Shown here piece after piece: positions 1-64,000 of a stretch of 64,000 nt of DNA. The DNA lies in IMG/VR virus record IMGVR_UViG_3300025137_000026, positions 1 to 64,000 of that record, one strand, 5' to 3'. Both the position numbers and the translations under genes were made by a program. Each line of letters opens with the position of its first letter. Position 1 is the first letter of the stretch. The notes beneath the pieces were generated by a model. It searched no databases and was not told the origin of the DNA. It worked only from the letters and a program-made list of their open reading frames with translations. Source of the stretch: a virus.

Positions 1-2282
1 ATAGAAAAATTGTAACCTTTACATCCGCAACATCAGTGGAGATTGACCACGCATGGAACACAACTCCTTGGCTCGATACAGTTCAAGATGTTGAACCAAT
101 TTCCACCGATTCATTTGTTGTATCCTACCTCCAATCCGATACTGCCTTTACTGACGAAACGAATGTTACGGACAATGGCGAGCAAGTAAGGATTTTTGGA
201 GTTGAGCTTACTGGTGGTGCTTATGTTCATTTTACCAACAAACAGGTAGACCTTCGTTCATCTAGGGTGGAGATTGGTCTAGGTGCGGGAATGATTTTTG
301 GATGGTATAAGTACATCGCAGGAGAAGACGCACAAGTCACTGACTCATGTCATATTATCGATGATTCCACTAACAATGTAGGGAATCAAATGGCTAGAGG
401 CACATCTTCAGGGGGCGATTTTGGAATGCTCGATATTTATGGAGGTACATTACTTGTAGATAAGGGTGAAGTCTTTTGGAGATTATATTGCGATGGCAAG
501 GCAGACCAAATGCAAGTGCGAGTCATCAATGTCCAATGTTTCGGTTCATATGGTTTGGGTAGCCGAGTAGATGGAAATCGCTCTATATTTATAGCAACCA
601 TTGTGGGGGCTGATAACAACACGGGTGCTTGCAATGCTCGAACTGCGGTTAGTCGAGTTTCTATAACTGCCATTGACTCAAATCAAGCGGGATATGTTTG
701 GTTAAGCACAAGTCAAGGAGGGCCAAGTGGACGGTTAATTTTCCCTCGTTTAAACGAATTAGGCAGAGTAATTAGGTCAGCAAATAGCGGACACTCTGGC
801 ACAAATGTAATGCAAGTAATCGCTAAGAAATCAGAGGTTGACCAGATTCCTATTTTTATCGTTGGTCAAGGCAATGTTACTGGAGGATCAACCCACACAT
901 ATAGGTACGGAAACTTATTGAAACCTAACTATGTGGATGCATCAAATTCCGTAGTTACGGACACAATCAAAACCGCAGTCATTGATTCGACTGACACTAT
1001 TGTGGATACAGAAGATGTTAGCACAGGAACTAGGTCTGAATTATTTATTCGCCACTCCGATATAGTTACAAGAAATGGTAATATGGTGCTGGAGAATGGT
1101 GACGGAACTTTGCCATCGTATGTCACCAAATATGCACCCTATGATTTAAATAGCTTTCTGTTTGGTAAACAGATAAATTCTGCGATTGTCACGGCAGAAG
1201 ATTTCTATGGAGCGACTCAAACATTATTGAACGACTTGGTATTAACAGAAACCAACAAAACAACCATCGATTCATATACCGAGATTGAGACAGCACAGAA
1301 GTTTTATGACAGAGCTAGTGCCTACCTTTATGACAACTATGCAGGGGAGGGGGCTACTATCGTTTCTCGTGCAAGTATCGATATTGATGCAGGTAGCTAT
1401 AACATAGAGGTGGATGCGAGTGCATCGAGTGCTTTTGCCTTTGATGGATCAAAAATCACCATAAAAGCCTCTTCATATTCTGGTAATCTCACAACTACTG
1501 GTTTGGTCACACTTGCTAATGGAGCAGTTGTACTTGGTACAATAACTGATGCGAATGGCAGTCGTGCCACCTTACAGTATTCTATTAGTGGATTAGTACA
1601 GCATAGCCGTGTACAGATTTACAATGTAACCGCAGATACCGAAATCTTCAATGGCTCTGTAAATGCAACAACCTATTCAGCCCAATACACAGAAGGGACA
1701 GAGGTAACTACAGGAGATGAGATTAGACTCAGAGTTACTAGGCAAAATGGAGTAACAGCTTATCTTCCATTTACAGCGACTGCTATTGCTACTGGTTCAG
1801 GATTCTCTTTCAAGGCATCTCAGTTGGATGACTTGGTATACAATTCCAATGGCATTGATGGTAGTTCAATAACAACTCTCACCGCTGACTTTCCTAATGT
1901 TCAGGTTGATGTAGATGATGCAGACGGTTCGTGTGATGTTCGTGAAATCTATGCTCGCTATGCAAATATCATAACCACAGAGGAAGGTATTCGTCAGTGG
2001 TTCGGTGGGATAACTGCACTAAACGCTGTTAATTACCAAGTCAATACTGCCGTAAATGACCTCACTATTCAGAATGTTGGTACGAATGGAGTGAACCTTG
2101 GTGTGGCTAGAATATTCCGTGACGATGGAGCAATCATACTCGCACAAGGTAATGCACCAATTACTCAGGACAACGGAGAGTTTGTTCAGTTTATCCAACC
2201 GCAAGTAGATTCAGCAATGAATACCAACACGAAACTGGATGGCGTTTCAAAGAATACTAATTTAATCCCAGCACTTCTTTAG
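1..2282 (+). CDS. Virion structural/tail-associated protein, 5'-truncated
   Basis: Frame is open from the window start; T/S/G/D-rich, beta-rich composition; directly upstream of fibre genes. Confidence 0.6.
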   Translation, partial: RKIVTFTSATSVEIDHAWNTTPWLDTVQDVEPISTDSFVVSYLQSDTAFTDETNVTDNGEQVRIFGVELTGGAYVHFTNKQVDLRSSRVEIGLGAGMIFGWYKYIAGEDAQVTDSCHIIDDSTNNVGNQMARGTSSGGDFGMLDIYGGTLLVDKGEVFWRLYCDGKADQMQVRVINVQCFGSYGLGSRVDGNRSIFIATIVGADNNTGACNARTAVSRVSITAIDSNQAGYVWLSTSQGGPSGRLIFPRLNELGRVIRSANSGHSGTNVMQVIAKKSEVDQIPIFIVGQGNVTGGSTHTYRYGNLLKPNYVDASNSVVTDTIKTAVIDSTDTIVDTEDVSTGTRSELFIRHSDIVTRNGNMVLENGDGTLPSYVTKYAPYDLNSFLFGKQINSAIVTAEDFYGATQTLLNDLVLTETNKTTIDSYTEIETAQKFYDRASAYLYDNYAGEGATIVSRASIDIDAGSYNIEVDASASSAFAFDGSKITIKASSYSGNLTTTGLVTLANGAVVLGTITDANGSRATLQYSISGLVQHSRVQIYNVTADTEIFNGSVNATTYSAQYTEGTEVTTGDEIRLRVTRQNGVTAYLPFTATAIATGSGFSFKASQLDDLVYNSNGIDGSSITTLTADFPNVQVDVDDADGSCDVREIYARYANIITTEEGIRQWFGGITALNAVNYQVNTAVNDLTIQNVGTNGVNLGVARIFRDDGAIILAQGNAPITQDNGEFVQFIQPQVDSAMNTNTKLDGVSKNTNLIPALL

Positions 2283-2294
2283 GAATCTTTAACT

Positions 2295-2792
2295 ATGAAT
2301 GACTCAATTTTCACCGTCATAGGTAGAGCAACAAAACAGCTAGTTAATGAAAGGCTCTCGCTAAACGGAGGAACTTTATCAGGATCTTTAATATTGAATG
2401 GGAGTCCTACTATAGGGCTAGGAGCAGCAACAAAAGGCTATGTTGACAATGAGGTAGAAAATATAAGTACCGATCTTGGTACTCTAGAGGAGTTACTAGG
2501 TAATGCTCTACACTCTTTTGGCACTGCCAATGTTCATAAGCCGGAGTATGACGCTGTGGCAAGTGTCGGTAAGGTATCAATAGTAGGCACATCTTCACCG
2601 TTTCCTTCTACATTGATATTAACCTCCTATAGCATACCCACTGAGATAAGCTATCAGCTATCAGAGGTGAGTAATGATGGTACATATACCAATGTGGCTA
2701 TATCCATAACTAAAGCATCACAAGAAGCCTATGATCATCTGCTCAGCACAGGTACCATAACAATAGGAACAGATGTAATAACCTTTATCTAA
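2295..2792 (+). CDS. Short tail-fibre-related protein
   Basis: LSLNGGTLSGSL...AATKGYVD is a typical phage fibre shaft motif. Confidence 0.6.
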   Translation: MNDSIFTVIGRATKQLVNERLSLNGGTLSGSLILNGSPTIGLGAATKGYVDNEVENISTDLGTLEELLGNALHSFGTANVHKPEYDAVASVGKVSIVGTSSPFPSTLILTSYSIPTEISYQLSEVSNDGTYTNVAISITKASQEAYDHLLSTGTITIGTDVITFI

Positions 2793-2840
2793 CCCAACTA
2801 AAAGATTGGCCTTTTTACGTAACCTAATTATTTTGATAAC

Positions 2841-5522
2841 ATGAGCATAAATGCGATAACTTTCGGTTCACCAGTATACTCACCTGCCTTTGCCGTTTCA
2901 TCTGGAGACGTTGGTGTAATCAAGTTGAGGAGTCGAGAGACAGCACCTCTTTCACATGAAACACTTGATGAGAATTTCACTAACTTAGCTAATAAGATCA
3001 ATGAAATACTTGGCCTTAATACACACTTAATAAGTGTAGGTACTGATGGGAAAATTGCATTTGCAAACTTATCTTTATCAGCAGGTGAAGGATTGAACGT
3101 AAGTGGTACTGGGCTATTCACCCACGGTGCAAGGGGTTCGACAATTTCTGGATACAGTAGTTCTGATTTAACAAGTGCCAATTTAAAATTCGTTGATGCC
3201 CTAGACTTTGACTCTTTTGGTCATGTAAAGGGATATAAGACTGGGACTTTAACGTTTGCTACTTCAGGTCATATCGGTGTTTCAAACACAGGGAATGCAG
3301 TAACAATTGCTTCCTCAGCATATGGAAGCGGAGATAGCCCTTCTTTCGGAACTATTACAGCGAGTAATTTGCATTTAGAAACCAGCACCGCTACAGACAT
3401 CTTGCGTTTTGGCCCTGACGGCAGATGGGGGTTCCAGAGGACGAATGACGACAGTCGTTATGTGTCGTTTAGCAGACAAATGAATAAAACTGCTAAAGAG
3501 GTTTTCACAATAGATGGCGATACTAGCTACGTAGGTATTGGCACTGGTGCTACAACCCCGTTTGCTCTTCTTACCGTTCAGCATAGCGTCTCGAAAGTGC
3601 AACTTGAAGTTGATCCTGACGCAGACAGAGTTTTAATTAGTTCATACAACCGAAGCGGTACTCCTGCTCCCAAGCCATTAAAATTTTCTGCTTCTGCCTA
3701 TAGCTTCAGTGACGGCAACGTCGGTATTGGGACTGGGACTGAGACTCCTAGTGAAAAATTAGATGTCAGGGGCAGTATTAATTTAAAAAGCGGACATAAT
3801 TTAACGTGGGATAATCATGGTCAAATTGCCGCAAACGCCACTCAAATGGGATTTTATATGGCAGATGCTCAAATTATGAGCATCAAACCTGACGGAGTAG
3901 GTGGCGGCAAAGTTGGTATTTCTACTACGAATCCTTCTACCACTTTTGATATCAATCAACCCAAAAATGATTCAGATGGTAATCCATTAGGCAAAGATGT
4001 GCTAATGACTTTTAGCAAGGGTGAGACAGGTGAAGCTACAATTGGTTTAAGTGGTGGTAGCTCACAAGTTCTTCTTGGTTCACTAGCGGATGACTTATGC
4101 ATTAGAAGTAACGGAAAAAATATTAGATTTGGTACTGCATCTGCCACTCGAACAGATATGACTATCGATTCCAACGGCAATGTTGGTATTGGTATGACTG
4201 AGCCTCAAAAGACGCTTGATGTCAAAGGCACTTTTGCAATCTCAAATAGCAAAACGAGTTATTGGGATTTTGACAGAGATGACTCTGATGGTTCATTAAA
4301 AATAGCTGATACTGGCACAGAGCGTGTGCGTATCGATTCCAACGGCAACGTCGGTATTGGTGCGCTTCCTAGTTATAAATTGGATGTCTTTACTGAAAGT
4401 AGTGTCGGATTGCGATTACAGAATCCCGCTACTAGCCCAGTAAATGGAAGCAATGATTCTCCAGCACTCCTTTTTGCAGCAAATGGATGGGATACAGATG
4501 CAGGATCACGGGGACATCTAGGACGGATTAGGCTTAGTGGATTATATTCAGGAGCAGCGGATCGTGGAAATACGCATCCAGTGATGGTCTTTGATTTAGA
4601 AACAAACGAAAACAACCCAGACGATACTGCAAGCCCCAAGATGTCGATAGGAATTGATGCTGTGGAAATTCCGACTAAATTAGGTATTGGTACTACTGCG
4701 ACTCCTAGCGCACCTCTTGAGGTTGTCCAGCCTACAGCAAATAAGTATGCTTTTATGGCTTCTCGTGCAGACGGAACAAGATTAGGTGTAATATATCAAG
4801 ATAGTAATTCCAATGGTACAATTGGGGCTTATAACGCTAACAATGAGGCTAAGGTCTGGCTTAACACCAATGGTGATTCTTATTTTACAGGCGGCAGAGT
4901 AGGTATTGGTACACCAGTTCCCGCAAGTGATTTAACAATTGCTACGAATGCGTCCGATGCAACTTTTAAGATAGGTAGTGTTTTGAGTCAAAATCCTACA
5001 GATACAAACTATCCACTGTTTGCGAACATGACCTATAGAAGTTATGGTGATTTTGAAATTCACAATAATTACGCAAGTGGGGATATGGAATTTCATGTGC
5101 AGACAGGTCGATATATAAAGCTCAATGGCAATGTTACGGTTGGCGGGAGTGAAGTAATAACAGCAGCTAATATTTCTAATTATGCTACTGGAGGTGGGGT
5201 TGCAATTGGAACTACGGCTACAACTGCATTAGCTGGGAATACGACAACGATCACTACTACACAAGCTAATGCGATTGCGACAAACTCTGCAAAGGTAGGA
5301 ATCACTACTGCACAAACAGGGAAGCTGGAAAATATAGAAGCTCTTGCAAACAATTATTCTTTACCCACGGCAACCTCTACAGTTTTAGGGGGAGTTAAGA
5401 TTGGTGCTAATCTATCAATTGATGCAAATAATGTTGTTTCTGTTCCTGTAGCTACTTCAACCTCATTTGGCGTAGTTAAAGTAAGTTTCTCTGGTGGAAC
5501 TCTAAATATTTCAACCACCTAA
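2841..5522 (+). CDS. Tail fibre / receptor-binding protein
   Basis: Repeated GNVGIG/GRVGIG-T..P...LDV units; N-terminal LSHETLDENF anchor; C-terminal LPTATSTVLGGVKIG repeats. Confidence 0.85.
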   Translation: MSINAITFGSPVYSPAFAVSSGDVGVIKLRSRETAPLSHETLDENFTNLANKINEILGLNTHLISVGTDGKIAFANLSLSAGEGLNVSGTGLFTHGARGSTISGYSSSDLTSANLKFVDALDFDSFGHVKGYKTGTLTFATSGHIGVSNTGNAVTIASSAYGSGDSPSFGTITASNLHLETSTATDILRFGPDGRWGFQRTNDDSRYVSFSRQMNKTAKEVFTIDGDTSYVGIGTGATTPFALLTVQHSVSKVQLEVDPDADRVLISSYNRSGTPAPKPLKFSASAYSFSDGNVGIGTGTETPSEKLDVRGSINLKSGHNLTWDNHGQIAANATQMGFYMADAQIMSIKPDGVGGGKVGISTTNPSTTFDINQPKNDSDGNPLGKDVLMTFSKGETGEATIGLSGGSSQVLLGSLADDLCIRSNGKNIRFGTASATRTDMTIDSNGNVGIGMTEPQKTLDVKGTFAISNSKTSYWDFDRDDSDGSLKIADTGTERVRIDSNGNVGIGALPSYKLDVFTESSVGLRLQNPATSPVNGSNDSPALLFAANGWDTDAGSRGHLGRIRLSGLYSGAADRGNTHPVMVFDLETNENNPDDTASPKMSIGIDAVEIPTKLGIGTTATPSAPLEVVQPTANKYAFMASRADGTRLGVIYQDSNSNGTIGAYNANNEAKVWLNTNGDSYFTGGRVGIGTPVPASDLTIATNASDATFKIGSVLSQNPTDTNYPLFANMTYRSYGDFEIHNNYASGDMEFHVQTGRYIKLNGNVTVGGSEVITAANISNYATGGGVAIGTTATTALAGNTTTITTTQANAIATNSAKVGITTAQTGKLENIEALANNYSLPTATSTVLGGVKIGANLSIDANNVVSVPVATSTSFGVVKVSFSGGTLNISTT

Positions 5523-5524
5523 TT

Positions 5525-6223
5525 ATGGCATTTAATTTTAATAATTCTGCTGTTAGCGGTGTCACCTTTAACGGAGAGCTAGTAAATAAAGTTATCTATA
5601 ATGGAAGCACAGTTTTTGAGCTAGACTCAGATGGTGATGGAGTTGCTGATAGTGCAGATGCGTTTCCGAACGATGCCTCTGAGACAACAGATTCAGATGG
5701 AGACGGTGTAGGAGATAATGCAGATGCATTTCCGAATGATCCGACACAGACTACTGCACCAACGAGAACCTTAAATCCTCAAGTTGTTTTCAGTTCTTTC
5801 ACTAATAGGTTAACCTTTCAGGTAACTCCAAATCCTGCATCTGGCGTTTGGGAGAGTTGGTATATGACCTATAGTAAATTGTACGACACTTCGGATGCAC
5901 AAGATATCACTGGTGTTGGTTCATCAAAGACTTCTATAGAGCGTTTGGATGCAGGACTATACTTTTATGGTTATGTAGATAATTTTTTCGGTGGCTCTTC
6001 TCTTGAGCGTACTTCAAGTCAGTCGGAAGTGCTGGATGCTTCATTTAACGGAGTATATAAGGCGCATTTTTATGGTTTTTCTAAGACACCGTGGACTGGC
6101 TCTTATGTTGCTGAGGCTACAAGTAGTCTTGTGACCATAGATGGCCAACCACACAATGGAATATCTGATGATCCTGCTAGTAACACCCTTTTCGAAACCG
6201 TGCAATTTACAATAAATATATAA
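5525..6223 (+). CDS. Thrombospondin type-3 (Ca-binding) repeat virion protein
   Basis: Two DSDGDGV.D.ADAFPND repeats. Confidence 0.7.
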   Translation: MAFNFNNSAVSGVTFNGELVNKVIYNGSTVFELDSDGDGVADSADAFPNDASETTDSDGDGVGDNADAFPNDPTQTTAPTRTLNPQVVFSSFTNRLTFQVTPNPASGVWESWYMTYSKLYDTSDAQDITGVGSSKTSIERLDAGLYFYGYVDNFFGGSSLERTSSQSEVLDASFNGVYKAHFYGFSKTPWTGSYVAEATSSLVTIDGQPHNGISDDPASNTLFETVQFTINI

Positions 6224-6345
6224 TGAATGAGGAGCTTTTAAAATTACTTGAAGAGTTACAAAGTGCAGTTGGAGAGCAAGCATTATTAGTTGAACAAAAG
6301 ATTCAAGAGTATGAGTTTAATAAACTCAAGGAGGAATCAGAATGA
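6223..6345 (+). CDS. Small coiled-coil protein (40 aa, not in ORF track)
   Basis: MNEELLKLLEELQSAVGEQALLVEQKIQEYEFNKLKEESE; overlaps the upstream stop and downstream start. Confidence 0.55.
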   Translation: MNEELLKLLEELQSAVGEQALLVEQKIQEYEFNKLKEESE

Positions 6346-9300
6346 GTGATAAATTAAATGATGCCAGACTTCGGGCTATAGCTCCGGATGCTGGGGGTAT
6401 TAATGAAATTGCTGAAGTGCTTGGAATGGATACAGCTGGCAAGAAGGCTTTTAGCAGAAAAGACTATCAGGCATACTATGACGCACAGCCACATTTGCAA
6501 AATTATTGGAATCAAGTCGGTGGTGTGTGGCCTACGAAATCATTACAAGCTGGTGGTAAGTATGATTCTGGTGAAATTAAAAAGCAAATTAATCAGGGCA
6601 TAAGTGTACAAGGCCAACTAACTGGTGACCTTAAAGGAGTTAATACTAAAGGTAATCATACTGAATGCGAAAAGGAGAATATGGGGGGTAAGGCTATGAG
6701 TGAGGCTGGGTTTGGTTGTTGGCAGTTTTGGCATTCAGTAGCTAAACATAGCCCAGGGTACAAGAGTGGTGTGGGTGGCACTCTTACTCCAACTGGTTCA
6801 ACCATAACCAAGGAAGAATTGTACAAAGAACTTGAGAAGAATCCTTTGACAAAAACACAAGAGAAAAACCTTATGTTGCAAAGGTGGGGTGGTATGGGCA
6901 TTAGTGATTTCAATAATTTTATGACCCAGATAAAGAGGGGTGTAAAAATTTATTTTGGGAAGGACTTAGATGATGCAGGGGTTGCACAATATATGTCGCA
7001 AAACGGAGAAGATGTAATCACTTTAATGGAAAATGCTAAGGCTAAGTATGATGCGTCTAAAGCATTAAGTGATTTTAATAAAGCTAAGAGTGAACAAGAT
7101 GATGAGGCTATGGATGTTGCCTCTAAACTAGGTGAAGAAGCTGCGCAAAAAATAGCCGAGACAAGCAACCTTGTTCCACCTGCTTTTATTGACAACGAGG
7201 ATGGAACATCATCACTTGATCCAAGTTTAATGGATGATTTCGAGAGATTAACTGTTCCATATAGTTTTGAAACCAATAGTCGCTACTACAGCAATACAGT
7301 TATTGAGGATGGAGAGCGAGTAGATACAGATGATTATTGGCTTGGCTCTGATGTGCCTGGGTATATCACTCATCCGAAATTAGGAACGGTTTATCAATCT
7401 GAAGCAACTGGAGACTGGATGTATAGTCCTTCTCTAGGTGACTATATATATCAATCCCCTGAGAGTGATGAATGGTTCTACAGCCAAGACACTCAGACAT
7501 GGATGTACCCCACTATAACAGAAGGTGCTGGGTTATCATTTTACTCATTACCAGAGGGTGCAGAGCCTGATGAAGGTCAGTGGTTAGGCCCTGATCAAGA
7601 GGACGGGGAGGGTAGTTACTACAGTTACGAAACTAAGGAATTTGTTAATTTTGATGACATAAAGAATTTCTCTAAAGATGCAGAGACTGGTCTTAGTGTG
7701 CCTGCGGATAAAGGTTATGATGCTAATTCTGATTATCAGAGCATTCAGGGTAAACGCGATCAGCACCTAGCAGATATTGCCAATGGTTATGACTATATTA
7801 CTGCTGATCAAGCAGAGGCAATTTACATTCAGGAGATGACAGATTTTATGGAAAGAAATCCAGACTTTGACCCCGATCAAATTATTACTACTCCCAACCT
7901 AGATGGCACAGATCCTGGAGTTGTAGGTGAAGAAAGTCCCATCATAGAAGAACGTGAGTACGATGAGGTGGTATCAAGAACGGAAGTAGAAGAAGGTTAC
8001 GAATTGGTGGAATACAACGATGGTGAGAAGAGGTTAATTTATCAGCCAGATATGCCAGACTCAGGTGGTATGATACAGCCTACCGTAATGCCTGACAAGA
8101 GGACTGAAGCAATCCTTACTGATGATGAAGTTCAGCTTATTAAAACTGAGGGTCTGAGTGCATGGAAGACTCTTAAATATAATCCTCCAATGGCTGCCCC
8201 GCCACAAGAAGACAAACCAGCTTCTTTAATATCTTATGATCGGGCCGGTAGTATTGGGAGTGCAGAGGATCGTGCATATAAAATTGCTAATGCTCAGCGT
8301 GAATTAAGAGAGAAAGCACGTGACTTAAAGTACGAAGGGATGGACAAGGGACTCATCATGGGTCTTCTTTCCGAGACTGAAGCCTACAAGAAGTTCATGG
8401 ATTTCTGGACGGGTGAAGATGATAAAGTGGAAGCACAAATCCTCCTTGATGACATAGTTGAGCAAGTTGCAGAGGAGAATAAGCAAAGAGCTAATATAAC
8501 TGGTTCACTAGATATGTTTGATTCTAGTGGTGCAGGGATGCTTGACCCTAACATGTCAGATTCCCAGAAGCTTGCCATTAGAACAGCAAAGCCAAGTCGA
8601 CCTGCAACTGAAGGTGATGTGGCAGCAGGGCTAGCAACTTCAGTTGGAGAGATAATTGATAATCCTGACTATGATCCTAGGCTTAGTTATTACGCTGAGT
8701 ATCAGAATCCCATTACAGGTGAGCTAGAGACTATAGCATATCGCCCTGACATGCCAGGTAAGCAATCCTTCATGGCAATTCAGGAGAGACTTCTCGATGA
8801 ATCAAAGCGAACAATGGAGAACCACCTGAGTGACTTAGTTGATCCTGTTGGAGATACAGGGAAGTCCAAGTATCAGGCTGCGTTAGATAAGCAAATTTCT
8901 TCATTGAAAAAAGATGGCATAATGGCAGGTGGAGAAGATGATCCAAATACTGCTCTAGATGAAAGCCTTGGTCTTTATGCAAATGAGGGCGCTGCAGCTC
9001 TTAACTACGTCTACGGAGATAATGAAAACTCCCTTAAAGGAATAACAGACGATTACTATGAGATGCAGAAGAACTTCATGGATCAGCGTAACTACCTTAA
9101 TAGGATGGATGCTCAGAGAGACTTAGATATTTCCTCAAAGATACGTGCTGCAACAGATGACCTTGATCCAGTAGAACGAGCAAGAGACAGATCGGCAGAA
9201 AGAATAAAGCTAGCAAGATTTGGAGGAGGAGAAGTAAATAGTGACCTTGGTGGCATTTCTCAACCAGGGGGATTATACGAGCCTCAGCTACAAGAAGAAT

Positions 9301-9515
9301 TAAAATTCAAGAACCTAGATAATGTAACTGGTCTTGGAGACACCTATGATCAAGGAGAGCTTGAAGTAGCAGGAATAGATGGCGGCCTTTACAACATGCC
9401 AAAAGACTCTGAAGAAATAAAAGAAAACCAATTTTACGACAGCTTCAAGCCTTTAGGTAAGTCATCTTTTATTAAGGATAGTACTTTCGGGACAGAGAGA
9501 CAGAGAAGAGTATAA
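6342..9515 (+). CDS. Large acidic virion-associated protein with a Trp/Tyr-rich repeat domain
   Basis: 1057-aa ORF in the structural operon; internal YITHPKLG..WMYSPSLG..WFYS..WMYP repeats. Confidence 0.6.
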   Translation: MSDKLNDARLRAIAPDAGGINEIAEVLGMDTAGKKAFSRKDYQAYYDAQPHLQNYWNQVGGVWPTKSLQAGGKYDSGEIKKQINQGISVQGQLTGDLKGVNTKGNHTECEKENMGGKAMSEAGFGCWQFWHSVAKHSPGYKSGVGGTLTPTGSTITKEELYKELEKNPLTKTQEKNLMLQRWGGMGISDFNNFMTQIKRGVKIYFGKDLDDAGVAQYMSQNGEDVITLMENAKAKYDASKALSDFNKAKSEQDDEAMDVASKLGEEAAQKIAETSNLVPPAFIDNEDGTSSLDPSLMDDFERLTVPYSFETNSRYYSNTVIEDGERVDTDDYWLGSDVPGYITHPKLGTVYQSEATGDWMYSPSLGDYIYQSPESDEWFYSQDTQTWMYPTITEGAGLSFYSLPEGAEPDEGQWLGPDQEDGEGSYYSYETKEFVNFDDIKNFSKDAETGLSVPADKGYDANSDYQSIQGKRDQHLADIANGYDYITADQAEAIYIQEMTDFMERNPDFDPDQIITTPNLDGTDPGVVGEESPIIEEREYDEVVSRTEVEEGYELVEYNDGEKRLIYQPDMPDSGGMIQPTVMPDKRTEAILTDDEVQLIKTEGLSAWKTLKYNPPMAAPPQEDKPASLISYDRAGSIGSAEDRAYKIANAQRELREKARDLKYEGMDKGLIMGLLSETEAYKKFMDFWTGEDDKVEAQILLDDIVEQVAEENKQRANITGSLDMFDSSGAGMLDPNMSDSQKLAIRTAKPSRPATEGDVAAGLATSVGEIIDNPDYDPRLSYYAEYQNPITGELETIAYRPDMPGKQSFMAIQERLLDESKRTMENHLSDLVDPVGDTGKSKYQAALDKQISSLKKDGIMAGGEDDPNTALDESLGLYANEGAAALNYVYGDNENSLKGITDDYYEMQKNFMDQRNYLNRMDAQRDLDISSKIRAATDDLDPVERARDRSAERIKLARFGGGEVNSDLGGISQPGGLYEPQLQEELKFKNLDNVTGLGDTYDQGELEVAGIDGGLYNMPKDSEEIKENQFYDSFKPLGKSSFIKDSTFGTERQRRV

Positions 9516-9530
9516 CTTGAGGAATTTAAC

Positions 9531-11615
9531 ATGGAATTTGGAAAACAACCTAAAAACAAAATAACAGGAGTGCCTGCAAATAATGGCATACTTAAGACTG
9601 AGTTTAATAACTTAGCTAATGCAGCAAGTAGCGTGAACCAATCAGGCAACAATGATAGTGTCACTTCTCTTCCATCCGCTGGGGCGTTTGATTATACTAC
9701 ACCTACACCTACTCAGACGAATTTCAATGCTGCAAATACAGGCAGTACAGATTTCACTGCAACAGACTTGAGTACTGGAATATATGGAGCTACAAGACTC
9801 TCCACTCAAGAAGATGTAAATAGTGGTCTTGCAACAGCAGTAGGTCAACAGATAGGCAATACGGTCAGTCTCCCACAGGCAGAAGGTGCAGTGCTTGGTG
9901 AGGTTCTAAAAGATGGTGATACTGCATACGACATGAAGATAGGTGCTATTGATGACAAGTATGCTAACTTGACAGGCGCTGCAGATGACTTAGCAAATTC
10001 AAGAATTGATGTTCTTAATGAGCAGAATGAAGATGCAGTAACAGCAACCAATACACTTATTGATGCAAGTGATACAAAGTTTAATTCAATTGAAGCTGCT
10101 TCCGAGAGCTTAACAGATGCTGCTCAAGCTTCTAGTACTGAAACTTTTAATAACACAAAAGCTGCCAAGGATTTGCTTGATGCTGAGAATGTAGCCGGAA
10201 AGATAGGGATAGACAATGCTGCTAATTCAGCAACAAATATTGCTACTAGTGCAGCACAGGGTCAATTTGATAAGACTGAAGCTGCATCTGCTGCATTATC
10301 TCAGGCAGAATATGATGCCAACCGAGCTAAGTATCAGAATGTAACAGATGCACTACGAGCAGATCGTCTTGGAGCGATGCGTCGTGGAGAATCAACCACT
10401 ACAGGGACTGGAGACAGAATGAGATTAGAAGCTGAAATGAATGCAGCTAGGGAGTATTCTAATCTAGATAATGCTAGTAGGGTTGCAGAAGCTAACAGGA
10501 CTTTAGCTAATACATCTAAGCTAGGTCAACAAGAGACGGATGCTACTACAAACATATTAGCTAAGAACACCCTAGAAAGTGCTGATGATTTTAATAAGCA
10601 GTCTATGTCAAATGTAAATCTTTTAGCCAATGCAACGATAATGAATAATCAATCTAAGCATATTACTGATCAGGCACAGAGGACGTTACAAAACACCGCA
10701 GCAAATCAATCAGAGGTAGCAGAGGCAAAGAAAATTTTATCAGATACTCAGTACGCAAGTAATGTTGCCAAGGCAAATCTTGTATCAAAGCAAGAGGTAT
10801 TTTCTTTCCTTAGAGAACGAGAAGAAGAGTCAATTGCTGCAGCCGATGAGCTAGCAAACATAACTCAATCCACTCAAGAGCAAACTTTGCCAGCAGTTAA
10901 GTTGGCAGAGCTTATTATTGAGCAAGCCATTGATGAAGGAAACCTTGAGGTTGAGACTGCCGAAGAAAGATACGAAGCTAAGATAGAAAAAGCAAAGGAG
11001 TTACTAAGTAATCCTAGCTTAATGCAAGTCATGGCAGAGGAGATGGATGGCAACTTACTGCGCTTGGGTGCAGAGTATGATTCAACTCAGCAGATGTTCT
11101 TGAACCGTATTAACAACCTTAAGAATATCCCTGGATTAGTTGATACTATTATCAATTCTGTTTCCGATAGCGTTTTTGCACAATACGAAGCAGAGTACGG
11201 AGAGTATGGCGCTATTTGGTTGGCAGGCTTTGAAATGGGACACGTAGATGCAGATGGAAAAGTCATACCTAAGAACACCTACGCAGAGAAAACGGTTGGA
11301 AGCTCAACTGAAGCTGCAGCTAGCGAGGCAACAAACATCCCAGGAGGTGACCCTGAGCCTCCTGTTGGTGCTGATGTTACTCTTAAGGATGGAACATTAG
11401 GTGTTAATATTGATGCATGCTGGGTGGCCCGTGAAGTGTATGGCATCAATAATTCGGCATGGATGGCATTCAGATTCTGGATGCTTAATAAATCGCCATC
11501 GTGGTTTAAAGCAACTTACTTGAGGTACGGAGAACGATTTGCACGTTTCATATCTGATAAGCCAAGATTGAAGTCACTCATTCGCACATGGATGGATTCG
11601 AAAATAGGAGGATAA
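9531..11615 (+). CDS. Internal virion/ejection-type protein with C-terminal CWVAREVYG (CFI-box-CTERM-like) domain
   Basis: Ala/Asn/Thr-rich helical body; C-terminal ACWVAREVYG...Y.RYGERFA. Confidence 0.6.
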   Translation: MEFGKQPKNKITGVPANNGILKTEFNNLANAASSVNQSGNNDSVTSLPSAGAFDYTTPTPTQTNFNAANTGSTDFTATDLSTGIYGATRLSTQEDVNSGLATAVGQQIGNTVSLPQAEGAVLGEVLKDGDTAYDMKIGAIDDKYANLTGAADDLANSRIDVLNEQNEDAVTATNTLIDASDTKFNSIEAASESLTDAAQASSTETFNNTKAAKDLLDAENVAGKIGIDNAANSATNIATSAAQGQFDKTEAASAALSQAEYDANRAKYQNVTDALRADRLGAMRRGESTTTGTGDRMRLEAEMNAAREYSNLDNASRVAEANRTLANTSKLGQQETDATTNILAKNTLESADDFNKQSMSNVNLLANATIMNNQSKHITDQAQRTLQNTAANQSEVAEAKKILSDTQYASNVAKANLVSKQEVFSFLREREEESIAAADELANITQSTQEQTLPAVKLAELIIEQAIDEGNLEVETAEERYEAKIEKAKELLSNPSLMQVMAEEMDGNLLRLGAEYDSTQQMFLNRINNLKNIPGLVDTIINSVSDSVFAQYEAEYGEYGAIWLAGFEMGHVDADGKVIPKNTYAEKTVGSSTEAAASEATNIPGGDPEPPVGADVTLKDGTLGVNIDACWVAREVYGINNSAWMAFRFWMLNKSPSWFKATYLRYGERFARFISDKPRLKSLIRTWMDSKIGG

Positions 11616-11618
11616 ATC

Positions 11619-13973
11619 ATGATTAATACAAAACAAGTTGATATAACTCCTGCTAGAAGAGAGTCTCAGATGATTAGACCTTCATCTAATTTGATGAGTG
11701 GTAAGTCACCTAATACCTCAACTCAATGGGCAAGCCCAAATGTCATTAGTCCAGACTCAGGCGTTTATAATAGGGTCAATAAAGTTAAGCAAGATAGGCT
11801 TGATAGAAGCCGAGAGCTTGAAGATGCAGAAAGAATAAGAGGTCAGGTATTAGAGGACAATGCAGTTAAGAGGAACCAGCAGATTGAAGATTTAGATCGT
11901 AAGCGGATCGAGACTATTTCAGACACAGAATTGGATTATGAGAGAGGCAGAGAAGGTAGGGAATTTACAAGAAGAAAGAACAAAGAATATTTCAAAACTC
12001 TAGAGAGGGATAGGGCAAAGCAGAACAAGGATAATAAGCAGCTTAAAGATAAAATGCTAATTAATGCCAAGATTGCTTATGCTAAAGTGCTAGATCAAGA
12101 AAAACAGGGTGCCACAGATGATGAACTCAGAGAGGGGCTTGAGCAACAAAGGCAGGATCTAGCTAAGCAAAGAGAGTCTAATAAAAAAACTTTCATAGTA
12201 AATGTAATGTCGAGTGTGGGCATGACTATGGAAGGGGACGATGATGAATCTATAGATAAAATTAATAGCATTGTTGCATCTGAATTCCCTGGTAAGGTTT
12301 GGGAAGACCTAGTTACTTATGAACATAAATTTAGGGTTGCAAATAAACTAGCTTCTATGGCTGGTGACGGAGCAATAAGAGTGTCTGGTATAGAGGATAT
12401 GATTAATAATCAATCTGCCCAGACGGCTGAAATTCAAAAAAGCTTAAATGAAAGCATAGAGTCCTATGATAGTATGCTTCTTGAAATTCGTTCTAAATCA
12501 ATTTCCTCTAATTCAGTTTCAGGCCTGAAGGATATGTACAAGAATAGAATAATAGAACTTGGAGGAAATATAGACCAGTTCATGGCAGAGGGAGAAGATG
12601 AGAATGGAGATGAGCCTAAAGAGAAACCTGAAGAGCCTTCTAGTTCTGATCCTTTCTATGATAATTTTGCGAGTAAAGATGAGCAAGGTAAGATGGACAT
12701 ATCTCAAGCTAGGCAGAATGTAGAAGATATTGAGAAAGACCGCAGTTCTATTACGGGTAGTGTAACACAATCTATTTCTGATGGTGCATCTAATCTAAAT
12801 GAGGGAATTAAAAATGCCGGAGGTTATGGAAAAGTTGCAAAGGAAGGGCTTGTAACCATGGCAGAGAATCCTGGGGCAACTATTGCAGGAGGTTATTTAG
12901 CCAAGGAGGGTGTGGAAGGAGCAATAAAAGGTGGTAAATCCATGGTTGCATCTAATAACTCCGCAAAGAAAGCCGAGAAGATTCTAGAAATGATTGAGGC
13001 TGATGACTTCTTTAAGAATTATGATAAGGATTTCTTGAGTAAGAATGGTGTTAAGCCCTACCCCAAGCCCAAGCCCACAGTTACAGGTATGGGTGGAGCA
13101 GGAGTCAAAGAATATGTGGAATGGAAACAAGGATTCGATAAGCACATTGATGCTGAGGTTGCATCAAAGACGAAGACGTTTATTGGGAGGACTAGAAAGC
13201 TTCTTGATAAAGCTAGGGGAAATAAATTACTTAAAACCTTAGGTCTTATTGGAGTTGGTGCAGAAGTTATAAGTATTGGTAAGGATGCATTTCAGGCTCT
13301 TGGCTTTTATGTCCCTGACGAACTCAAGGCCGCCCAGCACGAACTTTACAAGTTACAGCAATTTCAGAAATCTAATGAGGAGAAAAGCAAGGCACTTGGG
13401 GAAATGCTCATTGAGGCTTCCGAGGATGATAATTCTACGGAGGTTGATAGCAATGCTACCCAAGTTGATGTTAACTCAGGGGCTAACTTAATTAAACCCG
13501 AAGTAAATGCTACTGCACCTATGGTTGAATCCAATGCTACAGCACCCATGCCCGAAGCTAATGCTACTGCACCTATGGTTGAATCCAATGCTACAGCACC
13601 CATGCCCGAAGCTAATGCTACTGCACCTATGGTTGAAGCCAATGCTACAGCACCAAGTGCTAGTGTAATTAAGCCTGAGCAACCAATTGCACCTACTTCT
13701 ATGCCATCGAGAGATAATGCTTCCGATCAACCGCAACCCGACATAGTTACTTCACAGATGTCTACGATGCTTGGTCAGCAGTTTGATTCTAATAAGATTA
13801 GAATTAATGATTTTAAGAGCAATGGTAGAGATTATGGATTTGGATATTTTGATGAGTCTGGTAGTTCCTACTATACTGGTATGGTTTCTCCCGATGGAAA
13901 AATTATTAGTCTCAAGAGGATTCCGATTGATGAGTACGGTAGACCTAGTTCAGAGCATGAGAAATTGTTATGA
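11619..13973 (+). CDS. Internal virion/ejection-type protein with tandem ExNAT repeats
   Basis: Charged coiled-coil N-terminus, Gly-rich hydrophobic segments, 9-aa repeats; upstream of the giant virion protein. Confidence 0.6.
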   Translation: MINTKQVDITPARRESQMIRPSSNLMSGKSPNTSTQWASPNVISPDSGVYNRVNKVKQDRLDRSRELEDAERIRGQVLEDNAVKRNQQIEDLDRKRIETISDTELDYERGREGREFTRRKNKEYFKTLERDRAKQNKDNKQLKDKMLINAKIAYAKVLDQEKQGATDDELREGLEQQRQDLAKQRESNKKTFIVNVMSSVGMTMEGDDDESIDKINSIVASEFPGKVWEDLVTYEHKFRVANKLASMAGDGAIRVSGIEDMINNQSAQTAEIQKSLNESIESYDSMLLEIRSKSISSNSVSGLKDMYKNRIIELGGNIDQFMAEGEDENGDEPKEKPEEPSSSDPFYDNFASKDEQGKMDISQARQNVEDIEKDRSSITGSVTQSISDGASNLNEGIKNAGGYGKVAKEGLVTMAENPGATIAGGYLAKEGVEGAIKGGKSMVASNNSAKKAEKILEMIEADDFFKNYDKDFLSKNGVKPYPKPKPTVTGMGGAGVKEYVEWKQGFDKHIDAEVASKTKTFIGRTRKLLDKARGNKLLKTLGLIGVGAEVISIGKDAFQALGFYVPDELKAAQHELYKLQQFQKSNEEKSKALGEMLIEASEDDNSTEVDSNATQVDVNSGANLIKPEVNATAPMVESNATAPMPEANATAPMVESNATAPMPEANATAPMVEANATAPSASVIKPEQPIAPTSMPSRDNASDQPQPDIVTSQMSTMLGQQFDSNKIRINDFKSNGRDYGFGYFDESGSSYYTGMVSPDGKIISLKRIPIDEYGRPSSEHEKLL
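13500..13655 (+). repeat. 27-bp tandem repeat (about 6 copies, 54-bp higher-order unit) encoding E-x-N-A-T-A-P-M-[VP]
   Basis: gaa..aatgctac.gcacc.atg units read directly. Confidence 0.95.
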
Positions 13974-14593
13974 ATGAAGCCGGAGGCATGTCCTTTGAGG
14001 ACTATATGAGTAAGCGCCCAGTTTCTGTTGATTCAGAATCGAACGCTACAGAAGAGATTGACTATAAGCAATTAGGAGAGCAAATGGTGCAATCTGCTAA
14101 TGAGCGTTTAGCTCTTCTGGAAGAGCCTCTTACTACTGCTACTGAGGTATCACAAGAGCAAGGTGCTGAAAGCTTATCCAATAACATGGACACTTTATTT
14201 GGTTCAGGTATAAGCGGAATGGGTGCTACAGCACTTGGTGCTAATCCAGTAGGGGTGACAATGGCAAGCCTTGCTTATCCAATGCATAAGACTGGGACTC
14301 AAGTTATGGAAGAAGAAGGTATACCTCGATCTAGACCATACGATGAAAGCATAGATGGTATACCGTTAAATGACGTCGGTATTCCAATTGATATTGGGCG
14401 TCCAGTTAAGGCATTTAATGACATGATTAGACCAACTGCTATTGGGACAATAGAAACCATGAAGGGGTTGGGAGAAATGGTAATGCCAGAAGGCTCACCA
14501 GATACTTTTAATTCATCTGCTGAAAGAGAGGATTATTATAGATCAGATTCAGCATCAACATCACCGTCAGAATTAATTAGGTCTAAAAACTGA
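13970..14593 (+). CDS. Hypothetical virion-associated protein
   Basis: 207-aa ORF with ATGA overlap; Gly-rich hydrophobic segment; one ESNAT sequon. Confidence 0.55.
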   Translation: MNEAGGMSFEDYMSKRPVSVDSESNATEEIDYKQLGEQMVQSANERLALLEEPLTTATEVSQEQGAESLSNNMDTLFGSGISGMGATALGANPVGVTMASLAYPMHKTGTQVMEEEGIPRSRPYDESIDGIPLNDVGIPIDIGRPVKAFNDMIRPTAIGTIETMKGLGEMVMPEGSPDTFNSSAEREDYYRSDSASTSPSELIRSKN

Positions 14594-14603
14594 TAATCTT
14601 TAC

Positions 14604-14621
14604 AACCTAAATATTTAGGTT
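14604..14621. promoter_or_regulatory. Palindromic operator/promoter motif AACCTAA-N4-TTAGGTT
   Basis: Perfect inverted repeat immediately upstream of the 3682-aa gene; member of a genome-wide motif family. Confidence 0.7.
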
Positions 14622-14632
14622 ACAATGTAACT

Positions 14633-17600
14633 ATGCCAAGTGTAGCCGTATCTAGTTATAGGGAGTTCTTAAGGAATAATGGACAGGTTGATAAAGCTGA
14701 TAATTATTCTGATGGTGACTTAGCTTTAGAGCTTAAGCAACAGATTGAGCAAAGAGGTTGGAACATAGAGGAGTTTGCAGCAGGTCGTGGTGACACCGAG
14801 CTTGTTCCTTTAATCAAGGAAGCCTATGGCGCAAATAAGACATACTCAGGTATTCTAGATGCCCCTGCACAGCAGTACTACACAAAGAAGCAAGGCTTCA
14901 AACAGGGTGCAGCAGCTGGATTAGGTGCTATCGGGATGGATGAAACTGAGCGTGACTTAATGAGGTCTGCTCAGAGGGATGCTAGAAAGGGAGCTAGGGC
15001 TGGAAGAGAGATATTCGATGATTACACATTGATCGATAGTTTTGAAGACTTACTTAAGTATGTCGGGCAAGGTGCTACTAGGTCTATTGTAGACATCGTT
15101 CCTTCTATGGTAACTGCCGTTGCGGGTAGGGGGGTAGGTTCAAAAATTCAAAAGACTTTAGAGAAGACGGATAAACTTTCAGACCTTAAAAAGAAAGCCG
15201 AGAAATATCTTGGTGAAGACTACGGAGCAAAGGCTGGAATGGGAGCAGGGGCATTGGGTTCTTCAGCATTGGAGAATACGGGTCATGTTTACGGTGACCT
15301 TTATGAGTACACCAAACTTGACCCGACAGATAAAGACTACTTGTCTCCGGCTGAGGCAAGAGCGTTATCAATGTTTGCAGGTGGTGTATCAGGCGCACTT
15401 GATTCGGCATTACCAGTATTCCTTTTAGGGAAACTAAGTAAGTCAATCGGCAAAGATGCAGCTCAACAAGAGGTGGGTAAGTTATTTAAGTCATTACCAG
15501 ATGGTATGGTATTTCTTGCACAAGGTGCAGGTGGTGAGGGTATAACTGAGGCACTACAAGAGGTGGTGCAGATGGCTACCGTTAAGTACCACACTGGAGA
15601 AGAGTGGAATCAGAAGGACTGGGAAAGGATGATCAATGGTGGTCTTCTTGGTGCAATTGGTGGTGGAACGGTTACAGCTGCGACTGGTGGGGTGGCAAGA
15701 TTACTCCAGCCTGGGCAACCGAATGAGGATGCAGAACTTTCAGATGCACCACTTGAGCAGAGTACTCAAGAGCGAATTGATATTCGCAATAGGTTCGAGG
15801 AGAAGAAGCTCAATAAGTTAACTGAAGAGGGATTAGGTACTTTAGTCACACAGCGTGGATCGAAGCGATCTGCCCGAGTTCTTTCTGTAGATAATAAGGC
15901 TAAGGTTGCTGTCGTTGAATATGCCAATGGTAACACTGAGAAGATTAATGTAACTGAGCTTACTATATTAGAGGGTAAGACTAAGTTAATTAAGCCCGAG
16001 GATTTAAAGGCTATGTCCGATGAAAGGCTTGAGGACTTGAAAGCTCTAAAGCCAGCAATGGTTCAGGACATTGAAGCTGAGCAAGAGTCTAGGAAAGAAG
16101 AGGTTGATGACGATACTATCCAAACACAGACCACACAGCTTGAAGTCAAAGCAACTAAAGATGGTCAGCTTATAGTAAATGATTTATCTAGTCGTGAGCG
16201 TGTATACTCTGCAACTTTTCGGGAAGAGGATGGAGTTCTTTATATCGAGAACGAGGCTGTAGATGCCCCTACTGACCAACGTAAGCAACAATCTCAAGAC
16301 ATACTTTATAGGCAAGCTAGGAAGAAGGCTCAGGATGAAGGGCTTATTTTAAGCTTGGGTGGCAAGGTTGAGTTCCCTGTCCCAAGTTTTGATGCAATGG
16401 ACTTTGGTGATATGTATACCGAATTTGCTAAAGCTATTCAGGTTATCAATTCTCTTGAAGATGGAAGTGATGCACAGAATGCTGTAGTAGATGCATACAG
16501 ACCATTAATGCAGAGAATGCATACTGAAGGCTTGCTTGAGACTGATGGCGGGGCATCGCATCGAATGCTTGATAGCGTTGAGACAAAGAAGAATAACAGT
16601 GCTTTTCTAAAGAATAATCCTGTGCTTGCAAGGACTCTAGGACATCAGATTTTTACTGATATTGAAGCGGAAATAGAAAACTATGTTGATACACTTTCGC
16701 AGGAGCAAATAAACGAGGGTCAAATACAGAAGGATGCAAAAGCAATTGCTGATTTATATGTTGAGGAAATAGATGGGCTAAGTACTACTGATGCCCTTAC
16801 TCTTGCAAGGGCTGCTACTAAGAAATTTGCCGAGCAACATCTTCAGGATGGTCAGTGGAAGACCGAGACTAATTTTGATATACAGACGAGAGAGGATGAG
16901 AAGAAGGCAGAGGAGAATAAAAGACTTCAGACTGCTAAAGATAACTTTGATGAACATGAGCCTGAGGTTGGTAAGTTTGTACGACTAGATAAGGATGATA
17001 AAACTAAGTTCGTCCGAATTACCTCAGTGGATCCTGATACTAATTCTTTTAAGACTGAGGAGACTGGAGACAATTCTGTTTCTGCCTCAGCGATCATCAA
17101 GATTGATACGAGAAGGGGGTTAAGGATCGGAGATTTTAATGCCATCCAAAAACAGGATGGTAGCATAACTACAAAGCTGACCGTATATGGTAATGATACT
17201 GAGAACAAAAAGGGTAGACAGGGAGTTGAGCTTTCAGTCACTGAGGATGGTAAGGTTACTCATGTCAAGTATGGCGAGAAGACTATTGCTATTGATGAGG
17301 ACAAGAACCTCACCTTGGAATCTGATAATTTAAAGTCTGAGATTGGGAATCTTGTACTCGAAGAAAAGAAAGTAAAAACTCCAAGAACCAAGACAATATT
17401 TATTGCTCCAGGTATTGCTAAGAAGGGTGACAAGATTCTCATAAAGCCAATTAAGATAGCAAAATCTAACGGAGCAAAGGGTGGTTTTGAAGTAAAGCCA
17501 TTGCTTGATACCAATGGAGAGGTGGAGGGCTTCACTGAGGGTGAGGATGTATTTGCATTTGATAAGCCAGTACAGCCATCTGAGTGGATAGAAGCTGCAC

Positions 17601-20600
17601 GTTCAAAGCTAGCAGGGGAGGGCAAATTCAAGACTATTCCCACTCTTACAGCGGAGGAAAAGAAAGCAAGGGCAGAGGCAGAAGCAAATCCTAGTAATGT
17701 TCTTTCTTTCTTTAGTCGGCAGAAGAAGAAGTTAATTCCTTCTACGGAAATAATTGAAATCCCTGAGGGTGGTATCAAGGATTTTGATACTGCAAATAAG
17801 TTTATCAATAGCATTGATCTTGGAAAATCAGGTTCCACAACATCCAAAAAAGCTTTAGTACTTAGGTATTTCAAGGAAGGTGAAACTGAGAATCCGGTCT
17901 ACCTTGTGAGAACTATAACTGCCCCCACCGATGCAGATGGTAATAAGGGTAGAACAATAGTAGGGATGACCACTCATGCTAGTGGCAAGAATAAGAGTAA
18001 AAGGAAGATAACACCCTTAAGTTCTACGAAAGGTGGACTTGATTTAACAGATGAGAACTTCCAGGAACACTTCGATGATGATACCGATCTAGCTAGGCTT
18101 GAGATAGTAGAACTCCTTTCCTTCAGTGAGGAAGCCCGAGTGGAAGCAAACTTTGAATCCGAAGAAGCTTACAAGCAAGCCATAGAGCAGACAACTGATT
18201 ACGAATTTATCCGATCCAAGACTACCAAAGAGGTACAAGACTTCGTTAAACAGGGTAGTGACCGAGCAAAGCGAATTGAGTCATTGGTCATGGACGGAGA
18301 TAAGTTCAATCCATTACTGAATATTTATGGCCCTGACATTAATGCTGGAGTATTAAGCGACCTCAAGAAGGATATAAAGGATAGAGCTAGTAAGTCATCC
18401 GATAAGGATATAAAGGAGCTTGGTAAGAAGATTTCAAAATCTGAGCAAATCAGAATCGTTGACTTAGATGCTTTTATTACCCACATACAAGTAGGTGATA
18501 AAGGTGAAGTTACCCATGGGTTAGATGTTCTGACTCCCAAGGAGGGATACTATAATCAAGTAAAGGAAGCCTTAGAGAATTACCGAACAAAAGATGGTAA
18601 GGTTCAGAAGAGCGAGTCTAAGAAGAAAGCTAGCGCACAAGGGGGGGCAACTAACGTAGATCAAGTTAGTGAAAGCGGTATGCAGGGAGAGTCATCCATT
18701 CAGGGTTTGAGTCCAGTAGATATTTTAGCCCTCAAGGAAAATATAGAATCGAGAGAGAAAGATGAGGAGGAGACACCTGAAGTAGAGGAAGAAGAACCAT
18801 GGCATGACCCCATGGACTTACAGCAAGATGGTAGAGTATTTTATCCGAATGGAGATAGAGCCGAAAGCCCTGTTCATAAAGTTAATATAAATGGAAAAGA
18901 TACTTATGTTACTTCGGTCATTGAGATGGATGGAAGTAAGACATGGTATAGGTATGGGGATAAAGATGGAAACAATGGTAAAGTATATGCTCCTGCTTCT
19001 GACTATCCAGTACAGGCAGGAACCAAAAAGGAACTCATTCAAGAATTAGAAAAGGAAGAAGCACCTGTTAAGGAATCTGATGAGCTTACAGATACAGAAA
19101 GATTATTTAAAGATGAATCTTTCAATCTTGATGGCTTAAGTAGTCCCGATTTTAAATCAAGTGATACTTCTGAGGGGTCAGCAACTAACGAAGTTAATGA
19201 AGAAGCAGTTGAATTCGCAGAGGGAATACTTACGGCAAAAGGAATCAGTGAAGCAGATAAAGAAAGGTTAAAAGATAAAATAGCACTACATAAAGATGGT
19301 GCAGGCGTAGATGGCAATTCTCTGTACGCTACTGCCATGGATGTTTTTAATAACACTGAATCTAATAAACTGCTAGAATCAGTAGGTGAAATTGCACATA
19401 CAGAAGCTGCCTTAGAGGGAGAAATCCAAAGACATATTGATGAGCCTAAGAACCCGAGGTTAAAGAAGAATCCATTATCGCAAGAACTTCAGCAAGAGAA
19501 TGAACAAGCCGTCACTGGATTCCTAGATGGCATGAAGGTGGATGGTGAGCCAGTTAGGTTATCAGCACTTATTAATAGAATGATTCAAGGCATGGACGGA
19601 TCAACTGAGTTGTCCGGCGCTATCCTTGATATGGCACAGACCTTACTTGCTCATCCATTTGCAAAGAAATTAAAGGTAGAGTTTAGATCCTGGGATAACT
19701 TTAAGCATGGTATTCAGAATGATGGTAATAATGGCAAACTTACCCGAGCTTATGTTCGAGGTGATACTATTGTTATGGGGCCATCTTTTAAGTTACAAGC
19801 TGACTCCGACCTTAATGCAATGGAATCATTACAGATTACATTTATGGAAGAGGTTGCCCACAGGGTTTTGGGTACTGCTGTAGAGGCTGGCATCCAAGCT
19901 AAGCGTAAGGGTAAGCTACCTCGAGGTGTGGCTAAGATTATGTCCCTAAAGCAAGCGACTAAGTTCTATGATGAGACTAAGGAACTCATGGACTGGTTGA
20001 GGACAAAAACCGATGGCAAATACTACCATGGACTATTGAATCAGCACGAGTTCTGGGCAAACTTTGCAACCAATCCCGAGTTTAGAAAGTTCTTGAATCA
20101 GCCTATGCCTCAACAGATGAGGCGTAAGTTTAACTCTAGGTTCGAGAGGGTAATAGATTGGATATTAGACTTAGCTAGTAAGTTATTTGATGTAGACTTT
20201 ACTCTGAATCGCACAGCATCCACTGAGATTCGTAAACGCTATCGTACGCTATTACGTACAAGTGATAAGATGGCAGCTAATGATATAGACTTAATGTCAC
20301 AGAGTCAGAATAAGCTTTATTACAGAGGTGACTCAGCTAACCGAACAGACTCAAATGGATTAATAGTTTTTACGGAAAATGAGTTTGATGCACAAGGATA
20401 TGCTGCTCAAGGGATGGCAGATGAGGATGCAAGTGATGTTGAGCTAGAAGAAATGGCTGATAAAGCAGAGGCTAATACTCAAGCATTCAATTTGAATGTG
20501 AAAAACACTTTGGATTTAACTAAGGGCGTAGAAGGATGGAAAGTACTGCAAAGTCTTGATGATAAAGGTGACCGTAATGTTGGTAATATTCTTAATAAGG

Positions 20601-23600
20601 GTTGGCAGTTAAATGCAGAAAATGTATCTAATATTAGGTATACATGGTGGAGCAATACGACATCTAGCTTCCAGGTTTTTTGGAAGGATGTTATTGTTCC
20701 CCAGCTTATCGAAAAGGGTTATGACTCAATAAAGTATAGAGATGACAACCATGATACTATAGGAATCTTTGACGCCGAGAATGCTACAGAGATTTCACCT
20801 GAGTTACAACAGATGGAATCGGCTGGCTCTATAGATGACTCTGCTAGTGTCGCACAGGGCACTCTCCGCGCTCACATGGCATCACTCAAGGACTTTGGCT
20901 CAGTAGTTAAGGGTGCATTAGCTGACCTAGGTGAAGGGCTAGCTATGACACCTGAGAGAATGAAGGAGTTTATAACTATTGAAGGTAGAACAACTCCTGA
21001 TGTTCTTGCTAAGATACTGGGTAAAAAAGCGAAAGTACTCGCAGAAGAGGCACAACAGCAACTCGCTGAGGCAACTAGTCCAGACATAAAAGCCCTAGTA
21101 GACACAGCAGAGAACATAAACGACTTAGAGACAAGAGCCAACAAAGACACAGGCGCACGTAACCTATATAACTTGTTAACAGGAGCAAAGGAATCAGTCC
21201 AAAAGTTATACAGCGAAATAAAGCATAGTAAGGACACAGCCTTAAAAACCATAGAAGAGAAGAAGGCTCGTATGGAAGCAATGACTAAGCCTAAGTCTAT
21301 GTTTGATGCCCAAAAGACTCAGGCAGTATTTGCAAATTACTTCAAGAAGGCACTTTTCAATAAAACAGAAAAAGGTGAGTACTCTAATGCCCAAGCCTTT
21401 GAGGTTGCAATGGGACTGAAGCCTACACCTATTACACTCCTTAGGGAACTTAAGATAAGCGAGCAGAAGTTATATGAGTTGATGGACAGACTAGCAGAGG
21501 CACAAGATGCCAAGGACTTTCTTGAGTTAAAGACAGCTAAAGAGATATTCGACCTAATGGATATCAAGGCAGCAGATGTTGGGATAAAGAACCCCGACCT
21601 CGACCAAGCTGTTCAAGCTGCAATAGCACTCATGCTAGGTAGTGATCAGAAGAATGATGTACCACGTAGTGCATTTACCGTTCGTATGAGGTTAGCCCCA
21701 GGGCGAATTGCTGGAACTTCAGTAGAAGAAGCTGTCCAACTTATTAAAGCTGCATCCATGGGGCGTCCAACACCTGATGTTAAGGACAAGTCAATGATGT
21801 CTATCCTTAAGAATGTTCGTAAGTTGAGAGAGGAGATAGACTCCATAGAGGATGACTTAAAGAAAACACTAGAGGAGGAGAAGGTAGCTGAGAAGTTTAT
21901 AGAAGCTTACAATGACCGGATTGATGACCTAGATGAGTATTTTGATAGTACTGCGCCAGTTGAAATACATGAGGGAGCTAAGTACGAGATTCTAAGAATG
22001 GATGGAAGTGGCAAGATGATCAGTGAGATGCTTACCTTTTCTTTAGGTAAAGGGGAAAGCTCTAATGAAGCCAAGATGATGGCAGCCCGAGCTTCTGAGT
22101 TATTTAAGATAATGGATACTCAGGAGTATAAGGATCAGTATGAAGGTAAAGCCAAGGATCGTTACTTCAAGCAACTTGCTAAGGAATTAAGAAAACCTAA
22201 CTTTGGAATCCAATACACTTCTTCACATGCTGGATTCTTACACGCAGCTGCATCTGCACTACAAGAGAGATTTGCTAGGCTTGGCCCTCCAGGTAAAGCT
22301 ATTGCCACGGTGCTAAATGAATACACTCGAGATTACCAATCAGAAGCAGGTAAAATATTTGGTCAGGGCAGGAGGGTTTCTCAGGCAATGCAAAGACTGC
22401 ATCGTGAGATGTCTGCTAGTCACGAGAACTTAAATCAATTCATGAAGGGTTTTGGATCGAAGTTGTTTGATTGGTTCAATGAACGACCCGACCTACAAGG
22501 ACAAGAAGAGTTAGCTATCAATAAGGTATGGAAGGAGCTTAAGGAATTAGACCCAACTAGGGAGTATACTGAGGATGGAAGAAAAGCTCTTCGTGCATAC
22601 CTTAAGCAATGGAGTATACAAAATGAGAACTTTCAAAGGCTCTATAAAAAGTACGATATTTCGGTCTTAGATGAAGATGTTGAAAGAGAAAGATTAGCAG
22701 GTGGTACTCCAGATGCACTCTATCGTAGATTTGTTGACCAAGGTGTATTCACAACACCTAGAAGGTTGAACATGGATAAGATAGGTGCAGTTGTTAAACT
22801 ACTTAAAGTTGATGTAGCAGATAACTTCCAGTTTGAGTCATCCTTATTTGAGGAAATCTTTGAGGGTATGGGAGAGGCTGAGCAAGAAGGGTCTGATGCG
22901 ACTGAGAGTTTTACCCAGTCAATGGGCAAGCTAATCGATACGGAGCTTTCAAATTTATTCTTCAAGCCTTTATTTATGGGCAAGTCAGCCCACACTACAC
23001 CCTTTAGCCTGACAGCAGACAAGGATGAAGGTAAGAGTGTGCGTATACTCCTCCCTGAGGAGCTAGAAAGGGCTTGGAGGAATGCCGAAGGTAAGAACCC
23101 TGGTATTAGGGTTGCCAATGCCATACTAAACCTTACTAAAAATCTACCTGATGCAGACCAAACCACTCTTAAGAGTTTACTTGGTCAATTCGCACATCGT
23201 GCAAACGCACTTATAAGTGCAGAGCAAGAAGCTCGTGATGAGCTAAGGGATATTAGTGAGGAAGTCAGTGGACTAACCACAATGATGCAAGGCTCAAGAA
23301 TGCACTCCTCGATTCACTCTCGTACATTATATAATATCCTCCCTGGGGAGTTCTTTGAATATGAGATGTATGATGAGACTTCTTCTGGTCAGTACCTTTC
23401 CAAGATTATGATGACTGCCAAGTTTGGTAGAAACGGAGAGAAGATTACAGGGAACTATCAAGCAATCCTAGATAACTACAGTGGGTCTTATCGCAAGTAT
23501 CGAGCCTACATGGGTGAACTTGGTATCCAGCCTAGAGAAGGAGCTATGCCAAGCAGAGGTAACAGGATTTGGAACAATAGCGTTAAGAAAAAGATGACTG

Positions 23601-25681
23601 CCCTCATGGCAAGCAAGGGTGAATCGATGAGCTTCGATCAACTCGACCTTGAGTCTAGAAATTACATTGATGCGAAGAATGCTATGGCTGCAGCAAGTGC
23701 TGCCTTTACTGCGAGAAGCTCAAATAACCAAGATATAGGTTTGGGGCTAGAGGTCTTGCGCACATTAGCATTTGGAATGGTAAATACAATGAAAGGTGCA
23801 TGGACAGGTACAATGTCTATCCCTGATATTGGAAAAGCACTTGGATTGAATGCCACAATGCTAAGAACGGTAGGTGGAGCTTATGTAAACCTTGCAAAAG
23901 AGATGGCTGGTAGCTTACTGGAAAGCTTTGGCATAGAGATGCTCAGAGCAGACAAGTATGCATCAGACTTGAACGATGTATTTAGTAGAGAAGCCGGAAT
24001 GTCCACTTTTAGTGAGAATATCACTGAGGTAGGGAAGGAGGGTAGCTTATCGGGTATGCAACTTGGACTTCGTAAGCTAAAGAACTCCGTAAATGCTATT
24101 TCTATGATTGGTGCAGGGCAAAGAAAGAAGACCAGTGGGAATTATGTCCCAGCATCCTTACTTACTCCCTTAACTGCACCCTTTACTTACCTTGCTCAAG
24201 CAACCAACAAGTCAATAGCCCTGTCTATGGCAAATACAATTGAGCGTTTTGTAATACAAGCTGCACACGCTCTAGATGCCAAGGGAGTTACCCTAGATAA
24301 CAACACTTTTGAGATAAAGCCAAGTGACTTAGGTTATGAGGATAGTAAACTAGATGGCTATATTTTTGGTAACATAGCTATGGTGGAGAAGCTCAATGAA
24401 AGACTTGTCTCAGAGGGTATGTCTATAACTCAGCTAGCTCAAGATTACAGAAGGCGGACTGCTAATGACCCTGATGCAAAAGCCTTAACCAGAGATGCAG
24501 TTTTAGCCTCTTACAATATAGCTATGTCTGAGGTAACTTATGATACTATGTCTGGTAAAGGTTCTTGGACACAGAGTGGTGGAGGTCAGTTCCTTTCCCC
24601 ACTCGTTGGATGGTCAGTTTCTTCTTATAACAAGAGTATCAATCAAATGAGAAATAAGGAGGGTAGGCTAGCAATGAGGGAAAGCATTAGGTATATGCTT
24701 TTGACTTCTGCATGGCTATTACCTGCTGGTATTGCTTTTACTCTCTTTACTGATTGGTGGGACGAGGAGATACTGGGTAAACCAAGCTCACTTCGCAAAG
24801 TACCTTACAAGGCTGGGCTTCCTATCATGGGATTACCTTTGGCTATGACTGACCCTAGGTTTGATGCAATCTCTTTGATGGAAAGGGCAGGTCGAGCAAA
24901 CAATATCATGGGTATAGCTCAAGAGTTTGTGTCACCCTTACTTATCGGGCAACTTGACCCATCATCAATGGCAGGTCGATTTGACCCGACTAGGAGAGTG
25001 CTAGCAATATCTACACTAATGAACACCGTTGGTGCAGCTACCAATTACTTGAATGCAATCAGGACCAGTAATAAGGAAGCTGATGATTTCGTGCCGGATT
25101 ACTCTACAGTTGTTAGACCATTAATGTATGCCATGGGATTGAATGCAGTTGTACAGAATGCACAGATGGCAACTCACTTAACCGATATAGAAGAACTTGA
25201 CCCGACTGGATTCCTTTCAACGGAGAGAAGAGTAGCCGATATAACAGGCATGAGGAACTCCCTCAGAACATACTCTAAAGTTATGGGCATGGAGATGCGC
25301 AAGGGTGGATTCATGACCTATACTGCCACTGCTATGGGTAATGCCCTTAAGCGAATGGAGCGGGCAGCATACGCAAATGATAAGGAAGAGTTTAAGGAGG
25401 CATATAGAAAGGCAGTATCTTTATCTGAGTCAGAAGACCCAAGGAAGGATGTTATAGATAAATTCAAGAGACGGCATCTTCGTCAGGGAATTACTCGTTA
25501 CGCTTTAACTGACCGTGACTTGCAGGCTATATTAAGTGTACTGAGTGACGGAAGAAGAGATAAGCTAACAGACTCTATGAGGAATCATGAATTTTACTTA
25601 AGAGGTATAGGGGGCAAGCCTACTGAGTCTAGAGGTAAAGCATCAAATTACTCAGAGGAACTGAGACGTCTCGCACTATGA
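14633..25681 (+). CDS. Giant internal virion / large polyvalent protein with zincin-like and ADP-ribosyltransferase-like domains
   Basis: 3682 aa; Gly/Ala-rich N-terminus (GGEGITEALQE); EEVAH...HEFWAN; YYRGDS..FT....A.GYA..LNVKNTL..GYDSI..IFD; hydrophobic C-terminal segments. Confidence 0.75.
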   Translation: MPSVAVSSYREFLRNNGQVDKADNYSDGDLALELKQQIEQRGWNIEEFAAGRGDTELVPLIKEAYGANKTYSGILDAPAQQYYTKKQGFKQGAAAGLGAIGMDETERDLMRSAQRDARKGARAGREIFDDYTLIDSFEDLLKYVGQGATRSIVDIVPSMVTAVAGRGVGSKIQKTLEKTDKLSDLKKKAEKYLGEDYGAKAGMGAGALGSSALENTGHVYGDLYEYTKLDPTDKDYLSPAEARALSMFAGGVSGALDSALPVFLLGKLSKSIGKDAAQQEVGKLFKSLPDGMVFLAQGAGGEGITEALQEVVQMATVKYHTGEEWNQKDWERMINGGLLGAIGGGTVTAATGGVARLLQPGQPNEDAELSDAPLEQSTQERIDIRNRFEEKKLNKLTEEGLGTLVTQRGSKRSARVLSVDNKAKVAVVEYANGNTEKINVTELTILEGKTKLIKPEDLKAMSDERLEDLKALKPAMVQDIEAEQESRKEEVDDDTIQTQTTQLEVKATKDGQLIVNDLSSRERVYSATFREEDGVLYIENEAVDAPTDQRKQQSQDILYRQARKKAQDEGLILSLGGKVEFPVPSFDAMDFGDMYTEFAKAIQVINSLEDGSDAQNAVVDAYRPLMQRMHTEGLLETDGGASHRMLDSVETKKNNSAFLKNNPVLARTLGHQIFTDIEAEIENYVDTLSQEQINEGQIQKDAKAIADLYVEEIDGLSTTDALTLARAATKKFAEQHLQDGQWKTETNFDIQTREDEKKAEENKRLQTAKDNFDEHEPEVGKFVRLDKDDKTKFVRITSVDPDTNSFKTEETGDNSVSASAIIKIDTRRGLRIGDFNAIQKQDGSITTKLTVYGNDTENKKGRQGVELSVTEDGKVTHVKYGEKTIAIDEDKNLTLESDNLKSEIGNLVLEEKKVKTPRTKTIFIAPGIAKKGDKILIKPIKIAKSNGAKGGFEVKPLLDTNGEVEGFTEGEDVFAFDKPVQPSEWIEAARSKLAGEGKFKTIPTLTAEEKKARAEAEANPSNVLSFFSRQKKKLIPSTEIIEIPEGGIKDFDTANKFINSIDLGKSGSTTSKKALVLRYFKEGETENPVYLVRTITAPTDADGNKGRTIVGMTTHASGKNKSKRKITPLSSTKGGLDLTDENFQEHFDDDTDLARLEIVELLSFSEEARVEANFESEEAYKQAIEQTTDYEFIRSKTTKEVQDFVKQGSDRAKRIESLVMDGDKFNPLLNIYGPDINAGVLSDLKKDIKDRASKSSDKDIKELGKKISKSEQIRIVDLDAFITHIQVGDKGEVTHGLDVLTPKEGYYNQVKEALENYRTKDGKVQKSESKKKASAQGGATNVDQVSESGMQGESSIQGLSPVDILALKENIESREKDEEETPEVEEEEPWHDPMDLQQDGRVFYPNGDRAESPVHKVNINGKDTYVTSVIEMDGSKTWYRYGDKDGNNGKVYAPASDYPVQAGTKKELIQELEKEEAPVKESDELTDTERLFKDESFNLDGLSSPDFKSSDTSEGSATNEVNEEAVEFAEGILTAKGISEADKERLKDKIALHKDGAGVDGNSLYATAMDVFNNTESNKLLESVGEIAHTEAALEGEIQRHIDEPKNPRLKKNPLSQELQQENEQAVTGFLDGMKVDGEPVRLSALINRMIQGMDGSTELSGAILDMAQTLLAHPFAKKLKVEFRSWDNFKHGIQNDGNNGKLTRAYVRGDTIVMGPSFKLQADSDLNAMESLQITFMEEVAHRVLGTAVEAGIQAKRKGKLPRGVAKIMSLKQATKFYDETKELMDWLRTKTDGKYYHGLLNQHEFWANFATNPEFRKFLNQPMPQQMRRKFNSRFERVIDWILDLASKLFDVDFTLNRTASTEIRKRYRTLLRTSDKMAANDIDLMSQSQNKLYYRGDSANRTDSNGLIVFTENEFDAQGYAAQGMADEDASDVELEEMADKAEANTQAFNLNVKNTLDLTKGVEGWKVLQSLDDKGDRNVGNILNKGWQLNAENVSNIRYTWWSNTTSSFQVFWKDVIVPQLIEKGYDSIKYRDDNHDTIGIFDAENATEISPELQQMESAGSIDDSASVAQGTLRAHMASLKDFGSVVKGALADLGEGLAMTPERMKEFITIEGRTTPDVLAKILGKKAKVLAEEAQQQLAEATSPDIKALVDTAENINDLETRANKDTGARNLYNLLTGAKESVQKLYSEIKHSKDTALKTIEEKKARMEAMTKPKSMFDAQKTQAVFANYFKKALFNKTEKGEYSNAQAFEVAMGLKPTPITLLRELKISEQKLYELMDRLAEAQDAKDFLELKTAKEIFDLMDIKAADVGIKNPDLDQAVQAAIALMLGSDQKNDVPRSAFTVRMRLAPGRIAGTSVEEAVQLIKAASMGRPTPDVKDKSMMSILKNVRKLREEIDSIEDDLKKTLEEEKVAEKFIEAYNDRIDDLDEYFDSTAPVEIHEGAKYEILRMDGSGKMISEMLTFSLGKGESSNEAKMMAARASELFKIMDTQEYKDQYEGKAKDRYFKQLAKELRKPNFGIQYTSSHAGFLHAAASALQERFARLGPPGKAIATVLNEYTRDYQSEAGKIFGQGRRVSQAMQRLHREMSASHENLNQFMKGFGSKLFDWFNERPDLQGQEELAINKVWKELKELDPTREYTEDGRKALRAYLKQWSIQNENFQRLYKKYDISVLDEDVERERLAGGTPDALYRRFVDQGVFTTPRRLNMDKIGAVVKLLKVDVADNFQFESSLFEEIFEGMGEAEQEGSDATESFTQSMGKLIDTELSNLFFKPLFMGKSAHTTPFSLTADKDEGKSVRILLPEELERAWRNAEGKNPGIRVANAILNLTKNLPDADQTTLKSLLGQFAHRANALISAEQEARDELRDISEEVSGLTTMMQGSRMHSSIHSRTLYNILPGEFFEYEMYDETSSGQYLSKIMMTAKFGRNGEKITGNYQAILDNYSGSYRKYRAYMGELGIQPREGAMPSRGNRIWNNSVKKKMTALMASKGESMSFDQLDLESRNYIDAKNAMAAASAAFTARSSNNQDIGLGLEVLRTLAFGMVNTMKGAWTGTMSIPDIGKALGLNATMLRTVGGAYVNLAKEMAGSLLESFGIEMLRADKYASDLNDVFSREAGMSTFSENITEVGKEGSLSGMQLGLRKLKNSVNAISMIGAGQRKKTSGNYVPASLLTPLTAPFTYLAQATNKSIALSMANTIERFVIQAAHALDAKGVTLDNNTFEIKPSDLGYEDSKLDGYIFGNIAMVEKLNERLVSEGMSITQLAQDYRRRTANDPDAKALTRDAVLASYNIAMSEVTYDTMSGKGSWTQSGGGQFLSPLVGWSVSSYNKSINQMRNKEGRLAMRESIRYMLLTSAWLLPAGIAFTLFTDWWDEEILGKPSSLRKVPYKAGLPIMGLPLAMTDPRFDAISLMERAGRANNIMGIAQEFVSPLLIGQLDPSSMAGRFDPTRRVLAISTLMNTVGAATNYLNAIRTSNKEADDFVPDYSTVVRPLMYAMGLNAVVQNAQMATHLTDIEELDPTGFLSTERRVADITGMRNSLRTYSKVMGMEMRKGGFMTYTATAMGNALKRMERAAYANDKEEFKEAYRKAVSLSESEDPRKDVIDKFKRRHLRQGITRYALTDRDLQAILSVLSDGRRDKLTDSMRNHEFYLRGIGGKPTESRGKASNYSEELRRLAL

Positions 25682-26091
25682 GCAAAAATAAAAGGGCCGG
25701 TACTTTATATGAAACAATGTTTATCACGGATGCTCTTACTCATGGACTTGATGTATCAACCACAATCGGGGACTACTCTCAGTACGATTGCATTGTAGAT
25801 AATGGAGGGAGTCTTACTCGCATACAAGTTAAGGGAACTCAGTATAGGCAATCAAAAACTGGCTACAGTATAACAGTTGGAATGGGTGCTAGAACTTCAG
25901 AGAAGAATCATTATGCAAAAAATGCATTTGATGTGCTAGCAGCATTGGTAATTAGTGGAGGTGAAAGATTTTGGTATTTGATACCCAAGAAGGCAATCGG
26001 GAATCGAATAAGTATCAAGCTGTTTCCTAACCCAGAAAGCGAGGGAATGTGGGAGAAATACAGACATGGCTGGAATTTGATTTGCTCATAG
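25678..26091 (+). CDS. PD-(D/E)XK endonuclease (group I intron-associated PDDEXK_5-like)
   Basis: G.LYE..F...YDCIVD...RIQVKG...Y....FDVLA...WYLIP. Confidence 0.8.
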   Translation: MSKNKRAGTLYETMFITDALTHGLDVSTTIGDYSQYDCIVDNGGSLTRIQVKGTQYRQSKTGYSITVGMGARTSEKNHYAKNAFDVLAALVISGGERFWYLIPKKAIGNRISIKLFPNPESEGMWEKYRHGWNLICS

Positions 26092-26112
26092 TAACCTAAA
26101 GTATTAGGTTAC
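26091..26112. promoter_or_regulatory. Perfect palindrome GTAACCTAA-N4-TTAGGTTAC
   Basis: 9-4-9 inverted repeat upstream of the basic microprotein cluster. Confidence 0.75.
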
Positions 26113-26268
26113 ATATATGGCTATCCCTAATAATTGTAAGAGAAGAGATTTAAGCATCAATAAACCCAAGAGGAAAATAACCAATGGTAAGAAGAAAACC
26201 TAAGAAGTGTTGCTGTCAGAAAAAGGCAGATAAAACTAAGTTAAAACTTAACAAGCACATAAAGCGTC

Positions 26269-26517
26269 GTGGCAAGAAAGCCTAGAATTTATAAGAAGGG
26301 TGCTAAGGACTCTGAGTACGATAGGTACAATGGTAAGCCTGAGCAAATAAAGCGTCGTGCGCAGAGGAATAAGGCTAGGAAGAAAGCCGGATGTAAGAAA
26401 GGGCAAGAGGCTCACCATGTGAAGGGCAAGCGTACAGGAAACCTTACTGGTCCTGTGAAATGTATTAGCAAGAAGAAGAATCGCTCAATGCAACCCAAGA
26501 GAGGGAAGAAGAAATGA
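26269..26517 (+). CDS. Small basic HNH-like protein
   Basis: KRRAQRNKAR...AHHVKG...ISKKKNRS resembles short phage HNH-type proteins. Confidence 0.6.
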   Translation: MARKPRIYKKGAKDSEYDRYNGKPEQIKRRAQRNKARKKAGCKKGQEAHHVKGKRTGNLTGPVKCISKKKNRSMQPKRGKKK

Positions 26518-26723
26518 GCAAAATGGAATACCATGAGCAGGTTGATGCTTTTTCCATAGAGCTAGAGAATCTAATTAGTAGATTCCAGAACGAATTTGAT
26601 CTGACTTTAGAGACAATGATTGGATGCCTTGAGTGTACTAAATCAATATTATCACAACCTATGATCATAGATATGGGTTCAGAAATTTTAGAGGAAGATG
26701 GCGAAGAAGAAACAGAAGTCTAA
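26514..26723 (+). CDS. Small acidic hypothetical protein
   Basis: 69 aa, overlap-coupled; LENLISRFQNEFDL..IGCLE. Confidence 0.7.
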   Translation: MSKMEYHEQVDAFSIELENLISRFQNEFDLTLETMIGCLECTKSILSQPMIIDMGSEILEEDGEEETEV

Positions 26724-26859
26724 GAAAGACGCTTGCTACCATAAGGTTAAGAAGCGCTACACTAAGTGGCCTAGTGCATATGCATCAGGTGCATTAGTTA
26801 AATGCCGAAAGTCAGGAGCTAAGAACTGGGGGAACAAGTCCAAGAAGAAAAAGAAGTAA
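26698..26859 (+). CDS. Small basic protein (53 aa, not in ORF track)
   Basis: MAKKKQKSKKDACYHKVKKRYTKWPSAYASGALVKCRKSGAKNWGNKSKKKKK; KDACY/WPSAYASG motif is familiar from marine phages. Confidence 0.8.
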   Translation: MAKKKQKSKKDACYHKVKKRYTKWPSAYASGALVKCRKSGAKNWGNKSKKKKK

Positions 26860-27086
26860 TGGCTAAAGAGGGATTAAAGAAATGGTTCTCTAGAAATGGG
26901 GGCAAGGGATGGATAGATTGTCGCACTGGAAAGCCTTGTGGAAGGAAGTCAGCAAAGAAAGGGAAAAGTAAAAGACCATACCCAGCATGTAGACCAACTA
27001 AGTCCCAATGTAACTCTAGCATGAAGAAGAAGACTGGACCTAAAAGAATTTCGTGGAAGAAAAAAACTAAAAAACGAGGAAAATAA
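26859..27086 (+). CDS. Small basic Cys-containing protein
   Basis: GLKKWF...WID..TGKPCGR...YPACRP motif familiar from marine phages; TAATG coupling. Confidence 0.8.
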   Translation: MAKEGLKKWFSRNGGKGWIDCRTGKPCGRKSAKKGKSKRPYPACRPTKSQCNSSMKKKTGPKRISWKKKTKKRGK

Positions 27087-27087
27087 A

Positions 27088-27219
27088 ATGCCAAATATAA
27101 ATGGGAAAAAATTCCCTTACACTAAAAAAGGAAAAGCCGCTGCTAAAGCATATAAAGCAAAGAAACCTGCCGGAAAGAAACCTATGGGGAAGAAGCCTAT
27201 GGGAAGAAAGAAGTACTAA
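27088..27219 (+). CDS. Small basic protein (43 aa, not in ORF track)
   Basis: MPNINGKKFPYTKKGKAAAKAYKAKKPAGKKPMGKKPMGRKKY. Confidence 0.75.
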   Translation: MPNINGKKFPYTKKGKAAAKAYKAKKPAGKKPMGKKPMGRKKY

Positions 27220-27470
27220 TGCCAGCTAAGAAGAAAGCTTGTAAGCCCACGAAGGGTAAGCGCTTTGCTAAGAGAGTAAAGGGCAAGTGTCGTTCTTTCG
27301 GGCAGAAGGGTCAAGCCAAGGGTGGGGGTGACCGAATACGTCCTGGGACAAAGAAGGGTGATGCCTATTGCGCACGTTCTGCTGGTATAAAGAAATGCAA
27401 GAAGCCTCCCTGTGCTAATGCACTCTCGAGAAAGAAATGGAAATGTAGAGGCAAGAAATCAATGAAATGA
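27219..27470 (+). CDS. Small basic protein (SFG..G...YCARS...WKC family)
   Basis: RSFGQKG...GTKKGDAYCARS...SRKKWKC. Confidence 0.8.
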   Translation: MPAKKKACKPTKGKRFAKRVKGKCRSFGQKGQAKGGGDRIRPGTKKGDAYCARSAGIKKCKKPPCANALSRKKWKCRGKKSMK

Positions 27471-27601
27471 AGAAGACAAGAACTCAAGTTAATAACATCA
27501 AGGAAAAGAATAAGTGCGGTATTAAAGCTAAGAATTCATTCAAGGCAGGAATGAGCATTGGGCGAAATATGAAAAAGCCTAAAGGTAAAAAGAAGAAATG
27601 A
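27467..27601 (+). CDS. Small basic protein (44 aa, not in ORF track)
   Basis: MKKTRTQVNNIKEKNKCGIKAKNSFKAGMSIGRNMKKPKGKKKK; ATGA overlaps on both sides. Confidence 0.6.
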   Translation: MKKTRTQVNNIKEKNKCGIKAKNSFKAGMSIGRNMKKPKGKKKK

Positions 27602-27819
27602 TTGACTCTCCTTTCGTCTTACTTGGCATTGGTGCTGCTGTATCTGTGCTTGGATTCTTTATTAAGAGGATGAAGGAGGAGATAGATGTGCTTAAATCTA
27701 AGAACACTAGGCTTGAGATTAATCAGGCAAGAAACTACGAGAAGATAATTAACCTAGAGAAGGTAACTGAAGACCGAAGGGAAGATATAAAGCGTTTATT
27801 TGATGTACTGGGCAAGTAG
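27598..27819 (+). CDS. Small membrane-anchored coiled-coil protein (holin/lysis-accessory candidate)
   Basis: One N-terminal TM helix plus coiled coil; last gene of the late operon. Confidence 0.5.
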   Translation: MIDSPFVLLGIGAAVSVLGFFIKRMKEEIDVLKSKNTRLEINQARNYEKIINLEKVTEDRREDIKRLFDVLGK

Positions 27820-28860
27820 TTACTTGTGTACATATCCTTCGGTAGTCTTGGTATTAGAATGACCTACAGCCTTACCAATCTCCTCTAAGCTAAGTCCTTG
27901 CTTCTCTAGTCTAGTGATACATGAGTGCCTCAGGGAGTGAAAGCTACGACCTACTATATTTAGCCTTTCGCAGAATCTAGAAAAGTAAACACTAGCCTTT
28001 GATCTTTTCTTAGGATCAGTAGTATCTTTATGCCATTCAGGAAAGCAGTAGATTTCATCTTCTACATCTATTTCGGATAGAACTTTTTTAAGGATTCCTC
28101 CACCAAAGTTTTCATTTGTGGTATCAATTGATACCATTTTATCACGCTTTTCTGTCCATACTACCATTCGGTTTCTATCCTTTATACTAGCCCACTCCAA
28201 GCTAGCAATGTCACCAAGCCTAAGACCAGTCCAATAAGATATTGCGATTGCCTGTCTAAAGAAATACGGAGCATGCTTGATCATCTTATCGACCTCTGCT
28301 TCCTTGAAGACTCTCTTCTTCTTGGGTGTTTTTTGATTATGAAGTAATTTAGATTTATCTATCTTGATGAACATTATTGGGTTAGTAATAACATACATCT
28401 TTATCTGTGCGAAGTTCCACAACTGATTAAGACTAGACCTGCGTAGCGCTCGATTACCCAAGCTTGTACCATCATCAGCATTAATGAAATTAAAGATATT
28501 GCTTTCATTGATCATAGCCATTGGTTTATCATTAAGCTTATAATCACGACCGAATTGATCGTATATTGACATCATGGTGTAGATCGAATTATCGGAGTTA
28601 GCCGAAAGCCTCATGTGCTGTTCATACTCTTTCAACACATCTTTATACTTCATTGACTTACTGCCAATTATTTTAGTTATTACATCGGAGGATAGAACAC
28701 CTATCTTCCCAGCATTCTCTAGCTCTTCGATCTTTAAGTCTTTAATTAATTGCCTAGCTTCTTTTTTATCTTTAGTCCTCAGATTAGTTGATCTTTGTGA
28801 GCCATTCACATCTCGGAAACGCACTGAATAGTTCCCACTCTCACTCTTTATTAATTTCAT
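27820..28860 (-). CDS. Tyrosine recombinase #1 (no adjacent att site)
   Basis: Catalytic set intact: TGLRLGD, EKR, FHSLRHS, VGHS, EGY. Confidence 0.92.
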   Translation of the reverse strand: MKLIKSESGNYSVRFRDVNGSQRSTNLRTKDKKEARQLIKDLKIEELENAGKIGVLSSDVITKIIGSKSMKYKDVLKEYEQHMRLSANSDNSIYTMMSIYDQFGRDYKLNDKPMAMINESNIFNFINADDGTSLGNRALRRSSLNQLWNFAQIKMYVITNPIMFIKIDKSKLLHNQKTPKKKRVFKEAEVDKMIKHAPYFFRQAIAISYWTGLRLGDIASLEWASIKDRNRMVVWTEKRDKMVSIDTTNENFGGGILKKVLSEIDVEDEIYCFPEWHKDTTDPKKRSKASVYFSRFCERLNIVGRSFHSLRHSCITRLEKQGLSLEEIGKAVGHSNTKTTEGYVHK

Positions 28861-28894
28861 TTTGTTACACTTCTATTAATTAGGTTACACTTAA

Positions 28895-31381
28895 TCAAGC
28901 TAATTGTTTATCTTGTATTTCAACATCAGCTTGTACGGCTAGCTTGCCTTTTAGCTTATGCCACTTGGCTTCCATTTTAATTTCAGGCTCAGTATCGACA
29001 CGCTCACTATCGAAGCTAAGGAAATGCTCAGCGAATATTTCACTGGCAGAACCCTCCTTGAAGTCAGCAGGTACATACTCACCTAGTAGGCAGATAGTTG
29101 CTGCATCCCTCTTGTCTGCAAGCTTATCGAACATTGCTTCCTCGATGGTATCTTGATTGAGCAGAACCTTGATATTCACATCCTTGGTTGAATTGAGTCT
29201 GTATACTCTACCCATAGCCTGATGAAATGCACCATAGCTCCAGTCAAACGAGCCTATGATCATATTGTTACACTCATTGAAACTATGACCAACTGCACAT
29301 CTTGAACCAAAGGCAAGAACTCTAGTCTTACCACTCTTAAAGTTGTTAGCTTCCCTTACATGGTTACTAGCCTCTGAATCAATTCTTGAGCATTCTATAC
29401 CAGCTTCACCAAGCCTCTTGATTAACTCCGTTGTCTGCCCGCATGAGGACGAGACATGGATAATCTGCTCACCTCGCTCTAGTGTCTCTCCGATAAGTTC
29501 AAGAGTAGTGATCAGCTTGGGATTGAAGTTAGAGTTTACCCATCCGTTATTGAAGTATCTACCAACAGGATCCGCGCAGATACCTCTGAGTCTTTGTAAC
29601 TGCACACCATACTTAGTCTTGGGGTCACGGAATGGAATATTTCTAATGTCAAGGTTGTGGGCATAGAGTTTCTTCTGTGCAAACCCAAGTGGTACACGGA
29701 TAGTCTCAACATTGCAGTCAACCACATCAGGATTGCACTCCTCCTTGGATATGTAGGCAACGATAGATTTAAGTACCTTGAGCAATCTTTGAGTCTGACT
29801 GATTGTTGGTGAAGTCTTTTGGCATACTGACCCATTGCCACGTAAGGACTCCTCGGTGTAGTCTCGCTCTTGAGTTAGAAATGTAGTTCTGAATGCAGTT
29901 TCAGACTCAATAGTGTAAGGCCATCTAGGATTACTTTTCTCTCCATGATACCAATTAGGAACTGCTAACCATCCGGCAAGTGGGAAAATATTGGGTAACA
30001 TGTTCGGCACTGGTGTAGCTGTTAAGCAGTAACGATACTTAGGTTGTAATCGTATTAAGCAACTAGTGATTGCTGAATCTAAGTTCTGCATGATATGTGC
30101 CTCATCAATCAGAGCCATATCAAACTGATGCTTAGTTAGAGTGCAGAGGCTAGGCTTAACAATACAAGTGAATCCATTGCGAGTCTGACCTACACCTCTA
30201 TGCCATTGATTTTCTGTAGCAGGTGGCTTCTCCTTGTCAAAGGGTGCATCAAGGTCAAAGTCTCTGAGCCGTGCGCGAAACTTCTCCTCACGCTTATTAG
30301 CAGCCCAAGCCTTAGGTATCTTCTCGAATGCCTTAGTAGTACAGAATGCATTAGGGTAAGTAATATAAACTCCTGGGGGAAGAGTACCACTCGGTCTAAG
30401 TAAAGACTTGTAATCATCCAATGTAAAAAGGTTATGCACCTTAGTATCAGGAGAGAACTTATTAATCTCTGCTACCCACTGGGCAGGATCATGCTTAGTG
30501 GAATTACCCGAAGCATCCTTCACCGTACCCTTAGGAGCAACAATCAGACATCTCTTAGAGTTCTTAGCATTCTTTATGGCAATAGCCATGCAAGTCTTAC
30601 CAGTGCCTACATCACCACTTACCATAGCCTCATCCACACAAAGGACTCGAGCAATGTAATCCTTCTGCCCAGGGTAGAACGGAATACCATTCAACTCTTC
30701 CAACTGCGTGAGCTTATGGTTGTAGTGTTCAAACAGCTTTGGTCTTAGTTCAGCAACCGTCTTAATATCTAGCATATCAAAGAAGCTCCACACCTTTGTA
30801 CTAGGGAACTCACCTTGTCCGACTGGATTATCTCGGAATGTGAACTCTTGGTTATCATCATCCTTGAATACATAACCAGCATCCACTCCATATCTCTCAA
30901 TCTCATGATCAATGACATAGGTTCTGCCGTCTGCATCGGTATGCATCTTCTTGCTAGATAACGGACGAGTATAAGAGTACTTGAGCCTACGGAACTTGTA
31001 CTTATTTCCCTTAGTTATCTTTGGCCATGAGCCTTCACCGAAGAACTTAAAGTCCTTGGGGCGCTCAGGTTGCTCGAGTGCTTCCAGTACTTTCACTTCA
31101 TCAATCATGCCAACCATCTCATAGGGAGTCATTGGGCGTATTGGTGGAGAGGTGAACTTGGATTCATTTAAAGCCTCATTGATTGAAGCTTTGGAGTTAG
31201 GCTCGATGTCTACGGAATCATGGTTGTATAACTCCTGTAGTACTCGTCTGTCTGTAGACACTACTACTAGTGCCATTGGAGTCATGCCATCCACATAGGA
31301 CAGCTTAGCATCGATGCTTTTATTTTTGGTAGGCTTGGTACGTATAGCACCAAGTGGGTTAAGCCACATATTATATTTCAT
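28895..31381 (-). CDS. SNF2-family (SF2) helicase/ATPase
   Basis: GDVGTGKT, IDEAH, LTATP..N, QAMGRVYR. Confidence 0.9.
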   Translation of the reverse strand: MKYNMWLNPLGAIRTKPTKNKSIDAKLSYVDGMTPMALVVVSTDRRVLQELYNHDSVDIEPNSKASINEALNESKFTSPPIRPMTPYEMVGMIDEVKVLEALEQPERPKDFKFFGEGSWPKITKGNKYKFRRLKYSYTRPLSSKKMHTDADGRTYVIDHEIERYGVDAGYVFKDDDNQEFTFRDNPVGQGEFPSTKVWSFFDMLDIKTVAELRPKLFEHYNHKLTQLEELNGIPFYPGQKDYIARVLCVDEAMVSGDVGTGKTCMAIAIKNAKNSKRCLIVAPKGTVKDASGNSTKHDPAQWVAEINKFSPDTKVHNLFTLDDYKSLLRPSGTLPPGVYITYPNAFCTTKAFEKIPKAWAANKREEKFRARLRDFDLDAPFDKEKPPATENQWHRGVGQTRNGFTCIVKPSLCTLTKHQFDMALIDEAHIMQNLDSAITSCLIRLQPKYRYCLTATPVPNMLPNIFPLAGWLAVPNWYHGEKSNPRWPYTIESETAFRTTFLTQERDYTEESLRGNGSVCQKTSPTISQTQRLLKVLKSIVAYISKEECNPDVVDCNVETIRVPLGFAQKKLYAHNLDIRNIPFRDPKTKYGVQLQRLRGICADPVGRYFNNGWVNSNFNPKLITTLELIGETLERGEQIIHVSSSCGQTTELIKRLGEAGIECSRIDSEASNHVREANNFKSGKTRVLAFGSRCAVGHSFNECNNMIIGSFDWSYGAFHQAMGRVYRLNSTKDVNIKVLLNQDTIEEAMFDKLADKRDAATICLLGEYVPADFKEGSASEIFAEHFLSFDSERVDTEPEIKMEAKWHKLKGKLAVQADVEIQDKQLA

Positions 31382-31396
31382 TATGTTTTCTTTCTG

Positions 31397-31576
31397 TTAG
31401 CGGGTTATTATTAAGCGGCCAAGGCTTTTGGTTTCTTTGGGTTTGGTTAACGCAACCAATAAGGGCAGGTTTCGGGTCTTCACATGGATTTGATGCCCAT
31501 GCTCGCCATATCCCTTCTCTCCGCATCCGCAGATTCCCCCGACTCGGGTAGCACAATACAAATGCTCCTTCGTCAT
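31397..31576 (-). CDS. Small Cys/His-rich hypothetical protein (59 aa, not in ORF track)
   Basis: MTKEHLYCATRVGGICGCGEKGYGEHGHQIHVK...; fills the gap upstream of the helicase. Confidence 0.35.
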   Translation of the reverse strand: MTKEHLYCATRVGGICGCGEKGYGEHGHQIHVKTRNLPLLVALTKPKETKSLGRLIITR

Positions 31577-31613
31577 AAAATGGGGGTATAGACGGAGAGT
31601 CTATAGAACCCTC
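31577..31613 (-). terminator. Possible intrinsic terminator
   Basis: tatagac/gtctata stem with outer ggg/ccc arms, followed by a T-run on the minus strand. Confidence 0.4.
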
Positions 31614-31638
31614 TGGTTACAAATTTATTTAATGCGGA

Positions 31639-31914
31639 CTATTCTTCTTCTGGCATCTTATGTAGGGCATAACCAAGTTGTCCTTGGTCATTCATTTCCC
31701 ATATCATAAGCATAGCTCCACCCTCTAGTTGAGTGTAGCAATCAGGGTACAAATCAATGGGCAGTTTAAGCTCCTCGAACCTATGCATAAGTGCTTCATT
31801 CTTATTCCACTTATCCATAGGAATTGCGTTATGCATAAACTGATCATAGGTTGCCTCGATGTTGAAGGGTGGGGGGGCAGGTAGTTCCTGCGCACCATCT
31901 ATACGATTACTCAT
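31639..31914 (-). CDS. Hypothetical protein
   Basis: 91-aa ORF with ATGA overlap. Confidence 0.65.
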   Translation of the reverse strand: MSNRIDGAQELPAPPPFNIEATYDQFMHNAIPMDKWNKNEALMHRFEELKLPIDLYPDCYTQLEGGAMLMIWEMNDQGQLGYALHKMPEEE

Positions 31915-32438
31915 TCTGCTATAGAGATATACATGGATTCAACAGCGTTAGACATTTCCTCTCGGACAACCTCTCGCACTATCTCCCTTACCCTCTCCTC
32001 GGTTATACCAGCATTGTTATGCTTAAGTAATGTAGATATAGCAGAAGCTATCTCTAGTTGCTCTGGCTCCCTCTTGGTAACCTTACCACTCTTGGTTACC
32101 TTTGTAGGCTTAGGCTTCTCCTCAACGATAGGCTGAGTAGGATCGGAAACCTCAACATATGCCTCGCGATCAATAGGATTACCCTTAATGAACGAGAGTA
32201 TATCCTTGTAGACCTTCTCCTTTGATGCGTCCAACTGATCATTGAACTCATCATTATCCTCATGCCAACCACCCTTGGGTACAGGGAGGAAGTCTCCATC
32301 TGTATCCATGACTAAGGCTTGCAGAGACTCTGCATCCTCATGGAGGTTATCTTGAAGCCATGCATTGACTGCACCTCTGACGTTATTATTAGCCTTTTGA
32401 AGGGCAATTATCTTTTTGTATGTATCACTCGTAGTCAT
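31911..32438 (-). CDS. Hypothetical protein (likely start MTTSDTY at 32438)
   Basis: GTAACCCAA motif 23 nt upstream of this ATG. Confidence 0.65.
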   Translation of the reverse strand: MTTSDTYKKIIALQKANNNVRGAVNAWLQDNLHEDAESLQALVMDTDGDFLPVPKGGWHEDNDEFNDQLDASKEKVYKDILSFIKGNPIDREAYVEVSDPTQPIVEEKPKPTKVTKSGKVTKREPEQLEIASAISTLLKHNNAGITEERVREIVREVVREEMSNAVESMYISIAE

Positions 32439-32457
32439 AGTTATTTTTATTTTTGGG

Positions 32458-34089
32458 TTACATTTTAATGAACTCTGCAAACAATATTCTGTATGCACGT
32501 TCAGCTTGGGCTGGCACTATGCCATTCCCTAAGAGTCTGAGTCTTGGGACTCGTAGAGCCATGATTTCGGGAGAAGCGTAGTATTCTTGTGGAGTCCTTG
32601 GATTTGCTCCACCCATGCCGGATTCAACTTGCCGTGTATATTGAGTCTCCCCAAGTTCCTCGCTAGTGATGCTTGATTGCTGTTCACTTCGCTCTTCGGA
32701 TTCTTGTTGTGATCGTACTGGGCTGGCGTCCCCCATTGTGGTAGACGAGCTAAGTCCCGACCCAGGCACTTCTGATTCGAGTCCGTTGCTGTCCTTGCTC
32801 CCTCCACATGATCCGATGCTTGTGGGGTTGCCCACTTCTCGGGATTCTCCATATGTTCCACTGCGTCCCTCAGTTTCGCTCCGTACTTCGTTCCGTTCTC
32901 CCTCGTTGCCGTGAAGCCCGTGTCCGTCATCTTCACATCCTTGGCTACTCCTCCTTCTACTAGTCCTGCTACCGTTGGTGTTGGGAACATTATCTCGGGA
33001 TTCATCTCGGGATTCACTACATCTTCCCTCAGATTCTTGCATCCTCCCTTCTTCTTGTTGCGAGCAAGTGCTTCCCCTGTCTTCGGTGGAAGTACATCCA
33101 TCGTGTTTGGGGTTGCCCATGCTTTGGCGGATGCTTCCTTCGATTGTTGAATAGCCGTCTCCGTTATCGCCACATGGCTGAGCATCTTCTGCTTCTGATT
33201 GCCCAACGGACGAGTTGCTTTCTCCTCCCCCGTGGTTGGAGTTGGCCAAGTCTTCTGATCCGATAGAGCTACTGCCGACAGACTTGGATTCTGTCTGTTC
33301 TTCTCCGACTCGGGAGTCCCATCCGTCTTCCCCGTCCTTGGGGTAGGCCATGATGACCCTTGGTTCTTCCCATCCGTGCTGAGCTTCCCCTGGACGTGAA
33401 GGCCATGTACCTGCTCGCCAAGGTTGCTCTTCCCCCGATCCGTCAAGCAAGCTCGGGAGTCTTGCTCCTTCGGTGTCCCCCACTGATCGTTCAGACTCAT
33501 CTGGGTTTGCGTTTCGGAAGAGCATGAAGACACGCTTACGTTGGTGAGGCGCGCCTTCTTCACTCGCGCTGACCACTGTGAACGCACCCTCGTAACCAAT
33601 TTCTTCCATTCGTCCCAAGACATATTTGAGTACGCTTGTGTTCTGCTCGCCACCGAACTTACAACTGATGATGCCCTCGACATTTTCGAGTGCGACCCAG
33701 TTGGGACGGCAAAGATCAACTCCGTTTGCAATGAAGGGGAAGAGGTGTCTTGGGTCTTCAGTTCCTTTCCGAATCCCTGACGATGAGAAGGGCTGGCAAG
33801 GGAAGCCCGCAGATAAGATGTCCACGCATCCACGGAACTTTCCGTATGGGAACTCTTTAACATCCGTAAAGACAGGAGCCTCAGCCAATTCACCCTCTTC
33901 AATCTTAGCAACCAAGTTCGCGCAAGCGTATCCTTCCCGTTCCACGTATGCGATTTCTCGCAAGTTTGGGAATATTCCTCTAAGTCCTCTGCCCATTCCT
34001 TCGTATCCCGAACACATAGAGAGGTGAGTAACGACGTTATTGGTAAGTATACCTTGTATTTGCTTTTCTTCATAGTTTTCATCATTCAT
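32458..34089 (-). CDS. C5-cytosine DNA methyltransferase, catalytic (alpha) polypeptide
   Basis: Motif I (SMCSGYEG), IV (GFPCQPFS), VI (ENV), VIII (QRKRVF), X (RLRLLGNGIVP); motif IX absent from this frame. Confidence 0.9.
   Translation of the reverse strand: MNDENYEEKQIQGILTNNVVTHLSMCSGYEGMGRGLRGIFPNLREIAYVEREGYACANLVAKIEEGELAEAPVFTDVKEFPYGKFRGCVDILSAGFPCQPFSSSGIRKGTEDPRHLFPFIANGVDLCRPNWVALENVEGIISCKFGGEQNTSVLKYVLGRMEEIGYEGAFTVVSASEEGAPHQRKRVFMLFRNANPDESERSVGDTEGARLPSLLDGSGEEQPWRAGTWPSRPGEAQHGWEEPRVIMAYPKDGEDGWDSRVGEEQTESKSVGSSSIGSEDLANSNHGGGESNSSVGQSEAEDAQPCGDNGDGYSTIEGSIRQSMGNPKHDGCTSTEDRGSTCSQQEEGRMQESEGRCSESRDESRDNVPNTNGSRTSRRRSSQGCEDDGHGLHGNEGERNEVRSETEGRSGTYGESREVGNPTSIGSCGGSKDSNGLESEVPGSGLSSSTTMGDASPVRSQQESEERSEQQSSITSEELGETQYTRQVESGMGGANPRTPQEYYASPEIMALRVPRLRLLGNGIVPAQAERAYRILFAEFIKM
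32529..34085 (-). CDS. Overlapping alternative-frame MTase partner (beta) polypeptide with 7 WxTP modules and motif IX
   Basis: 518-codon open frame nested in the MTase; WGTP, WPTP, WPTP, WATP, FPTP, WATP, WGTP; C-terminal GKLNPAWVEQIQGL; true start uncertain. Confidence 0.8.
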   Translation of the reverse strand: MMKTMKKSKYKVYLPITSLLTSLCVRDTKEWAEDLEEYSQTCEKSHTWNGKDTLARTWLLRLKRVNWLRLLSLRMLKSSHTESSVDAWTSYLRASLASPSHRQGFGKELKTQDTSSPSLQTELIFAVPTGSHSKMSRASSVVSSVASRTQAYSNMSWDEWKKLVTRVRSQWSARVKKARLTNVSVSSCSSETQTQMSLNDQWGTPKEQDSRACLTDRGKSNLGEQVHGLHVQGKLSTDGKNQGSSWPTPRTGKTDGTPESEKNRQNPSLSAVALSDQKTWPTPTTGEEKATRPLGNQKQKMLSHVAITETAIQQSKEASAKAWATPNTMDVLPPKTGEALARNKKKGGCKNLREDVVNPEMNPEIMFPTPTVAGLVEGGVAKDVKMTDTGFTATRENGTKYGAKLRDAVEHMENPEKWATPQASDHVEGARTATDSNQKCLGRDLARLPQWGTPAQYDHNKNPKSEVNSNQASLARNLGRLNIHGKLNPAWVEQIQGLHKNTTLLPKSWLYESQDSDS

Positions 34090-34135
34090 TTTATTTATTG
34101 TTATATTTATATTTAGGTTACAATCTTATTATTCC

Positions 34136-34513
34136 TTATAGTCCGTACCTCGCTAGTTCAGCCTCTTCCTTGGCAGATTCCATGGCAGACTCTATAGCAT
34201 CCTCAAGTTCAACTTGCATAGCTATAGACTCCATCACTTTATCCTTACCCTCTTTGAGCAGAGTAAAGATATTTACCTCGCAAGCATCCAGCAGGCACTT
34301 CCCATCTTTATATTTACCACTGACATTAAGCTCAGATAAATCTGTTAGCTTTACATCAACAGCTTGATGTCCATTACCAGGGTGCCACACATAAGTGTCT
34401 CCATAAGGGAGAGAACCCACAGCAGTATCCTCGACACCAAACTCCACCGTACCCGAAGCGATTACATCGATTCCAAACACGGTCATTTCTTCTTGTTCAA
34501 ACGTATGTTCCAT
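34136..34513 (-). CDS. Hypothetical early protein
   Basis: 125-aa ORF with GTAACCTAA 24 nt upstream. Confidence 0.7.
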   Translation of the reverse strand: MEHTFEQEEMTVFGIDVIASGTVEFGVEDTAVGSLPYGDTYVWHPGNGHQAVDVKLTDLSELNVSGKYKDGKCLLDACEVNIFTLLKEGKDKVMESIAMQVELEDAIESAMESAKEEAELARYGL

Positions 34514-34566
34514 ATGTTATATATTATATTAGGTTACAATTATAAAAAAAGCAGCTAGTTTCTTAA

Positions 34567-34902
34567 TCATTCTGCTGCCCATCCAACGAAGTAGTATAGT
34601 TTACTCTTCTTGGTACTCTGCTTCGAGGGGAACTCAATGCCATAGCACTCTCTCTTGTCGCACTCCTCAATGGCTTTTTCCTCGAACTTTTCTTTGCACT
34701 CCTTTAGAAACTTCTGAGTCTTCCGGCGAGTACCTAGTAGTTCATTGAACCACTTGCTCATATCTCTGAACCCGTCACAAGTGCTGATCGTTCCGTTGTA
34801 TGGATCATGTCCTGATTCATACTCTGCGCTCTTTACTAGTTGATTAAAGGCAGTACTCATATCGACTGCTCTTGTTGATGTGTATATATCTGATGCTCCC
34901 AT
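34567..34902 (-). CDS. Hypothetical early protein
   Basis: MGA...YESGHDPYNGTIST...YYFVGWA; coupled start/stop. Confidence 0.7.
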   Translation of the reverse strand: MGASDIYTSTRAVDMSTAFNQLVKSAEYESGHDPYNGTISTCDGFRDMSKWFNELLGTRRKTQKFLKECKEKFEEKAIEECDKRECYGIEFPSKQSTKKSKLYYFVGWAAE

Positions 34903-35318
34903 TATTCTGTTTCTCCTTTGTTTAGTATTACGTGGTTAATATCCATTTCAAGCCTATCGGCTCTGGCATTTAGTTCTTCTCTCATTTGACTAGCAAACTT
35001 GCCAAACTCATCAGTTGATTTCTCTCTCAATAGATGAACTACATCTTCCCAGGCAGTCATGCCCCGATCATAAACCTCTGACTCGACGTGTCGCTTTCCA
35101 CCAATGATGTCAGAAGGGCCTTGATGTAATTTGACTATAGCATTAGCCATATCTTGAGACATGTAGGGCGTTGGTTTTACACCTGTCTGTCCTCGCTTAT
35201 TCATATTCGTCCCACGTTTCACTTGGTATGCTTGGTACATTTTAGCATACTCATCCATTCTCACTAGGTTGCCCCCACAAAAGGGGACATACGTTTTAGT
35301 TATTGTTATTGTTTCCAT
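34902..35318 (-). CDS. Hypothetical early protein
   Basis: 138-aa ORF in a tightly packed minus-strand array. Confidence 0.65.
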   Translation of the reverse strand: METITITKTYVPFCGGNLVRMDEYAKMYQAYQVKRGTNMNKRGQTGVKPTPYMSQDMANAIVKLHQGPSDIIGGKRHVESEVYDRGMTAWEDVVHLLREKSTDEFGKFASQMREELNARADRLEMDINHVILNKGETE

Positions 35319-35446
35319 TATTTATTTCCTCCTTGGTTATTTTGATTTTGATTCCTTTTTCATAGCTTATCCACATGATCGTCTGACCACGCTTAACTTG
35401 TAGGCATTCATCATGTGTTAGTTTTATTTCTAGTTCTTCCATTTCT

Positions 35447-35746
35447 TTATTTCCTCCATTGGTTTAATCTATTGTCGTGCCATTGATTCCAGTCATCACT
35501 TATTGCTTTGTTCATTCCCTCAAGGATTCTATCGAAGTCCCCGTACTTTTCGGAATAACTCCACCTTAAGAAGTCTTCAGATGCGTGTAGTTCACCCGTT
35601 AGGCTTAGTTGCCTCCATGTGCATACTATTCGGTCATTCCAATCCACAGGGTAACTTCCGCATGATAACTTTAAGTCACCATTGGTATGCCTTTGGATTA
35701 GGATACTGAAGTTATCATCAATGTGATGGTGTATTGTTCTCATCAT
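35447..35746 (-). CDS. Hypothetical early protein
   Basis: 99-aa ORF in array. Confidence 0.6.
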   Translation of the reverse strand: MMRTIHHHIDDNFSILIQRHTNGDLKLSCGSYPVDWNDRIVCTWRQLSLTGELHASEDFLRWSYSEKYGDFDRILEGMNKAISDDWNQWHDNRLNQWRK

Positions 35747-35984
35747 TTATCCTTTCTGTATCGTAATTAGAGTCTCCGTCTTCTGTTATGAATCCAGCCT
35801 CTATAGCGAATCCTCGCCATTTTCGTGGGACTTTTACTGCATCGACAATTTCTCCTCTATCTAAAGTAAGGCCTAATTGACACGCCTCCCGAATATTTGC
35901 TCCATCATCAATCAACTTTGTTACAAACTTTAGGGTTTCCTTGCTTAACATACTTAATGGCCCAGTTCTTGTTCTCTTACTCAT
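35718..35984 (-). CDS. Hypothetical early protein bracketed by a 45-bp direct repeat
   Basis: 88-aa ORF; repeat copies at 35740-35784 and 35981-36025. Confidence 0.6.
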   Translation of the reverse strand: MSKRTRTGPLSMLSKETLKFVTKLIDDGANIREACQLGLTLDRGEIVDAVKVPRKWRGFAIEAGFITEDGDSNYDTERINDENNTPSH

Positions 35985-36025
35985 TATTTATCCTTTCTGT
36001 TGTGTAATTGAAGTCTCCGTCTTCT
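35740..36025. repeat. Imperfect 45-bp direct repeat pair (39/45 identical)
   Basis: tcatcatttatcctttctgtatcgtaattagagtctccgtcttct vs tcattatttatcctttctgttgtgtaattgaagtctccgtcttct. Confidence 0.9.
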
Positions 36026-36135
36026 AGGAAATCTCCATTACTTAGTTCTTGTACTTGTTGTATTGCATCGTCTTCATTCTCTGCATCCACCTCATGGGAC
36101 ACATAGACTTTCACTAAGACCCTGTACTTACTCAT
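35977..36135 (-). CDS. Small acidic protein (52 aa, DpnD/PcfM-like; not in ORF track)
   Basis: MSKYRVLVKVYVSHEVDAENEDDAIQQV... (Y.V......V.AE.E..A pattern). Confidence 0.6.
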   Translation of the reverse strand: MSKYRVLVKVYVSHEVDAENEDDAIQQVQELSNGDFLEDGDFNYTTERINNE

Positions 36136-36359
36136 TGTTTTTCCTCCTTCCTCTCATCGACCTTGCTCCTTATTGGGGCATTCATAGTCGCAACCTCAAT
36201 GAACTCACGACATGCGTTGACTAAGTCTTGCCACTCTGGGCAATCAGTATCCTCGCCATCTCTGATGCGTTCATTCTGTTTAGTTTCCCATTCGGAGAGG
36301 AGGCTACAGATTAAATCTGTAACCTCCTCCTCGGAGATGTGTTCGTAATTAAGACTCAT
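36132..36359 (-). CDS. Hypothetical early protein (likely start MSLNYE)
   Basis: ATGA overlap with the upstream gene. Confidence 0.6.
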   Translation of the reverse strand: MSLNYEHISEEEVTDLICSLLSEWETKQNERIRDGEDTDCPEWQDLVNACREFIEVATMNAPIRSKVDERKEEKQ

Positions 36360-36718
36360 TCTTCTTCCTCCTCTTCGTCTTCCCACACGGACTCATCATA
36401 GAAGTATCCTTGATCGGGGCAGTCTTCTGGTTTCTTGAAGAAGTAAGCACCGCATTCACTTAGGCTAGGGTACTTAACGTCATCATTATCATTGAAGAAC
36501 AGATCAATGCCACGCATACGATCACCTGTCCCTCCGTTCATTTCATCAAGGAGAGCATAGTAATCTTTACCTCCGAAGACTCCATAGCCCTCGTAATTAC
36601 TTTCCTCCCATTGATTCTCTTTATTGTCTGTCATGATTACCTTGAAGGTATTCTTGTTTGAGTAAGTATTTGGTATACTCTTACCCGTGTCTTGTGTTAT
36701 CCAGCTGAAGAAGCCCAT
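36356..36718 (-). CDS. Hypothetical early protein
   Basis: MGFFSW.T.D..KSI...YEGYGVFGGKDYY...CPDQGYFY. Confidence 0.75.
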   Translation of the reverse strand: MGFFSWITQDTGKSIPNTYSNKNTFKVIMTDNKENQWEESNYEGYGVFGGKDYYALLDEMNGGTGDRMRGIDLFFNDNDDVKYPSLSECGAYFFKKPEDCPDQGYFYDESVWEDEEEEEE

Positions 36719-36719
36719 G

Positions 36720-36965
36720 TTATTTACCCTCCTCTGTATTAATATCTGCGTCTAGGTGACTAGCTAGGTCTGCGAAGGTGCTGTCACTGTTGAAGAATTT
36801 ATATGCATACTGCAATAAGGCCCGTATCTTGTCTTTGGGGTAGTCTTGAATCTCATCGTAAATCTCGAATTGATTAAGATTCCAATTCCAGCCCTCGACT
36901 TGTTTCTTGATGTCAGCATCAACCTCTAGTTGCTGTTCTGCTTGTTCTATTGTTATATCACTCAT
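36720..36965 (-). CDS. Hypothetical early protein
   Basis: 81-aa ORF in array. Confidence 0.6.
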   Translation of the reverse strand: MSDITIEQAEQQLEVDADIKKQVEGWNWNLNQFEIYDEIQDYPKDKIRALLQYAYKFFNSDSTFADLASHLDADINTEEGK

Positions 36966-36969
36966 TTTA

Positions 36970-37239
36970 TTATCCTTTTGTTGTTGTTACTTTTGCATCG
37001 CGGACGTTGACCTCAACTACCGCAGTTAGATTGTCTTTCTTGTACTTGAGAAAGAATGTGTTGTTCTTGTTTTCCAGTGAGATAAACTCAGCCTTAAGTG
37101 ACTCAGTTACACGCTTTGCTGAAGCAATGTACTCGCTCCACTCCTCACCATCGTACCCTTGTTCATCTTGCCATCTATCGAACAAGGTCATGGTATGATT
37201 GGCTAATGTCTCAGCTACTTCTTCGTTTGAATTACTCAC
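36970..37239 (-). CDS. Hypothetical early protein
   Basis: 89-aa ORF in array. Confidence 0.6.
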   Translation of the reverse strand: MSNSNEEVAETLANHTMTLFDRWQDEQGYDGEEWSEYIASAKRVTESLKAEFISLENKNNTFFLKYKKDNLTAVVEVNVRDAKVTTTKG

Positions 37240-37603
37240 TTGGTAACCCCCTTGCTTCTGCTACTTCAGTGCCGGACTCTTCTTGATCAAGGATGCCTTG
37301 CTCGACATAGAGTTTATCCTCGAAGTTCTTCAATGCATTAGCAATTGACCCATCTATATCCTTCGGCTTGAAGTCCCTCATAAGAAGGATCGCTCCCCAG
37401 GCACAGAAGCCATGAAGCTCACTAGAAGAATGCCCATTGAACTCCTCGGCAACTCGTTGAATGGATATGCACAAGCCACGCACCATACCACGAGAGGTGT
37501 CAGTATATTGCATGGGCTTTAAGTTGCTTAATTCCAAGGTCTGCTGGATATCCTTGATGGCGTTAATAATGAATTTGATTATTAGTATTTTATTTTCACT
37601 CAT
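37232..37603 (-). CDS. Hypothetical early protein
   Basis: 123-aa ORF in array. Confidence 0.6.
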   Translation of the reverse strand: MSENKILIIKFIINAIKDIQQTLELSNLKPMQYTDTSRGMVRGLCISIQRVAEEFNGHSSSELHGFCAWGAILLMRDFKPKDIDGSIANALKNFEDKLYVEQGILDQEESGTEVAEARGLPSE

Positions 37604-37619
37604 GTTATTTATTTCTATT

Positions 37620-37814
37620 TTAGTATGCGTTTAGTATTCCTCCGCCTGATCTGTTTTGTTTTCTGTAAAGTGCAGAAACATACGCCATTGCCTGTGATAC
37701 AGGTGAAGGATGTTTGCCACTTACATTTACGCTATGGGTTATGCCATCAGTCGTTTTAACTGTGACAGCTACGGTATTTTTCATATGGGAATCATCCCAA
37801 TTATTTTCACTCAT
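37620..37814 (-). CDS. Hypothetical early protein
   Basis: 64-aa ORF; GTAACCAAA 22 nt upstream. Confidence 0.6.
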   Translation of the reverse strand: MSENNWDDSHMKNTVAVTVKTTDGITHSVNVSGKHPSPVSQAMAYVSALYRKQNRSGGGILNAY

Positions 37815-37838
37815 GTTATCTATTTATTTTGGTTACAA

Positions 37839-38597
37839 TTATGCCACAAGAAGGTGGCGGTTAGCGTTGCGACTAGACACAACAAATGGATCATTAGAAC
37901 CCTTAGCATCACCCTTAGCCTTAAGAGCGATAACATCATTCTTCTTAGTAAGATTAAACAAGTCTGACTTATCTCCATCATGTACTACACGACCAAGGAA
38001 CTCCTTAGGGAACTCACAATCAAACACCACTGCCATAGGGGCATCAGTCTTTAAGGCACGTTGTACAGAAGGTTGGTAGTTAGGCATACCACTCCAAGAG
38101 AACATCAATGGATAGTTATCAGGAGTCTTACCAATCCGACTAGACATCTTAGTGTAGTCATAGAAGAAAAGGTTAGGGAACTGCTGCGGTATCTCATATC
38201 TTTTATTCTCCCATACAATATCGGAGATAACATTGAGACGTACAACTCCTTGTACACCTTGCTTGGTAGTCAGTTTCTCGAAGTTATGTAACTCCTTAGT
38301 CAACTGAGCCAAGAAAGACTCACGATCATCCCTAAGCCAATCACGTTTCTTTTCACGACCTATCCGTACATTGTCGAACTTGCCATAGCCTGCTGACATG
38401 AGGCATGGTTTCTGACAACCTGCCAACCTAGAAGCTGGACAAGCCCAATCCGATGGAGCTAGGCTCAATCCGGCTACCCTCATTCCAGTAGGCTTCTTGC
38501 TCATAACCTTGCCGATCATAGTAAAGATACCATCACTGATATTTGCGTTATTCTTACGGAGCTTTGTGTTGCCCCCACCTGTATCTAATAGTTTCAT
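37839..38597 (-). CDS. GP88-like protein (radical-SAM-related phage family); likely start MKLLDTGG
   Basis: NTKL.K, LSLAP, CP.....C...CL, VRLNVISDI.WE, FYDYTK, DGD.SD.F, LKAKG.A. Confidence 0.75.
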   Translation of the reverse strand: MKLLDTGGGNTKLRKNNANISDGIFTMIGKVMSKKPTGMRVAGLSLAPSDWACPASRLAGCQKPCLMSAGYGKFDNVRIGREKKRDWLRDDRESFLAQLTKELHNFEKLTTKQGVQGVVRLNVISDIVWENKRYEIPQQFPNLFFYDYTKMSSRIGKTPDNYPLMFSWSGMPNYQPSVQRALKTDAPMAVVFDCEFPKEFLGRVVHDGDKSDLFNLTKKNDVIALKAKGDAKGSNDPFVVSSRNANRHLLVA

Positions 38598-38613
38598 ATT
38601 ATTTATCCTTTCA

Positions 38614-38817
38614 TTATACTTGGTTTCCGATTTCACAGAACTCTGTTCCAGTATCATCTGCCCAGCAGTTCAGCAAATCCTCTTCCACTAGCTCTTCCCA
38701 TCCATCTTGCGTGTCGAAATCTGACTTGCGAGCAAGATCACCTTCGATCAAGATTCTAGTAAAAAGATTTTTAGCGTTATCAGAAAGATCACGGATTGTT
38801 TTTAGTGTGTTATTCAT
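38614..38817 (-). CDS. Hypothetical early protein
   Basis: 67-aa ORF in array. Confidence 0.55.
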   Translation of the reverse strand: MNNTLKTIRDLSDNAKNLFTRILIEGDLARKSDFDTQDGWEELVEEDLLNCWADDTGTEFCEIGNQV

Positions 38818-38826
38818 AGTATTTAT

Positions 38827-39174
38827 TTAGTTAATTTGCTTCTTGTTTCTTTTATTAGTTCTTCTCCAATATTGGGCGGCGGACCTCGTCGCGACCTCAT
38901 TGGCAGAACCTGTTCTTAAGTTAATCCATGCCCAACAAACCTTGTTGATTACTTCCATCATACTACCTTCCACTATCTTATGTTCTAAGATAGTCTTATG
39001 GAGTGCAGATAGTGCAGGGTCTGCTTTGCCATAGTCCTTTTGAAACAGATCGTAGTCATGTCCTTGCATGAAATTCAGACCGATGATCGTTCCTTCGTAG
39101 TCCCTCACAATCAGGATCCACCGATCATTCTCGGCATCCCAATAGTGTTCGTTTTGTTTTATTAATTTACTCAT
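38827..39174 (-). CDS. Hypothetical early protein
   Basis: 115-aa ORF in array. Confidence 0.6.
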   Translation of the reverse strand: MSKLIKQNEHYWDAENDRWILIVRDYEGTIIGLNFMQGHDYDLFQKDYGKADPALSALHKTILEHKIVEGSMMEVINKVCWAWINLRTGSANEVATRSAAQYWRRTNKRNKKQIN

Positions 39175-39470
39175 TCCATTAACCTTTCTATTTTTTGTTT
39201 TACTGCTTTAGCTAGCGCTAGTTTATCCTCACCATGATCAGGATCCTCGGGCAGATTCATCTCAAGACTTTCAATCTCGAACTCCATAGCCACTTGAATG
39301 GCATTGAGTTGCTTGTCTGTTAGGAACAATGCATGAGGGTGATCTTGTACCTCACGGATTACCTTATCGATAGTCGGCAGACGCACTTCATAGGTCTTGC
39401 ACGATGAGTTGTGATACTTCCACGCAAGTTCATTGAGTCCTTGGTAGATTAGTTTCTGTATTAGTTTCAT
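39171..39470 (-). CDS. Hypothetical early protein
   Basis: 99-aa ORF in array. Confidence 0.6.
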   Translation of the reverse strand: MKLIQKLIYQGLNELAWKYHNSSCKTYEVRLPTIDKVIREVQDHPHALFLTDKQLNAIQVAMEFEIESLEMNLPEDPDHGEDKLALAKAVKQKIERLME

Positions 39471-39473
39471 TAT

Positions 39474-40007
39474 TTATTCTCCTTTGTTTGGTTGTTTTGA
39501 TTGCTTCCTCTCATCGAGGACTTGCTCGTAGTTCTCTTCGAGCCATAGTTTCGCTCGGTATCTGTTGTCGAATGGCCCCTTGATATGCTCGACTTCGTTC
39601 TCTTCCCTGGAGAGCCATCTTCTAACGACTTCATATGTGCCATCCTCATGATCAATGACATAGAATAGACCATCTTTAGTCTCTACCTCATCGATCTTGA
39701 AGGTGTAGCACCATGCCTCAACAGACCAAGTACTATTCAGCCCACACATATACCATCTGCATGAGTTGAATAGGTCATTGATGATGCGTTCGATTGAACT
39801 GATCGCATTCATACCAAGATGATATCTGTCGGTTGAAACCTCACGCTCTGATGCGTTCCATTGGTCATACATATAATTCATGACTCGCCCTTGGTTCAGT
39901 AGCAGACGTCTGTTCCATGTATGTACGTTAATTAAGTCGGAGAACTTCTTAGCTTCGATAGCTACCATCTCCATGAATGATATTGGGTTTATTGTTTTCT
40001 TACTCAT
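39474..40007 (-). CDS. Hypothetical early protein
   Basis: 177-aa ORF in array. Confidence 0.65.
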   Translation of the reverse strand: MSKKTINPISFMEMVAIEAKKFSDLINVHTWNRRLLLNQGRVMNYMYDQWNASEREVSTDRYHLGMNAISSIERIINDLFNSCRWYMCGLNSTWSVEAWCYTFKIDEVETKDGLFYVIDHEDGTYEVVRRWLSREENEVEHIKGPFDNRYRAKLWLEENYEQVLDERKQSKQPNKGE

Positions 40008-40540
40008 TTGATTTTTCCTATTTTTATTGATGTTAATTTGAGGTCTACGAATTTGCCGTCTCTGTTGAATACTTCTAGGTCTGCTACCTTAATTGCATTA
40101 TCCCATCCTATGATGCTTGGGTGTTGGAGATAGACTCCAAACTGATCCTGACCTTCATCTCTCAGCCTTAATGTATCCAAGTATCCAAACTGCTTATGGA
40201 TGAGTTCATTTTGCTCTTCTTGGGGAAGATCGAAGTGTAAGGTTTCGACAACAAGTGCTATTGTCTCGACATGACCATCACGCAACCAATTGACTCTTCT
40301 ACTTATACCAATTACGGCAGAGTCCTCGACTGCTTGCCCTCTATCTTCAAGAGGTACTGCAAAGAGCCTATCGAAGTGAGACTTTATCTCACTAGCTACA
40401 TCCTTAGGTAGCTCCTCGTAAGGTGTATCATTGGGTTGTGCCTCAATGGTATCTTCGTTTATATATATGTATCGCTCCTCCTTACCATCGGTAAAGAGGA
40501 GGCATATGCTAGCTATATTACTTGCTTTTATTATAATCAT
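40004..40540 (-). CDS. Hypothetical early protein
   Basis: 178-aa ORF; GTAACCCAT 26 nt upstream. Confidence 0.65.
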   Translation of the reverse strand: MIIIKASNIASICLLFTDGKEERYIYINEDTIEAQPNDTPYEELPKDVASEIKSHFDRLFAVPLEDRGQAVEDSAVIGISRRVNWLRDGHVETIALVVETLHFDLPQEEQNELIHKQFGYLDTLRLRDEGQDQFGVYLQHPSIIGWDNAIKVADLEVFNRDGKFVDLKLTSIKIGKIK

Positions 40541-40562
40541 AATTGTTTCCTATATTTATGGG

Positions 40563-41276
40563 TTACTTTATTACTTCGTGGAAGAATGTGTAGAAGTCCC
40601 CGAAGGATACTTGTACGTTGAAGAACTTGCTTCCATTGCCTGTGTCTCCAAACCACTTGGATACTGCAATCTGTTCTTCATGCTGACCATCTTGATGATC
40701 CATTGGTGCGATCCACCACTCGCCATACTCTTCTCCACGAGAGTCTTCAAGACGATAGATGTATTGAGTATCATTATCTCTGTACCAAGTGGGTACTAGC
40801 TCAGCCACAAGCCCAAGGTTACCCTCAAGCAATTTCCTTACAACCTTGTGTCCGTTTTGCGATGCATCAAACCAAGTCGGCATGAACCTTGGGTCACCAT
40901 AGCAAGAGTCAGCATAATCCATCATATGATTAATCCATTTATATATATGAATATCACTATCCAAATCTCTCTGCTTCATGGTAAGAGCATCATCAAGTAA
41001 TGCATGAGGTTCATGGGAAGCATCGCCACCATCCCTCGATGCCTCTAGAATCCATTTCTCATCTTCAAATCCAAGGTAACGAGTAGCCTTATCGCCACAA
41101 GTTTCCCCTATGAATGATTGCAGATCATAGTATTCTTCATTAATAATTGCGCCGACGTCTGGAGAGGTATCACTCTCCAATGCCTTCTGTAATTTTCTTA
41201 CTGCACGACGTGCAAGCTTGATTACATACTGATATGTAGTGCTATGTTTATATGGTGTGTATTTATTTTCGTTCAT
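40563..41276 (-). CDS. Hypothetical early protein
   Basis: 237-aa ORF in array. Confidence 0.65.
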   Translation of the reverse strand: MNENKYTPYKHSTTYQYVIKLARRAVRKLQKALESDTSPDVGAIINEEYYDLQSFIGETCGDKATRYLGFEDEKWILEASRDGGDASHEPHALLDDALTMKQRDLDSDIHIYKWINHMMDYADSCYGDPRFMPTWFDASQNGHKVVRKLLEGNLGLVAELVPTWYRDNDTQYIYRLEDSRGEEYGEWWIAPMDHQDGQHEEQIAVSKWFGDTGNGSKFFNVQVSFGDFYTFFHEVIK

Positions 41277-41281
41277 GTTGA

Positions 41282-41536
41282 TTATCCTTTTTTATATTGT
41301 TGTAGGTTTAGGTTAAATTCATCTTCAAGTAGTTCTAGAATCACATTGCTCGTTATGATTTCATAATGCTTATCCAAGATAGTCAGAGCTTCAACCAAGG
41401 CATCCCCAACCTCCTTCCTCTTATCATCACCGATCCATCTTAGATTTTCAGATTGTAGTTTTAGTTTACCAATGGAAATGGTGAATGTGTGAAACCCATC
41501 CTCATCTCCGATTAGTTCTAATTTAATTTCACTCAT
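41282..41536 (-). CDS. Hypothetical early protein
   Basis: 84-aa ORF in array. Confidence 0.6.
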   Translation of the reverse strand: MSEIKLELIGDEDGFHTFTISIGKLKLQSENLRWIGDDKRKEVGDALVEALTILDKHYEIITSNVILELLEDEFNLNLQQYKKG

Positions 41537-41537
41537 A

Positions 41538-42239
41538 TTATTTACTTTCTATTTTTAGTTTTAGTTGATTAGGATGATCCTTGAATAGGTTTAGCATCCT
41601 TGGGTTTTCTTCATCATCAATCCATGCCGTAGCATCATAGTCGCCAATTCTTTTTATCTCCCATGCCTCCTCTTCGATAGTCTCACCGACATCCAAGCCA
41701 CGTGCTATCTCAATGAGCCGATCCTTGACATAGACATTCCATTGAGCATCCCTCATCTCTTCATCGGAAGGTGAGCTATTCTCATCATGGCAGTATCCAT
41801 TATCTGTTAGATGTGAGTACATATCAGAGAAGTCATCCAATCCCTCACCAATCTCGAACCATGAATCAATGCAGTTCTCGATAGTCCTCAAGGCATCCTC
41901 ATACTCACGCTCTGAGTAATCTTCGTCATTAAGAATAGGATAGTTGGCAAGCGATGCTTCAATCTCTTCTGCCAACTTGTAAGCCTCAGGTATATTGATA
42001 TCTACAGATAGATACTCAACCCAACCACAAGCCCAATGACCGACGCGAGTAATATCATACTCAAGTTTTGCTTCATCAAACATCTTGATGGCACAATCCC
42101 AATTAGAATTAGATGCCAAACTAGAGTCACGATTACGACCAAGTACCACATATAGTTCTTGGCTAGGTCTTTCACCCATGTAGTTACCCCAAGAATCCAT
42201 ACCACTTGGGTTTTGCATTACATCATATAGTTTATCCAT
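41538..42239 (-). CDS. Hypothetical early protein (RDS...SN / GHWACGWVE family)
   Basis: RDSSLASNSNW...GHWACGWVEYL...L.NYPILNDEDYSERE. Confidence 0.7.
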   Translation of the reverse strand: MDKLYDVMQNPSGMDSWGNYMGERPSQELYVVLGRNRDSSLASNSNWDCAIKMFDEAKLEYDITRVGHWACGWVEYLSVDINIPEAYKLAEEIEASLANYPILNDEDYSEREYEDALRTIENCIDSWFEIGEGLDDFSDMYSHLTDNGYCHDENSSPSDEEMRDAQWNVYVKDRLIEIARGLDVGETIEEEAWEIKRIGDYDATAWIDDEENPRMLNLFKDHPNQLKLKIESK

Positions 42240-42243
42240 TATT

Positions 42244-42624
42244 TTATCCCTCCTCGTTGGTTATCTCAGCACCCTCATAGTATCTTGAGCCGAATACATT
42301 CTCGTATCCGTACTGCCAAAGAAGGTCTGATATTTTGTTAGGTAAGTCTCTTTTATCCCATTCATCCTTGGTGCATCCGAAGCTACTCAACAGAGACGCG
42401 AAGTCTGCCCAAGAATACTCTTCATAGATATCCATATTCTTATTATGTTCAGTCTTTTGGAATCTATTGTACTCACTTCCATCCATAGCCACGCCATAGA
42501 TAAAGATGTACTCTTCATCAGTCTCCTTCCATGCTAGTCCGTACTCAAAGAGGGATATATCTAGGCTTGCATCGCAACCCATATAGCCCTCTGTTTTTAA
42601 TTTAGTTATACTTGTATCTTCCAT
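42244..42624 (-). CDS. Hypothetical early protein
   Basis: G.DASL.ISLFEYGL...YGYENVFG. Confidence 0.7.
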   Translation of the reverse strand: MEDTSITKLKTEGYMGCDASLDISLFEYGLAWKETDEEYIFIYGVAMDGSEYNRFQKTEHNKNMDIYEEYSWADFASLLSSFGCTKDEWDKRDLPNKISDLLWQYGYENVFGSRYYEGAEITNEEG

Positions 42625-43130
42625 TATTTTATTACCTTTCCTTTGTTAGATATGAGCAGACCCTTAGTGTGGTCACACTCATGTTGAAATACACGTGCTA
42701 AGTCTCCACTCATCCACGCAGTACATAAGTTCCCTCTCGTGTTGTACCAATTAGCACGAATCCTTTTGGATCGGCTTACCTTGTACTTGCCATCCAAGGA
42801 TAGGCATCCCTCTGCCTTGCGAGAAATACCTCTGTGTTGATCCACCCACGATGGATTACAGAATATAATATACTTACCTCTCTCAAAGGGATTAGCATAT
42901 TCTCCACTACTACGAATAAGCATCCTTGAGCTATAGTATTCGTTATCAATTATGAATGATGCACAATCGACACCGACTTGGTTCATAGCCAAGCCGACAC
43001 CATTATTTTCCTTCATCACCTGAAAAGCTTCATCTGCCATGCCTTCCAGTACGTTTTTATCCCATTTATCCTTCCTCCAAGGACTAGACTTAGCTAAGAG
43101 GAGAGGATGATCTGAATTAATAAGGTTCAT
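42624..43130 (-). CDS. def: Peptide deformylase (phage-encoded); likely start MNLINSD
   Basis: All three PDF motifs: GVGLAMNQVG, EGCLS, QHECDH. Confidence 0.92.
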   Translation of the reverse strand: MNLINSDHPLLLAKSSPWRKDKWDKNVLEGMADEAFQVMKENNGVGLAMNQVGVDCASFIIDNEYYSSRMLIRSSGEYANPFERGKYIIFCNPSWVDQHRGISRKAEGCLSLDGKYKVSRSKRIRANWYNTRGNLCTAWMSGDLARVFQHECDHTKGLLISNKGKVIK

Positions 43131-43281
43131 CTTCTTACTTTGTTGCGAGGCAAGTGATGCCTCATGGTTTGTGACTTTCTTGCGATGAAGTTCTGACGAA
43201 CCCCAGCCCAAGTATTATTACGCTCGGTCAGTTCATGGATGAACCAAACCAAGTACTGCTCAATGTCCCTCAATCTGAACT

Positions 43282-43497
43282 TCATGCTTTCCCTTTCCTT
43301 GCCCACTTTAAGCGAGTCTTCGAGTTAGGTTGCCCATGATGAGGGCGGTAAGATTTAGTCTTGCCCTTACGAATAGGAGGAACGAGTGACTCGTCCCCAA
43401 CATTCATGTCGAGATGGAAGTAATCAGAGTACTGACCTCTGATCATTCCATCGATGTGACTCAGGTTTTTGCGCTGACCATTGTATACTACTTTCAT
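43282..43497 (-). CDS. Small basic hypothetical protein
   Basis: 71-aa ORF; GTAACCCAA 28 nt upstream. Confidence 0.55.
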   Translation of the reverse strand: MKVVYNGQRKNLSHIDGMIRGQYSDYFHLDMNVGDESLVPPIRKGKTKSYRPHHGQPNSKTRLKWARKGKA

Positions 43498-43618
43498 TTT
43501 ATTGTATCCTAGTTATTTGGGTTACAGAAGGCCATCTAAAATGATGGCAAGAATCCCCATGCCAAATAGCATAGGGACGAGAATGTTTGGTTTATTCAAT
43601 AAAGATTCAATCATGGTC

Positions 43619-44044
43619 TTACCTAGTTTGATCGATGACTGCTCCTTTAGTGGCAACCAACTGATAGTTGATATGATCGCGCTTGGCATCACACAAAATG
43701 GTGCAACCAATGATATGGGCTAACTCCATTGCCTCGGTCATGATGTTCTTTGCCTCTTCCTCTAAGAGATGCCTCAATTCGGCATACTCATAACCTTGTC
43801 CCATATCAGCATCCCACATATCGTGACATGCAGTGGTTATTTTCTCGTTTACCTTGATGAGTTTATTCAGAAGCCCCATGATCTTTGGCAAGGGACGTTC
43901 AGGTTCTGCAACACAGGGAAGCAGATTTGCAAGTTGGTAGAATGAATCATCCATATGTATTTTGTCTGTTTTAACGAGTAGACCTCTCGATTGAATTAAT
44001 TTGTTAGTGAATGCAAGGGACGAACAAAGTATTATTTTGCTCAT
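43619..44044 (-). CDS. Hypothetical early protein (first gene after the terminator)
   Basis: 141-aa ORF; start may be 43954. Confidence 0.55.
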   Translation of the reverse strand: MSKIILCSSLAFTNKLIQSRGLLVKTDKIHMDDSFYQLANLLPCVAEPERPLPKIMGLLNKLIKVNEKITTACHDMWDADMGQGYEYAELRHLLEEEAKNIMTEAMELAHIIGCTILCDAKRDHINYQLVATKGAVIDQTR

Positions 44045-44054
44045 CTCCTAAGGA

Positions 44055-44097
44055 AAATGAAAAAGCCCTCCCAGAACGTTTAGCTCTGGAAGGGCTT
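44055..44097 (-). terminator. Rho-independent terminator, minus strand
   Basis: 13-bp stem aagcccttccaga/tctgggagggctt (one U-G wobble only on the minus strand) followed by a U-tract. Confidence 0.85.
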
Positions 44098-45300
44098 AGT
44101 TTTGCATCGCATATGTAGCGTCAGCGAGATACGACAGCCATACATACCGAATACGTGTTGGATACGTATAATCTACGTAGCGTACTACGTAACAAATACG
44201 TATCGATTAACGATGTGATCGCAGATATTGCACTGCGGTTAATATGAACACCCTCTAAGGTAGCTCCCTAGTTATAGTACTAGTTACTTCACTCTTTCAT
44301 GGTTAACAACTCCACTAGGCATTGAATGATACCTAAGCATTTTTTCCGTTAGTCTAACGTTCTATCCCAAAGTTGCATACGGATTACTAATCTAGACAAG
44401 TTCATTGATCCACGTAGAGACTCACGTGTATGTACCCCATTAAATTCACATAGCGTGCTAATAGCCATGCTTCGCCCCCTTCCTCTCATCGACTACGTCC
44501 ATAAGAAGTAGGTTGGGTGGGAGATTGAAATATTCGATCAATGCACCAAATTGTAGAAATTATAGCCATGCTCCGAACATGATTCTAATATACTTATCTA
44601 TACGACTGCCCTTTTTCCAACTAGTTGTAACTAGTCGAGACTTTATCGCAATGCGGTTCGCGCATCGAACTCAATCAAAGTCTTTTCGTCCGCCCATGAG
44701 GAATTTTCCCCCACACTTGGACACCGCCATTCTTGACGCTTTGATTAAGCTAAATTCTGTGATTGATCCTAAGAGACAATCCTTTCGGGATTGATAACAC
44801 AACGAGTTGTTTCTGCCATGCTTATTCTTCTACGCGTGTCGCTATAAGTTTATTTGCTTTGTTCTTTAATGGTACGGAGTACTAGGTTAAGTCCGACTAT
44901 TTGCACCGACTTTGCAGATCGTACTAGTTTATTAAAAAACCGATCCTTTGATGGCAAAGCCTTTGCAACATGACGCTTTCACGCTAAATCCTAAGATATA
45001 CCGAACGCTACAAATTTCTGCGTCGATTGATCACAATTTATAATTGCTACATAGATAATTTTTATTCCATTGAAATAAAAATGTTTAACTTTCAAAGAGC
45101 ATCACAAGCCCCAATTTTTGGGGAACAAATCGAAAAAGTTTTATCTCAAATTTTGAGCAATTTCGATTTGCTATGATATAAAAAGAACATGACTCACAAT
45201 CATCTAAATTTTAGACTTGCGGGCTTGCCAACCGCTTAAAGCTTGTTTGCTATTCTCTTTGCCTTTGCCTAGTCCAACGCTAGGCAAAGGACATCTTCGC
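44060..45300 (-). ncRNA. Candidate large structured non-coding RNA (~1.2 kb)
   Basis: No credible ORF; at least 9 hairpins; UACG and GAAA loops and G-U pairs favour the minus strand; ends in a terminator. Confidence 0.55.
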
Positions 45301-45305
45301 AGCGC

Positions 45306-45935
45306 TTAGCTATTTTCGAGCGCTTCGAGCCGTGCCATTAGATCGGCGTTGGCTTGTTGCAATTCGTCAATCTTTTGTTGCGCACTTCTATTGTTAGCCA
45401 TGTCATGATTTTTGTGGGTAACTTTTTTCAGTCGCTGATATTTTGCGACTGACTCGCCATTATTTTTTACCTTCATTCCTGTAAGGATTAATCCTTCTCT
45501 TTCCTCAATTTCCGCTCTGTAGGCGTTGGCTAAGTTTTTAAGATAGTTAACGCCATTGTAGAATCCATTTATATATCTATTCTTTACTGATAGCGTTAAA
45601 CGTTTTCCACCGCCGTTCTTTGGTTCTTTGCCAAACTCGTTAGCTAGCTCTTCATTTAGCGCTTTGCCGATTTCAGTCGGCGTGAGGTTTTTCAATTTTG
45701 GCTCAATCTTTCGAAAGGCATCCCAATGATAATTCGCGCTTGTATCTTTGTTTTCAATTTCAGTAACTTGCTCATTAGTTAGGCAATTTAGATTCGAGAA
45801 TTTAATCTCATAGCCAACTTGATTGCCTCCACTTTGAACTAACGTTTCCTTGTTAGTTGTAACTTTACTCAGTAACATTGTAGTAGTAAAGCCATTGGTT
45901 TGACTTTGTTTATTTTCTTGGATTGTAAGGCTCAT
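45306..45935 (-). CDS. Hypothetical first-early protein (likely start MSLTIQE)
   Basis: Long ORF at the head of the leftward unit; basic, with a C-terminal coiled coil. Confidence 0.7.
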   Translation of the reverse strand: MSLTIQENKQSQTNGFTTTMLLSKVTTNKETLVQSGGNQVGYEIKFSNLNCLTNEQVTEIENKDTSANYHWDAFRKIEPKLKNLTPTEIGKALNEELANEFGKEPKNGGGKRLTLSVKNRYINGFYNGVNYLKNLANAYRAEIEEREGLILTGMKVKNNGESVAKYQRLKKVTHKNHDMANNRSAQQKIDELQQANADLMARLEALENS

Positions 45936-46041
45936 AACTTTTATATTTTGATTTGATTTGGTTATTGTTGATATACATAAGTGTACACTAAGGATATTGC
46001 CACAAGCAAAAGCTTTGCCTATCAATGACTTATGTAATATG

Positions 46042-46067
46042 TGTTACCTTATGCCCATAAGGTTACA
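46042..46067. promoter_or_regulatory. Imperfect palindrome TGTTACCTTA-N6-TAAGGTTACA
   Basis: Inverted repeat with 6-bp spacer at the divergence point, next to a G-rich/AT-rich tract. Confidence 0.5.
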
Positions 46068-46190
46068 AAGGGGGGCTTGGGGGGGAGCCGGGCCGGCCTG
46101 TATATTATATATATGCACCGTTTCTGAACTTTCCTTATTCCAGCACAATCCGACTTGCAGCTTTGTTAGTTACCAAGTAATATAAGTTAC

Positions 46191-48254
46191 ATGCAAATAA
46201 AAGCGGACAGTGGAGGAGGTCATTACGATGGAGTTACTGCATATGAGCCACGAGATATGTTTAAAGACACTTGGGCTGGTAGAACCTTTGGAGGTGATGG
46301 TAATTATAATTTCGCTGAAACCTTAAGTGCCAATCAAAATCTATTTAGGGACTATAATGTACCTAAACAAAACTACATCCTTGATCCTAGTGTGCAGGAG
46401 GGTTTGTTTGGGGAACAGCCGGATACATTTAACTGGCTAGATGGTGTACTTAACAGTGAGGGGGGATATGACTCTAGTTGGTGGGAAAACAACTTTAATA
46501 AAGAAGAAGATTTCATAAATACTGATTTTTTTGACCCTGCACTAGGTTATACTAACGAAGAAGCAGCAATGCTTGAGGACATAACCTCTATTAATCCGAA
46601 CGAGAAGAATTATTTAGATGATTACGGATTAATTAGCTACAATGATGATGGTACAGTCAATGCCCTTGATACAAATGAGGCTATAGCTAAGTTAACTGAA
46701 GCGGCAAACAACACTGATCTGTCTGCATACGAACGTAAGGAAATTTTAGACCTTGCGGGTCAACTTTCAGCCGCTGCGGATGCAGATTTGGACAGATTTG
46801 ACTTAACTACTCCTGATGAATCGTATGGAGTATACGATACTCAATATATTGAGGATTATAGCACTCCTGATTTACCTATTGGCGCATATCCGTATGAAAC
46901 CATGGGAGGTACAGTTTATGCTGATCCTACTTCACCTGAATACATTCCCCAGGGGGCATATGTTGCTGGGCCTAATGGTAAAGTGCCGTTCTTGGGTAGT
47001 ATGGCTAGTAATTACCTTGGTTCTGTTGGTGCTAATGGTTATGTGTCGGATCCTGCTACTAATGGTGGCTATGTTTTTCCCCAGCAGACACAGACAATGG
47101 GACAGGCAATGAATTACCAAACCCCAGAAGGTTTTGTTTCTCAGAATCCCTTGACTGCTGGTGATCTTGCCCGTTCTCCAATGCTAAGTAAAATTGCAGC
47201 AGATAAATACGGAACAAATAGTAGGGGAGAGCCTAATCAGATGATTCCTGGGCAGAGGTACACACCTCAACCTACTATGGCATCTCGTGTTGATGACTTC
47301 ACAGATGGTGTAAGAAATATTGGAGGTATGCTTCTAAAGCCGTTAAACTGGACAACTGACTTGATTGGTGGGGGTCTTAGTTCAGTTGGTCAAATGGTTG
47401 GAGATAACAAAATAGGTAATGGCATTCTGAATTTTGGAAATTTAGTGGATGGCACTGGGGATTATTTATTTGGAGATAGTAACAAAACTAGTTTACTTGG
47501 AAACGTATTGAGTATGCCTGACTCTTTAGCTAGAGTGGGTCAGGGCTTAGCATATGGCGATATGGATATGGCTAAGAGTAGTGCTTTAGGGTTATTGGGC
47601 GCACCACTTAATATATTAGGTAACTTAGCCAGTCCATTAGTTAGTGGTCTTGTGGATGTTGCCGGAATTGATGAACTTAGGTTAAGTGTCGGAGGCAAGG
47701 GTGGATCAGGGAACAGAGGACAAAGAAAAGGTTCTAGTAGTACTAAAGCACGTAAGAGCATACCAATCAGAAACACTGGTAAAATAGATAAAGGCAGTAA
47801 TTCATCGAAATCTAACATACCAACAGGCAAGGGAAGTGGAGGAAGTATCAGTGAGGGTGGCTCACAATATGATTTAACTGAATCAGATGGTAGGGATAGT
47901 TATGCTGAGGAATTTGGTGAGGATGCATTAGCTAGAAGACTAAAAGACTTAAACATAGTCGGAGGTGGTTCTGGATTGGGTCAAAATACACCTGCTTTTA
48001 AATCATCTGATGCTGATAAGAGTAATTTGGTTTCATCCATTGCTCAGAACCAAGGAAATCCAAGTGGTGTAAGAAGAGCTGCTTCACCAAAGGTCTATGA
48101 TCATATAGACACTATTGCTGGTGCCGGCCCGCAAGTTGATCAAGACTCGGCATCTAGTAATGTTGCATTTCAAGGTGAGCGAGAAGATATATTTAAAGAA
48201 CCTGAAGAAACAGCCGAATTTGAGTACAAGAAAGGCGACAAAGCCTTTGCATGA
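46191..48254 (+). CDS. Large low-complexity hypothetical protein (possible virion/ejection protein)
   Basis: 687 aa; acidic N-terminal half, Gly/Leu-rich amphipathic segment, Gly/Ser/Lys tail. Confidence 0.6.
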   Translation: MQIKADSGGGHYDGVTAYEPRDMFKDTWAGRTFGGDGNYNFAETLSANQNLFRDYNVPKQNYILDPSVQEGLFGEQPDTFNWLDGVLNSEGGYDSSWWENNFNKEEDFINTDFFDPALGYTNEEAAMLEDITSINPNEKNYLDDYGLISYNDDGTVNALDTNEAIAKLTEAANNTDLSAYERKEILDLAGQLSAAADADLDRFDLTTPDESYGVYDTQYIEDYSTPDLPIGAYPYETMGGTVYADPTSPEYIPQGAYVAGPNGKVPFLGSMASNYLGSVGANGYVSDPATNGGYVFPQQTQTMGQAMNYQTPEGFVSQNPLTAGDLARSPMLSKIAADKYGTNSRGEPNQMIPGQRYTPQPTMASRVDDFTDGVRNIGGMLLKPLNWTTDLIGGGLSSVGQMVGDNKIGNGILNFGNLVDGTGDYLFGDSNKTSLLGNVLSMPDSLARVGQGLAYGDMDMAKSSALGLLGAPLNILGNLASPLVSGLVDVAGIDELRLSVGGKGGSGNRGQRKGSSSTKARKSIPIRNTGKIDKGSNSSKSNIPTGKGSGGSISEGGSQYDLTESDGRDSYAEEFGEDALARRLKDLNIVGGGSGLGQNTPAFKSSDADKSNLVSSIAQNQGNPSGVRRAASPKVYDHIDTIAGAGPQVDQDSASSNVAFQGEREDIFKEPEETAEFEYKKGDKAFA

Positions 48255-48628
48255 AGCGCATAAAAGAGTTTATTAGGGTGTTTCGTATAGAAAACCCAAG
48301 CCTACTGGCTACTTATCGTATATTTTTAGGTATATCCAAGGTTTTGCCCTATATATCATTCAAATCAGCCGAAGACATCAATGAATGGAAGAGAAGGTTC
48401 AAGATATGCCTTAAATGCCCGATATATGATGCAGAATTAAAAAGATGCCGACCATTTAACGGATCGGGTAGGGGATGTGGGTGCTATGTACCTTTTAGTA
48501 ATATAATTTATGACAAATGCTGGGGAAGAAACTATTATGGAAGACCATTCGGATGGGGAGCTTCGGATAAGCTCAAAAGGATTAAGCGTATTCGTAGAGG
48601 AAGAAGAAATCCAATTCTCGGAAGATAA
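48251..48628 (+). CDS. Cys-rich hypothetical protein
   Basis: R..IC..CP.....C......CGC.........CW zinc-binding pattern. Confidence 0.65.
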   Translation: MKRIKEFIRVFRIENPSLLATYRIFLGISKVLPYISFKSAEDINEWKRRFKICLKCPIYDAELKRCRPFNGSGRGCGCYVPFSNIIYDKCWGRNYYGRPFGWGASDKLKRIKRIRRGRRNPILGR

Positions 48629-48690
48629 ATGGAATAACGCATCAGGAGGTTTTAATACCTTAGAAGAAGCAGTAAGGGAGGCTATGGCTC

Positions 48691-48960
48691 GTGCGAGGAG
48701 TTAAAGCCCCTAGTTACATCCGTGAGTTCAGAGCAGTTCCTGAGGGGGACGGGGTGGCAGTAAAGTACTTCTCTGAGATAATGGGTTATCAAAATATCGG
48801 ATTAAAATTAAGTAAGACTGGCAAATTACCAGATTTTTCAAGAAAGGCCGACAACCAGGGTGACGCTCTAGTATTATTAGGGCAATGGAACAAGTGGCTA
48901 AAGGAAGAGTCCATACATTCATCTGGGACTCGGAAGAAACGTACATCGAGGCAAAGGTAA
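48691..48960 (+). CDS. Hypothetical protein
   Basis: 89-aa GTG-start ORF. Confidence 0.5.
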   Translation: MRGVKAPSYIREFRAVPEGDGVAVKYFSEIMGYQNIGLKLSKTGKLPDFSRKADNQGDALVLLGQWNKWLKEESIHSSGTRKKRTSRQR

Positions 48961-49078
48961 ACGCTGAAACCTTTGACTGGAGAACTTTTTGGTATTTTTA
49001 CGAAATCAGCGTTGAGCATGCTTTAGCAGTCATGCCACAAATAATTAGCGTATTAGATTTACACTATATTGAAGAAGA

Positions 49079-49393
49079 ATGAAAAGAACTCCTCTAAAAA
49101 GAAAGACTCCTATGAAAAGAGTGTCGAAGAAGAGACAGCAGGAATCAAAAGAATACTCGAGACTGCGAAAGAACTTCCTACAGGAATTGCCGTACTGCGA
49201 GGTCTGTGCAAAATCAAAAAGTACAGACATACATCACCGAAAGGGAAGAGGTAAGTATTATCTGGATGTGGAGAGTTGGCTTTCTACGTGCCGAAGTTGC
49301 CACGACCGGATTCACAGGAATCCGATTTGGGCTAGAGAAAAAGGTTTTCTGCTAGAGCCTAGCGACAAGGTAGAAACAAATAGTAAGAGTTAA
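49079..49393 (+). CDS. HNH endonuclease
   Basis: CEVC....DIHH..GRG.......C..CH..IH; MKRTPLKRKTP N-terminus. Confidence 0.85.
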   Translation: MKRTPLKRKTPMKRVSKKRQQESKEYSRLRKNFLQELPYCEVCAKSKSTDIHHRKGRGKYYLDVESWLSTCRSCHDRIHRNPIWAREKGFLLEPSDKVETNSKS

Positions 49394-49412
49394 GACGGTG
49401 ATAACCATTAAG

Positions 49413-49601
49413 TCATAATTCATCGTCTTCACAGTTATTAAACTCTGGTTTTAATTTAACCAGTTCCTCACGAATCTCCTTTGCTTTTCTACGAGCATCG
49501 GTTTCGATGTCCGTGATTAAGCGAAGGTAATTCGCAAGAGCAACAACTCGCTCCTGTATAGTTTCCCCTGGCGCATCAACTGCATAAGTTGCTACGTTCA
49601 T
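49413..49601 (-). CDS. Hypothetical coiled-coil protein
   Basis: 62-aa ORF at the end of the replication operon. Confidence 0.55.
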   Translation of the reverse strand: MNVATYAVDAPGETIQERVVALANYLRLITDIETDARRKAKEIREELVKLKPEFNNCEDDEL

Positions 49602-50085
49602 GATTGGGCATTGGTTTTAACTCTTTGATAGTTAAAGCATAAACCAAAGACCTTAATGTTAGCAAGTTTTTTGGGTTACAAATGTCTTCTTTTTTAGCAA
49701 ACCCACGAAAGATATAATATGGTAGTTTGCCAGTAGCTAAGACATAGGAGTCACATACTTTCTTATCTTCCATTTTATATGGAGGTACAATTAAACGAGC
49801 ATTGTCATAGTCAGATTGCTTAACATCTATTGTTTTACCTTTAATTACGAAGTCGGCAGAGCCGCTCCTCGGATGAACATCCATGGGTGGGTAAAGATTA
49901 TATATCTTTGCAAATGCAAATTCTGCACCAATGCCTTCAATATCCCTCTGGAGAGGGTCTTCTTTAGCTACCAGCTTGTCTGTAACACCCTTGGAGCGGT
50001 TCTGCCTTCGTCTAGCATCACCAAGGTATCTCACGACTTCGCACTCCTCCCTACTGAGATTTACCTTGATTTGACCATTCATCAA
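49576..50085 (-). CDS. PD-(D/E)XK-like phage nuclease
   Basis: G..AEFAFAK...ADF....IDVK...YVL. Confidence 0.6.
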   Translation of the reverse strand: MMNGQIKVNLSREECEVVRYLGDARRRQNRSKGVTDKLVAKEDPLQRDIEGIGAEFAFAKIYNLYPPMDVHPRSGSADFVIKGKTIDVKQSDYDNARLIVPPYKMEDKKVCDSYVLATGKLPYYIFRGFAKKEDICNPKNLLTLRSLVYALTIKELKPMPNHERSNLCS

Positions 50086-50261
50086 CCAATAACGCCATTT
50101 TTCTTAAGCAAGTCCCTCATGAACCGCGAAACACTTTTCCTTTTCCTGTGGGCATAATTAATTAACTCCTTCTTTTGATCCTTCGTCATGCTAATACTTA
50201 GCTGACTGGTCCTGGGGAGTTTTTGACCCTCGCAAAAATCTGTGGATTTGTACCGTGCCAT
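50082..50261 (-). CDS. Ribbon-helix-helix (CopG/Arc-like) protein (59 aa, not in ORF track)
   Basis: QLSISMTKDQKKELINYAHRKRKSVSRFMRDLL. Confidence 0.6.
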   Translation of the reverse strand: MARYKSTDFCEGQKLPRTSQLSISMTKDQKKELINYAHRKRKSVSRFMRDLLKKNGVIG

Positions 50262-50356
50262 CAGCTTGCAAGTAAATAACTAGCTGCCATAACCAAGCCT
50301 AGGCATAACAAAATAAACATCCAATCTTTTGTTACTTCATTCATATTTTATTTTTT

Positions 50357-50566
50357 CTATATACTTTCTGGGAATCGCTTTATACTCCACGCTTCATTTA
50401 GTTCTGATATATCTATTTTAACTATTGGGATGCCACCTAACTCCATTAAGTATTCCCTCGCCTCAGCCTTAGTCTGGAAGAAGGCTTTAGTAACACCCCA
50501 CTCGCTTATCAACTCCCAAGCTCCTCTATTCGGCCCTAAACCTTTCCTGTACTTTATCGTGATCAT
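50357..50566 (-). CDS. Hypothetical protein
   Basis: 69 aa; F.TKAEA motif. Confidence 0.55.
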   Translation of the reverse strand: MITIKYRKGLGPNRGAWELISEWGVTKAFFQTKAEAREYLMELGGIPIVKIDISELNEAWSIKRFPESI

Positions 50567-51096
50567 ATTATAATCTCCTTATCTATATGCTCTTCCGGCA
50601 GTCCATCCTCGGAACAATGATTGTCCTCCTTGGTTGAATAACCTTTTCGTTTTAACTTCCAAACCTCTCCACCTAGCTCATGGATCATTTCTGCTTCATT
50701 CTTGAATCGAATATCATCAATGATTACTCGTGCGTCTACTAGTCCAGTAGCTTCGTAAGCCTTGAGCCTTCTGTTTGCTTCAACCTTGGCAATGTTAACC
50801 CAAATTAATGGGTGACACTCCCTTCCAAACTCAGTCCCAAGTCGTTGCATTAATACTCTCGATGTAATTCCATCAGGAAACCCAGGTATCTGCTTTTCCT
50901 TTTCCTCGTAGATGTAAATTCTAGGAACTATGAGTTCAAGCATCTGCTTGATTGGCGTTGCTAAACTTAGAATTTCTCCCCCAATTTGTTGGGCAAAGGT
51001 GGTCTTGCCCATGCCCTTAGGTGCTGTAAGCCCAATCAATCTTGGGAAGGCAAATTCTGGCGAATTAATGTCTTCACTGTACGTAAGTGTCTGCAT
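50563..51096 (-). CDS. Deoxynucleoside monophosphate kinase
   Basis: IGLTAPKGMGKTT, A.PIK, R.LMQ.LGTE.GR, IIDDIRF.NE, H.SE. Confidence 0.9.
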   Translation of the reverse strand: MQTLTYSEDINSPEFAFPRLIGLTAPKGMGKTTFAQQIGGEILSLATPIKQMLELIVPRIYIYEEKEKQIPGFPDGITSRVLMQRLGTEFGRECHPLIWVNIAKVEANRRLKAYEATGLVDARVIIDDIRFKNEAEMIHELGGEVWKLKRKGYSTKEDNHCSEDGLPEEHIDKEIII

Positions 51097-51278
51097 TGTT
51101 TTAATGGTTTTTTTCCTTTTTTTAATTGTGGCCCCATCTTAAAGGTAAAGTATTCACATGAGCATTCCCCATAGCCGTCATACTCGTCTAAATCGACAAG
51201 GTGGACATTCTCAGGATTCGATAAACTAGTTAGCAAAAATCTTTTTGCCTCTAGGTATTGAATCTCGAATTTCTTCAC
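51036..51278 (-). CDS. SWIM zinc-finger protein
   Basis: CSC..F...CRHL. Confidence 0.75.
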   Translation of the reverse strand: MKKFEIQYLEAKRFLLTSLSNPENVHLVDLDEYDGYGECSCEYFTFKMGPQLKKGKKPLKQCRHLRTVKTLIRQNLPSQD

Positions 51279-51604
51279 AGGGAATATTCATGCTTCCATA
51301 CATTTGGTCTTTCTCTAGGAATGCCAGTGCCTATCCGTTTTCCGTCTTCTGTGAACCCACACACTTGATCTTTTCTCCAGAATCTCTCAAACCCTTCCTC
51401 AACTGCAATTTTTAAGCTAGCCATCTCATCTTTCCAAGGGTTGTAATCAAGCTGGGAGAGGAGAAAATCGTCTCCTCCCCCATGCTCAAGTGAATATTCT
51501 TTCCTATCGTCTTTCAACAATCTGTTGAAGGCTTGCTGGCTGGGATCGGAGTTAGAATTATTCCGACTCACCACCTTGAGCCTGAAGCTTTTGCTTAAGC
51601 TCAA
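51275..51604 (-). CDS. Hypothetical protein
   Basis: 109-aa ORF in operon. Confidence 0.5.
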   Translation of the reverse strand: MSLSKSFRLKVVSRNNSNSDPSQQAFNRLLKDDRKEYSLEHGGGDDFLLSQLDYNPWKDEMASLKIAVEEGFERFWRKDQVCGFTEDGKRIGTGIPRERPNVWKHEYSL

Positions 51605-51794
51605 GATTCTCGAGGCGGAGAGCTATAGTCTCTACCCTTTCCAGTATTTGCTCCATTCGTTGTATGCCCTCTTGGCGAGACATTGCGTTATTGGCAACTA
51701 CGTTGATCTTTTCTTCAGCGCTCATTGCTTCCCATTTTGCTTTAGCTTCATCCTCTTCAGGATTAGCTACTTCTTCTTTTTTTTCTTCGCTCAT
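51558..51794 (-). CDS. Hypothetical coiled-coil protein
   Basis: 78-aa ORF with ATGA overlap. Confidence 0.6.
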   Translation of the reverse strand: MSEEKKEEVANPEEDEAKAKWEAMSAEEKINVVANNAMSRQEGIQRMEQILERVETIALRLENLELKQKLQAQGGESE

Positions 51795-51991
51795 ATAGTT
51801 TGTGCGTTTTTTATCAGTTGGTAAACTTTTGACATCGGCATTGTAACCTTGGCTTTCGCAGTTCGACCCTTCGGCTTAAATTCAATCTCATTAGTTTCAG
51901 AGTTTAATGTGACAATCAGGAGACGCCCGTTTCCGTCATCAACGGACGTCTCCCTGCAAATGTTCTTCAGTAACTTAGTTGCCATTACCAA
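51791..51991 (-). CDS. Hypothetical protein
   Basis: MATKL...RET......LIVTL.....FKPKGR. Confidence 0.6.
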   Translation of the reverse strand: MVMATKLLKNICRETSVDDGNGRLLIVTLNSETNEIEFKPKGRTAKAKVTMPMSKVYQLIKNAQTI

Positions 51992-52416
51992 GGTACATCG
52001 TCGCCAGCAGGATCCTCTACCTTATCGGCAGTCTGAGGCTTACGAGCTTTGGGTTCAGAACGCTGATCAGTTCCTTCGGAACTGATCTCACCTTTAGAGG
52101 TGCTGCCAGATTGAAAACCGAAAGTCATCGGAATGACAATGAACTTAATCTTTTTCTGGGTTTTTCCGTTCTTGTCCTCGTAATGGCTATTGCGAACTTG
52201 TGCGTCGAGGAAAACAGCATCTCCTTTTTTTGCAAACTTGGAAATGTATTCTCCTGCTCCGCGCCAAGCTTCAAAGTCAAAGAAGTGAGCAATTTTCTCA
52301 CCACCTTTCCCTGGGAGATTAACTGCTAAGCTAAATGTCGTGAGAGTAGTCTCACCTATCGTTTTTGTTTCAGGATCAGCCGTGAGGCGTCCTAACCAAT
52401 TTGAATCTGCTTTCAT
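51985..52416 (-). CDS. ssb: Single-stranded DNA-binding protein (start MKADSNW)
   Basis: GRLTADPE, FSLAVN, AW...E...KKGD.V, acidic tail DDVPW. Confidence 0.92.
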   Translation of the reverse strand: MKADSNWLGRLTADPETKTIGETTLTTFSLAVNLPGKGGEKIAHFFDFEAWRGAGEYISKFAKKGDAVFLDAQVRNSHYEDKNGKTQKKIKFIVIPMTFGFQSGSTSKGEISSEGTDQRSEPKARKPQTADKVEDPAGDDVPW

Positions 52417-53681
52417 GATAATACTGGGCGTGGTGTGAATTTTTGTATCTTTGGTTTGAAGCAAACTTCCACGTCACCACATCGTCCGTTTCGTTGCTTA
52501 CTTATTGAAATTATTGTTTCGTCAGGATCATCGTTCTTTCTCCATAGAAGGGCGCATAAGTCGGCATCTTGTTCCAATGCACCTGACTCCCTCATATCGG
52601 AAAGACGAGGCTTTCTGTTTAATTCATCTGCCCCTCGGTTTAGCTGACTGAGAAGGATGACTGGAATATTTAATTCCATCGCCAAATTCTTCATGGACCC
52701 TGCGATTTCTGCTACTTGTTGCTCCCTTGGAATCCGTGGGTCTAAAGCAGACATCTTTTGGGCATAATCGACAACGATCATATCTAAGCCTTTTCGCGCA
52801 AATTTCCTAGATTTAGCTCTGACTTGGGCTGAATTAATCATTCCTCGATCATCAATCCAAAAATCTTTACCGCGCATCCAGTGCATTGCTTGCCTGTATG
52901 CATCAACATCCTTTTGGACGGCTGTTTTATCTACTATATAGCCAAGTGGAACTTCGGAGAGATTTGAAACTAGTCTTTGCATCACTGCTTCGGCTTTCAT
53001 TTCTAGGCTGAAAAAGAGGACTTTATTCCCAGTCTTCAATGCATTTAATGCTAACTCACATCCGAAAGCTGTTTTTCCTACTGAGGTTCTAGCTGCTAGA
53101 ACGATAAGGTCTGCTGGTTGCCATCCATTGGTCATCTGGTCGATTCGATGTAACCCTGAAGGTATTCCATTCATTCCACCGCACTCCATCCTTTTTTGAA
53201 TGTCTGCCCACATAGAGTCTATTACCTCATCGGCTTTACGGACTGCATCGGAATTTTCTACTGCAATGGATGTTAGCTCCTTATCAGCCTTCTCCATGAT
53301 TCTCTTTGCTGACTCGTTTTCTCGCAAGGCGTCCTCGATGCCTAATCCAACGAGCCGGAGCTTTCTTTTGTAAAAATCTTCCCTAATTTTCTCGAAGAAA
53401 GAATTATAAGGAGCAGAAGTTTCGCAGGCCTCAGCAATATATTTTGATCTGTCTCTGTCCTCCTGATCATCAAACGACAGCATTATATCAATGTCCATCA
53501 TGTCTGACGGCTCTTCCACAGCTAAAATAGCTTCCCAAAATTTCTGATGGAAAGGTTCAGTAAACCAATCTTTGTTAACCCCAGCGTCCAGGGCATCCGA
53601 AAAATTATTTACATTTTTGCAGACGCAGGATAAAAATCCGCGCTCTGAGGTTACATCACTATTGGTTGTCAGCAAATTCAT
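52413..53681 (-). CDS. dnaB: Replicative DNA helicase
   Basis: LAARTSVGKT, FSLEM, VVDYAQ, LSQLNR, SDMRESGALEQDAD, KQRNG. Confidence 0.95.
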   Translation of the reverse strand: MNLLTTNSDVTSERGFLSCVCKNVNNFSDALDAGVNKDWFTEPFHQKFWEAILAVEEPSDMMDIDIMLSFDDQEDRDRSKYIAEACETSAPYNSFFEKIREDFYKRKLRLVGLGIEDALRENESAKRIMEKADKELTSIAVENSDAVRKADEVIDSMWADIQKRMECGGMNGIPSGLHRIDQMTNGWQPADLIVLAARTSVGKTAFGCELALNALKTGNKVLFFSLEMKAEAVMQRLVSNLSEVPLGYIVDKTAVQKDVDAYRQAMHWMRGKDFWIDDRGMINSAQVRAKSRKFARKGLDMIVVDYAQKMSALDPRIPREQQVAEIAGSMKNLAMELNIPVILLSQLNRGADELNRKPRLSDMRESGALEQDADLCALLWRKNDDPDETIISISKQRNGRCGDVEVCFKPKIQKFTPRPVLS

Positions 53682-54198
53682 CTATGTAAAGTTGGTCTAT
53701 GTCACTAATTGACTTGGCGCTTCTGTATTTATCGAAAACAGGTGGACGCTTATCCTCTGCCCATTCTAGAAATTCATTAAGTGAGACGGTTTCCTTTTTC
53801 GTGGAAGGAACAGGACGCCACTCGGGGTTATTTCTAAGCCAAATAGTTAGGCATGAACCCCAGTGCTTCACAGGGGATTTTCCTACCACCCACCCTTTAC
53901 TCATGTAATGGTCATAAAATAACTCAGCTTTTGGCTCTAAAGGCTCAGCCACCTGACGCTGTTTGAAGTATTCCACTACCTCTTTCTTATCCTTTGGCTT
54001 ATTCCCTTCACCTAGGCTGTCCACATTCTTAGAGCGTCTTTTGCGAGTGGTTGCAGGTTTTGATTTAGGCTGAATGTTTGGCATGTACTGGGCAAAGGCG
54101 GCTAATAATACTTGTGTCCTTTCCATGCCAAACATCTCAGCCATCATGTCCAACCGAACATCAACCGTATCCGTAATTCTAACTTCCATCCGCTTCAT
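53659..54198 (-). CDS. Putative replication initiator/helicase loader with RHH-like N-terminus
   Basis: Directly upstream of dnaB; P....V.EYF...AE.FYDHY...GW.VGK.P.K.W; N-terminal MEVRITDTVDVRLDMMAEMFGMERTQVL. Confidence 0.65.
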   Translation of the reverse strand: MKRMEVRITDTVDVRLDMMAEMFGMERTQVLLAAFAQYMPNIQPKSKPATTRKRRSKNVDSLGEGNKPKDKKEVVEYFKQRQVAEPLEPKAELFYDHYMSKGWVVGKSPVKHWGSCLTIWLRNNPEWRPVPSTKKETVSLNEFLEWAEDKRPPVFDKYRSAKSISDIDQLYIDEFADNQ

Positions 54199-54613
54199 CA
54201 ATTTCCTCCAAATGAACATAAATACCTGCTGACTCTGCTCGCCTTTTAGTAAACCTTAATACCACAACTTGAGCGTCATCATTCCAAAAGAGGAGCTTCC
54301 CCATAGCGTCTAGAAACATTTTGCACAAATTATCTGCATCAGGTTTCTTCGAATGGTATGCCCATCCCCTTATCTTTATTTCCTTTTTTTCATTAGAGAG
54401 AAAAGGGAAGCTGTAATGTATCGTAAGCCTAAGAGGCCCCTCGCAAGGTTTCTCAGGGACAAACGGCATAAGCAGTGACAAAAAGTCGGCTTCTTGCTGT
54501 TTTCCTTTGGCTGTAGTGAATGAAAATGGCTTTCCATCTTTTTTAACTCCTACTCTTTTTGCCGACTGAGCAGTACTCCGCGGCGGGTTACATTTTACGA
54601 AAAAGGCTTTCAT
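54179..54613 (-). CDS. rusA: RusA-family Holliday junction resolvase
   Basis: KKPDADNLCKMFLDAM....WNDDAQV. Confidence 0.9.
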   Translation of the reverse strand: MKAFFVKCNPPRSTAQSAKRVGVKKDGKPFSFTTAKGKQQEADFLSLLMPFVPEKPCEGPLRLTIHYSFPFLSNEKKEIKIRGWAYHSKKPDADNLCKMFLDAMGKLLFWNDDAQVVVLRFTKRRAESAGIYVHLEEIDEADGS

Positions 54614-55692
54614 TCTGCTGAAACGGACTTAGCCTTATCCTTTTGAAACATTACTTGCTCTAGCTTCTGACGAAGGTCTTTTCGGGCATCACCTTTTTTC
54701 TGACCAGTGTATTCTGACCAAATGGTAACTAAGTCCGGCTCCGATATTTTCGTAGCTTTAATAAAGTCCTCGATAGGAAGATTTGCGCTGAAAAGAATTT
54801 TTGATGCCCCCACTGCATCAAACGACGTAGTTTTTCCAGTATTACGCAACCTGTACCCAGGAACATCAACACCAGCCTCAAGACGCCCCTTAAGGGCAGA
54901 TTTAACACTCTTGCCAAAACGCTCAATAAGCCCGACAAGCCCCATCTTTTCAGACAATTCTTCATTTGAAATATTTTCCATATCAATCTCTTTGGTTTCA
55001 TTTTTTAAGTATTCGTAGGCAGTTTGGCAGTGTGCCAATGCCTTGCAGTATTTACATTGTTTCGGGCCGGCAGTAGCTTTGGCATCTTCATCCTCAACTT
55101 TTTCTGCTAGCTCCTGAATTAACTTTTTAAGCATTAAGCCTAAGTCTCGGTGCATAACACCTGTGGTCATCTTGCCCAAAGCAGGTTGTAGTAATGCTAA
55201 TTGAATTACTTGCACCTCGGGGTAATTCTCGAAGATTAGAGTAGCATATACTTGTAGCTGTTTGTTTTTGTGAGCTGGTTCATAAGCACCATACAGCATT
55301 TTGTAGTCAATGATGGAGGCATTCTCTCCGTCAATTTCTAACCGATCAATCTGACCAGAGAGAATGCCATCCTCACCTTTCTCGTCATATAACCATAAAC
55401 GAGGCTCTCTACTAACTACACCACACAACCCAAATTTCTTGGTTACACTTTCTTCCATTCTACGGCACTCTCTAATGATGAACTGATCGCTAGGATCAGG
55501 GATTTCATCAATGTCAGTTCCGTTTTCCATATGCTCATGAAGCATTGTCCCCGTCGTAGCATCAGATGTGTCATAGTCTTTAAATTTCTTACTAGCATTA
55601 AAGCGAGCTAGGCAAAGCATGTTCTCAAAAACAGAACTTCCCGACATCTTGGGAGTTCCCTTCCATGCTCTCTCGTCCTTAGTTATTGCCAT
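54610..55692 (-). CDS. Cas4-like/DUF2800 PD-(D/E)XK exonuclease
   Basis: GT.LH..ME, GQIDRL, IIDYK, QL.VYA, CKYC.....C. Confidence 0.8.
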   Translation of the reverse strand: MAITKDERAWKGTPKMSGSSVFENMLCLARFNASKKFKDYDTSDATTGTMLHEHMENGTDIDEIPDPSDQFIIRECRRMEESVTKKFGLCGVVSREPRLWLYDEKGEDGILSGQIDRLEIDGENASIIDYKMLYGAYEPAHKNKQLQVYATLIFENYPEVQVIQLALLQPALGKMTTGVMHRDLGLMLKKLIQELAEKVEDEDAKATAGPKQCKYCKALAHCQTAYEYLKNETKEIDMENISNEELSEKMGLVGLIERFGKSVKSALKGRLEAGVDVPGYRLRNTGKTTSFDAVGASKILFSANLPIEDFIKATKISEPDLVTIWSEYTGQKKGDARKDLRQKLEQVMFQKDKAKSVSAE

Positions 55693-56156
55693 CCTGTAAG
55701 CTCTGCTTTCTTTTCGGAAGTAAGATTCTTAGGTAATGCCCACGAGGGAAGGGTAGGAGGGTTCTCGATTTGGCGATACTTATTCATTTCTACCCACTTC
55801 ACAGGTAAATAATAAAGGTATCTTCCGATTCCCCATCGTACAGCTGCTCTTTTCAATGCATCACTTATTCCGCCCTTTGCACCTTCAATTGCAGAATCTC
55901 CTGCACCATCTGCTTTCCCTATCCATTCACCATCGATGCGAATATATAAAGTGCAAATTAATCTTCCTGAAGAAAATTCCTCGTATGAATCTTTCCAATT
56001 CTCAGGGCCAACTGCTTCATCGAGACGTTTCATAACATCTCTGGCATCAACGTAAGCTAATGCTATGCATTTTGTTTTATCCTTGTTGGTCGATCCTGGA
56101 CGCCAATGAATGACGTTGGCCGCAAAAGGTTCTTTAAATTGCTTTTCTAAACACAT
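55683..56156 (-). CDS. Rad52/Sak-family single-strand annealing protein
   Basis: LAYVDARDVMKRLD..VG..NW, KGGISDALKRAAV.WGIGRYLY. Confidence 0.9.
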   Translation of the reverse strand: MCLEKQFKEPFAANVIHWRPGSTNKDKTKCIALAYVDARDVMKRLDEAVGPENWKDSYEEFSSGRLICTLYIRIDGEWIGKADGAGDSAIEGAKGGISDALKRAAVRWGIGRYLYYLPVKWVEMNKYRQIENPPTLPSWALPKNLTSEKKAELTGWQ

Positions 56157-56368
56157 TAGCTGATTTCCTCCATAATGGTTAATGCCTCAACTTCAGATTT
56201 GAGGACGCGTTTATTTCGGCTGTATGGAGTGCGAAAACTTTTCAACTTTTTCTTACGAATCAATTCATTAATTGATCGGAAGGAGTCGAATTTTAAGACC
56301 ATAGCAGCTTCGCTAAGGCTTAATGTTTCGTCCAATCTTATTTTTTTATCACCACTTTTTTCACTCAT
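56156..56368 (-). CDS. Excisionase/MerR-like HTH protein (start MSEKSG)
   Basis: LSLSEAA.VL.....INELIRKKKLKSFR......RV.KSEV. Confidence 0.75.
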   Translation of the reverse strand: MSEKSGDKKIRLDETLSLSEAAMVLKFDSFRSINELIRKKKLKSFRTPYSRNKRVLKSEVEALTIMEEIS

Positions 56369-56557
56369 GCTCAAGGTTTTAGCGGATATTGATTTACAAG
56401 AAAAGAAAAAAAATAGCAAAATGCAAAATAAAATAGCAAACTCTATAATTGAGTGTAATAAAATGATAAAAAGTATTGACATGTTACTTATTTTTACATT
56501 TTTATGTGTGAGCTTCTGCCTAAGTATTGCATCAAAAAAACAAACAAACTATGTAAG
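56369..56557. promoter_or_regulatory. Divergent control region (candidate lysis/lysogeny switch)
   Basis: AT-rich gap between divergent HTH and RHH genes; AAATAGCAAA direct repeats at 56411 and 56431; TATAAT at 56444. Confidence 0.55.
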
Positions 56558-56782
56558 ATGAAAAAAGAATTAGAAAAATCAATCGGAGTTAGAGTTAGCC
56601 CTGAACTCTACTCTAGAATATCAGAACTTTGCGAGAAGTTGGAGGGCATACCAATTAATAATTTCGCGCAAAATTCCATGGAGGTGGCAATTCAATTACT
56701 CACACAACAAGAACCAACGATGCCAAAGTGGATTGCGGTAGGACGCTACGCTTTGGATTTTAAAAAAGGACAAAAACTATAA
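56558..56782 (+). CDS. Ribbon-helix-helix (Arc/Mnt-like) repressor candidate
   Basis: SIGVRVSPELYSRISELCEKL.GIPINNF. Confidence 0.65.
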   Translation: MKKELEKSIGVRVSPELYSRISELCEKLEGIPINNFAQNSMEVAIQLLTQQEPTMPKWIAVGRYALDFKKGQKL

Positions 56783-57097
56783 ATGAAAGAAATTGAAGTA
56801 AAACTACGAGGTGAAACTCGTTATGTTGAATTTGATAAGCCCGTGCTTAGTTTTGATATCCCGACTACGGGGTTTTATCGATCAAGGAATTTTTGGCTTG
56901 GAGTTCTTATTGGAATTTTCATTACAGCTATTTTGATTTTCAAGTTTTTCCCAAATGAGAAAGGAGGAACTTCAGATGTTTACGAGAATCGGATTAATCA
57001 ACTTGAACAAACTAGAAAAATTTATGCCACTAAGCTCAAACAAGAAGGCTGGCATTGGTACAATGGTAAGTGGATAAAAAAACATCCCTCTCCTTAA
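56783..57097 (+). CDS. Single-TM membrane protein (superinfection-exclusion candidate)
   Basis: FWLGVLIGIFITAILIF; follows the repressor candidate. Confidence 0.55.
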   Translation: MKEIEVKLRGETRYVEFDKPVLSFDIPTTGFYRSRNFWLGVLIGIFITAILIFKFFPNEKGGTSDVYENRINQLEQTRKIYATKLKQEGWHWYNGKWIKKHPSP

Positions 57098-57265
57098 CAA
57101 TCCTCTCCCTTGTATATATGCTATTCCTTTAATATATATACTTTACTTTATGCTATGCAGGAGAACCTCCTTAATCCCCCCCTATAGTCCCCCCCTTAAT
57201 GGTTCCAGAATCGGCTGAAATCGTGATCAATAAAGGGTTCTTAAATCTTCCAAAAACCTAATTTC

Positions 57266-57311
57266 CGGTAATGTTACGTAGTGACTACGTAGTGACTACG
57301 TAACATTACCG
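57266..57311. repeat. 46-bp near-perfect palindrome with three 11-bp-phased TACGTA units (candidate origin)
   Basis: cggtaatgttacgtagt-g-actacgtagt-g-actacgtaacattaccg. Confidence 0.85.
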
Positions 57312-57473
57312 TAGTCTGACCGGATTATGAGTTAGGTAAATGTACAAAAACAACGGCTAAAGCAGGCCCCCTTTAGCGAACTTAGGAACTTAGCTCTGGA
57401 GTTGGGGTGCAAGTAGCTGATATGAAGTACTTTACGGAAACTGAGCAAAATTGACATTTGGCAGAGAGCTTGA

Positions 57474-57505
57474 CTTCTATGCTTCTATGCTTCTGTGCTT
57501 CTGTG
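57474..57505. repeat. 8-bp tandem repeat x4 (CTTCTRTG)
   Basis: cttctatg cttctatg cttctgtg cttctgtg. Confidence 0.85.
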
Positions 57506-57588
57506 TTGTTTTTTATAACTTGTGATATAGGTATAGCATATAGTTATAGTCATAGATACAGAATCAGACTCAGATTCATACAAATATC

Positions 57589-58593
57589 TTAAGGGCATAT
57601 TTTAAAAAAGTCGTTCGCTTCTTCCGGCCCAACTCCTGTATTCAAATAATGTTTGTTGAATACCTTTTCATTGCTGTGTCCCATACACCGCATAGCCCAG
57701 CTTTTACCACCATAAAAATATCCGTAAGTTCCAAATGAATGCCTAGCTCCGTCATGAGGGTAAATTATCCCTGAGGCAACTATTGCTTTCTTTCTATTCT
57801 TCGCAAAGACACGATACCGATTAAGCGGGCCAATTTTGCCCAAACAATGTTTTTTATACTTCCCGATCCAATCCCATAGATTCGGTGGAAGGTCAGTTAG
57901 TTTCCGATTCTTTCGTGTTTTGGAAGACTTACCCTCAATGATAATTAAGTTTTTCTCAGGGTAAAATAATTCCCATTTTAATCGATCCAATTCATAAGGT
58001 CTTATTCCTGCAAAAAAGGAAAGTGCAGTTGCTACTTTATAGCGATCCATTGTGTTAGATAAAAGCTCTGCTGTTTCCTCAGGAGTTAGGATTCCGATTA
58101 ATTCTTCGTCCTCAAACTTAGACTCCCATTTTACTTTGTAGAAATGAGTTTGAGTTAAATCCGATTCATGGCACCAGTTAAGAAAACCACCGACCTCTGA
58201 CCGAGTAGTTTTTCGAGTAGTTTCTGTATTTCCTAAAAGAATATATTCCTTAAAAATCTGCCGTGTGACCTTAGATAATCGAGCGTCCTTCATCCACCTG
58301 ACAAAATGATTACATTTAGTTCTTCTGGAGGTTATTGTAATGGGTCTAGCACCTAGGTCAGATAAGTTATCTAAGTGGTTTTTTAAAGCCGTAGATAGCA
58401 ATATAGCGCTAGGCTCAGACTCTTCATGGTAACCCTCTATGAAAGGTTTTTCTAGTTCACGTTTATATTCGTAAGCTATTTCCCTGGACGAAAGATATTT
58501 TCTTTTTCTTTTTTTTCCAATTTTTAGTTCAACACACCAAGCACTTTCACCTAAATCTTTTTTCCTCTGATCAATGTAGACTCTTATTTTCAT
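57589..58593 (-). CDS. int: Phage integrase (tyrosine recombinase #2); likely start MKIRVY
   Basis: AGIRPYE, SKT, HDGARHS, MGHS, HY; adjacent attP. Confidence 0.92.
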   Translation of the reverse strand: MKIRVYIDQRKKDLGESAWCVELKIGKKRKRKYLSSREIAYEYKRELEKPFIEGYHEESEPSAILLSTALKNHLDNLSDLGARPITITSRRTKCNHFVRWMKDARLSKVTRQIFKEYILLGNTETTRKTTRSEVGGFLNWCHESDLTQTHFYKVKWESKFEDEELIGILTPEETAELLSNTMDRYKVATALSFFAGIRPYELDRLKWELFYPEKNLIIIEGKSSKTRKNRKLTDLPPNLWDWIGKYKKHCLGKIGPLNRYRVFAKNRKKAIVASGIIYPHDGARHSFGTYGYFYGGKSWAMRCMGHSNEKVFNKHYLNTGVGPEEANDFFKICP

Positions 58594-58696
58594 GCTTTTC
58601 CCGTGACAAAACCCGTGACAAATTTTACGGAAAACAGCTTCCCGTGACAAAATCGTGACAGATTTTTCGCATAACCATATTACACTAGTCAACATA

Positions 58697-58739
58697 AAAA
58701 AACACCCCAAGCCCTTTGTTTATAGGGGCTTGAGGTGTT
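58697..58739 (-). terminator. Terminator downstream of the tRNA 3' half in attP
   Basis: aacacc.caagccc/gggcttg.ggtgtt stem plus T-run on the minus strand, just after the CCA. Confidence 0.7.
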
Positions 58740-58745
58740 AAAAAG

Positions 58746-58792
<47 letters not shown>

Positions 58793-58854
58793 GTAGTGCT
58801 ATGCCTTATAAATAAAGGCTTTTAGCCTATTCGTGACAATTCGTGACATAGACC

Positions 58855-59100
58855 TTGCATTATCAAATGCACGAGTTTATTATCAAAAATGTGAAGGATG
58901 AAGAAATATTGGACAGGCTTGAGCCGATTATAAAAGAATACTTTTCTAATTTTTTATTAGTGGGTTTCCACGCTGACACTGGGAAAGTGGGATGCATCGG
59001 TGAAATTGGAAAGGTTGGCTCACAGAGTCGAAGGAGGTTGAAGAGAGTTCATTCAGAAATTCAAATGATGATAAATATAGAAAATGAGAAAAATCCGTAA
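58855..59100 (+). CDS. Hypothetical protein
   Basis: 81-aa ORF ahead of the packaging genes. Confidence 0.55.
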   Translation: MHYQMHEFIIKNVKDEEILDRLEPIIKEYFSNFLLVGFHADTGKVGCIGEIGKVGSQSRRRLKRVHSEIQMMINIENEKNP

Positions 59101-59476
59101 AGGCTGGGCAGTATTCGATGAGTTCCCTCCTATTTTTGTAAGGCTACTTGCTAGGGAAAGAATTTTAAATAGTAACGGAAAAACGAGTGTTGTTAGAGTT
59201 TTATCTGACGAAGAAATTGCAATCAACTCAGAGCTAGACATTGACCGAGTTAAGAGTCTTAGCTCGAGGCACAACTGGAATGATGTGGAAGTAGGTGAAG
59301 CTAAGAGTTTCTGTCTAGGGTGCAATTTTGATTTATTTGACTGGCAGGTACGAAACTCAGCCTACGCTTTAGCTTCTAATGGCAGCTTTGCTTATCTTCG
59401 ATCTAGTTCGGATTGGGGCAAAAAGTATAAGCCAATGTTAATGTCTTTTTTCAATGCCCAGACGCAGAAAGTATAG
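59084..59476 (+). CDS. Hypothetical protein
   Basis: 130-aa ORF; FPP.FVRLLAR...LSDEEIA. Confidence 0.65.
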   Translation: MRKIRKGWAVFDEFPPIFVRLLARERILNSNGKTSVVRVLSDEEIAINSELDIDRVKSLSSRHNWNDVEVGEAKSFCLGCNFDLFDWQVRNSAYALASNGSFAYLRSSSDWGKKYKPMLMSFFNAQTQKV

Positions 59477-60125
59477 CACCGATGAGCTGGCTACCCTCAT
59501 GCGTAAGCATGATGGAAACTACGGATCGGCATCTAAGGAATTAGGTATAGGTGAGCATAACCTTCGTGAGAAGGTGAGGCGTGACCCGAAGCTTAAAGCT
59601 TTATGGCAGGTTGCTGGAGAGCAAGGTCATGCTCCAACCGAAGTTGAGTTAATGGCTAGATCGGAACCGCCGGAAGCTCCAAGCCATAAGGATTTTATTG
59701 GAGCTTTAAAGAAAAACGGCAAAGAAGTCTTCATGAACGATATCGAAGGGATGCTTAAAAATCCTGACAATATTGAGAAGCTAAAAGTATTTGAGAACTT
59801 ACAGGGAGGTATAGGACGCTTGATGTCCAATGCCCTAGAGGTAACACAAAAGATTGCGATTCGTCAGAATATGGCTTTGTTCGAGGTAGCAGAGAAATTA
59901 AGGGACGATATCTCTGGCGGTGGATTAGATCCTGAGGAAGAATTATTAAGGACTAAATTATTTCTTCAAACGGCTGAGCAACAAGGCAAGTTTTACGACA
60001 GGTTGCTACATGGGTTGGATTTAATGATTAAGATGTCCGAAAAAGACAAAAAGGAAGATAAGCGTAAGCCTGGGTTCAGACCACTCAAAGAAATGCAAGC
60101 AGATGCCAAGGCTGAAGAAGATTGA
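59454..60125 (+). CDS. Putative terminase small subunit
   Basis: N-terminal HTH (GNYGSASKELGI), helical body, overlaps the terL start. Confidence 0.6.
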   Translation: MPRRRKYSTDELATLMRKHDGNYGSASKELGIGEHNLREKVRRDPKLKALWQVAGEQGHAPTEVELMARSEPPEAPSHKDFIGALKKNGKEVFMNDIEGMLKNPDNIEKLKVFENLQGGIGRLMSNALEVTQKIAIRQNMALFEVAEKLRDDISGGGLDPEEELLRTKLFLQTAEQQGKFYDRLLHGLDLMIKMSEKDKKEDKRKPGFRPLKEMQADAKAEED

Positions 60126-61641
60126 TCCTAAGGCTTTTCTTGGTGCTTTTGACGAAGAAGAAGAAGAGCAAGTAGAGCAGGAACCATGGAGTCCTTCACT
60201 ATCTGGAAGCCAGCAGGAATTATTTGAGAGCAGAGCTAAGTATGTCCTTGCCTATGGAGAAAGAGCATCGGGTAAAACTTTTGTATTAGGTGGTCATAAA
60301 TTGGTTCGTCATGCCTATGAGAATTTCAATGCTCTGTGTTTAATAGTTGTTGGAGTTAAGTCACAAGCAACCCAAGGGGGAGTTTGGCATAAATTGCAGA
60401 CAGAAATATTACCTGAGTGGAAAGAGGGTCTTGGGCTTGAGCATACGGACGAGAAAATGGATTTACAGAAAGCACCATATATTGATGTGCAGAACCGATA
60501 TGGTGGTTGGTCTAGAATAAGTCTTATGTCTGCACCATTTGGGAACATTTTGTCTGATCGAATAAAAGGTTTTGAGCCTAGCTATGTTTTCGTGGATGAG
60601 CTAACAAACCTAGAGTCTCCGGCTTATTTCAATGCCATCGTTCAGCAGTTGGGAAGGCGTCAAGGAATTGAGGGCTGTCAACAATACTGCGCTGCCTGCA
60701 ATCCGAGTGGCCCGTCTCACTGGGTGTACAAAAGATTCTTTGAGTCACCATTAGATGAATACGGTAATTACAATAAAGCCTACCATGTAGTACATGTTAG
60801 GATTGCCGAGAATGTAGATAACTTACCCGAGGGTTACTATGACCGAGTTATGGAAGCGGTTTCTAATGACCCAATTGAAGCAAAACGAATGCTTGAGGGT
60901 GAGTGGGTAGATAGACCATCGGGCGATGCTATATTAGCTCCGTACTTTTCAAAACCTTTACATGTCGTAGGTGATTCTCGAAAGGGAATAGTTCCCAACC
61001 CAAGTTTTCCTGTAATAATTGGATATGACCCTGGGGCAGTAAACAATGCGATGATATTTATGCAGTGCCTGATTGGGAAAGAGAAATCGATTTGGACGGT
61101 ATTTGATGAATTAGTTACTATAAATAAGAAGATTCCTTACACCACAATAATCCCTCTTATATACAGGAAGATGGCATATTGGAATGAACGTGTCGGTCAA
61201 AAGCTAAAATTCGTACACATTTCAGATAACTCAGCTTTCAACCAGTACCGAGCAAAAACAGGATCCTACGATGTTCGAGACTTTGAGGAAATATCAAAGG
61301 AGAAGTGTGACCATTTTGACCTTGAGCCTATTCGTATGAAGGCAGCTCCAAAATTCCAAGGTTCAGTCGAGGGTAGGGTGAGGCTAATGATTGCCAAACT
61401 TGTGCAGGAGGAAATAATATTTTCAGCCCAATGCACTGAGTCTTTAAAAAGTATTCGTCACCTTTCTTCAGAAAAACAAAAAGATGGCAAGTATGACCCT
61501 ACACTAGGCTTAAAACCAAGGCGTTCAGTCTATATTCATGCCTTCGATGCACTGACATATCCAATTATGTATTATGATGTTAAATCAGGAACACCATATG
61601 CTAATGTGAAAACCTCAAGTATAATAGAAATTAATGCTTGA
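60103..61641 (+). CDS. terL: Terminase large subunit
   Basis: GERASGKT, VFVDE, CNPSGPSHW, GEW, IGYDPG, HAFDALTY. Confidence 0.93.
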   Translation: MPRLKKIDPKAFLGAFDEEEEEQVEQEPWSPSLSGSQQELFESRAKYVLAYGERASGKTFVLGGHKLVRHAYENFNALCLIVVGVKSQATQGGVWHKLQTEILPEWKEGLGLEHTDEKMDLQKAPYIDVQNRYGGWSRISLMSAPFGNILSDRIKGFEPSYVFVDELTNLESPAYFNAIVQQLGRRQGIEGCQQYCAACNPSGPSHWVYKRFFESPLDEYGNYNKAYHVVHVRIAENVDNLPEGYYDRVMEAVSNDPIEAKRMLEGEWVDRPSGDAILAPYFSKPLHVVGDSRKGIVPNPSFPVIIGYDPGAVNNAMIFMQCLIGKEKSIWTVFDELVTINKKIPYTTIIPLIYRKMAYWNERVGQKLKFVHISDNSAFNQYRAKTGSYDVRDFEEISKEKCDHFDLEPIRMKAAPKFQGSVEGRVRLMIAKLVQEEIIFSAQCTESLKSIRHLSSEKQKDGKYDPTLGLKPRRSVYIHAFDALTYPIMYYDVKSGTPYANVKTSSIIEINA

Positions 61642-61663
61642 GTAACCTAACCTTTTGGGTTAC
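61642..61663. promoter_or_regulatory. Palindrome GTAACCTAA-N4-TTGGGTTAC
   Basis: 9-4-9 inverted repeat (1 mismatch) right after the terL stop. Confidence 0.7.
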
Positions 61664-61672
61664 AAAAGACAT

Positions 61673-61945
61673 ATGCAGGATTTACTTCAATTAGGACTAG
61701 GGGACGAAGAGGTTGCTGAACTTTTCGAGGGTGTTTCAGCAGGATCAAAAATTAAATTAACGCTGGAAGTTACCGTTTCCGAAATCGATGATGAGAGAGT
61801 CAACTCTACTGTTGATTTAGTACACGATGAAGTTGAAGTACTAGATGATGGTGAAGACCTCGAGGACGAGGATGATTACGAGGAAGAAGAAGATGATGAA
61901 GACGAGGTTGAGGAATACGAGGAAGACGAGGCTGAAGAAGAGTGA
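61673..61945 (+). CDS. Small, highly acidic protein
   Basis: MQDLLQ... with a poly-D/E tail. Confidence 0.65.
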   Translation: MQDLLQLGLGDEEVAELFEGVSAGSKIKLTLEVTVSEIDDERVNSTVDLVHDEVEVLDDGEDLEDEDDYEEEEDDEDEVEEYEEDEAEEE

Positions 61946-62270
61946 TTACTCTCCAGCTTCACTCTTAATATCGACTCACTATAAGCACTGTAGGGTAAAC
62001 GAGATATGGGACAGAAACAGGGTACAACGATTACTTGGGTATCTCCGTATGTCCGAAAAGGAATTGGTGGCGTTACTAAACACTACTATCAGCAGTTTCA
62101 AATCAAGTTATCTCCGAGGAAGCATCACTGGGCCATGTGCGCTTCTTCTGACCGTTCTAGAACAAAACTACATGGGGGACTTTGTAACAGACTCAGTACC
62201 CAATCTATTTAATTTTTATGGTTCATCCGGACATACTTCTCAAAACAAACACGACTCAAGCGCGGCTTAG
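61845..62270 (+). CDS. Hypothetical HTH-like protein (start uncertain, possibly TTG at 61908)
   Basis: RVQRLLGYLRMSEKELVALLN helix pattern. Confidence 0.55.
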   Translation: MMVKTSRTRMITRKKKMMKTRLRNTRKTRLKKSDYSPASLLISTHYKHCRVNEIWDRNRVQRLLGYLRMSEKELVALLNTTISSFKSSYLRGSITGPCALLLTVLEQNYMGDFVTDSVPNLFNFYGSSGHTSQNKHDSSAA

Positions 62271-64000
62271 GGAAGTATTTACCTGCAAAAAGTCAGACTC
62301 CAAGGATTGGAAAATCAGGGAGCGTCTTACTGATTTAGTCCGAAGTCGAGTCCACGAGGGGATTTATCACTCATGCAAAAATCACTCTTTGTACCTCTCT
62401 GTGGACTTGGCTTGGGATAGCCTTCCTATTAATAAGTTTACGATTCCATTGCTACAGTATGCACAAGGTAAAATCAATATTGAGCAATGTGGGCAGAAAC
62501 TTGAGGGTATAGACCCAGACTTAAAAGATAAGTTTGTAGAGTATGACGATGAAGGTGCAGTTAAGGATATTAATCTTATGCGTCTTTATGAGGTTTCGGT
62601 TTCATTAATTCGTTCTTATGTGACTCGAAGAGTCGCTGCTCAGACGTCGAGATTTTCAAACCTATTCCCATACTTTAAGTATGAGGCAAGAGGTACTGAC
62701 ATACCCTCTAGGGTTAGGGCGGAAGTTCTTTCTCAACGAGTTGAAATGATGGCCGAGCAGTTTGGATACAGGCATCAGTTTGAGCAAAGCATTCGTTCGA
62801 TGTTTATGTATGGTTACTCTCTGATGTTTCCATCTGAGCCTTGGACTCGTGAAGTTCACTGGAGAGATTCACCTGATGGAATGGAATCTTATGTTGAGAA
62901 AGAAGGTATACATTTTGTTAGCCCACACCCAACTCGTACATTTTGGGATAACTCAGCACCTTTAGCTGCAGTTAACACTAATCTTGGCCCGACTTGGTTG
63001 GGGTATTGGGACATAGTCAGGTATTCAACGGTTAGAGATAACCCAGGATATTGGAACATGGATGATATAGCATATACCAATTCACTTCATGGTTTAGTTA
63101 ATAGCTACAAAGACTTCTTTGATTATTATTTTGATGGCTCAGTCATGGCTTTCCCAAAGAAAACTGATTGGTTTCCATTTGGTAACGACAGAACATCTAA
63201 TAAGGGTATATATGCAGGTGAGGACGAAGATAAAGCTATGTTCGTCTCTACTATGTACATGAAATTAAACCCGAAGGCTGAAGGGCTAGGGGATTATCCT
63301 TTTGACTGCTGGTTAAAAGTAATTGTGGCATCTGATGAAACAATTATCTATGCCGAGTGGATGCCCTCAATTCCGGCTATTTATGGTGGAATTAACCAAA
63401 ACGATGATCGAATGGCTAACTGCTCGTTCGCTCATGACTTGATGCCTTATCAGGACCAGATGAATAACATCGTCTATGCGATGCTTCATCATATGAAAAT
63501 ATCTATGTTTAAGATTCTGACTATTGATCAGGATGCACTGGATGAAGATGTAAAGGAATACTTACAGGCATCGTTAGCAGAAGATAATTTCTATCAAAAG
63601 CCTAAGGCTATGTTCTACTCAGGAGCTAAAGCTGCAGACTTAGGAATTGATACAAAGAATATAATAAATGTGGTAGATGTATCACAAGAGTTAGCTCAAG
63701 GCATTAGTATGTCTCTTAATTCTTTGTTCCAATTACTTAATTTAGTTGAGAAGCTGATGATTCTTTCTCCACAAGAGTTGGGTCAAGCTGCACAAAGAGA
63801 AATATCTGCAACGGAGGTTAGTGAAATAGCTAACACGACTAACACGATTTACGCATTTATATCAGAAGGTATTGATGAGATGCGCGCTGCAGCCAAGAAG
63901 ATGATTTACGAGCATCTAGTATGCTGTAGCACCACAGAGTTTAATGTACCTGTAAAGCAAAGGTTCTCACTGAAAACAATTACCGATGCAGGGCTTGAGA
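62218..64000 (+). CDS. Probable portal protein, 3'-truncated (absent from ORF track)
   Basis: Open frame MVHPDILLKTNTTQARLREVF... to the window end; follows terL; ISATEV motif like the podoviral portal TATEV. Confidence 0.7.
   Translation, partial: MVHPDILLKTNTTQARLREVFTCKKSDSKDWKIRERLTDLVRSRVHEGIYHSCKNHSLYLSVDLAWDSLPINKFTIPLLQYAQGKINIEQCGQKLEGIDPDLKDKFVEYDDEGAVKDINLMRLYEVSVSLIRSYVTRRVAAQTSRFSNLFPYFKYEARGTDIPSRVRAEVLSQRVEMMAEQFGYRHQFEQSIRSMFMYGYSLMFPSEPWTREVHWRDSPDGMESYVEKEGIHFVSPHPTRTFWDNSAPLAAVNTNLGPTWLGYWDIVRYSTVRDNPGYWNMDDIAYTNSLHGLVNSYKDFFDYYFDGSVMAFPKKTDWFPFGNDRTSNKGIYAGEDEDKAMFVSTMYMKLNPKAEGLGDYPFDCWLKVIVASDETIIYAEWMPSIPAIYGGINQNDDRMANCSFAHDLMPYQDQMNNIVYAMLHHMKISMFKILTIDQDALDEDVKEYLQASLAEDNFYQKPKAMFYSGAKAADLGIDTKNIINVVDVSQELAQGISMSLNSLFQLLNLVEKLMILSPQELGQAAQREISATEVSEIANTTNTIYAFISEGIDEMRAAAKKMIYEHLVCCSTTEFNVPVKQRFSLKTITDAGLE

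What the first reader, a model, noticed from the sequence alone, without database searches (positions are those of the whole stretch)
32458..34089. Dual-frame C5 methyltransferase with 7 tandem WxTP specificity-like modules in the overlapping frame
Seen: two frames stay open over ~1.55 kb (543 and 518 codons). The alpha frame has motifs I, IV, VI, VIII and X, but a low-complexity middle and no motif IX. The +1 frame carries seven ~30-50-aa modules (WGTPKEQD, WPTPRTG, WPTPTTGE, WATPNTMD, FPTPTVA, WATPQASD, WGTPAQYD), each ending in a (N/S/M/K/C)L...(V/L) pattern, followed by motif IX-like GKLNPAWVEQIQGL. The locus is visibly more GC-rich than its flanks. Known: M.EcoHK31I is a heterodimer whose motif-IX subunit is encoded in an alternative frame, and Bacillus phage multispecific MTases stack several TRDs. 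Inference: a multispecific anti-restriction MTase whose target modules are added or swapped as cassettes while both frames must remain stop-free, i.e. an expandable, overprinted specificity array.
Basis: partly seen in the sequence, partly recalled or inferred. Interest (0 to 1): 0.85.

Follow-up and report, generated by a model that had tools for sequence, protein, structure and literature searches.

The report
Two-frame phage cytosine methyltransferase gene
One 1.6-kb gene of a marine phage is kept readable in two overlapping frames that most likely give the catalytic chain and the DNA-recognition chain of one DNA cytosine methyltransferase, and the recognition chain is built from seven swappable modules.

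Summary
On the minus strand, alpha (32458-34089, 543 aa) and beta (32529-34085, 518 aa, +1 frame) are both open; the third sense frame has 40 stops.

This is a family trait. In 62 of 62 complete, distinct relatives both frames are open. Motif IV lies in frame f, the motif IX-like LNPxWVEQLMG in f+1, and motif X back in f. The two start codons lie at most 16 nt apart (43 loci: ATGTGG).

Substitution patterns show alpha is selected over motifs I-VIII, a WPSRP...PRV motif and motif X. Beta is selected over the modules and motif IX. Many alpha synonymous sites are invariant exactly where beta has invariant residues, so beta is also translated and selected across the catalytic region.

The 256 WxTPxxxD modules fall into at least 26 recurrent types, never repeated within a gene, giving 49 architectures in 62 loci.

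A complex model docks beta's motif IX on alpha (ipSAE 0.84, best control 0.00), though likeness to solved single-chain enzymes may explain that.

Best reading: an M.EcoHK31I-like two-chain C5 methyltransferase, fully overprinted, with a cassette array of probable target-recognition modules. Multispecificity is untested. This scan has noted the two-frame layout on other DNA in at least 10 genomes.

The parts
32458..34089 (-). alpha ORF, 543 aa: catalytic chain of a C5 DNA methyltransferase (motifs I-VIII, a long disordered middle, WPSRP motif, motif X)
32529..34085 (-). beta ORF, 518 aa, +1 frame relative to alpha: N-terminal part over the catalytic region, seven WxTP modules, motif IX-like segment
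34078..34089 (-). shared start region ATGAATGATG: alpha ATG at 34089, beta ATG at 34085 (and 34082), behind an A/T-rich leader with no clear Shine-Dalgarno sequence
33490..34032 (-). alpha aa 20-200: folded catalytic (large) domain with motifs I, IV, VI and VIII; pLDDT 85-97; matches M.HhaI
33546..33623 (-). beta aa 155-180, MSWDEWKKLVTRVRSQWSARVKKARL: a helix (pLDDT 90-95) dual-coded with alpha motifs VII-VIII. Alpha synonymous sites here are invariant in 61 loci
33351..33482 (-). beta module 1 (type F, WGTPKEQD..., aa 202-245); alpha's WPSRP motif lies in its tail
33355..33405 (-). alpha aa 229-245, WPSRPGEAQHGWEEPRV: a conserved alpha-frame motif inside the otherwise unconstrained middle. 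It is predicted to touch beta's motif IX
33249..33350 (-). beta module 2 (type L, WPTPRTGK..., aa 246-279)
33120..33248 (-). beta module 3 (type R, WPTPTTGE..., aa 280-322); absent from the close relative L003
32988..33119 (-). beta module 4 (type B, WATPNTMD..., aa 323-366); found in 39 of 62 loci
32835..32987 (-). beta module 5 (type A, FPTPTVAG...KLRDAV, aa 367-417); found in 51 of 62 loci; predicted three strands plus a helix, pLDDT 83-88
32736..32834 (-). beta module 6 (type G, WATPQASD..., aa 418-450)
32634..32735 (-). beta module 7 (type S, WGTPAQYD..., aa 451-484)
32592..32627 (-). beta aa 487-498, LNPAWVEQIQGL: motif IX-like segment (family consensus LNPxWVEQLMGLPxGWT), selected in the beta frame and predicted to dock on alpha's motif X
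32512..32535 (-). alpha aa 519-526, LLGNGIVP: motif X, at the start of the C-terminal helices (pLDDT 84-93). From 32528 down it is no longer overlapped by beta

Best explanation
The gene is dual-coded and makes two polypeptides from one shared initiation region. Together they form one C5 DNA methyltransferase.

Alpha supplies the large catalytic, AdoMet-binding domain: motifs I-VIII at the N-terminus and the motif X helices at the C-terminus. These are joined by about 300 residues that are unconstrained and disordered, apart from one conserved WPSRP...PRV motif.

Beta, read one base further on, supplies the small DNA-recognition domain. It has a conserved basic helix (aa 155-180), seven different WxTPxxxD modules of 33-51 aa, and a motif IX-like helix that docks on alpha's motif X and WPSRP motif.

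Both frames must stay stop-free for two reasons. Alpha's motif X lies downstream of beta's modules, and beta starts beside alpha's start codon. That need explains the T-poor, GC-rich composition.

The modules behave as independent cassettes, gained, lost and reordered between phages. They are most likely separate target-recognition domains, which would let the phage methylate several sequences and escape several host restriction enzymes.

Shown: the dual open frames, the frame-specific selection, the shared start and the cassette pattern. Inferred: that two proteins are made and bind, that modules are recognition domains, multispecificity and the anti-restriction role.
For: (1) Layout across the family.
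- In about 65 distinct phage loci, motif IV is in frame f, the IX-like motif in f+1 and motif X in f.
- Both frames are open end to end while the third frame has 10-40 stops.
- There are 0 stops in 62 of 62 loci. Codon shuffles expect 2.9 and 6.7 stops, with P(0) about 3% and 0.4% per locus.
- Distant loci in marine MAGs show the same layout.

(2) Starts.
- 43 of 62 loci have ATGTGG: a beta ATG, an alpha GTG 2 nt later, and a TAA just upstream in the alpha frame.
- About 15, including the window, have the alpha ATG 4-16 nt before the beta ATG.

(3) Frame-specific selection, window against L002.
- N-terminal part, alpha positions 1/2/3: 0.032/0.013/0.145.
- Middle, beta positions 3/1/2: 0.331/0.102/0.075.
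- C-terminal part, alpha positions 1/2/3: 0.09/0.04/0.35.

(4) True dual coding.
- 18 of 77 conserved alpha columns in the N-terminal part have nearly invariant synonymous sites. Examples are G165 GGT 61/61, A175 GCG 61/61, P72 CCT 61/61 and E162 GAA 61/61.
- These sit exactly where beta has invariant W160, K161, V164, R174 and K176. Other four-fold sites vary freely.
- In modules A and B, beta's synonymous sites vary freely.

(5) Variable partitions, which fit a non-covalent complex.
- L030 has alpha = I-VIII + WPARP motif and beta = modules + IX + X.
- 11 database proteins carry IX and X in one chain.

(6) Structure models.
- Alpha alone folds as the catalytic domain plus C-terminal helices with a disordered middle.
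- It matches M.HhaI at E 3.7e-11.
- The complex model gives ipSAE 0.84 (three runs: 0.83-0.85) against a best control of 0.00. That mark was reached by 58 of 80 solved complexes and 2 of 110 mismatched pairs. The runs agree in at least 13% of contacts and the partner's pLDDT is 41-65.
- The interface is alpha 54-67, 175-184, 225-248 and 503-527 with beta 448-463 and 477-511.

(7) Cassettes.
- 256 modules fall into at least 26 recurrent types.
- There are 0 within-gene duplicates against 34 expected (minimum 22 in 2000 shuffles).
- There are 49 architectures in 62 loci, with 1-7 modules per gene, and no type is universal.

(8) Precedent. M.EcoHK31I needs two chains, and its beta is encoded in another frame inside alpha (PMC2836561, PMC3404938).
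Against: - No protein-level or activity data exist; translation of both frames is inferred from selection patterns.
- The complex score may come from likeness to solved single-chain C5 methyltransferases, where motifs IX and X touch within one chain. The partner's fold is uncertain (pLDDT under 50 in two runs). My own alignments were used, so the calibration holds only roughly.
- The modules have no detectable similarity to the recognition domains of the Bacillus phage multispecific enzymes, or to any solved structure or Pfam family.
- Most modules are predicted with low confidence.
- Some module types have a fixed position (C and D always late), so not every module is freely interchangeable.
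- The window has no clear Shine-Dalgarno sequence.
- Loci are related by descent and recombine, so the counts are not fully independent, and the lower synonymous rate in the N-terminal part could partly reflect recombination history.
Confidence: 0.72

Rival explanations
1. Two chains are made as above, but the modules are structural repeats that together form one DNA-binding domain. That domain would have a single specificity, or relaxed specificity, and the modules would not be independent target-recognition domains.
For: - All modules share one core, W-x-T-P-x-x-x-D ... L-x-x-x-V, and link into one cluster at loose thresholds.
- Module types A and B occur in most loci (51 and 39 of 62).
- Some types hold fixed positions.
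- There is no similarity to known recognition domains.
Against: - Genes work with 1 to 7 modules.
- No type is universal: six loci lack any A-like module.
- No type is ever repeated within a gene (0 observed against 34 expected).
- A and B occur in both orders (18 and 17 loci).
A repeat scaffold would tolerate duplicates and would keep its order.
Confidence: 0.2
2. One fused enzyme is made by programmed frameshifts, alpha to beta after motif VIII and back to alpha before motif X, so the second frame is only a recoding track.
For: - The canonical motif order (I-VIII, variable region, IX, X) is restored only by joining segments of both frames.
- The A-rich QRKR codons could slip.
- A few database proteins are such chimeras (P0019, P0082).
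Against: - Defined shift sites would not need either frame open outside the segment used, yet both are open end to end in 62 of 62 loci.
- Beta has its own conserved ATG beside alpha's start.
- Beta is under protein-level selection upstream of any such shift site.
- Including alpha's WPSRP motif would need four shifts.
- The chimeras differ in their junctions and each lacks a motif.
- RNA-library and DNA contigs show no indel.
- I did not scan systematically for slippery heptamers.
Confidence: 0.04
3. Beta is an overprinted protein with a job unrelated to methylation, for example another anti-defence factor, and alpha alone is the methyltransferase.
For: - Beta matches no Pfam or NCBIfam family.
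- Overprinted accessory genes are common in viruses (own knowledge).
Against: - Alpha lacks motif IX and any conserved recognition region. Its middle evolves without amino-acid constraint.
- Beta ends in a segment of motif IX type placed just before alpha's motif X in every locus, and it is predicted to dock there.
- In some relatives IX and X are in one chain.
Confidence: 0.03
4. The double reading frame is an artefact (assembly error or decaying pseudogene), or a by-product of T-poor composition.
For: The middle of the gene is T-poor (13-14%), and that alone lowers stop frequency.
Against: - The third sense frame has 40 stops in the same sequence.
- Codon shuffles that keep the composition still expect 4.5 and 9.6 stops.
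- The layout recurs in more than 60 independent assemblies and in independent runs without indels.
Confidence: 0.01

Closest known systems
M.EcoHK31I (E. coli HK31, YGGCCR), two-polypeptide C5 methyltransferase (Lee, Kam and Shaw 1995, as described in PMC2836561 and PMC3404938)
   Same: [quoted passage not shown] Both chains are needed. The N-terminal part of beta matters for association with alpha.
   Different: - Here the overlap is almost total (518 of 543 codons), with both starts 4 nt apart, instead of a small nested beta.
- The selected variable region (modules) lies in beta, whereas in M.EcoHK31I the predicted recognition domain is assigned to alpha.
- Beta carries up to seven modules.
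- Alpha's middle is a 300-residue unconstrained linker.
M.AquI (CYCGRG), alpha/beta C5 methyltransferase (PMC3404938)
   Same: A natural split in the variable region into a catalytic chain and a chain with the distal conserved motifs.
   Different: In M.AquI the small chain has motifs IX and X. In the window, X is on alpha. The relative L030 and about 11 database proteins do have the AquI-like partition, but there too beta overlaps the catalytic region.
Multispecific C5 methyltransferases of Bacillus phages SPR, phi3T, rho11s and H2 (Trautner and co-workers; titles cited in PMC12707154 and PMC8936443; details from my own knowledge)
   Same: They are phage-borne and orphan. A tandem row of short recognition units, about 40-50 aa each, lies between motifs VIII and IX. 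Different phages carry different sets.
   Different: Those enzymes are single chains in one frame. No sequence similarity was found to the modules here: tblastn against 50,697 phage records found only Phage C75C1. Multispecific activity is not shown here.
Other two-frame phage and prophage C5 methyltransferase genes noted earlier in this scan (e1-5994779, e1-5889472, e1-5326148 and others)
   Same: Same layout: catalytic motifs in one frame, WxTP units and a motif IX-like segment in the +1 frame.
   Different: These are unpublished AI notes on other DNA. This window has the largest module count I saw in the set I examined (7 modules; range 1-7). It is also where the cassette statistics, the shared start and the synonymous-site test were worked out.

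Membership tests
C5 DNA methyltransferase (PF00145 / TIGR00675) | Motifs I (AdoMet binding), IV (PCQ catalytic Cys), VI (ENV) and VIII (QxRxR) in the canonical order and fold | tested here: met
   Alpha aa 22-190 match PF00145 at E 2.9e-28 and M.HhaI 72-173 at E 7e-12. The fold matches M.HhaI at E 3.7e-11. Motifs are located.
C5 DNA methyltransferase (PF00145 / TIGR00675) | Motifs IX and X and a recognition region in the same polypeptide | tested here: not met
   X (LLGNGIVP) is in alpha. The IX-like segment and the selected variable region are in the +1 frame. The Pfam and TIGR matches stop at profile position about 159 of 324-329.
M.EcoHK31I-type heterodimeric C5 methyltransferase | Beta chain encoded in an alternative frame within the alpha gene; alpha has I-VIII and X, beta has IX | tested here: met
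   description of M.EcoHK31I in PMC2836561.
M.EcoHK31I-type heterodimeric C5 methyltransferase | Two separate polypeptides that must associate for activity | not testable with these tools
   Supported indirectly by separate conserved start codons, selection on both frames and a complex model (ipSAE 0.84 against a best control of 0.00, possibly from likeness to single-chain structures).
M.EcoHK31I-type heterodimeric C5 methyltransferase | Recognition domain on alpha | tested here: not met
   Alpha's middle evolves without amino-acid constraint. Differences concentrate at alpha codon position 1, which is beta position 3 (0.331 against 0.10 and 0.075). The conserved modules are in beta.
M.EcoHK31I-type heterodimeric C5 methyltransferase | Sequence homology to M.EcoHK31I alpha and beta | not tested
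M.AquI-type split (alpha I-VIII; beta IX-X) | Motif X on the same chain as motif IX | tested here: not met
   In the window X is in the alpha frame. The feature is met in the relative L030 and in P0079, P0255 and others.
Multispecific phage C5 methyltransferases (SPR type) | Several non-identical recognition units in tandem between motifs VIII and IX | tested here: inconclusive
   Seven different modules of 33-51 aa lie between VIII and IX, with no type repeated. That they recognise DNA targets is not shown.
Multispecific phage C5 methyltransferases (SPR type) | Sequence relatedness of the units; single polypeptide | tested here: not met
   tblastn of beta against all phage records hits only Phage C75C1. 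The units are in a different frame from the catalytic motifs.
Programmed ribosomal frameshift gene | The second frame lacks its own start and is needed only downstream of a defined shift site | tested here: not met
   Beta has a conserved ATG within 16 nt of alpha's start in 62 of 62 loci. It is open and selected upstream of any possible shift site. Slippery sites were not scanned systematically.

The most novel reading that the evidence does not exclude
A whole clade of phage C5 methyltransferases is written as two almost fully overlapping genes of 300-550 codons, translated from one shared start region. Both frames are under protein-level selection over the catalytic core. The second chain is an expandable array of up to seven independently exchangeable target-recognition cassettes, each of which must also be stop-free in the other frame. 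That would be one of the longest conserved same-strand gene overlaps known in bacteria or phages, and a cassette-based way to widen anti-restriction methylation.
Probability: 0.45. Interest if true: 0.85.

Novelty: new variant of a known kind. Interest (0 to 1): 0.75.

Why it matters
- **Annotation.** Gene callers and depositors annotate only one of the two frames. Phage C75C1 and Paenibacillus pAP1 show alpha only, while hundreds of database entries are beta-frame 'hypothetical proteins'. Half of a widespread enzyme is therefore invisible or unnamed.
- **Overlapping genes.** A conserved overlap of more than 500 codons, with both frames selected over part of it, is a strong natural test case for how overprinted genes arise and are maintained. 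Relatives with a nested beta (Paenibacillus) and with full overlap suggest a path of stepwise 5' extension.
- **Phage-host conflict and tools.** If each module is a recognition domain, the family offers dozens of small portable DNA-recognition cassettes for cytosine methylation. It would also give a readable record of the restriction systems that marine phages face.

Tried and rejected
Their overlap with an alpha frame was inferred only from back-translation logic and from loci of the same types.
- **Solved structures and family libraries for beta.** There was no match in the PDB with a beta profile. Pfam and NCBIfam gave nothing for beta. PHROGs gave only a weak hit (phrog_31772, E 0.009). 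The ESM Atlas search of beta 1-195 gave scores of 0.87-0.88, below the level worth quoting.
- **Literature.** Searches for this layout in phages, and for Phage C75C1, found nothing relevant. The original papers on M.EcoHK31I and on the multispecific enzymes are not held.
- **Canonical single-chain relatives.** I looked for relatives with WxTP modules in frame with motifs I-VIII. Among 258 retrieved proteins, only 6 carry motif IV together with modules. All look like frame-switch chimeras that lack one or more motifs.
- **Loose clustering of modules** at E below 1e-4 merged 187 modules into one group. It was replaced by a threshold of 50% identity over 70% of the length.
- **AlphaFold2 of beta alone** gave mean pLDDT 51.6, too low for a fold search of the modules.
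- **The complex job** used beta 190-518 because of the size limit, so the conserved beta helix 155-180 was not tested for contact with alpha.
- **Internal start for beta.** A start at the conserved NMS site was rejected. The only SD-like GGAG lies about 15 nt upstream, by my reading of a back-translated consensus rather than a measured spacing, and the frame is open and selected upstream of it.
- **Read laying** used contigs only. They cannot show transcript ends, strand or rare slippage products.
Full report
**What is there.** The window belongs to a 76,944-bp IMG/VR virus record rated complete. Near-identical DNA occurs in seawater metagenomes of at least ten studies.

On the minus strand there are two ORFs: alpha (32458..34089, 543 aa) and beta (32529..34085, 518 aa). 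Beta is in the +1 frame and its ATG lies 4 nt after alpha's. The third sense frame has 40 stops over the same span.

Alpha matches the C5 methyltransferase family only over aa 22-190 (PF00145, E 2.9e-28; M.HhaI 72-173). It has motifs I, IV, VI and VIII at the N-terminus and X at the C-terminus.

Beta carries seven [WF]xTP units at aa 202-484, followed by LNPAWVEQIQGL. The gene is GC-rich and T-poor compared with its flanks.

Independent DNA and RNA-library contigs lie on the gene without any indel.

**The layout is a family trait.**
- Phage C75C1 (OQ984151.1) shares only about 71% nucleotide identity over 30% of the query. Its annotated methyltransferase gene has the same two open frames.
- Eighty IMG/VR loci were fetched with a beta alignment. 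In essentially all of them motif IV is in frame f, the IX-like LNPxWVEQLMG in f+1 and motif X back in f. Both frames are open end to end, and the third frame has 10-40 stops.
- In 62 of 62 complete distinct loci neither frame has a stop. Synonymous-codon shuffles that keep each gene's own codon usage expect 2.9 stops in beta over alpha's N-terminal part and 6.7 in alpha over beta's middle. The chance of zero is about 3% and 0.4% per locus.
- More distant loci in marine MAGs show the same layout.
- The annotated 'DNA cytosine methyltransferase' of Paenibacillus polymyxa plasmid pAP1 has a nested +1 ORF with four WxTP units and LNPTWVECLMGFPLDWT.
- A search of 5.8 billion proteins found 550 relatives of beta's module region. 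Most were called in the beta frame and carry no Pfam domain. A search of 1.84 billion representatives found 353 clusters.

**Which frame is selected where.** Between the window and its closest relative L002, differences fall as follows:

| Region | Positions compared | Difference fractions |
|---|---|---|
| N-terminal part | alpha 1/2/3 | 0.032 / 0.013 / 0.145 |
| Middle | beta 3/1/2 | 0.331 / 0.102 / 0.075 |
| Non-overlapped C-terminus | alpha 1/2/3 | 0.09 / 0.04 / 0.35 |

In the motif IX region differences again peak at beta position 3. So alpha is the selected frame at both ends, and beta is selected over the modules and motif IX. Alpha's middle evolves nearly freely.

There is one exception in that middle. 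The alpha-frame motif WPSRPGEAQHGWEEPRV (aa 229-245) is conserved in at least 90% of relatives, with the codon-position pattern of the alpha frame. Its position relative to motif IX differs between clades, because it travels in the tail of particular modules.

**Beta is translated through the catalytic region.** In the alpha N-terminal alignment of 61 loci, 18 of 77 conserved columns have almost invariant synonymous sites. Other four-fold sites in the same gene vary freely.

Examples of invariant sites are Y156 TAT 61/61, V157 GTC 60/61, E162 GAA 61/61, G165 GGT 61/61, A175 GCG 61/61, E177 GAA 61/61, P72 CCT 61/61 and E52 GAA 61/61. These sites are the second codon positions of beta's invariant residues M155, S156, W160, K161, V164, R174 and K176.

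AlphaFold2 predicts this beta segment (aa 157-184) as a helix with pLDDT 90-95. By contrast, beta's synonymous sites in modules A and B vary freely (mean heterozygosity 0.41 and 0.59).

This is protein-level selection on both frames over alpha motifs VII-VIII, which is true dual coding. It places the start of beta translation upstream of that region.

**Shared start.** In 43 of 62 loci the sequence is ATGTGG. The ATG opens beta (MWILPK...), the overlapping GTG opens alpha, a TAA lies just upstream in the alpha frame, and one purine-rich Shine-Dalgarno-like element precedes both. In about 15 loci, including the window, the alpha ATG lies 4-16 nt before the beta ATG.

**Why two chains and not frameshifting.**
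- Defined shift sites would not require either frame to be open elsewhere.
- They would not require a conserved beta start.
- They would not produce selection on beta upstream of motif VIII.
- Functional segments alternate alpha / beta / alpha (WPSRP) / beta (IX) / alpha (X), so a single chain would need four shifts.
- Relatives partition the pieces differently. L030 has alpha = I-VIII + WPARP motif and beta = modules + IX + X. Eleven database proteins carry IX and X in one chain. L020 and L022 have stops in alpha's middle but keep the alpha-frame WPARP and X segments. Such freedom fits a non-covalent complex.

The known precedents are M.EcoHK31I, where beta lies in another frame inside alpha, and M.AquI (PMC2836561, PMC3404938).

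**Structure models.** Alpha alone folds as a confident catalytic domain (aa 20-200, pLDDT 85-97) plus C-terminal helices (507-542, pLDDT 84-93). Residues 204-504 have pLDDT below 50. The fold matches M.HhaI at E 3.7e-11.

The complex of alpha with beta 190-518 scored ipSAE 0.84 (three runs: 0.83, 0.84, 0.85) against a best control of 0.00. That mark was reached by 58 of 80 solved complexes and 2 of 110 mismatched pairs. The runs agree in at least 13% of contacts, and the partner's pLDDT is 41-65.

The interface joins beta 477-511 (motif IX) and 448-463 to alpha 503-527 (motif X), 225-248 (WPSRP motif), 175-184 and 54-67.

Two cautions apply. Motifs IX and X touch within solved single-chain enzymes, so this pass may reflect that likeness. 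My own alignments were used, so the calibration holds only roughly.

**The modules.**
- The 62 loci hold 256 modules (1-7 per gene, median 45 aa), with the core (K/N)-W-[PA]-T-[PA]-x-x-x-D.
- At 50% identity they form at least 26 recurrent types plus 27 singletons.
- No type occurs twice in one gene. Label shuffles expect 34 duplicates, with a minimum of 22 in 2000.
- There are 49 architectures in 62 loci.
- A and B occur in both orders (18:17), while C and D are always late.
- No type is universal.
- The window reads F-L-R-B-A-G-S. Its relative L003 reads F-L-B-A-T-G, and C75C1 reads A-B-J-?-E-Q.

This non-redundant, recombining pattern is what independent recognition units would show, and it parallels the Bacillus phage multispecific enzymes (own knowledge). 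There is no sequence similarity to them and no activity data, so multispecificity stays an inference.

**Verdict.** They are strengthened by the comparative tests.

The thing is a new variant of a known kind: an M.EcoHK31I-like two-chain C5 methyltransferase. It differs by near-total overprinting, a shared start, dual selection over the catalytic core and a cassette array in the second chain.

Earlier notes of this scan report the same two-frame layout on other DNA in at least ten genomes, so it is widespread. I found no published description in the held library.

Noticed in passing
L098 1005-2540 (Paenibacillus polymyxa plasmid pAP1, NZ_CP040830.1): The annotated 497-aa 'DNA cytosine methyltransferase' is an alpha-type chain: I-VIII, a low-complexity middle, WPAGLGQPQRDWEPPRT, then X. 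A nested +1 ORF (1228-2079, 283 aa) carries four WxTP units and LNPTWVECLMGFPLDWT. Here beta starts about 60 codons inside alpha, an intermediate between the EcoHK31I-like nested form and the full overlap seen in the window.
   Followed up: partly
L001 3964-5406 (Phage C75C1, OQ984151.1): Only the alpha frame is annotated (480 aa, 'DNA methyltransferase'). A 459-aa beta ORF (3971-5350) with six modules is not annotated.
   Followed up: partly
L020, L022, L030, L088: These loci are exceptions to the rule. L020 and L022 have many stops in alpha's middle but keep intact alpha-frame WPARP and motif X segments downstream. L030 has alpha ending after I-VIII + WPARP, with motif X in the beta frame. 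L088 (a Blastopirellula MAG) has a compact 299-aa alpha and a beta frame broken in the N-terminal part.
   Followed up: partly
P0019, P0082, P0074, P0225, P0003, P0011 (database proteins): These are single-chain chimeras that switch from the alpha to the beta frame (and back, in P0019) at different points. Each lacks at least one motif. They may be sequencing indels or natural frame-switch variants. P0019 switches inside the A-rich QRKR codons.
   Followed up: no
window 28895-31381 (-): The 828-aa ORF just downstream matches phage DNA helicase families (phrog_62, E 6.7e-44). The seven small neighbouring ORFs between 31639 and 35984 match no PHROG family.
   Followed up: partly
window 32300-34300: Contigs of two metatranscriptomic libraries of one seawater sample (X8, X10) cover most of the gene with 95-99% identity and no indel. 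DNA carry-over cannot be excluded.
   Followed up: partly
window 32634-33482, alpha frame: Alpha's middle carries a periodic E-L-[AG]-[ND]-[ST] 'shadow' motif. It is simply the alpha-frame reading of beta's N-W-[AP]-T-P module starts (junction consensus AG aac TGG cCa ACa CC). This conserved junction could serve as the homology for module exchange.
   Followed up: partly

Follow-up and report, generated by a model that had tools for sequence, protein, structure and literature searches.

A conserved minus-strand noncoding RNA locus with a putative twister-like ribozyme at its head in a marine phage genome

An ORF-free stretch of 1.26 kb in the genome of an uncultured marine phage probably represents a real, conserved noncoding RNA that is encoded on the minus strand, begins with a putative ribozyme, is modular in construction, ends at a terminator, and likely acts in trans. 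The stretch has no coding capacity, folds in excess of controls, and keeps both its place and its length in related genomes. In addition, a central junction and several hairpins covary, G.U pairs are specific to one strand, and the sequence is present in RNA libraries.

The locus, its relatives, and its coding capacity

The DNA analyzed here, referred to as the window, is the first 64 kb (64,000 nucleotides) of a 76,944-bp IMG/VR virus record (IMGVR_UViG_3300025137_000026) that is rated complete. The virus is remote from cultured phages, its large terminase (60103–61641) being only ~25% identical to any of theirs, and a sequence search of the PDB with its giant 3682-aa protein gave no match. 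Genes are tightly packed, and the stretch (44045–45305) sits between two minus-strand genes, 45306–45935 and 43619–44044. The former is the first leftward gene beside a divergent intergenic region. Its product, the “anchor” protein, comprises 209 aa from the ATG, has a basic, coiled-coil C-terminus, and could be aligned with eight homologues. No Pfam, PHROG, or fold match was obtained for it: the structural model has a pLDDT of 63.9, Foldseek returned nothing at E ≤ 0.001, VIA gave Z ≤ 5.2, which is noise level, and a comparison with Atlas gave no match. A JGI name attached to one homologue (P0007), “RuvC/YqgF-like”, was rejected as being without Pfam backing. Neither the region nor the anchor protein was matched by blastn or tblastn against cultured phages, genome contigs searched with the junction pattern (see below) and the anchor protein held no copy of either, and single-protein anchors searched in viral contigs gave no match.

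Alignment of the eight homologues yielded L003, a complete genome of 75.6 kb, and two partial relatives, L002 and L004. A further relative, L007, was found by a search with the terminator sequence, while three pattern searches with conserved blocks matched only relatives that were already known. An ORF-free gap occurs at the same place in L003 (~1.23 kb) and L007 (~1.20 kb), the range being 1.20–1.26 kb. The anchor protein is only ~50% identical among relatives, yet islands within the gap share their order and conserved spacing. For instance, the hairpin H1 (45262–45290) next to this protein is 97–100% identical in L003, L002, and L004, a 52-nt block is 86% identical, and the terminator stem is identical.

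These genomes form a mosaic. In L007, the upstream gene differs and the 5′-most 440 nt of the gap are unrelated and show no excess folding (z +1.3), whereas the 3′ 450 nt match L003 at 94% identity. The L007 upstream gene (887–1324) encodes 145 aa, of which only ~40 N-terminal residues are common with the 209–224-aa anchor protein; it appears that the C-terminal part of this gene was exchanged along with the 5′ third of the RNA region. On the other side of the locus, the 141-aa gene at 43619–44044 (minus strand) is found in the window and L007 and is absent from L003. It is an indel directly behind the terminator and attests to mosaic exchange around the RNA locus. A small conserved hydrophobic ORF of ~31–36 aa ending in ...GLL* (43522–43617, minus strand; ~2150–2262 in L003) comes immediately after the terminator in L003, whereas in the window the additional 141-aa gene lies between the two; it probably encodes a genuine small membrane protein.

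The earlier note on this DNA, made from the sequence alone, had pointed to a long noncoding stretch, and such it proved to be: 44045–45305 is the largest ORF-free gap in the window and is without a credible ORF. Each of its six frames carries 19–33 stops, with all three kinds of stop in every frame, so no recoded genetic code opens the stretch. The only ORF of at least 80 aa is a plus-strand one with a TTG start (44513–44794) that was judged not credible, and the chance ORFs of the stretch gave no family match. An explanation through small conserved proteins, which the note had itself raised against its proposal, or through decayed genes is most improbable. It would draw on plus-strand ORFs of 62–105 aa that overlap the central block in all three genomes (window, L003, and L007), and on a 36-aa stretch that aligns at 53% between the window and L003. 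However, the only residues common to all three come from an invariant 12-mer (GGUGUYCAAGUG), and the starts, lengths, and frames of the ORFs differ. Moreover, these ORFs have no family matches, tblastx similarity appears in several frames at once, and changes are paired across helix arms rather than placed at third codon positions. As protein, the plus-strand ORFs over the core are not conserved.

A putative self-cleaving head

The stretch seems to start with a twister-like self-cleaving ribozyme, which together with H1 spans 45180–45290 on the minus strand. H1 itself (45262–45290) has an 11-bp perfect stem and a 7-nt loop, CGUUGGA, and its single change in L003 yields a U.G pair on the minus strand. 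Directly behind H1, positions 895–954 of L003 match the Rfam twister-P1 model (RF03160) with 32.6 bits (E 3.5e-4 in 6 kb, 1e-5 in 171 nt), which is half the Rfam gathering score of 67.2. The window’s own copy had no cmscan match at E ≤ 10, and a search across the entire window at E ≤ 1 produced no ribozyme-type noise.

The homologous core in the window (45180–45260, minus strand) was given a parse checked by script. It consists of a 10-bp P1 (45260–45251 with 45189–45180), a P2 of ACAA/UUGU (45246–45243 with 45199–45196), L2 GC (45242–45241), a P4 of GCG/CGC (45235–45233 with 45221–45219), L4 GUUGGCAAGCC (45232–45222), and a P5 hairpin (45215–45203), with GAGUCA as the L1 strand. Two pseudoknots are predicted, one of 2 bp (GC/GC, 45242–41 with 45224–23) and one of 3 bp (GGC/GUC with one G.U, 45229–27 with 45193–91). 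The predicted cut, C45249|A45248, lies in the junction GC^AA. In L003, P1 has 5 bp, P2 reads ACGU/ACGU, and P4 reads AUG/CAU; the essential stems P1, P2 (4 bp), and P4 are thus present in both genomes, and P2 and P4 show two compensatory pairs each between them. Both pseudoknots can pair in either genome, with letters that are off consensus yet still complementary.

Compared with the twister P1 family (RF03160), the candidate has the P1-P2-P4 layout, a 4-bp P2, the N^A cleavage dinucleotide in J1-2, L2 GC, the L4 AAGCC motif, and two pseudoknots that are able to form. P0, P3, and P5 are optional in twisters, and a 4-bp P2 is known (PMC5408937); here, H1 sits where P0 would, P3 is confined to L003, and P5 to the window, all at the family positions. 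Aligned to twister-P1, the segments UAA, GCC, GGU, CAAGCCC, AA, and GAG are matched, while CCC of L4 and GG of L1 are replaced, and the 3-bp pseudoknot GGC/GUC departs from the near-invariant CCC/GGG of the family. In the window, moreover, the cut is preceded by C rather than U, and L4 contains an additional U that a variant strain lacks. Twisters are reported to tolerate stem flaws as well as G.U pairs in their pseudoknots (PMC11662667). Since the score falls short of the curated one, the element is filed as “twister-like”, and it is a putative divergent member or variant of the twister class. Two hairpins that the earlier note had listed as independent, 45262–45290 and 45203–45215, are best read as its P0 and P5 arms, and H1 is likely the 3′-end hairpin of the cut upstream mRNA, the optional P0 arm, or both.

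At the same relative place, L007 holds a match to two HDV-ribozyme models (local E 0.0047 and 0.078), with scores of 25.6 against a gathering score of 44 for RF02682 and 24.8 against 50 for RF00094; both models expect a P4, which in L007 is replaced by 6 nt. The parse gives a P1 of 7 bp starting with G.U, a P2 of 6 bp, P3 GCC/GGC, L3 UCCACGU, P1.1 CC/GG, and a J4/2 of CUAA (in GCUAA) with the catalytic C first, which corresponds to the class layout of a nested double pseudoknot. A 5-bp hairpin ends 3 nt ahead of the predicted cut site. Minimal HDV-like ribozymes that lack P4 are known in phages (PMC10879173). The L007 candidate resembles these “theta” ribozymes in its nested, P4-less double pseudoknot, in the catalytic C that opens J4/2, and in a predicted cut at its own 5′ edge that would define the 3′ end of the upstream RNA. 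In contrast to them, it follows a protein-coding gene and a hairpin rather than a tRNA, it scores below gathering, and it is seen in L007 and not in the window.

Two unrelated putative self-cutters at one position argue that cutting at this place is a selected function. That both classes occupy this place in sister phages, with a gene on one side and the conserved noncoding RNA on the other, points to a simple job for them, namely host-independent cutting that would give a protected 3′ end to the mRNA and a protected 5′ end to the noncoding RNA.

Structural modules and the terminator

Against dinucleotide shuffles, 44060–45300 folds with an MFE z of −5.9 (minus strand) and −4.9 (plus strand), compared with +0.66, −0.80, and −0.56 for three 1241-nt coding controls. 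The outcome that the earlier note had named as speaking against its proposal, folding no better than in dinucleotide-shuffled controls, is thus not what was observed. In 150-nt windows, the local excess lies at 44000–44300, 44600–44750, and 45150–45400, and at 44600–44750 it is confined to the minus strand (z −4.35). Pairwise consensus folds gave z −5.0 and −6.1 over the first (5′) 300 alignment columns, with −3.8 to −7.6 over the last (3′) 450, and consensus folding reached −158.9 kcal/mol on the minus strand vs −116.2 kcal/mol on the complement. In the middle of the stretch, consensus folding shows no consensus structure. Similarly, pairs from single-sequence MFE folds were kept in L003 at 0.38–0.39, no better than in slid and coding controls (0.28–0.45).

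These results bear differently on the parts of the original proposal of a large structured RNA. Conserved, covarying structure is found in the junction, in the 5′ hairpins, and in the 3′ domain, with consensus-fold z of about −4 to −7.6 at both ends. The middle and the whole-region projection, judged on what are effectively two to three lineages, do not share in it, and the idea of one large, ornate fold lacks support on three counts: the projection onto L003 does not exceed the controls, the middle is without a consensus, and the 5′ third of L007 is unstructured. Taken together, the results favor a chain of conserved modules over a giant fold.

All of the hairpins listed in the note, as well as the terminator, are present in the sequence. 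Of those near the 5′ end, a long hairpin at 45124–45172 (minus strand) encloses a small one at 45145–45157 and has 18 pairs; between the window and the L003 clade, five of these are changed on both sides and two on one side, and three are unpaired in the window. One variant change within it (45131 C>T) fits the plus strand better. The adjacent hairpin at 45109–45123 (minus strand; 6-bp stem, AAA triloop) is kept in L003 and L004, with one pair changed on both sides. At 45058–45082 (minus strand), there is an A/U-rich hairpin, and L003 has a hairpin of different sequence at the aligned place. The hairpins 45109–45123, 45145–45157, and 45203–45215, all perfect, with 3-nt loops on stems of 5–6 bp, have an AAWWWTT core in common; no other hairpin in the whole 76.9-kb genome has this core. 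A reading of the AAA-loop hairpins as N4-type hairpin promoters was set aside in view of the missing PDB match for the giant protein; the stems of these hairpins also differ from one another. Further along, a block at 44805–44884 (minus strand) is 74% identical to L003 over 82 nt and has no assigned structure, and the hairpin at 44777–44793, though present in the window, is not conserved in L003.

The strongest and best-supported element of the stretch is an 84-nt three-way junction at 44668–44751 on the minus strand. Its 31 aligned pairs form a closing helix of 13 bp and two hairpins, one of 4 bp and one of 5+9 bp that carries an AAA loop, and the joining strands GGUGUYCAAG and GGGCGRACGA are conserved. 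Across three lineages, 92 of 92 cells are paired. Nearly half of the pairs (14 of 31) are changed on both sides, compared with 5.5 ± 1.8 in shuffles (0 of 500 reach 14) and 0–2 in slid controls. In 23 of the 92 cells the pair is G.U, several of these pairs being invariant; since the opposite strand would have C.A mismatches in their place, it is the minus strand to which the fold belongs. The junction occurs in one copy per genome and, with 14 covarying pairs in three sequences, offers a compact new motif for structural and binding studies. As a separate observation, a hairpin at 27103–27116, GGGAAAAAATTCCC, resembles its apical hairpin; it lies in a gene-poor zone (26092–27819) where two gene arms converge.

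Downstream, a 3′ domain of conserved hairpins (44098–44430, minus strand; pairwise consensus-fold z −4.2, −7.6, and −3.8) includes a long TACGU-rich hairpin at 44161–44204. It is 94% identical between L003 and L007 despite their mosaic flanks. Likewise, a DNA variant of 44054–44284 has no other letters and two gaps, while flanking genes differ by 5–8%. The domain leads into an intrinsic terminator at 44055–44097, called on the minus strand by a scan, with 15 pairs (arms 44063–44097) and a T-run. The note’s claim of a clear minus-strand terminator is thus confirmed, as is its claim that a mismatch there becomes G-U on the minus strand, all three genomes having a U.G pair in the stem. The terminator stem does not vary among them, and the loop does.

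Two other accounts of this structure deserve consideration. It is rather unlikely that only the ribozyme, H1, and the terminator do work, as processing and end signals of the upstream mRNA, with the ~1 kb between them a tolerated spacer that happens to hold hairpins. The projection test, with no global conservation of structure, the weak or absent consensus fold of the middle, and the exchange of the 5′ part in L007 for unstructured sequence are all in keeping with a spacer. However, a spacer would hardly show the strong covariation of the junction, a 3′ domain that is 94–100% conserved where the flanking genes differ, or a length kept at 1.20–1.26 kb in three mosaic genomes.

Very unlikely, in turn, is an element that works as DNA, such as a replication origin or an operator array, in which the 11-bp-phased TACGT units at 44152–44204 and A/T-centred palindromes would bind protein. 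The pattern TACGT-N5-7-TACGT does occur 11 times in the window (0.11 expected), all at 44152–44204 and 57275–57302, and both strands fold better than shuffles. Yet L003, the complete relative, has such an array only at the RNA locus, without a second one like that at 57270–57314, and its left arm has lost TACGT and still pairs through G.U. Outer stems of the hairpins vary and stay complementary, the invariant G.U pairs would be C.A mismatches on the opposite strand, and the stretch is present in RNA libraries. The second site in the window (57270–57314) is a near-perfect 45-bp palindrome of three TACGTAGTGAC units in a 490-nt gap. A gene with weak similarity to tyrosine recombinases (57589–58710; Pfam E 0.0011) ends ~275 nt away, and the palindrome could serve in recombination or telomere resolution.

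Transcripts, proposed mechanism, and known phage RNAs

Three independent seawater studies yielded RNA-library contigs that map to 44089–45199, although such contigs carry no strand and DNA may be present in RNA libraries. One contig of 1179 nt, from a variant strain, bridges this region. Within the terminator, RNA contigs of two studies break off (44089 and 44091) at a place that a DNA contig reads through, a weak hint of a 3′ end. In contrast, contig ends near 45191–45199 were rejected as a 5′ end of the transcript because they appear in both DNA and RNA assemblies. No RNA contigs lie on 43400–44057 and only thin pieces on the anchor gene, but contigs are no gauge of expression level and their depth is unfit for ranking genes.

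The preferred interpretation, a noncoding feature at the level of minus-strand RNA that ends at the terminator, retains that much of the earlier note and suggests the following course of events. The locus would be transcribed together with the upstream gene or just after it. Directly behind the stop codon and H1, the twister-like ribozyme would cut the transcript at C45249|A45248, leaving the upstream mRNA with a hairpin-protected end that bears a 2′,3′-cyclic phosphate. The cut and the terminator would between them release a noncoding RNA of ~1.19 kb (45248 to ~44055). With its 5′-OH end buried in the ribozyme fold and its 3′ end formed by the terminator hairpin, both ends of the RNA should resist decay. 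The RNA itself would be a chain of modules, namely AAA-triloop hairpins, the three-way junction, and the conserved 3′ domain, with a conserved core of ~700 nt from junction to terminator. Most likely it would act in trans, as a protein scaffold or decoy. The self-cleavage, stability, and trans action in this scheme are inferred. Two further ideas of the earlier note, immediate-early timing and an RNP with the anchor protein, are conjectural, no informative family or fold having emerged for that protein.

Action in cis would be a different matter. Structured RNA, above all the 3′ domain with the terminator, might control read-through into the leftward gene cluster by attenuation or processive antitermination, with no free RNA being made. 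We regard such a leader as unlikely. In its favor, the terminator lies only ~10 nt before the RBS and ATG of the gene at 43619–44044, which leaves no room for a promoter behind the terminator, and the terminator and 3′ domain are the best-kept parts of the stretch. On the other hand, the downstream gene varies (the 141-aa gene is absent in L003), and there is no conserved antiterminator, the sole candidate, GGAAGGGGGC, lying in a stretch missing from L003. Furthermore, the junction occurs once per genome and not at several operon heads, a leader has no need of a ribozyme that frees the RNA from the mRNA, and 1.2 kb far exceeds known leaders.

With regard to known large RNAs, for which the earlier note had suggested an Rfam search, Rfam 15 gave no family match in the window or its relatives at gathering score or at E ≤ 1–10, the ribozyme models aside. 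The stretch is therefore not GOLLD, ROOL, OLE, or another curated family. It resembles GOLLD, ROOL, and OLE (PMC12286853) in being large, noncoding, phage-associated, and rich in conserved hairpins. Unlike them, it lacks signs of one global fold or of multimers, has a putative ribozyme at its head, and evolves in a modular and mosaic fashion. Also near in kind are the transcripts of ICP1, where a 1-kb ORF-less gap yields an abundant orphan lncRNA of ~800 nt (PMC7567579), and of the lytic phage K, which makes abundant orphan lncRNAs (PMC9241854). All of these come from gaps of ~1 kb without genes in lytic-type phage genomes that yield RNA. RNA-seq of cultured phage revealed those of ICP1 and phage K, to which no sequence relation is expected, and the present one is based on comparative structure and metatranscriptome contigs.

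A broader and more tentative reading is that the locus represents a new class of marine-phage RNA, ~1.2 kb long, ribozyme-processed, and end-protected, in which unrelated cutters (twister-like, HDV-like) would be interchangeable and the core would target, in trans, a protein of the host or the phage during takeover. If true, it would provide a concrete biological role for orphan self-cleaving phage ribozymes. Most twister and HDV-like ribozymes still lack an assigned natural role, as do GOLLD, ROOL, the ICP1 lncRNA, and similar large noncoding RNAs of phages. The two puzzles meet at this locus, where such ribozymes are paired with a large phage noncoding RNA.

Two observations concern sequences outside the stretch. 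The divergent intergenic region beside the anchor gene (46015–46135 in the window, 686–806 in L007, and 3–219 in L003) contains a G-rich tract (46070–46100) and is 80–89% identical among relatives, exceeding the flanking genes. The complete L003 contig begins exactly at this region, which could hold regulatory sites or a genome end. Finally, the motif GTAACCYAA has 12 sites between 2819 and 61663 of the window (e.g., 43517–43525) vs 0.9 expected, with none inside the noncoding stretch. Most sites lie just 5′ of gene starts, and the motif is probably a phage promoter or regulatory motif.
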